Assembly (NCBI GenBank): GCA_050178385.1
Contig: JBFXGD010000095.1
Location: 1 to 13,296 of the forward strand
Length of the DNA stretch: 13,296 nucleotides
Direction of reading: 5' to 3'
Origin: Calditrichaceae bacterium
GTDB taxonomy: Bacteria; Calditrichota; Calditrichia; Calditrichales; JBFXGD01
The notes below the pieces were generated by a model that made no database searches, had not been told where the DNA came from, and saw only the letters and a program-made list of their open reading frames with translations. Below are positions 1 to 13,296 of this stretch, piece by piece (position 1 is the stretch's first letter; every line of letters starts with the position of its first letter). A program made the translations under genes and the position numbers.

Positions 1-1331
1 GTGGGCGTCGATATTGTCATGCTGGTCCAACCTTCTCCGCCAAAACCGAGACCCGCGAGACATGGCCCGTTTTTCACAAAAATGCTTGTATCGATTTCAT
101 TGGCCATTCTGTGCAGATTATCGATATTTTTTGAATGCATGGCTGCCGTGTGATGTAATCCGCGCTCAAGTTCTACAGCAAAGTCAATTGCCTGATCGGC
201 ATTTTTCGCTCTTATAACCGAGATCACCGGCATCATTAATTCGATCTGCGCAAAGGGATGATTTTTATCTGTTTCCGTAAACAGCAGACGAGTGTCTTCC
301 GGCACATCAAACCCGGCGGCCTTGGCGATTACCGCCGCGTCTTTGCCGACACATTTCCGGTTGATTTTCGGATTTGGCCCGGGATAATCTATAAGAATCG
401 CGCGTGCTACATCTTCTGCCTGGCTTTGCGACAATTCGTAAGCCTTATTTTTCTTCATTTCTTCTTTTAGCTGATCCGTTATTGAATCAACCGCAATAAT
501 CTCTTTTTCATCAGCGCATATAATATTGTTATCAAAAGACGCGCCGTAAACGATACATTTTGCAGCATTGGCAATATCAGCTGTTTCATCAACCACGACC
601 GGCGGATTTCCGGCGCCCGCGGCGATAAGCCGCTTATCTGTAGATTTTCTCGCCGCCTCTACCACTGCTTCACCGCCGGTGACTACAAGCAATCCGATTC
701 CCGGATATTTAAATAACTGCTGCGCAACTTCAATCGTTGGTTCAGCGACACAGGTCATTAAATCGACCGGCCCGCCGGCATTTACAACGGCCTCGTTCAA
801 TATAGTAATCGCCTTCTGACTGACTTTTTTTGCTGAGGGATGAGGCGCAAAAACAATCGAGTTTCCCGCGGATATCATACTGATAGAGTTATTGATTATT
901 GACGCTGCGGGATTTGTCGAAGGCGTAACTGAAGCGATAACGCCCCAGGCAGCATTTTCGGTCAATGTCAGGCCGTGATCACCAGACAACGCTTGAGGGC
1001 TGATGTCCTCAACACCGGGTGTTTTTTCAGCCTGAGATATATTCTTCTGTATCTTATCATCCACACGTCCCATTCCTGTTTCCTGAACCGCAAGTTCTGC
1101 TAACTCCTTAGCATGCGCTTTTCCGGCAACACGAAGGGCCTGGATAATCTTTGAACGTAATTCAAGATTACGAATCTTTTTTTGCGCTTTTGCCGCGCCC
1201 GATACCGCCTCATCCAATGTTTCAAATATTCCTGCGGGCAGGTGACTGCTTCTGGTATTGTTATTTTTACTATCCAGTTTCTGAATCACCGTCTCAACAA
1301 TACGGGCGACATCCTGCGAAGAGTATTCCAT
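1..1331 (-). CDS. eutE: CoA-acylating acetaldehyde dehydrogenase EutE (BMC-encapsulated), 3' end truncated by the window edge
   Basis: Not in the ORF track because there is no stop in the window. Manual translation from ATG 1331 (SD-like GTGAGGT upstream) gives MEYSSQDVARIVETVIQKL...ETGMGRVDDK...WGVIASVTPSTNP...FAPHPSAK...GAGNPPVVVDETAD...SFDNNIICADEK (catalytic Cys)...GEGWTSMTISTP, with start and end in the same frame. These match EutE/PduP motifs, and the N-terminus is an encapsulation-peptide-like amphipathic helix. Confidence 0.96.
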   Translation of the reverse strand, partial: MEYSSQDVARIVETVIQKLDSKNNNTRSSHLPAGIFETLDEAVSGAAKAQKKIRNLELRSKIIQALRVAGKAHAKELAELAVQETGMGRVDDKIQKNISQAEKTPGVEDISPQALSGDHGLTLTENAAWGVIASVTPSTNPAASIINNSISMISAGNSIVFAPHPSAKKVSQKAITILNEAVVNAGGPVDLMTCVAEPTIEVAQQLFKYPGIGLLVVTGGEAVVEAARKSTDKRLIAAGAGNPPVVVDETADIANAAKCIVYGASFDNNIICADEKEIIAVDSITDQLKEEMKKNKAYELSQSQAEDVARAILIDYPGPNPKINRKCVGKDAAVIAKAAGFDVPEDTRLLFTETDKNHPFAQIELMMPVISVIRAKNADQAIDFAVELERGLHHTAAMHSKNIDNLHRMANEIDTSIFVKNGPCLAGLGFGGEGWTSMTISTP

Positions 1332-1346
1332 TTTCTATAAACCTCA

Positions 1347-1646
1347 CTATTGCTTGTCTGATTTCTTGTCATAGATATACTTACCGGCAGAAACAACCGT
1401 ATCCACTATTCCGACAACAGTCAGATCTACAGATGAACGGTTGTCAAGAGCGACCCTCGCGGAACTTCCGCGAACAAGAATCACATACTCGTTTTCCCCG
1501 GCTCCGATAGTATCAAGCGCGACAGAAGGAGGTCCCTCTGCTTTTCCATTTTCTCCGACAAACTGCACCAGCAGCAACTTACCTATCGTCAAACTTTCTA
1601 TCTTAACCGTGGAAACGACGTTTCCGATAACTTTTGCTAATTCCAT
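1347..1646 (-). CDS. eutN: BMC vertex pentamer (BMC-P) EutN/CcmL family
   Basis: MELAKVIGNVVSTVK...KLLLVQ...VALDTIGAGENEYVILVRGSSAR...VVGIVD is the typical EutN/CcmL signature; lies between eutM and eutE as in canonical eut operons. Confidence 0.96.
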   Translation of the reverse strand: MELAKVIGNVVSTVKIESLTIGKLLLVQFVGENGKAEGPPSVALDTIGAGENEYVILVRGSSARVALDNRSSVDLTVVGIVDTVVSAGKYIYDKKSDKQ

Positions 1647-1747
1647 GATATATTCTTTTTATTTATGAATAATAGACCCATCCGAAAGCAGGAACACTAT
1701 CCGGTTTACTACGATTGAGATTAATGACCTTTTCGCGAATTGAGCCA

Positions 1748-1790
1748 TCCGCTTTCACTCATTTCAACCTGCAACATTAAAGAAAGCGGA
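1748..1790 (-). other. Intergenic RNA stem-loop downstream of the eutM cluster (no U-tract; probable mRNA-stabilising or processing hairpin)
   Basis: Perfect 9-bp inverted repeat TCCGCTTTC (1748-1756) / GAAAGCGGA (1782-1790), starting 5 nt after the stop of the third eutM; extendable by G-U pairs on the minus strand. Confidence 0.6.
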
Positions 1791-1795
1791 ATCGG

Positions 1796-2086
1796 TTATT
1801 TACCGGATTTCTTTTTCAGCTTAATCGGAAAAACATCTTCCAAATCACCTGCAGGACGCGGTATTACGTGCACTGAAACCAATTCACCTACGCGCTCCGC
1901 GGCTGCCGCGCCGGCATCTGTTGCCGCTTTACACGCCGCGACATCGCCGCGAACCATCGCGGTCACATATCCGGCGCCTATCTGCTGATATGCCACAAGT
2001 TCCACTCTCGCGGCTTTCACCATCGCATCCGAGGCTTCAATCAAACCGACAAGCCCCTTTGTCTCAATTAATCCTAATGCTTCCAT
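1796..2086 (-). CDS. eutM: BMC hexameric shell protein (BMC-H), EutM-like paralog 3
   Basis: [28 protein letters not shown]...[19 protein letters not shown]...VHVIPRP closely matches EutM; strong SD TAAGGAGA; basic tail KLKKKSGK. Confidence 0.95.
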
Positions 2087-2104
2087 TTCTTCTCCTTACG
2101 AACG

Positions 2105-2121
2105 ATCCTGATATTCAGGAT
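2105..2121. other. Small hairpin between eutM paralogs 2 and 3
   Basis: ATCCTGA-TAT-TCAGGAT perfect 7-bp inverted repeat, a few nt upstream of the eutM3 SD on the minus strand. Confidence 0.4.
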
Positions 2122-2137
2122 ATTGTTTCGATAATAT

Positions 2138-2425
2138 TTATTTAATTTCACCGGTCAGTTTAATCGGAAATATATCTTCTAGATCACTATGGGGACGAGG
2201 AATGACATGTACTGCAACCAATTCACCCACGCGCTCTGCCGCAGCGGCGCCGGCATCTGTTGCCGCCTTACACGCCGCCACATCTCCGCGGACTAATGCT
2301 GTTACATATCCCGCGCCTATCTGTTGATAAGCTACGAGCTTTACTCTTGCCGCTTTTACCATGGCATCTGAAGCCTCGATTAATCCAACCAGGCCTTTTG
2401 TCTCAACCATACCCAATGCTTCCAT
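2138..2425 (-). CDS. eutM: BMC hexameric shell protein (BMC-H), EutM-like paralog 2
   Basis: [31 protein letters not shown]...IPRPHSDLE; strong SD TAAGGAGA. Confidence 0.95.
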
Positions 2426-2466
2426 TTTGTTCTCCTTAAAAATAAATGTGTTTCTGATATTTCAAT

Positions 2467-2754
2467 TTATATGATTTCACCGTTCATCTTAATCGGAAAA
2501 ATATCTTCGAGATCACCATGGGGACGGGGAATGACATGAACCGCGATAAGTTCACCAATTCGCTCCGCAGCGGCGGCCCCGGCATCCGTTGCGGCTTTAC
2601 ACGCGGCAACATCACCACGGACAAGAGCGGTAACCAATCCGCCGCCTATCTGCTGGTACCCGACTAATTTTACCCTGGCTGCTTTGACCATGGCATCCGA
2701 TGCCTCAATCAATCCAACCAAGCCCCTGGTTTCTATCATGCCTAAAGCTTCCAT
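2467..2754 (-). CDS. eutM: BMC hexameric shell protein (BMC-H) EutM, paralog 1 (closest to canonical EutM)
   Basis: [76 protein letters not shown]; directly follows eutD. Confidence 0.96.
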
Positions 2755-2791
2755 AAAATTCTCCTAATCGATACCTAAAAATTGATACTTC

Positions 2792-3766
2792 TCACATACT
2801 TGATGCTGTTACTGAAACATCTATAATATCCTGAACACTGCATCCTCTTGATAAATCATGCATCTGATGTTTTAGACCCTGAATCATGGGCCCCAATGCC
2901 TTGAATCCGCCAAGTCGCTGTGCAATTTTATAACCGATATTTCCGGCTTCCAGCGATGGAAAAATAAACACATTCGCTCCGGCTTCCAGAGGGCTCCCCG
3001 GCGCTTTGATTTTTGCCACCGCCGGAATCAAAGCGGCATCGAATTGCATCTCACCGTCGATTATGAAATCAGGTTTTAATCTCTTCGCGATTTCCACAGC
3101 GGCCTGAATTTCTTCAACAGCCGGATGAGTCGCGCTCCCCTTTGTTGAGAATGACAGCATTGCGGTTTTTGGAGAGATCCCGGTCAGATTTAAATAGTTC
3201 CCGGCAGTGGTGACCGCGATTTCCGCCAGTTGTTCCGATGTCGGTTCAGGAATGACCGCGCAGTCCGCGAATGCGTAAACCTGCTGCCCGTCAGGGTGAA
3301 TCATCAGAAAAAAACTGGACACTGTTTTGATGCCTTCCGCCACACCGATAATCTGAATCGCGGCCCGAAGAACATCAGCCGTCGTTGACTGATTGCCTCC
3401 AACGCAAATATCAGAACGGCCATCACGCACATACATTGCTGAAAAATAGAGAGGATTTCTCATGACTTCTTCCGCGTCGTATCTGGTCACTCCCTTCTCT
3501 TTTCTCAGCTCATAATATTTTTCTGTATATTCCTTATATTTTTCATCCTGATGAGGCGCTATTATTTTCATTCCCCGGGTTGACACTCCTGCCTTGTCCG
3601 CTTCTTCTCTGATGCCAAACGGACTTCCAACGAGTACCGGATCAGCCAATTTTTCATCGATAAGTTGTCTTACCGCTTCAATTACCCGGATATCCGATGC
3701 ATCCGGGAAGATAATGGTTTTTGGTTTTAGACGGCATTTTGCCGCAAAATTATCAAGAATGGCCAT
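2792..3766 (-). CDS. eutD: Phosphate acetyltransferase (phosphotransacetylase) EutD
   Basis: PTA_PTB family motifs: IIFPDASDIRV, VSSFFLM, FADCAVIPEP, AMLSFSTKGS, DGEMQFDAA, FPSLEAGNIGYKIAQRLG, GPMIQGL..DLSRGC; position between eutT and eutM. Confidence 0.95.
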   Translation of the reverse strand: MAILDNFAAKCRLKPKTIIFPDASDIRVIEAVRQLIDEKLADPVLVGSPFGIREEADKAGVSTRGMKIIAPHQDEKYKEYTEKYYELRKEKGVTRYDAEEVMRNPLYFSAMYVRDGRSDICVGGNQSTTADVLRAAIQIIGVAEGIKTVSSFFLMIHPDGQQVYAFADCAVIPEPTSEQLAEIAVTTAGNYLNLTGISPKTAMLSFSTKGSATHPAVEEIQAAVEIAKRLKPDFIIDGEMQFDAALIPAVAKIKAPGSPLEAGANVFIFPSLEAGNIGYKIAQRLGGFKALGPMIQGLKHQMHDLSRGCSVQDIIDVSVTASSM

Positions 3767-3768
3767 CG

Positions 3769-4590
3769 TTAACGCGCCTCCGGTTTCTCGGCAACTTTGC
3801 CCTTTTCAGCCATTAGGGTCATCATCATTATTACATAGATCGCGCTGCTTGACCTGTTTAAGCCTTTCATTAAATCCTGTCTTGAAACACGAAATAATTC
3901 ATCAATAAATAAATCAGCGGCGATGACTTCTGCTTCCCGTACCAGCGCGCGCAGATAATTCAGATGCGCCACACGGAGGCCATGATCTTTGCATGGGACG
4001 ATATGGTCATGCCCGAGATATTTTAAAGGATTATGTGAAATCGCATGAATAACTTCTTCATCCATATCTCCGATAGAAACCGGAGGCAATTCTTCACCTG
4101 TGACTTCTGCTTTCAGAATATTGCCCAGATAAGAACGGATGTCAGCGAGATATTTGTTCAGCACCGGGTATTTATCATCGGGATCAAATTCACTTTGCAA
4201 CAGAACCGTGTAGGCAATAATAGTATCCAGTTTACCCCTTAACTTCAGCCGTGAGTTGTTTTTAGGTACAAGTGTGTTTTTATCCAGGTGCGTCATCGTA
4301 TCAGGTTTATTTTCAATATGCTGGCCGCATAACGAACATTCGTTGTCCGGACGTTTCGTCCCGCCGGTCAATGGATGTACAGGCTGCTCCGAAGACACAT
4401 TCCCGTCATTTTTTGCCGGAAGATAAACCCGCCCCTCATCATCAACAAACTTTACTTTTATCTTTCTTTCCTGCAACAACTCATGCGCAGACGGTGTGAG
4501 TTTTGCTTCCCTGGGAAGATTTAGTTCCGTTCCGTGCCCCAGGCTGTAATTATCTCGCAGCCACAGTTCTGTAATAAATTTTTGACTCAT
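3769..4590 (-). CDS. eutT: ATP:cob(I)alamin adenosyltransferase EutT
   Basis: FITELWLRDN, LTPSAHELL, H-x12-C-x2-C, KPDTMTHL, LRGKLD, LNYLRALVREAE, LNRSSSAIY match EutT. Start moved from 4620 to ATG 4590 (MSQKFITE), which removes the overlap with eutQ and matches the recalled EutT N-terminus. Confidence 0.92.
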   Translation of the reverse strand: MSQKFITELWLRDNYSLGHGTELNLPREAKLTPSAHELLQERKIKVKFVDDEGRVYLPAKNDGNVSSEQPVHPLTGGTKRPDNECSLCGQHIENKPDTMTHLDKNTLVPKNNSRLKLRGKLDTIIAYTVLLQSEFDPDDKYPVLNKYLADIRSYLGNILKAEVTGEELPPVSIGDMDEEVIHAISHNPLKYLGHDHIVPCKDHGLRVAHLNYLRALVREAEVIAADLFIDELFRVSRQDLMKGLNRSSSAIYVIMMMTLMAEKGKVAEKPEAR

Positions 4591-4595
4591 AATTA

Positions 4596-5321
4596 TCAAC
4601 CTTTTGCCAATTGTGCCCAATTTGCCGGATATGTTGAATAAAATACCTTTGTTCTCGTCGGCGTCCCGAAGATTATGCTGCTGCCCTTAGGTATGTAGAA
4701 CATGTCTCCGGCATGTCCTTCAAAGGTCTTGCCATCGATCGTTATTGATAGAATACCTTCCAGAACGATATCAACTTCATCGTAAGTAAGCGTCCACGGG
4801 AAAGATTCCTTTTTCCATTCCATAATACCCGCGGCTATGGGAGAACCATCTTCATGAGTTACCACATCAGCCAATCTGATATTTTTATCGGGTCCCGCCT
4901 CTTCGAATCGTTCAAGCTTAACAGACTGCCCCTTGATCAAAATAATGCCGGAAGAATCAACTTTTCGCTCGCTGCCTTGCCGAATTACAGGAGCCTTACT
5001 ATATTTTTCGTTCTTCAGCACGGCCATAACAATTTCTTTAATTTTTACCGGATCTCTTTGATTCGCAGGCAACTTCTTTATAACTTCGAGCGTCACCTGC
5101 CTTACAAGATTTTCATCAATATTCACCGGAGTAGAAAGACTTTTGGATTCCTTAACAGCCGGCATTGATGAATTCACTTTTTCTGAAATCTTTATTCCGA
5201 ACTTTTTTGCAAGGTCTTTCGCTTCAGGGGTTATAATCGAATTGTCTTTTGACGCGACGATTTCCTTAATCCCTTCGGTCTTTGCCTGTCTGATTTTTGA
5301 TGCGGTGATCAATTTTTTCAT
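4596..5321 (-). CDS. eutQ: EutQ, cupin-fold ethanolamine utilization protein (reported acetate kinase activity)
   Basis: N-terminus MKKLITA...SIITPEAKD and C-terminal cupin FPWTLTYDEVDIVLEG..GDMFYIPKGSSI.FGTP..YPANW. Start ATG 5321 preferred over GTG 5333 on homology. Confidence 0.94.
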   Translation of the reverse strand: MKKLITASKIRQAKTEGIKEIVASKDNSIITPEAKDLAKKFGIKISEKVNSSMPAVKESKSLSTPVNIDENLVRQVTLEVIKKLPANQRDPVKIKEIVMAVLKNEKYSKAPVIRQGSERKVDSSGIILIKGQSVKLERFEEAGPDKNIRLADVVTHEDGSPIAAGIMEWKKESFPWTLTYDEVDIVLEGILSITIDGKTFEGHAGDMFYIPKGSSIIFGTPTRTKVFYSTYPANWAQLAKG

Positions 5322-5334
5322 CTCTAAACCCACT

Positions 5335-5793
5335 CTAGTTTATATGATTTCTCTCTATGAGGTATTTTCTAAGTTTATCTATCGTTTTGCTCTCCAGCGC
5401 TGAAACTTCAAATATATTTTCTATGATACCATACTCTTTCAGCAATTCCCGGACTTCTTCCACCCGGGCGTCAGGCAGATCAATTTTTGAAATGACACCA
5501 ATGACCCGGTTATTATAAATTGTGAACAGGCCCGGAGGCATTTTATGCTCGACCACATTACTTTGATGCACATATAAAATGGTATCGATCGCGGTCATGG
5601 TTGAGATCAATGCCGTGTATAATCTGGGATTATCAAGATATTCTCCCGGCGTATCGATAGTACGTTCATCATGATAAACCATCGCCTGCGTTTTAATCAC
5701 TTCTTCATCCCGGTTTAGCAGAGCATTAAACAGGGTTGATTTGCCAACACCTGTTGTTCCTATCAGCATAAAATTATCTGGTTTCTTCTTCAT
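5335..5793 (-). CDS. eutP: EutP/PduV-family small P-loop GTPase-like protein
   Basis: Walker A GTTGVGKSTL, KTQAM, IDTPGEY, SKIDL, FEVSA motifs; start overlaps the eutS stop (TGATG). Confidence 0.94.
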   Translation of the reverse strand: MKKKPDNFMLIGTTGVGKSTLFNALLNRDEEVIKTQAMVYHDERTIDTPGEYLDNPRLYTALISTMTAIDTILYVHQSNVVEHKMPPGLFTIYNNRVIGVISKIDLPDARVEEVRELLKEYGIIENIFEVSALESKTIDKLRKYLIERNHIN

Positions 5794-6149
5794 CAGGTTT
5801 TTGTAACCTCACATGGTGTATATCCCAAAATACTGCTTAGGACCTGATTTACTGAAATCAACGATTCTTCAACCGCCCCGACTTCTCCGTAGAAGACCAG
5901 GGCGCCGGTAAACCGGTCCAGAAAACCTATGTCCACGCTGGCCGCTTTAAGAGCTATATCTCCGGCGATAATCGCTGTCTCACCTGGTGTGAGCGTCATT
6001 ATTCCGATCGCGTTCACATAAGGAACTCCAATTTTTTTGCAGAGATCTTCACCCGGATGAGCAATCATGTGAGCAAGAGTGACCTGCTTCCCCGGGACAT
6101 ATTCCTGAATGATACGTTCTTTCCCGGATAAATCGTTAATGTCTTTCAT
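5793..6149 (-). CDS. eutS: Circularly permuted BMC-H shell protein EutS/PduU
   Basis: [22 protein letters not shown]...[38 protein letters not shown] is the EutS signature. Confidence 0.96.
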
Positions 6150-6912
6150 CTTCCCTCACGCGTTTAATGATTTCTTTCGACAGCAATTCATAGTCCCTGC
6201 TTCCGCTCGCGCGTTTGTCAAAATAGGAAACAGGCATTTTTTGATTGTACGCTTCACTGAGTTTACTGTTGATCCCGATAACCGATTTAAAAACCTGCTC
6301 ACCGAAACGGCTCCTGAGTTGTTCCATTACCTGGACCGAAACTTTTGTTCTCTTGTCAAAATGTGTTCCAAACAGACCAAGTATCTTAATTTCAGGATTA
6401 ATTCTCCGTCTTACTTTTTCAAGCAAACTCAATGTTAGTTCCAACCCCGAAAGCGCTATATATTGAGCTTGCACCGGTATAAGGGCATAGTCTGAAACCG
6501 CGAGCGCGTTGAGTGACAAAGAACCCATATTGGGCGGACAATCAAAAATCACATATTCAAATTCAGCGGGGATATCCTCTTTTTTTATGAAGAATGATAT
6601 TTTTTCATCCTGCTGTAATTCATCATAAAAATCACTTAAAGACGGTTCGGAAGGCAGACACCATAAATTTTTAAATTCCGTTTTTTGAATATAATCTTTT
6701 ATGTTATCTTCCTTGTTTATCAGATAATCACAGATCGTATTAAATTCCATGTCTTGTTTAATAAGACCAAGGTGACTCGACGCGCTCGAAGAAGGATCAA
6801 TATCAGCCAGCAGGGTTTTTTTACCCATTTGACCAAACCAGGAGGCGATATTCACCGCGCTCGTGGTTTTACCCACCCCGCCTTTATTATTGATAATGAT
6901 GATCAGCTTCAT
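6136..6912 (-). CDS. ParA/Soj-family ATPase (orphan; candidate BMC-positioning McdA-like protein)
   Basis: Deviant Walker [11 protein letters not shown] with signature Lys, A' motif LADIDP, Walker [27 protein letters not shown] and NSKLSEA segments; Soj-like length (258 aa). Starts 1 nt after the eutK stop and overlaps the eutS start by 14 nt. Confidence 0.93.
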
Positions 6913-6913
6913 T

Positions 6914-7474
6914 TTAATTTTCCATCAGGTAGTATTTCTGATGAACCTTCTCAATCAATTTTGAATCAACTAATTTTTTGATAACCTTACGGACTTCCGT
7001 TAAAATTACTCCAAGCTTGTCTGATATCTCCTGCAGAGTAAGACCTGTTTGATCGGATCTAAGCAAAGCCAATATTTTTTGAGAATTGTCGGGTTTCTTT
7101 CCCGATACCGGCATCTTTTTGGCTTGCTTCTCTTTTATTGGATTCCGGGTCTTGTTACTATTGGTAATTTCCTGTTGCCTTTTCCCCCGAAAATTACCCG
7201 TCAATAGCTGCTTTACTAAAAATTCAGTATCATCCACAGGTCGGGCGATCACGTGGTGCGACACAACTTTACCAATACATTGCGCCGCGCTTTTACCGGC
7301 ATCAACTGCCGCCTGACATGCAGCCAAATCTCCCTCGACAATGACTGTAATCAACGCGCCACCGCTTTTTTTAACCTTGATTATATGTACCTTAGCGGCC
7401 TTAACCATGGCATCAGCGGCTTCTATCGCTGCTGTCAATCCCCTTGTCTCGATAAATCCATATGAGTTCAACAT
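6914..7474 (-). CDS. eutK: EutK: BMC-H shell domain fused to a C-terminal winged helix-turn-helix domain
   Basis: aa 1-90 BMC domain (GFIETRGLTAAIEAADAMVKAA..VEGDLAACQAAVDAG..IARPVDDTEFL); aa ~131-186 ILALLRSDQTGLTLQEISDKLG..EVRKVIKKL..KYYL resembles the EutK C-terminal HTH; follows eutL as in enterics. Confidence 0.9.
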   Translation of the reverse strand: MLNSYGFIETRGLTAAIEAADAMVKAAKVHIIKVKKSGGALITVIVEGDLAACQAAVDAGKSAAQCIGKVVSHHVIARPVDDTEFLVKQLLTGNFRGKRQQEITNSNKTRNPIKEKQAKKMPVSGKKPDNSQKILALLRSDQTGLTLQEISDKLGVILTEVRKVIKKLVDSKLIEKVHQKYYLMEN

Positions 7475-7476
7475 TC

Positions 7477-8136
7477 TTATCCAATCTGTATGGGATTCCG
7501 CACTACTGACAACACTGCATCACGAAAAGCGTCACATGCCGCCTGGCAGGCAGCCTGAGTACCCGTCATCAGCGCGCCGGTAAAATTTGTCTCTGACGGT
7601 GGAGCGAACCATTCTTTCACTTCCACGTTCGCGGCCTTTAAAGCCGCATCTATCGCGTATGTGCCTTCAAGGGGCGGCGCGATTAAATATGCCAAAGGGG
7701 AACCTTCATCTATACCGGCCACCTTTGACAGGTAAGTTCCCGTACGCGCAATCAGATGCGGGAAAAAAGCCAGTGAATTTGCTTCGTTTGCCGAATACCA
7801 TATCGCATCCGTTTTGATGTAATCGATCGCGGCATCCAGTCCGGCCCGCACTTCTCCGGGTGTCGGTCCCGCCAGCATAGCGATAATTTCACCGGAAAGC
7901 GGTCCGCTCGCGTGAGCTGCGCCGGCATAAAAAGATTTGGCATAAACGACTTCCACTTCCGCTTTTTTTGTCGCCTCATCTATGGCGACATAACAGGCGT
8001 CATCTATATCACAGGTCAGCAGCCCCAAAGATCTTTGATTCGGTTTTAATGATAATTTTTCCGCAAATCCTCTGTCAACTGATGCGATTAAACGAACTGC
8101 GAGCACATTCGCTCTGATTTCATCTAAAATAGCCAT
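7477..8136 (-). CDS. eutL: Tandem-domain trimeric shell protein (BMC-T) EutL
   Basis: DIDDACYVAIDEATKKAEVEVVYAKSFYAGAAH..GPLSGE, RTGTYLS, LAYLIAPPLE, PPSETNF.GA.MTG.QAAC.AAC.AF motifs; 219 aa. Confidence 0.96.
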   Translation of the reverse strand: MAILDEIRANVLAVRLIASVDRGFAEKLSLKPNQRSLGLLTCDIDDACYVAIDEATKKAEVEVVYAKSFYAGAAHASGPLSGEIIAMLAGPTPGEVRAGLDAAIDYIKTDAIWYSANEANSLAFFPHLIARTGTYLSKVAGIDEGSPLAYLIAPPLEGTYAIDAALKAANVEVKEWFAPPSETNFTGALMTGTQAACQAACDAFRDAVLSVVRNPIQIG

Positions 8137-8161
8137 AATATTCTTTCCCGATTAATAGATT

Positions 8162-9058
8162 TTATCGTAAATTGATACCGCTGGTTTTTTGCTCTATCAT
8201 ACGTTTGACCGTATCCACAATCACGGCGCTTGCTTCGACCGGCGGCGTACCTCCGTTGTGAATATTTGAGATACAGGTACGATCAGATTCCACAGTACCC
8301 TCTACAGTCGGTTTGTAAACAATGTAAGCGCTCAAACTCTCTGACTGCCCAAGTCCGGGTCTTTCACCAACCAGGAGGACAACGACATCGGCGTCGAGTA
8401 ATTCACCAACTTCGTCTTCCATTTTAACTCTGCCATACTTAACAAAGAAAGGTATCCCGGCGTTTAAACCGGTTGTTTTCAATCCATTCAGGAGCGGCGG
8501 CAGAATTTCATCAAAATTGGCTGTTAACGCGTCTGTGCTCAATCCGTCTGAAAGAACAACCTGCACCTGGACATTTTTCTGGCATTTTTCAAGAATGGTT
8601 TTCCTTGCCTCATCCTGAAGACGACGCCCTTTATCCGGCCTGGTAAGATATTCATCCTTATCTTTCACCTGAGTTTGAACCATAAACATCCCGCTTTTTT
8701 CGATCCATTCCTGCGGGACTTCTTTAAACACCGTATCTCTCGACCTCGAATGATCGGCAAGGAAACGGAGAAGCGTATTTGTTCTTAATCTCGCTCCGGC
8801 GCGACCGACACATACCCTGGCGACCGATGACGCGCGTAAATCTTTTAGCGCTTTTTCATTATGCGGTTTTTCCACTCCTATCCATTTTTTAAATTCATCA
8901 CTGCCAAGCTCAGGAAGGACTCCATCGGAAACTGAACTAACCGGATCAACCGCAGTTTTTTCCGGTGCTGTTGATTCCTTTGTTTCGGGTTTATTCTCAT
9001 GAACCTTCAACTCTGCAAGAACAACATCTACTATATCCTGAATTTTTTTATTATCCAT
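8162..9058 (-). CDS. eutC: Ethanolamine ammonia-lyase small (beta) subunit EutC
   Basis: [78 protein letters not shown]-terminal encapsulation peptide [17 protein letters not shown]. Confidence 0.97.
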
Positions 9059-9073
9059 TGCTCCACCTATATT

Positions 9074-10435
9074 TTAAAAGAAAATTGAGGGATCACCGGC
9101 TTTTGGAGTCAGATTTCCATTCTCCCAAATGCCCATTTTCTCTAACCATTTTTCAAATTCCGGACTCGGTTTGTAACCCATAAGCTGTCTCACCGCCGCA
9201 GTATCATGAAAACTCGTGGACTGATAATTAAGCATAATGTCATCCGCGGCAGCCACACCCATAACATAATTGATACCCGCGCTCGCCAAAACCCCCATCA
9301 GATTATCCATGCTGTTTTGATCGGCATTGGCATGATTGGTATAGCAAGCGTCAGCGCCCATCGAAACTCCGGTTAGTTTTCCCATAAAATGATCTTCCAA
9401 ACCGGCTCTTGTAATCTGACGGCTGTCGTACAAATACTCCGGTCCGATAAATCCGACTACGGTATTTACCATAAACGGATTAAAATGTTTAGCCAGTCCG
9501 TAACAACGGGCTTCCATTGTTACCTGATCTGAATTATAGTGCGCATTCGCTGAAAGTTCTGATCCCTGACCTGTTTCGAAATACATCATATTTGATCCGG
9601 CGATCCGGCAATATTCTTTTCCCACGGCATAGGCTTCATCCAGCATCTGGACAGTAACACCAAACTCCTTCAAACCTTTTTCAGAACCGGCCAGACTTTG
9701 GAATATACATCCGGCAGGAGCGCCTTTTTTGATCGCTTCGACCTGATTACTCACATGGCCCAGAATACAATTTTGAGTGGGAATAGACCATTTTTCCATG
9801 ATGTCATTAGTAAGGTCCAGTAATTTATGAATATTTTCAGGTGTATCGATAACCGGATTGATTCCGATTAGAATATCGCCCGCCCCGTAAGAAAGACCTT
9901 CATAGATTTGCGCGGTAATACTTTTTACATCATCCCGGGTGTCGTTTGGCTGAAGCCGGCATCCAAAAGTTCCCGGCAACCCGATTGTAGAATTAGCTTT
10001 CGCAATGACCGGCATCTTTTTGGCTCCGATCATCAAATCGAGATTCGTCATTATTTTCGCGACAGCCGCGACGATTTCCGAAGTCAGCCCTTTCCGCAAA
10101 CGCTGAATGTCTTCGAGTGTTGTTTCATTGCTCAGAATAAATTCACGAAGTTCTGAAACCGACCAATTTTTGATTGACTCATAAATACGTTCATTTACGG
10201 CATCCTGAATAATTCTTGTTACCGCGTCTTTCTCATAAGACACAACCGGATTATTTCTCAGGTCAGCCAGGGTTAAATTGCTTAGAACATATTTTGCAGC
10301 CACCCTTTCCTGAGAGCTGGCTGCAGCAACTCCAGCCAACACATCTCCGGAACGATGTTCATTCGCCTTCGCGAGAACATCCTTCACGTCTCTGAATTGG
10401 TATGTAGTGCCGAAGACTTGTGCTGATAATTTCAT
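9074..10435 (-). CDS. eutB: Ethanolamine ammonia-lyase large (alpha) subunit EutB (adenosylcobalamin-dependent)
   Basis: KANEHRSGDVLAGVAA, RLQPND, GINP, FQSLAGSE, MYFETGQGS.LSA, NTVVGFIGPEYLYD..QI.RAGLEDHFMGKL, CYTNHA, DDIMLNYQSTSFHD; 453 aa; SD AGGAGA. Confidence 0.98.
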   Translation of the reverse strand: MKLSAQVFGTTYQFRDVKDVLAKANEHRSGDVLAGVAAASSQERVAAKYVLSNLTLADLRNNPVVSYEKDAVTRIIQDAVNERIYESIKNWSVSELREFILSNETTLEDIQRLRKGLTSEIVAAVAKIMTNLDLMIGAKKMPVIAKANSTIGLPGTFGCRLQPNDTRDDVKSITAQIYEGLSYGAGDILIGINPVIDTPENIHKLLDLTNDIMEKWSIPTQNCILGHVSNQVEAIKKGAPAGCIFQSLAGSEKGLKEFGVTVQMLDEAYAVGKEYCRIAGSNMMYFETGQGSELSANAHYNSDQVTMEARCYGLAKHFNPFMVNTVVGFIGPEYLYDSRQITRAGLEDHFMGKLTGVSMGADACYTNHANADQNSMDNLMGVLASAGINYVMGVAAADDIMLNYQSTSFHDTAAVRQLMGYKPSPEFEKWLEKMGIWENGNLTPKAGDPSIFF

Positions 10436-10453
10436 TTATTTCTCCTGTGTAAA

Positions 10454-11893
10454 TTAGGCCGGAAAAGCCAGCGATTTTATCGTTAACGGAACGATTTCCC
10501 CGCCGAAATAACTTTTTCCGATATCTACATAATCTCCCTCTTTCAGATTCACTTCATCGATTACAGCCAGTTTTTTTGGCAGGATTAATGGAGCCAGTTC
10601 CATGCCCATTACTTTGCCAATATCATTGTTACACATAATCAAGGCAGGAATATCTTCATTTGTATGAGCTTTAAAGAAGACTCCCAGCTCTTTCGCCGAC
10701 TGAGCGATAAATTTATACTTAACGGGCATTTCATCAGAAAGATAAATGATATACTCATCAACCGCGGGATCCAAATCCTGACGTTTAAGCCCTGAAAGGA
10801 TAGCCTCGCTCAATTCCGGAGTATCCTCTTTCCAATTGATAACCGGAAAAACCACCGGCAGATTACGCATCGGCAATCTATCCGACTGAAGCCAGATTGT
10901 ACTACCACTCAAAGAAAGAGTATGCGCGCCTGCTCCGATTACTGTCGCCCTTATTGTCTGTTTTGGCTGTAAGATGTTTAGCTTTTGCAAATAGGGATGT
11001 GCAAGCAACGATTTTGCCAGCATCGGACCAATATCTCCGTATTTTCCGGAATTATCCGCCCGGCTTTCCGGATGATACATACAATCTCCCACCCCACCTG
11101 AAAAAGATATATATTTAAATTCATCATTAATTTTCAAAGGTTCTGTCATTAAGAGTTTTGTTCCCGGAGGGGACGGACTTCCCTGGGCACATTCCATAAT
11201 CAAATCAGCCATTTTATCTACAATAAGCTGAATATCCGCCCGGGATAAAGTGCTGTAATTTTCTTTAAATTGCGGGATGAGTTCTTTTATTAAAGTAAGT
11301 GCCGGCTGATGTATTTTTTTTATCCCGCCATCATTGTTAAGTTCAATCAGTCTTCCCCCCACATTGAGACAAGCGGTATCTTCCACGCGTCCATTATTAA
11401 AGACCACATAGTTAGAAGTCCCGCCACCGATATCTATGTTGAGCACCCTGGTTAAATTCTTTTCTGAAAACACATCGCTCCCGGCGCCCCTGCCGGCAAT
11501 AATAGATTCAAGATGAGGCCCGGCTGTCGCCACAACAAAATCACCCAAACTTTCAGTAAGATTAATCAAAGCCGCTCTTGCATTGGCCGCTTTTGACGTC
11601 TCTCCCGTTATTATTATCGCGCCGGTTTCAATTTCAGTGAGAGAGAATCCGGCACTGGCATATTCCTTTTTAATAATCTCCAGAAGACTAATTTCATCGA
11701 TCGTATCGTCATCAGAAAGCGGTGTAAAATAGACAGGACTCTCAAAAATAATTTTTCTGTCAATAAATTCGTATCTTGGAACCTGCGTCACCGGCGCTCG
11801 ATTCATTAATTGTAAAGATGAAAAAATGACCTGAGTCGTAGTTGTCCCTATATCGATTCCTACGCTGGTAATTGTTTTAATCTTATCCGTCAT
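10454..11893 (-). CDS. eutA: Ethanolamine ammonia-lyase reactivating factor EutA
   Basis: SVGIDIGTTTTQVIFS, GAIIITGET, GDFVVATAGPHLESIIAGRGAG, NIDIGGGTSN, TIRATVIGAGAH, GDYVDIG, PLTIKSLAF. Start set at ATG 11893 (MTDKIK, SD AGGGA) rather than 11950. Confidence 0.96.
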   Translation of the reverse strand: MTDKIKTITSVGIDIGTTTTQVIFSSLQLMNRAPVTQVPRYEFIDRKIIFESPVYFTPLSDDDTIDEISLLEIIKKEYASAGFSLTEIETGAIIITGETSKAANARAALINLTESLGDFVVATAGPHLESIIAGRGAGSDVFSEKNLTRVLNIDIGGGTSNYVVFNNGRVEDTACLNVGGRLIELNNDGGIKKIHQPALTLIKELIPQFKENYSTLSRADIQLIVDKMADLIMECAQGSPSPPGTKLLMTEPLKINDEFKYISFSGGVGDCMYHPESRADNSGKYGDIGPMLAKSLLAHPYLQKLNILQPKQTIRATVIGAGAHTLSLSGSTIWLQSDRLPMRNLPVVFPVINWKEDTPELSEAILSGLKRQDLDPAVDEYIIYLSDEMPVKYKFIAQSAKELGVFFKAHTNEDIPALIMCNNDIGKVMGMELAPLILPKKLAVIDEVNLKEGDYVDIGKSYFGGEIVPLTIKSLAFPA

Positions 11894-11911
11894 TTTTTCC
11901 CTGATTTCTAA

Positions 11912-11932
11912 ACTAAAACAGGCTGGTGCCTG
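11912..11932 (-). terminator. Small GC-rich hairpin plus U-rich tail in the eutA leader (possible attenuator or weak terminator)
   Basis: Minus-strand RNA GCAGGC-ACCA-GCCUGU followed by UUUAGUUU, ending about 20 nt before the eutA ATG. Confidence 0.35.
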
Positions 11933-11963
11933 CAGAATTTTGTGAAACATCTTTTTTGAAATT

Positions 11964-12012
11964 CAAATAAAGACTATCCCCATAGCGGTTAAACCATGGG
12001 GAAAGTCTTTAT
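11964..12012 (-). terminator. Long stem-loop or intrinsic terminator after the porin gene
   Basis: ATAAAGACTATCCCCAT (11967-11983) / ATGGGGAAAGTCTTTAT (11996-12012), 17 bp with one mismatch. G-U pairs extend the stem on the minus strand, and it ends in UCUUUAUUU. Begins 17 nt after the porin stop. Confidence 0.75.
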
Positions 12013-12029
12013 AATCCCAGATTCCGTTG

Positions 12030-13106
12030 TTAGAATTCGATCAGTAACTGAGTAATATAAGTCATATCCATTTCAGAATCCGCGCCGGGTGCAGGTTTAT
12101 AATTTTCTGCTTTCGCGTTAAACATCAGCATACAGCTGCCGACGATTTTATAATTAACACCACCAAGAAACATTGTGATTTCATCATCATCAACATCTGT
12201 ATCAGGATCATGAATACCCGCCTGAGCAAGCAGCATCATATTAGGGTTTAAATCATAATTTACATAGCCCATATATGAAAGACCGGATGGTGTATCGCCA
12301 GCGGCGTTCTTGATTGTTGAACGGCCCAGATCAACTTCAACACCGGCGTCAAACTGATCGGCAACAGCGTATTCAATACCACCACCGAAAGCATCGTTAT
12401 GTTCTTCATTATTGCCTGAATACATATAATCCATAATTCCCCAACCAAATACTGTGAAGCCCTGGACCGGATGCAGCCATACATCAAAACCGATATTTTT
12501 AGCTTTGTTGTCATCGCCGGCATAGTTATACGTATTTTTGTTTGAAAGAGCTAAACGAGTGTAGCCCAATTTGTTCGGAAGGTTATATGTGGCCATAAGA
12601 CCTGTCACTGCTGAACTGAAACCTTCAGGGAAAGCAACGGCGTTATCATAAGTGTAGCGATCAAGCCAGCTGTTTTCGATGGTGCCATGATAACTCTGTG
12701 GCCCTGGTTGTTCGTAATTACCAAAGATCATATCAACATTTTCGACACCAAGAAAGTTTGTGAATTCAAGATATGCATACTTAATTCTTGAGCGGGTTCC
12801 TTCGTTGATTAATTTACTGTAGGATGTTCCGTCAGGATAATAGCCGGTATCATATCTGTTTTTGTGGGTGAAATCCACCGTAAAACGGGCTTTAATATTA
12901 TCCGCTAATTTGTATTTCATGGTAATATATGCGCGATCAAATTTGAATTCATTGCCTGTTCCGTTCATCAATCCGTCATTAACCCAATAGCGGTATCGTA
13001 ATGTTGTTGAAAGACTAAAATCATCATTAATTTTACCTGCAAAAAGGTTGGTACTCATGAGTACAAACAGCAACATGAGACTCATGGTAGAAAATCTTCT
13101 TAACAT
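12030..13106 (-). CDS. Putative outer-membrane beta-barrel porin (OprO/OprP-like motifs)
   Basis: Sec signal peptide MLRRFSTMSLMLLFVLMSTNLFA/GK; many alternating amphipathic aromatic-rich strands (FKFDRAYITMKY, RIKYAYLEF, IGFDVWLH, GGGIEYA, MGYVNYD, LGGVNYK); C-terminal beta-signal YITQLLIEF ending in Phe; strong SD GAGGAG. Confidence 0.8.
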   Translation of the reverse strand: MLRRFSTMSLMLLFVLMSTNLFAGKINDDFSLSTTLRYRYWVNDGLMNGTGNEFKFDRAYITMKYKLADNIKARFTVDFTHKNRYDTGYYPDGTSYSKLINEGTRSRIKYAYLEFTNFLGVENVDMIFGNYEQPGPQSYHGTIENSWLDRYTYDNAVAFPEGFSSAVTGLMATYNLPNKLGYTRLALSNKNTYNYAGDDNKAKNIGFDVWLHPVQGFTVFGWGIMDYMYSGNNEEHNDAFGGGIEYAVADQFDAGVEVDLGRSTIKNAAGDTPSGLSYMGYVNYDLNPNMMLLAQAGIHDPDTDVDDDEITMFLGGVNYKIVGSCMLMFNAKAENYKPAPGADSEMDMTYITQLLIEF

Positions 13107-13149
13107 TATCTAACTCCTCTTGATTAAAATATAATTAAATACACGAATG

Positions 13150-13168
13150 ATTAACACAGTTTGTTAAT
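13150..13168. promoter_or_regulatory. AT-rich inverted repeat upstream of the porin gene (possible operator or hairpin)
   Basis: ATTAACA-CAGTT-TGTTAAT, perfect 7-bp arms with a 5-nt spacer, in the 71-bp intergenic gap. Confidence 0.3.
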
Positions 13169-13177
13169 TTCCTTTGT

Positions 13178-13296
13178 TTAGAAATCAACAAGCTGTCCTT
13201 TGCTCTGGAGGAATTTGACAACTTCATCCGGAGTCGCGTTAGCTTCAGGTTTCGCTTCAAATTTCTTATCCAGATCTGCCTGTGAAGATAAAAATC
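13178..13296 (-). CDS. 3' end of an unidentified upstream gene (partial)
   Basis: Open frame from the window edge: FLSSQADLDKKFEAKPEANATPDEVVKFLQSKGQLVDF-stop (TAA 13178-13180). Protein-like composition and same strand as the locus; identity cannot be determined. Confidence 0.6.
   Translation of the reverse strand, partial: FLSSQADLDKKFEAKPEANATPDEVVKFLQSKGQLVDF

Follow-up and report, generated by a model that had tools for sequence, protein, structure and literature searches.

The ParA-type ATPase encoded within the eut operon of this Calditrichaceae bacterium and the EutK-like shell protein encoded directly upstream of it would probably form a two-gene positioning module for Eut microcompartments (BMCs), resembling McdA/McdB and having its adaptor built into the shell, as judged from sequence comparisons and a modelled complex. 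Four computed lines support this, namely the linkage of the genes, the structure of the ParA clade, conserved residues and a complex prediction run with controls. The Salmonella studies show that EutK governs Eut distribution and leave the mechanism and the ATPase unnamed. In the locus and its relatives, a EutK-like shell protein and a ParA of its own are paired naturally and under strict conservation.

The window, i.e., the whole stretch of 13,296 nucleotides that was analysed, has the gene order eutA-B-C-L-K-[parA]-S-P-Q-T-pta-M-M-M-N-E according to Pfam, which is rotated with respect to that of E. coli. It contains the eutABC signature enzyme, a pta-type EutD, the eutK/L/M/N/S shell set (EutS: 176 bits vs. 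an NCBIfam cut-off of 123) and eutE, and is thus of the EUT1 type, for which a pta-type PTAC is described as a hallmark (PMC4207490); eutR is absent from the window. The initial annotation had placed the ParA gene between two shell genes, a single nucleotide past the eutK stop and sharing 14 nt with the eutS start, and the letters confirm this arrangement (Table 1): the eutK-like TAA lies at 6914-6916, the spacer base at 6913 and the ParA ATG at 6910-6912, while the ParA stop lies at 6136-6138 and the eutS ATG at 6147-6149. Among 43 distinct relatives, the spacing between the eutK-like and ParA genes ranges from -26 to +47 nt, a 4-nt overlap being the commonest. The same annotation had seen neither a ParB nor a McdB-like ORF beside ParA, and this holds as well: Pfam yields no ParB among the 12 window proteins, and the intergenic space between eutK-like, ParA and eutS is too small for a small ORF. 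No repeated motif, whether parS-like or of the operator kind, was found near the module in the window. All repeats seen in the window stem from shell-gene paralogs, apart from a single palindrome ahead of eutA.

Table 1. Positions of the ParA gene, its proposed shell-borne partner and their junctions in the window.
Feature	Positions	Strand	Basis or remark
ParA-type ATPase, 258 aa	6136-6912	-	ORF call, Pfam; clade tied to microcompartment loci
Deviant Walker A / P-loop codons, ParA residues 8-17	6862..6891	-	Translation
EutK-like shell protein, 186 aa, proposed shell-borne ParA adaptor	6914-7474	-	Pfam, NCBIfam, neighbourhoods, complex prediction
BMC-H domain of EutK-like protein, residues 1-88, putative shell-tiling part	7211..7474	-	
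Lys/Arg-rich, variable-length linker of EutK-like protein, residues ~89-128	7091..7210	-	Alignment, composition
C-terminal winged helix-turn-helix of EutK-like protein, residues 129-186, predicted ParA-binding surface	6917..7090	-	
eutK-like stop / 1-nt spacer / ParA start junction	6910..6916	-	
ParA 3' end / eutS start overlap, 14 nt	6136..6149	-	
eutS, directly downstream of ParA; operon context, no partner role proposed	5793-6149	-	

The window ParA matches PF13614 (AAA_31) at 2.6e-45 and PF01656 at 3e-21; none of the NCBIfam ParA and MinD equivalogs passes its cut-off on this protein. It belongs to the deviant Walker A ParA/MinD family, with a signature lysine Walker A of the form KGGxxGK[ST] (K10, K15), a Walker A' (D37/D39) and a Walker B (D124). 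These five residues are kept in 100% of 27 clade rows and of 125 other ParAs, and the segment N8-T17 is invariant within one ParA alignment. An HMMER alignment equates R188 and K217 with R182 and R211 of Thermus Soj, which themselves correspond to R189 and R218 of B. subtilis Soj (PMC6393308), so that the earlier by-eye alignment of the basic DNA-binding residues is borne out. At the positions aligned with the Soj basic patch (B. subtilis R189, K201, R215, R218), three out of four window residues are basic (R188, R200, K217), and the fourth is non-basic, I214 (I214/V214). Within the clade, R188 is found in 27/27 rows and K217 in 26/26, i.e., the putative DNA-binding residues of the Soj type are retained. 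The C-terminal tails of the window ParA and of its clade appear, by eye, charged rather than amphipathic. Bit scores against solved proteins, which are a rough stand-in for a tree including named McdA, PpfA/ParC, MinD and FlhG, amount to 174 for Thermus Soj, 142 for H. pylori Soj, 117 for entry 8RAY, 44 for solved McdA (6NON, 6NOO; over residues 1-170) and 42-49 for MinD-type proteins.

Four ParA-like genes are present in the host genome. One of them, at 37% identity to the window ParA, is followed by a full ParB (contig C24), which provides the separate parAB that the initial annotation had asked for; the window ParA is distinct from the chromosomal one. A second copy, at 60% identity, belongs to another BMC locus of the genome, where it likewise follows a EutK-like gene immediately. 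In a neighbourhood survey of 160 related loci, identity to the window ParA was bimodal, with 31 loci at 49% or above and 129 loci at 37% or below. All 31 loci of the upper mode are of BMC type (29 with shell genes, two truncated ones with pta alone) and none of them has a ParB, whereas the 129 loci of the lower mode are devoid of shell genes and include 28 with a ParB. Moreover, a EutK-like gene adjoins ParA upstream on the same strand in each of the 28 loci having at least 130 nt of upstream DNA, and the pair recurs in 29/29 further loci retrieved from genomes of the phylum. Public records label relatives “chromosome partitioning protein” or “Soj”. A look for sequencing runs with this DNA yielded DNA contig sets that share part of it and none recorded as RNA.

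In two trees, the BMC-linked ParAs form one clade (27/27 rows, support 100, stem 0.65–0.69), the sister group of which lacks support (50). The closest homologs thus lie in BMC loci without parB and constitute a distinct clade, which the initial annotation had named as a supporting outcome. Monophyly of the EUT-linked ParAs within the clade was not recovered, and the topology differs between the two trees, so we make no claim on which locus type first had the module. Across the phylum, the clade ParA occurs in 35 out of 86 genomes, which correspond to 35 of the 37 BMC-bearing genomes of its own order; the 24 BMC-bearing genomes from other families lack it, as do the 25 genomes that have no BMC domain. 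Five metagenome loci repeat the eut order of the window, ParA included, at ~50% ParA identity, and eutS follows ParA in L104, L105, L106, L108, L109 and L171. In the second BMC locus type, the EutK-like and ParA genes are the first of the operon. Altogether, this linkage establishes a function shared with the BMC, without saying which one.

The upstream gene is best called EutK-like, as it has the architecture of EutK and misses the equivalog cut-off. Its product matches the BMC domain PF00936 at 2e-26, and its tail gives weak matches to HTH/winged-helix families of Pfam (HTH_11, HTH_24, IclR, TrmB) and weakly resembles 3I71 (E 0.077). The NCBIfam EutK equivalog NF012010 scores 109.9 bits, below its cut-off of 218, and PF16365 (EutK_C) is unmatched at E 0.001. 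In the 28 surveyed loci with upstream DNA, the gene encodes a BMC domain, a basic disordered linker and a winged helix. Over its 41 aa, the window linker has a net charge of +10, and 37 EutK-like proteins show a median linker length of 38 aa with a net charge of +9 and 30% K/R; the linker charge is +1 or below in six of the 37, and a polybasic linker is thus not universal. Four winged-helix residues are invariant in the family (G144, K166, D170, E175). Of 34 single-stretch representatives scanned in a profile search with the winged helix, 26 have it at the C-terminus of a BMC-domain protein. A word-index search with the EutK-like tail returned three close proteins.

To these linkage data we added a complex prediction for two ParA chains, two ATP and residues 88-186 of the EutK-like protein. 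The complex scored 0.65 (runs: 0.67, 0.65 and 0.64), against 0.01 for the best of three controls; this score is the model's own confidence. Of 157 solved complexes, 116 come up to the mark set for it, as do 2 of 215 mismatched pairs, counts that are approximate here because our own alignments and the ligand were used in the prediction. Between runs, at least 34% of the contacts are in agreement, with a partner pLDDT of at least 64, which is on the low side. The model supports a winged helix binding across the ATP-bound ParA dimer. On the EutK-like side, K166, D170 and E175 (three of the four invariant residues) lie at the predicted interface, and on the ParA side so do C61, F95, K166 and R169, each specific to the clade and kept in at least 26 of 27 rows; ParB-linked ParAs have I/L at ParA position 166 and E/D at position 169. 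The predicted interface therefore uses residues specific to both families, although the enrichment is modest (the 17 clade-specific positions out of 258 in ParA supply four of the 18 at the interface, p ~0.02). The charge pairs predicted across it are ParA D62 with EutK-like K166, ParA E98 with EutK-like R162 and ParA K166 with EutK-like E175. Between the two EutK-like/ParA pairs of the host, the core interface residues are identical and the differences are peripheral only. The modelled contact takes the winged-helix face that usually reads DNA; with ParA on that face, either DNA binding by the winged helix or the predicted pose could be wrong. The initial annotation had regarded the ATPase as an orphan, i.e., as having no partner, and this part has to be abandoned, because the EutK-like shell protein, whose gene directly precedes ParA in all 28 and 29 loci above and whose tail is predicted to bind the ParA dimer, is its likely partner. 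Its proposal of metabolosome positioning gains from the clade in BMC loci without parB, the separate parAB and the seemingly retained Soj-type residues.

The module might operate as follows. ATP-bound ParA dimers would cover the nucleoid, held there by their Soj-type basic patch (R188, K217), while EutK-like hexamers embedded in the shell would expose their C-terminal tails to the cytosol. The winged helix would then dock across the ParA dimer interface and, since it spans that interface, we propose that it recognises only the ATP state of ParA. The polybasic linker beside it may boost ATP hydrolysis or contact DNA. Hydrolysis would free ParA, and the resulting local depletion would let compartments climb ParA gradients, by which they would be kept apart and divided between daughter cells. 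If true, this would be a new adaptor design, in which a tile of the cargo's own shell bears the ATPase-binding module. The predicted interface offers charge-paired residues that can be mutated, by which the notion that EutK acts like ParB becomes directly testable, and a module of two genes could aid the placement of engineered microcompartments in cells.

At face value, the ParA gene could simply be a partition gene of chromosomal or plasmid type that ended up in the operon and plays no part in the microcompartment, a reading that fits the high similarity to Soj and the names under which its relatives are recorded. Yet it is already contradicted by the neighbourhood survey, as the genome has its separate parAB, ParB is adjacent in 0/31 clade loci, the locus is of BMC type in 31/31, the clade is missing from all 25 phylum genomes without a BMC domain and the arrangement survives at ~50% identity; we give it next to no chance. 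ParA/MinD ATPases work on different surfaces, and the protein could accordingly behave like MinD, FlhG or ParC/PpfA and place compartments on the membrane or at the cell poles instead of on the nucleoid. The charged tails of the clade, which by eye are not amphipathic, the bit scores (42-49 for MinD-type vs. 142-174 for Soj) and the conservation of the basic-patch residues all argue otherwise, and such a role seems very improbable, even slightly more so than that of a regulatory pair. In the latter, the EutK-like winged helix would bind an operator of the BMC operon and ParA would modulate it, in a type Ia-like fashion; type Ia ParAs co-repress their own operons. The weak HTH/winged-helix matches of the tail, the lack of eutR in the window and the leading place of the pair in the second locus type are in its favor. 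Nevertheless, in the sister genome the same eut locus is preceded by a histidine kinase and a sigma-54 response regulator, so that a regulator is already available, the ParA is of the short type without HTH domain, fusion to a shell-tiling domain would be an odd design for a repressor, the window has no repeated operator-like motif and the prediction points the best-conserved residues of the winged helix towards ParA. Hence, we also consider a regulatory pair very improbable.

Somewhat less improbable, though still unlikely, is an assembly or anti-aggregation factor, in which the ParA would use ATP to control the time and place at which EutK-like tiles enter the shell, or to prevent shells from clumping, with no spacing over DNA. 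It would fit the leading place of the EutK-like/ParA pair in operons of the second BMC locus type, the description of alpha-McdAB as an anti-aggregation mechanism (PMC8359340, section 2.9) and the Eut shells of Salmonella, which are reported to begin at the pole and to be redistributed later in a EutK-dependent manner (PMC12487888). Against it, the clade retains R188 and K217 throughout, for which a DNA-free role has no need, and the closest solved relatives are the nucleoid-binding Soj/ParA proteins. In favor of the positioning module itself, Salmonella without eutK is reported to have polar and static Eut BMCs, the authors suggesting a ParB-like EutK (PMC12487888), and a 2026 preprint describes polar bodies in eutK mutants (10.64898/2026.10.07.757396). 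Deletion of parA or minD is described as leaving the distribution of Pdu BMCs unaltered in Salmonella (PMC12866334). That Salmonella positions its Eut BMCs via EutK without a linked ParA counts against a ParA module, and it follows from these Eut and Pdu results that metabolosome spacing in general needs no ParA.

The carboxysome McdAB system is, to our knowledge, the sole characterised microcompartment positioning system. McdA/McdB pairs (alpha type of Halothiobacillus neapolitanus, beta type of cyanobacteria) likewise have a ParA ATPase at a BMC operon and an adjacent partner gene, and alpha-McdA and beta type 2 share the signature lysine with the window ParA. By analogy, a common mode would be expected, with gradients of a nucleoid-bound ATPase acting on a shell adaptor. 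The EutK-like protein also recalls McdB in its basic disordered stretch and in its conserved C-terminal-proximal aromatic (Y181/Y182), a C-terminal aromatic residue having been noted in McdB-like proteins (PMC8359340). However, McdB is small, soluble and disordered, whereas the adaptor proposed here is a shell protein (BMC-H, linker and winged helix), its gene lies upstream rather than downstream of the ATPase, and contact is predicted to be made by a folded winged helix instead of by a peptide at the N-terminus. With 44 bits, the resemblance to solved McdA is small, a catabolic metabolosome of Eut or MIC type takes the place of the carboxysome as cargo, and an adjacent small disordered McdB with a C-terminal tryptophan is absent, both flanking genes being shell genes. 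By sequence, the closest solved relatives are the Soj/ParA proteins of ParABS systems (Thermus Soj 1WCV/2BEK, H. pylori Soj 6IUB, 8RAY), which share with the window ParA the length, the Walker motifs and the two basic residues whose role in DNA binding was examined in B. subtilis Soj; in contrast, the window ParA has no ParB or parS context, belongs to a separate long-stem clade and bears clade-specific residues where ParB-type partners would dock. As for EutK of Salmonella and E. coli (tail structure 3I71), it shows the same architecture and the same place after eutL, but the E. coli linker is 23 aa long with a net charge of 0, i.e., shorter and far less basic, three positions invariant in the ParA-linked family are E, S and R, and the enteric eutK is followed by eutR, without a linked ParA, instead of by ParA.

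ParA is listed as an ancillary family of BMC loci (PMC4207490), and McdA/B-like genes have been described close to BMC operons other than those of carboxysomes, among them EUT operons (PMC8359340, section 2.9; PMC13052382), with four non-carboxysome examples in Figure 8f of PMC8359340, one of which may be of the EutK-like/ParA type. The general idea of ParA-positioned metabolosomes is thus already in print, and the proposed shell-integrated adaptor is the new variant. It is conceivable, though rather doubtful, that the latter extends further, EutK-type shell proteins being the built-in ParB/McdB of metabolosomes: the winged helix would bind the ParA dimer and not DNA, a shell tile would tie the organelle to a gradient of the ATPase on the nucleoid, both parts would persist in Calditrichales, Ignavibacteria-like and related lineages, enterics would retain the EutK half alone and position their Eut compartments by means of a changed tail, and the host, having one EutK-like/ParA pair for each compartment type, would run two such systems in parallel. 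The GRM/PDU McdAB-like pairs (MacCready 2021) also feature a ParA in a catabolic BMC operon and a predicted role in positioning. Their small, disordered, Lys-rich or acidic partner is encoded after ParA, at the operon end, whereas the window has no such ORF and the candidate partner is the preceding shell gene. Finally, a 100-aa ORF after the paralogous ParA was considered as a McdB-like candidate and rejected, as it aligns to the N-terminal part of EutQ.

All the genes of the window, which is the entire contig JBFXGD010000095.1 of a draft assembly of 3.9 Mb and 94% completeness, are carried by the minus strand, and their order according to Pfam and NCBIfam is: porin-like ORF, eutA-B-C-L, EutK-like gene, ParA, eutS-P-Q-T, pta-type eutD, three copies of eutM, eutN and eutE, the latter being truncated by the contig end (see table). 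The junctions described in the initial annotation were recovered from the window sequence, i.e., a single spacer base between the EutK-like stop and the ParA start codon, and a 14-nt overlap between the 3' end of ParA and the start of eutS. The ParA protein features a deviant Walker A motif with the signature lysine and reaches the cut-off of no NCBIfam equivalog. Compared with the enteric EUT1 locus (E. coli K-12), the order is the same but rotated, with eutABCLK preceding eutSPQTD-M-N-E, and ParA lies at the seam where enteric operons carry eutR and the operon start; eutR, present in the K-12 locus, is absent from the window.

Features of the eut locus with their coordinates in the window
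Feature	Position	Strand	Evidence or description
Porin-like ORF	12030-13106	(-)	358 aa; signal-peptide-like start, porin-like by eye
Inverted repeat	11967-12012		17 nt, 94% complementary, 12-nt loop
EutK-like gene	6914-7474	(-)	Pfam/NCBIfam; stop TAA 6914-6916
ParA	6136-6912	(-)	PF13614, 2.6e-45; ATG 6910-6912, stop 6136-6138
eutS	5793-6149	(-)	Pfam/NCBIfam; ATG 6147-6149
Three tandem eutM paralogs	1797-2764	(-)	seen as 300-nt direct repeats, 74-77% identity

The best protein matches to this ParA are 50-60% identical and, where named, are annotated as ParA or "chromosome partitioning protein" in MAGs of Calditrichota, Ignavibacteriae, Caldisericaceae and a "Bacteroidetes bacterium". Gene neighbourhoods were surveyed in 160 loci (80 genome contigs and 80 metagenome contigs, some being near-duplicates of each other), which were retrieved with a profile built from 36 members of the clade and searched by tblastn, the queries being the window proteins and those of two other contigs of the same genome (C161 and C24). 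By identity to the window ParA, these loci fall into two groups (at least 49% or at most 37%), a bimodal distribution. Among the 31 close loci, none has a ParB and 29 have a shell gene, while a EutK-like gene lies directly upstream of ParA in all 28 whose upstream DNA extends over 130 nt or more; the other three end at or near the ParA start, and in two of them, devoid of a shell gene, pta or an ORF resembling the EutQ N-terminus follows ParA. The 129 distant loci include 28 with ParB and none with a shell gene or with a EutK-like gene directly upstream. A EutK-like gene directly 5' of ParA was also found in all 29 loci fetched from genomes of the phylum, apart from the window's own, so the initial description of this ParA as an "orphan" does not hold. 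In a FastTree phylogeny of 152 rows (leaving out eleven loci in which ParA was cut short, over-long or without translated product), the BMC-linked ParAs form a single clade (27/27 rows, support 100, stem 0.65), also recovered by a quick IQ-TREE run on the 94 rows left after removal of 19 rows with long branches and of every other unlabelled row (SH-aLRT 100, stem 0.69). No sister group of this clade is supported, and its EUT-linked rows are not one group, their topology differing between FastTree and IQ-TREE. Five metagenome loci (L104, L105, L106, L108, L109) share the eut order of the window (eutA-B-C-L-K-ParA-S-P-Q-T-pta-M-M-N-E-J) at a ParA identity of only about 50% to the window protein; the closest relatives that carry names come from an Ignavibacteriae MAG (55-65%) and from an unclassified "bacterium".

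Altogether, 43 distinct EutK-like proteins were recovered; between their stop codon and the start of ParA lie -26 to +47 nt, a 4-nt overlap being the commonest junction. In an alignment of 37 of them, a BMC-H domain is followed by a variable low-complexity linker (median length 38 aa, net charge +9, 30% Lys/Arg; net charge of at most +1 in 6/37) and a conserved winged helix (about 58 residues), in which G144, K166, D170 and E175 are invariant, and K176 and Y181 nearly so. Three loci encode very long Lys/Pro/Ala-rich linkers of 61-88 aa and net charge +15 to +24 (L164:408-1121, L189:818-1504, L191:2256-2888), which resemble histone H1-like tails. E. coli K-12 EutK aligns with these proteins over its full length, but its linker is shorter and neutral (23 aa, net charge 0), three invariant winged-helix positions are occupied by E, S and R, and its solved tail (3I71) is only weakly similar to the EutK-like tail (E 0.077). 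When 1.84 billion representative proteins were searched with a profile built from the tail only, it matched 838 proteins at E <=0.001 and 61 at <=1e-10. Among the 150 matches listed, 35 have a single matched stretch, and of the 34 of these scanned with Pfam, 26 (165-237 aa long) have a BMC domain in their N-terminal part and are matched at the C-terminal end, while seven short proteins (56-117 aa) and one of 165 aa have no BMC domain. Matches with several stretches (P0125, P0126 and others) are long proteins, up to 1557 aa, with 5-15 tandem helix-turn-helix units that hit dozens of overlapping HTH families in Pfam; those scanned being tandem HTH-repeat proteins, their similarity to the tail is therefore generic. 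At the level of gene order, the clade ParA is thus tied to one shell protein, the EutK-like one.

The genome itself encodes four ParA-like proteins: the window copy and those of contigs C161 (60% identical), C24 (37%) and C13 (32%; C13:4225-4971, locus L009, genome G000). The C24 gene is followed by a complete ParB (ParB_N, HTH_ParB and ParB_C domains), and this separate pair is the chromosomal parAB. The C161 gene sits in a second BMC locus, in the order EutK-like (overlapping ParA by 4 nt), ParA, 100-aa ORF, pta, two BMC-H, aldehyde dehydrogenase, EutJ-like, PduS-like and PduT-like, which matches the description of MIC by Axen et al. (PMC4207490), who place in this class a locus of Caldithrix abyssi that has AldDH, pta-type PTAC and PduS but lacks a signature enzyme. 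The 100-aa ORF was considered as an McdB and rejected, as it resembles the N-terminal part of EutQ. These approximately 100 residues recur by tblastn as a stand-alone ORF immediately 3' of ParA in MIC-type loci (e.g., L007:6308-6610 (-)), and the EutT start has a short motif (I/L-T-P-x-A, then a basic helix) similar by eye to the EutQ N-terminus (window 4596-5333, 3769-4620 (-)), which has been reported to bridge shell and cargo (Yang 2025, PMC12487888). Across the phylum, clade ParA (E <=1e-60) occurs in 35/86 genomes, all belonging to the same order (39 genomes), and is absent from 47/47 genomes of the other four families; two copies are found only in the genus under study (G000, G038). BMC domains are present in 61/86 genomes, and among these clade ParA is carried by 35/37 in the order and 0/24 in the other families, compared to 0/25 of the genomes without BMC domain, a distribution that ties clade ParA to BMCs as far as gene content goes. 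In one complete genome (L200), the EutK-like/ParA pair starts a MIC-type operon and is preceded by a peptidase gene unrelated to it.

The closest solved proteins to ParA are 8RAY ("ParA family protein", 174 bits), Thermus Soj (142) and H. pylori Soj (117), whereas solved McdA scores 44 bits in a match confined to residues 1-170. The retention of Soj DNA-binding basic residues, initially aligned by eye, was borne out by a HMMER alignment combined with the residue table of PMC6393308: R188, R200 and K217 correspond to B. subtilis Soj R189, K201 and R218, while non-basic I214 occupies the position of R215. R188 and K217 are fixed across the clade. On these comparisons, nucleoid binding is plausible.

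A complex of two ParA chains, two ATP and EutK-like residues 88-186 was predicted with our ParA and EutK-like alignments and scored 0.65 (runs: 0.67, 0.65, 0.64), against 0.01 for the best of three controls. The benchmark score mark is reached by 116/157 solved complexes and 2/215 mismatched pairs, counts that hold only roughly here because own alignments and a ligand were used; the runs agree on at least 34% of contacts, with a partner pLDDT of at least 64. This supports, but does not show, binding of the tail to a ParA dimer. Confident predicted contacts involve winged-helix residues 147-182, including 3/4 invariant ones, and not the linker, with residues 131, 134 and 166-171 of one ParA subunit and 61-66 and 91-103 of the other; since they span both subunits, the pose needs the ATP dimer. 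ParB peptides and MinE have been reported to bind their ATPases by insertion at the dimer interface, and residues 88-119 of pSM19035 ParA (own numbering) to bind its ParB (PMC5393062). The predicted interface includes the clade-specific residues C61, F95, K166 and R169, the last two found in 27/27 clade rows, where ParB-linked ParAs have I/L and E/D; this overlap (4/18 interface positions, against 17 clade-specific positions of 258; hypergeometric p ~0.02) is a modest enrichment. Opposite charges are paired at D62:K166, E98:R162 and K166:E175 (ParA:EutK-like).

BMC-H termini are located on the concave face, which is turned outward in solved shells, so that the EutK-like tail would extend into the cytosol. 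The favoured reading is that clade ParA and the EutK-like protein would position BMCs by a diffusion ratchet, as McdAB does, with a shell tile as the adaptor; the polybasic linker might serve in ATPase stimulation, DNA contact or condensate behaviour. A rival is that ParA is a hitchhiking partition gene, to be weighed against neighbourhoods rich in shell genes and free of ParB; another is that it positions BMCs on a different surface, to be weighed against the conserved basic residues. Further, less probable rivals are an assembly factor and a regulator pair. On comparative evidence, the positioning reading appears well supported.

In the literature, ParA is listed among the ancillary families of BMC loci (Axen 2014, PMC4207490), and McdA- and/or McdB-like genes were reported in four non-carboxysome BMC operons (MacCready 2021, PMC8359340), a report repeated by MacCready and Vecchiarelli 2021 (PMC8262871) and by a 2025 review naming EUT and PDU (PMC13052382). 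In Salmonella without eutK, Eut BMCs are polar and static, and a ParB-like role of EutK was suggested (Yang 2025, PMC12487888); a 2026 preprint (10.64898/2026.10.07.757396) describes polar bodies when eutK is mutated and points to the parallel with mcdA/mcdB. The distribution of Pdu BMCs was unchanged by heterologous McdAB or by deletion of Salmonella parA or minD (PMC12866334). Among the papers found to name both EutK and ParA, none describes a eutK-parA gene pair, and the main texts searched report neither a conserved EutK-like/ParA module nor a shell protein that serves as ParA adaptor.

The five related metagenome EUT loci have two eutM copies. The inverted repeat lies inside the 79-nt gap between the porin-like ORF and eutA, and could either terminate transcription of the gene before it or serve the eut operon as an operator. 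The porin-like ORF matched no Pfam family, and the sister genome has a 359-aa ORF, likewise without Pfam family, at the same place just 5' of eutA (L201:5501-6580). There, a second ORF of unknown type precedes it, and genes for a receiver protein, a sigma-54 response regulator and a histidine kinase are found further upstream of the same eut locus. The porin-like ORF and these upstream genes may represent an outer-membrane channel for ethanolamine and its regulator set.

Follow-up and report, generated by a model that had tools for sequence, protein, structure and literature searches.

Among the described systems closest to the locus analyzed here, McdAB combines an ATPase of the ParA family, whose gene lies in the operon of the organelle and whose ATPase and DNA-binding residues are intact, with the separate protein McdB, which has a basic N-terminus and a terminal Trp (PMC8359340, PMC13052382, PMC11321042; statements on published work refer throughout to the available parts of the cited papers). 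Spacing by such a ParA-type system is gradient-driven (PMC13052382), and McdA- and/or McdB-like genes are found at four catabolic BMC operons (PMC8359340). For the partners of these ATPases, the general model of the field is a disordered, positively charged peptide (PMC10241942). In M. xanthus, most of the ParA-ParB binding is carried by hydrophobic residues, and the ParB site on the ParA dimer's edge has a hydrophobic part (V116, L150, L152, L155, L187, L192) together with an arginine site (Y81, E82, D110, E117) (PMC12462528). Positioning of metabolosomes in Salmonella requires EutK and PduK (PMC12487888, PMC9132943, PMC12866334). Deletion of eutK or pduK places the organelles at the poles (PMC12487888; PMC9132943), and an outward display of the tail was proposed for PduK (PMC9132943). 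Positioning of the Pdu organelle persists after deletion of parA or minD, and the operon contains no parA (PMC12866334). That EutK acts like ParB, or together with ParB, was published as a speculation alongside the polar clustering upon eutK deletion (PMC12487888). ParA has been described as an ancillary Pfam family of BMC loci in general, together with a MIC locus of Caldithrix abyssi (PMC4207490); further related literature is available (PMC8262871, PMC11321042). In the available main text of PMC8217296 ParA and EutK are unmentioned, and its Supplementary Data 2 may show the locus. Among the matches listed from a literature collection without most subscription papers, no paper describes a shell-fused winged HTH (wHTH) as a ParA partner.

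The window, i.e., the whole stretch of 13,296 nucleotides from a Calditrichaceae bacterium, carries an ethanolamine-utilisation operon on its minus strand. The operon comprises eutA, eutB, eutC, eutL, an EutK-like gene and parA, followed by eutS, eutP, eutQ and eutT, and it continues with pta, the genes of three EutM-type hexamers, then eutN and finally a gene for an aldehyde dehydrogenase that is cut by the contig end. The EutK-like gene (6914..7474, minus strand, 186 aa) lies between eutL (7477..8136, minus strand) and parA (6136..6912, minus strand), the end of which is overlapped by eutS (5793..6149, minus strand). The last base of its stop codon is 6914, and parA opens with an ATG at 6912, which leaves a gap of 1 nt; the earlier note on this DNA had described the gene as abutting the ParA start. 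A scan for promoters and terminators remained at chance level (7 vs. 5.2; 3 vs. 2.6). Two further observations were made in the window. Positions 1796-2754 hold a tandem of three near-identical EutM-type hexamer genes, the last of which has a short basic tail. Upstream of eutA (12030-13106), a secreted-looking protein of 358 aa is encoded that has no Pfam or NCBIfam match and whose homologs occupy the same place in three other loci (L031, L181, L182); it may form a channel in the outer membrane through which ethanolamine or cobalamin passes.

The EutK-like protein is composed of a BMC-H domain (aa 4-79; 7238..7465, minus strand; Pfam E 2e-26), a linker (aa 96-127; 7094..7189, minus strand) and a wHTH (aa 130-183; 6926..7087, minus strand). 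Since the edge motif D21-A-M-x-K25 of the BMC-H domain is retained, with D21, M23 and K25 invariant, the protein is likely built into the shell. The composition of the linker was as claimed in the earlier note: 11 basic residues (8 K and 3 R) stand against 2 acidic ones, both E. Such a basic tract is uncommon in the source genome, but not unique, because equally basic tracts exist in 36 of the 2,009 ORFs that were called mechanically with a minimum length of 250 aa; counted as 32-aa segments, 145 of 882,625 in these ORFs are equally basic. AlphaFold2 predicts the linker to be disordered, with a pLDDT below 50 across aa 96-126 and of about 90 across aa 130-183. The C-terminal domain alone was predicted as a wHTH with a mean pLDDT of 94.9, and Foldseek returned generic wHTH matches for the isolated domain, none of them at E <= 0.001. 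At sequence level, Pfam gave sub-cutoff matches only, EutK_C among them at E 0.037, and a weak match to PDB 3i71 was obtained (E 0.17).

Like enterobacterial EutK (PF16365; PDB 3i71) and PduK, the protein is a BMC-H domain with a C-terminal extension, and it shares with EutK the wHTH and the position after eutL. The gene position is as in eut operons, but 35 of the 37 Calditrichales homologs have no eutL in the stretch read. With 110 bits the protein stays below the cut-off of the EutK equivalog model NF012010 (218 bits), and with 14.5 bits below that of EutK_C (27.5 bits). Furthermore, in a BMC tree from which a truncated copy (L062) was left out, its BMC domain is placed separately from proteobacterial EutK. 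We therefore use the label EutK-like. The source genome contains no EutK_C match, and the ESM Atlas yielded EutK leads only, all below 0.9.

The pairing of this shell protein with parA is conserved. In all 40 loci that we collected, parA follows directly after the shell gene, which supports the two-gene module proposed in the earlier note. These loci comprise 37 from 35 of 39 Calditrichales genomes, two from Ignavibacteria and one metagenome contig. In the Calditrichales, parA is next on the same strand in 37/37 loci with gaps of -4 to +47 nt (16 with a 4-nt overlap, 33 within 12 nt). Read-through or fusion of the two genes was considered and rejected on the basis of these gaps. A wHTH profile, built from 33 of those sequences that had themselves first been found by a single-protein search, recovered 37 places in 35/39 genomes of the order and one marginal match among 47 others of the phylum. 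For the ParA clade (E <= 2e-76, against 4.5e-50 for the next best match), a search of 61 genomes gave 37 places, which lie in those same 35 genomes. Outside the Calditrichota the range was sampled. A full-length homolog is present in 2 of 301 genomes of the class Ignavibacteria, both loci sharing the order eutL-K-parA-eutS-eutP with the window. A metagenome search gave one full-length homolog among the 80 loci listed, again with parA directly after it, and in a wider scan by ParA alignment 4 of the 80 loci listed belong to the ParA clade. The presence of a long tail is not enough to predict parA. Of 16 Ignavibacteria loci viewed, one lacks a tailed hexamer; the other 15 hexamers have a helical tail of another kind, and the stretches read around them contained no parA. 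These hexamers (L184-L198) have long acidic or neutral linkers and another small helical end module. Pfam gave no name for this module, which we take to be HeH/Rho_N-like.

The source genome and one congener each carry two paralogous shell-protein/ParA pairs. In the source genome these are the pair of the window (6136-7474) and a second one on contig C161 (G000:C161:6614-7959), where the ParA is 60% identical and the pair belongs to a shorter microcompartment locus. With two paralogous pairs in one genome, nature itself offers a way to ask if the positioning of one organelle type is independent of that of another. The shorter locus is found across the order (G000:C161:94-7959 and L032-L063) and consists of the EutK-like gene, parA, an EutQ-N-like gene, pta, hexamers and an aldehyde dehydrogenase (AldDH), often together with eutJ, pduS and pduT. 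Its genes are colinear with those in the full eut operon's second half, and a signature enzyme is lacking; the locus may represent an eut operon that was reduced and took on a new substrate. With its AldDH, pta and PduS, this locus type fits the description of the MIC locus of Caldithrix abyssi; in the available part of that paper, however, no wHTH-tailed hexamer is mentioned (PMC4207490). One of the four catabolic operons with McdA- and/or McdB-like genes could also be of the shell-wHTH/ParA type (PMC8359340).

The adjacent ParA is a Soj-type protein: its match to Soj (E 3e-50) is better by a wide margin than the one to the solved McdA (E 1e-10). In a quick tree of 91 sequences, the 40 shell-linked ParAs formed one microcompartment-specific clade (SH-aLRT 100). 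The deviant Walker A motif with its signature Lys and the catalytic Asp are present in 40/40 proteins (K10, K15, D39), as are R188 and K217, which align to Arg in the Soj of the genome. Presumably, these two positions correspond to the DNA-binding arginines of Soj. Judged from these alignments, the dedicated clade keeps its ATPase and DNA-binding residues intact. In this respect, and in the encoding of the ATPase within the organelle operon, it resembles McdA. Next to the chromosomal Soj of the genome, which retains the canonical pocket, lies a ParB whose LGRGL motif is canonical as well, and the fourth ParA of the genome sits among chemotaxis-type genes; both labels come from reading the sequences.

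The partner pocket of the clade differs from the canonical one. We mapped the M. xanthus pocket onto the ParA of the window through an alignment to chain 8ray, which was taken to be M. xanthus ParA because residues match at a constant offset of 19. Equivalents of the hydrophobic site are D97, M129, S131, L134, K166 and I171, and those of the arginine site are C61, D62, S91 and E98. Compared with the M. xanthus pocket, Y81 is changed to C, V116 to D/E, L152 to N/S and L187 to K; the equivalent of E117, E98, is kept, and an Arg of the wHTH is predicted beside it (PMC12462528). From the Soj of the genome to the clade, position 97 changes from I to D/E/Q, 131 from L to N/S and 166 from L to K, and further changes occur at 95 (A to F) and 94 (G to D/E). 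Since the ParB pocket residues are changed compared to Soj, the pocket appears to be rebuilt for a different partner. The remodelled half is an acidic helix at aa 89-98 (E89, D/E94, F95, D/E97, E98; 6619..6648, minus strand), and the whole helix at aa 89-104 is strongly acidic throughout the clade. The other half, aa 165-171 with K166 and R169 (6400..6420, minus strand), is the predicted contact of the wHTH wing.

The earlier note had proposed to model the ParA dimer with the linker and the HTH. Our input was a ParA dimer with ATP/Mg and two copies of aa 88-186 of the shell protein. The complex scored 0.76, compared to 0.11 for the best control, and passed a score mark that is reached by 116 of 157 solved complexes and by 2 of 215 mismatched pairs; since we supplied our own alignments and ligands, these benchmark counts apply only approximately. 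At least 67% of the contacts agreed between runs, and the pLDDT of the partner was at least 68. Each modelled wHTH contacts both ParA subunits. The confident interface is predicted to involve residues 147, 158, 162-163, 166, 169-170, 175-180 and 182 of the wHTH and residues 52, 61-66, 91-105, 131, 134 and 165-171 of ParA, the latter corresponding to the ParB site. Predicted pairs include R162-E98, K176-D94 and E175-K166, and V177 and Y182 are placed against ParA aa 166-171. On either side of each of these three charged pairs, at least 39 of the 40 loci have the same residue or a conservative substitution. Mean column conservation is 0.69 for the predicted interface, 0.34 for other surface positions of the wHTH and 0.30 for the linker. 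On the linker side the model names a single residue (aa 95, in one copy), where a disordered peptide may be under-called and residues not named count as uncertain. From the modelling that the note had asked for, the wHTH emerged as the predicted docking part, and the linker hardly entered the confident interface. We know of no solved ParA-wHTH complex of this kind. As a prediction, the complex supports binding between the wHTH and ParA.

On balance we favor the reading that the wHTH-tailed shell hexamer is a built-in adaptor of the adjacent ParA, with the wHTH as the predicted dock, and we regard it as fairly probable. With ATP bound, the ParA dimer would offer two symmetric pockets, each of them taking up one wHTH domain that bridges both subunits. 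By analogy with McdAB and ParAB, ParA-ATP dimers would cover the nucleoid, and the shell tails would face outward, bind ParA and set off hydrolysis and release. The organelle would then climb the ParA gradient, and the proposed process would resemble McdAB in that a gradient spaces a protein organelle. A flexible tether would be the role of the linker, its charge helping in nucleoid contact or in steering to the acidic ParA helix and replacing the charge that is missing from the wing. As in M. xanthus, the predicted dock is a bipartite pocket at the dimer edge; there the partner is an LGRGL-type helix, here it is predicted to be a wHTH (PMC12462528). In contrast to the separate McdB with its basic N-terminus and terminal Trp, the adaptor would be C-terminal, folded and situated within a shell hexamer. 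A comparison with Salmonella counts against a ParA adaptor, in that its tailed hexamers place organelles without a parA in the operon and Pdu positioning persists when parA or minD is deleted (PMC12866334).

An alternative is that the tailed hexamer alone tethers the organelle to the nucleoid through linker and wHTH, the co-inherited ParA acting on another partner or only indirectly. DNA tethering was suggested for enterobacterial EutK, a shown positioning factor that, like PduK, is needed in Salmonella without an operon-encoded ParA. The whole tail of the ParA-linked proteins is strongly basic (median net +11), the fold is that of a typical nucleic-acid-binding wHTH, and the same wHTH is found on gas-vesicle proteins without the ParA clade. 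However, a tether of this kind leaves unexplained the adjacency in 40/40 loci and the fact that a remnant of only three genes, K-parA-pta (L064), still has the pair. It also does not explain the complementary fixed charges and the passing complex model. We consider it unlikely.

The gas-vesicle proteins came from a profile search of 1.84 billion proteins, in which helical-repeat proteins with the same wHTH signature at their end were matched at E values of about 1e-6 to 1e-5. Among 12 loci read, ten gas-vesicle clusters encode wHTH-ending proteins and one locus a stand-alone wHTH of 73 aa (L213); the match in L215 was rejected as false. The ten loci (L201, L211, L212, L214, L216-L221; for example L219:3434-4192) belong to two other phyla and carry the gene between gvpA and gvpN, both of which were confirmed in L211 and L219. 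The cluster of L211 also contains an ArsA-type ATPase. These proteins matched no family model, and we call them GvpC-like on the basis of gene position and repeats. A strong profile-profile match to their wHTH is partly circular because the proteins were chosen by the same profile. The ParA clade is absent from 5/5 genomes checked that have a gas-vesicle wHTH. The wing signature K166/D170/E175 is thus not exclusive to ParA, since GvpC-like proteins carry it without the ParA clade. A separate, divergent BMC-wHTH group (P0039, P0061, P0063, P0073) lacks R162 and has K166, D170 and E175.

A reading that follows the earlier note gives the activating role to the linker itself. The linker would stimulate ParA in the way that ParB, McdB and MinE do with their basic N-terminal peptides, and DNA would be bound by the wHTH. 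We compared the 40 ParA-linked proteins with 24 proteobacterial EutKs, a set from which one frameshifted locus (L336/L337) was dropped. None of the 24 has a parA within about 1.5 kb, nor was one seen in the eight loci viewed more widely (12-29 kb), and the ParA clade was missing from 5/5 genomes with ParA-less EutK that were searched. E. coli EutK is 166 aa long and thus 20 aa shorter than the window protein, with a 17-aa linker of 2 K/R and 3 D/E (net -1), in agreement with the note, which gives it as about 20 aa shorter and less basic in the linker. The median linker of the ParA-linked set has 35 aa, 10 K/R and a net charge of +8 (n = 40), compared with 19 aa, 2 K/R and -1 in ParA-less EutK (n = 24). 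A net charge of at least +5 is reached in 36/40 ParA-linked and in 0/24 ParA-less copies. The correlation of linker length and charge with an adjacent parA that the note had proposed to look for is found, and equally basic linkers in loci without parA, which it had named as contrary evidence, do not occur among the 24. Both sets are separate lineages, however, and the comparison is therefore one phylogenetic contrast and not 64.

This charge difference, the strongly acidic ParA helix at aa 89-104 and the general model of a disordered, positively charged partner peptide (PMC10241942) speak for the linker as activator. Against it, the linkers of the ParA-linked set vary from 15 to 75 aa and are not conserved in sequence. 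The ParB-type N-terminal amphipathic motif with a central Arg or Lys (hydrophobic-x-R/K-x-hydrophobic) occurs in 0/40 of them, and their median fraction of large hydrophobic residues is 0.09, while in M. xanthus binding is mostly through hydrophobic residues (PMC12462528). The two Ignavibacteria homologs have linkers of +4 and +6, and parA is kept where the linker is barely basic (L222; 4 K/R, 2 D/E) or has a net charge of -1 (L051). Together with the low conservation of the linker and its near absence from the predicted interface, this makes an activating linker peptide decidedly improbable, and this part of the proposal was not supported.

The wHTH itself differs between the two sets. The wing reads RKRSSRYR in the 24 EutKs, EKVxxxYF in the ParA-linked set and EKVHQKYY in the window protein, and its median net charge is +5 in EutK and only +1 in the ParA-linked proteins; a wing that is not basic speaks against the reading with the linker as activator and a DNA-binding wHTH. 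Invariant wHTH residues in the ParA-linked proteins are G144, K166, D170 and E175. In EutK, the positions of the latter three are mostly occupied by E, S and R. Position 176 is K or R in all 40, and R162 is present in 39, with Leu in L222. G144, R162, K176 and Y181 are common to both sets, position 162 being R in 21 and K in 3 of the 24 EutKs. The idea that a ParA partnership would account for the EutK HTH in general was not supported: enterobacterial EutK combines a short neutral linker with a different, basic wing and has no neighboring parA of the clade.

A very improbable alternative is that the EutQ-N-like protein of about 100 aa, which in the window is fused to EutQ as its N-terminal domain (eutQ, 4596..5333, minus strand), acts as an McdB-like adaptor: its gene lies directly after parA in most of the 31 loci with a separate copy, as mcdB does after mcdA, and its product has basic residues at the start and Tyr or Phe among the last four residues in 9/31, but it is missing from L064 and L222, which keep the pair, lies two genes from parA in full eut operons, ends in Trp in 0/31, shares its N-terminus with E. 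coli EutQ, which has no ParA, and links shell to cargo in Salmonella (PMC12487888). A separate McdB with a terminal Trp or another terminal aromatic residue was not found after parA, which in the window is followed by eutS, in agreement with the absence of McdB that the earlier note had presumed.

The built-in adaptor thus agrees best with the conserved module and the passing complex model, and the earlier note was probably right on the adaptor and wrong on its docking part, which would be the wHTH instead of the basic linker. More tentatively, and with doubt prevailing, a folded wHTH built into the shell may have become a ParA activator from an EutK-type DNA-binding wing, its charge moved to the linker, and the GvpC-like copies may point to a general ATPase-docking tag on organelle surfaces. 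The pair itself is real and conserved, and as far as the modelling goes it would represent a variant of ParA-based organelle positioning with a specific predicted interface. With a candidate pair and candidate residues named, the question of positioning becomes testable with two small soluble proteins. If the reading is true, the rule of disordered basic N-termini for partners of ParA/MinD would extend to a folded C-terminal domain, a two-gene positioning module would be available for engineered shells, and no separate adaptor protein would be needed to distribute an organelle along the chromosome.
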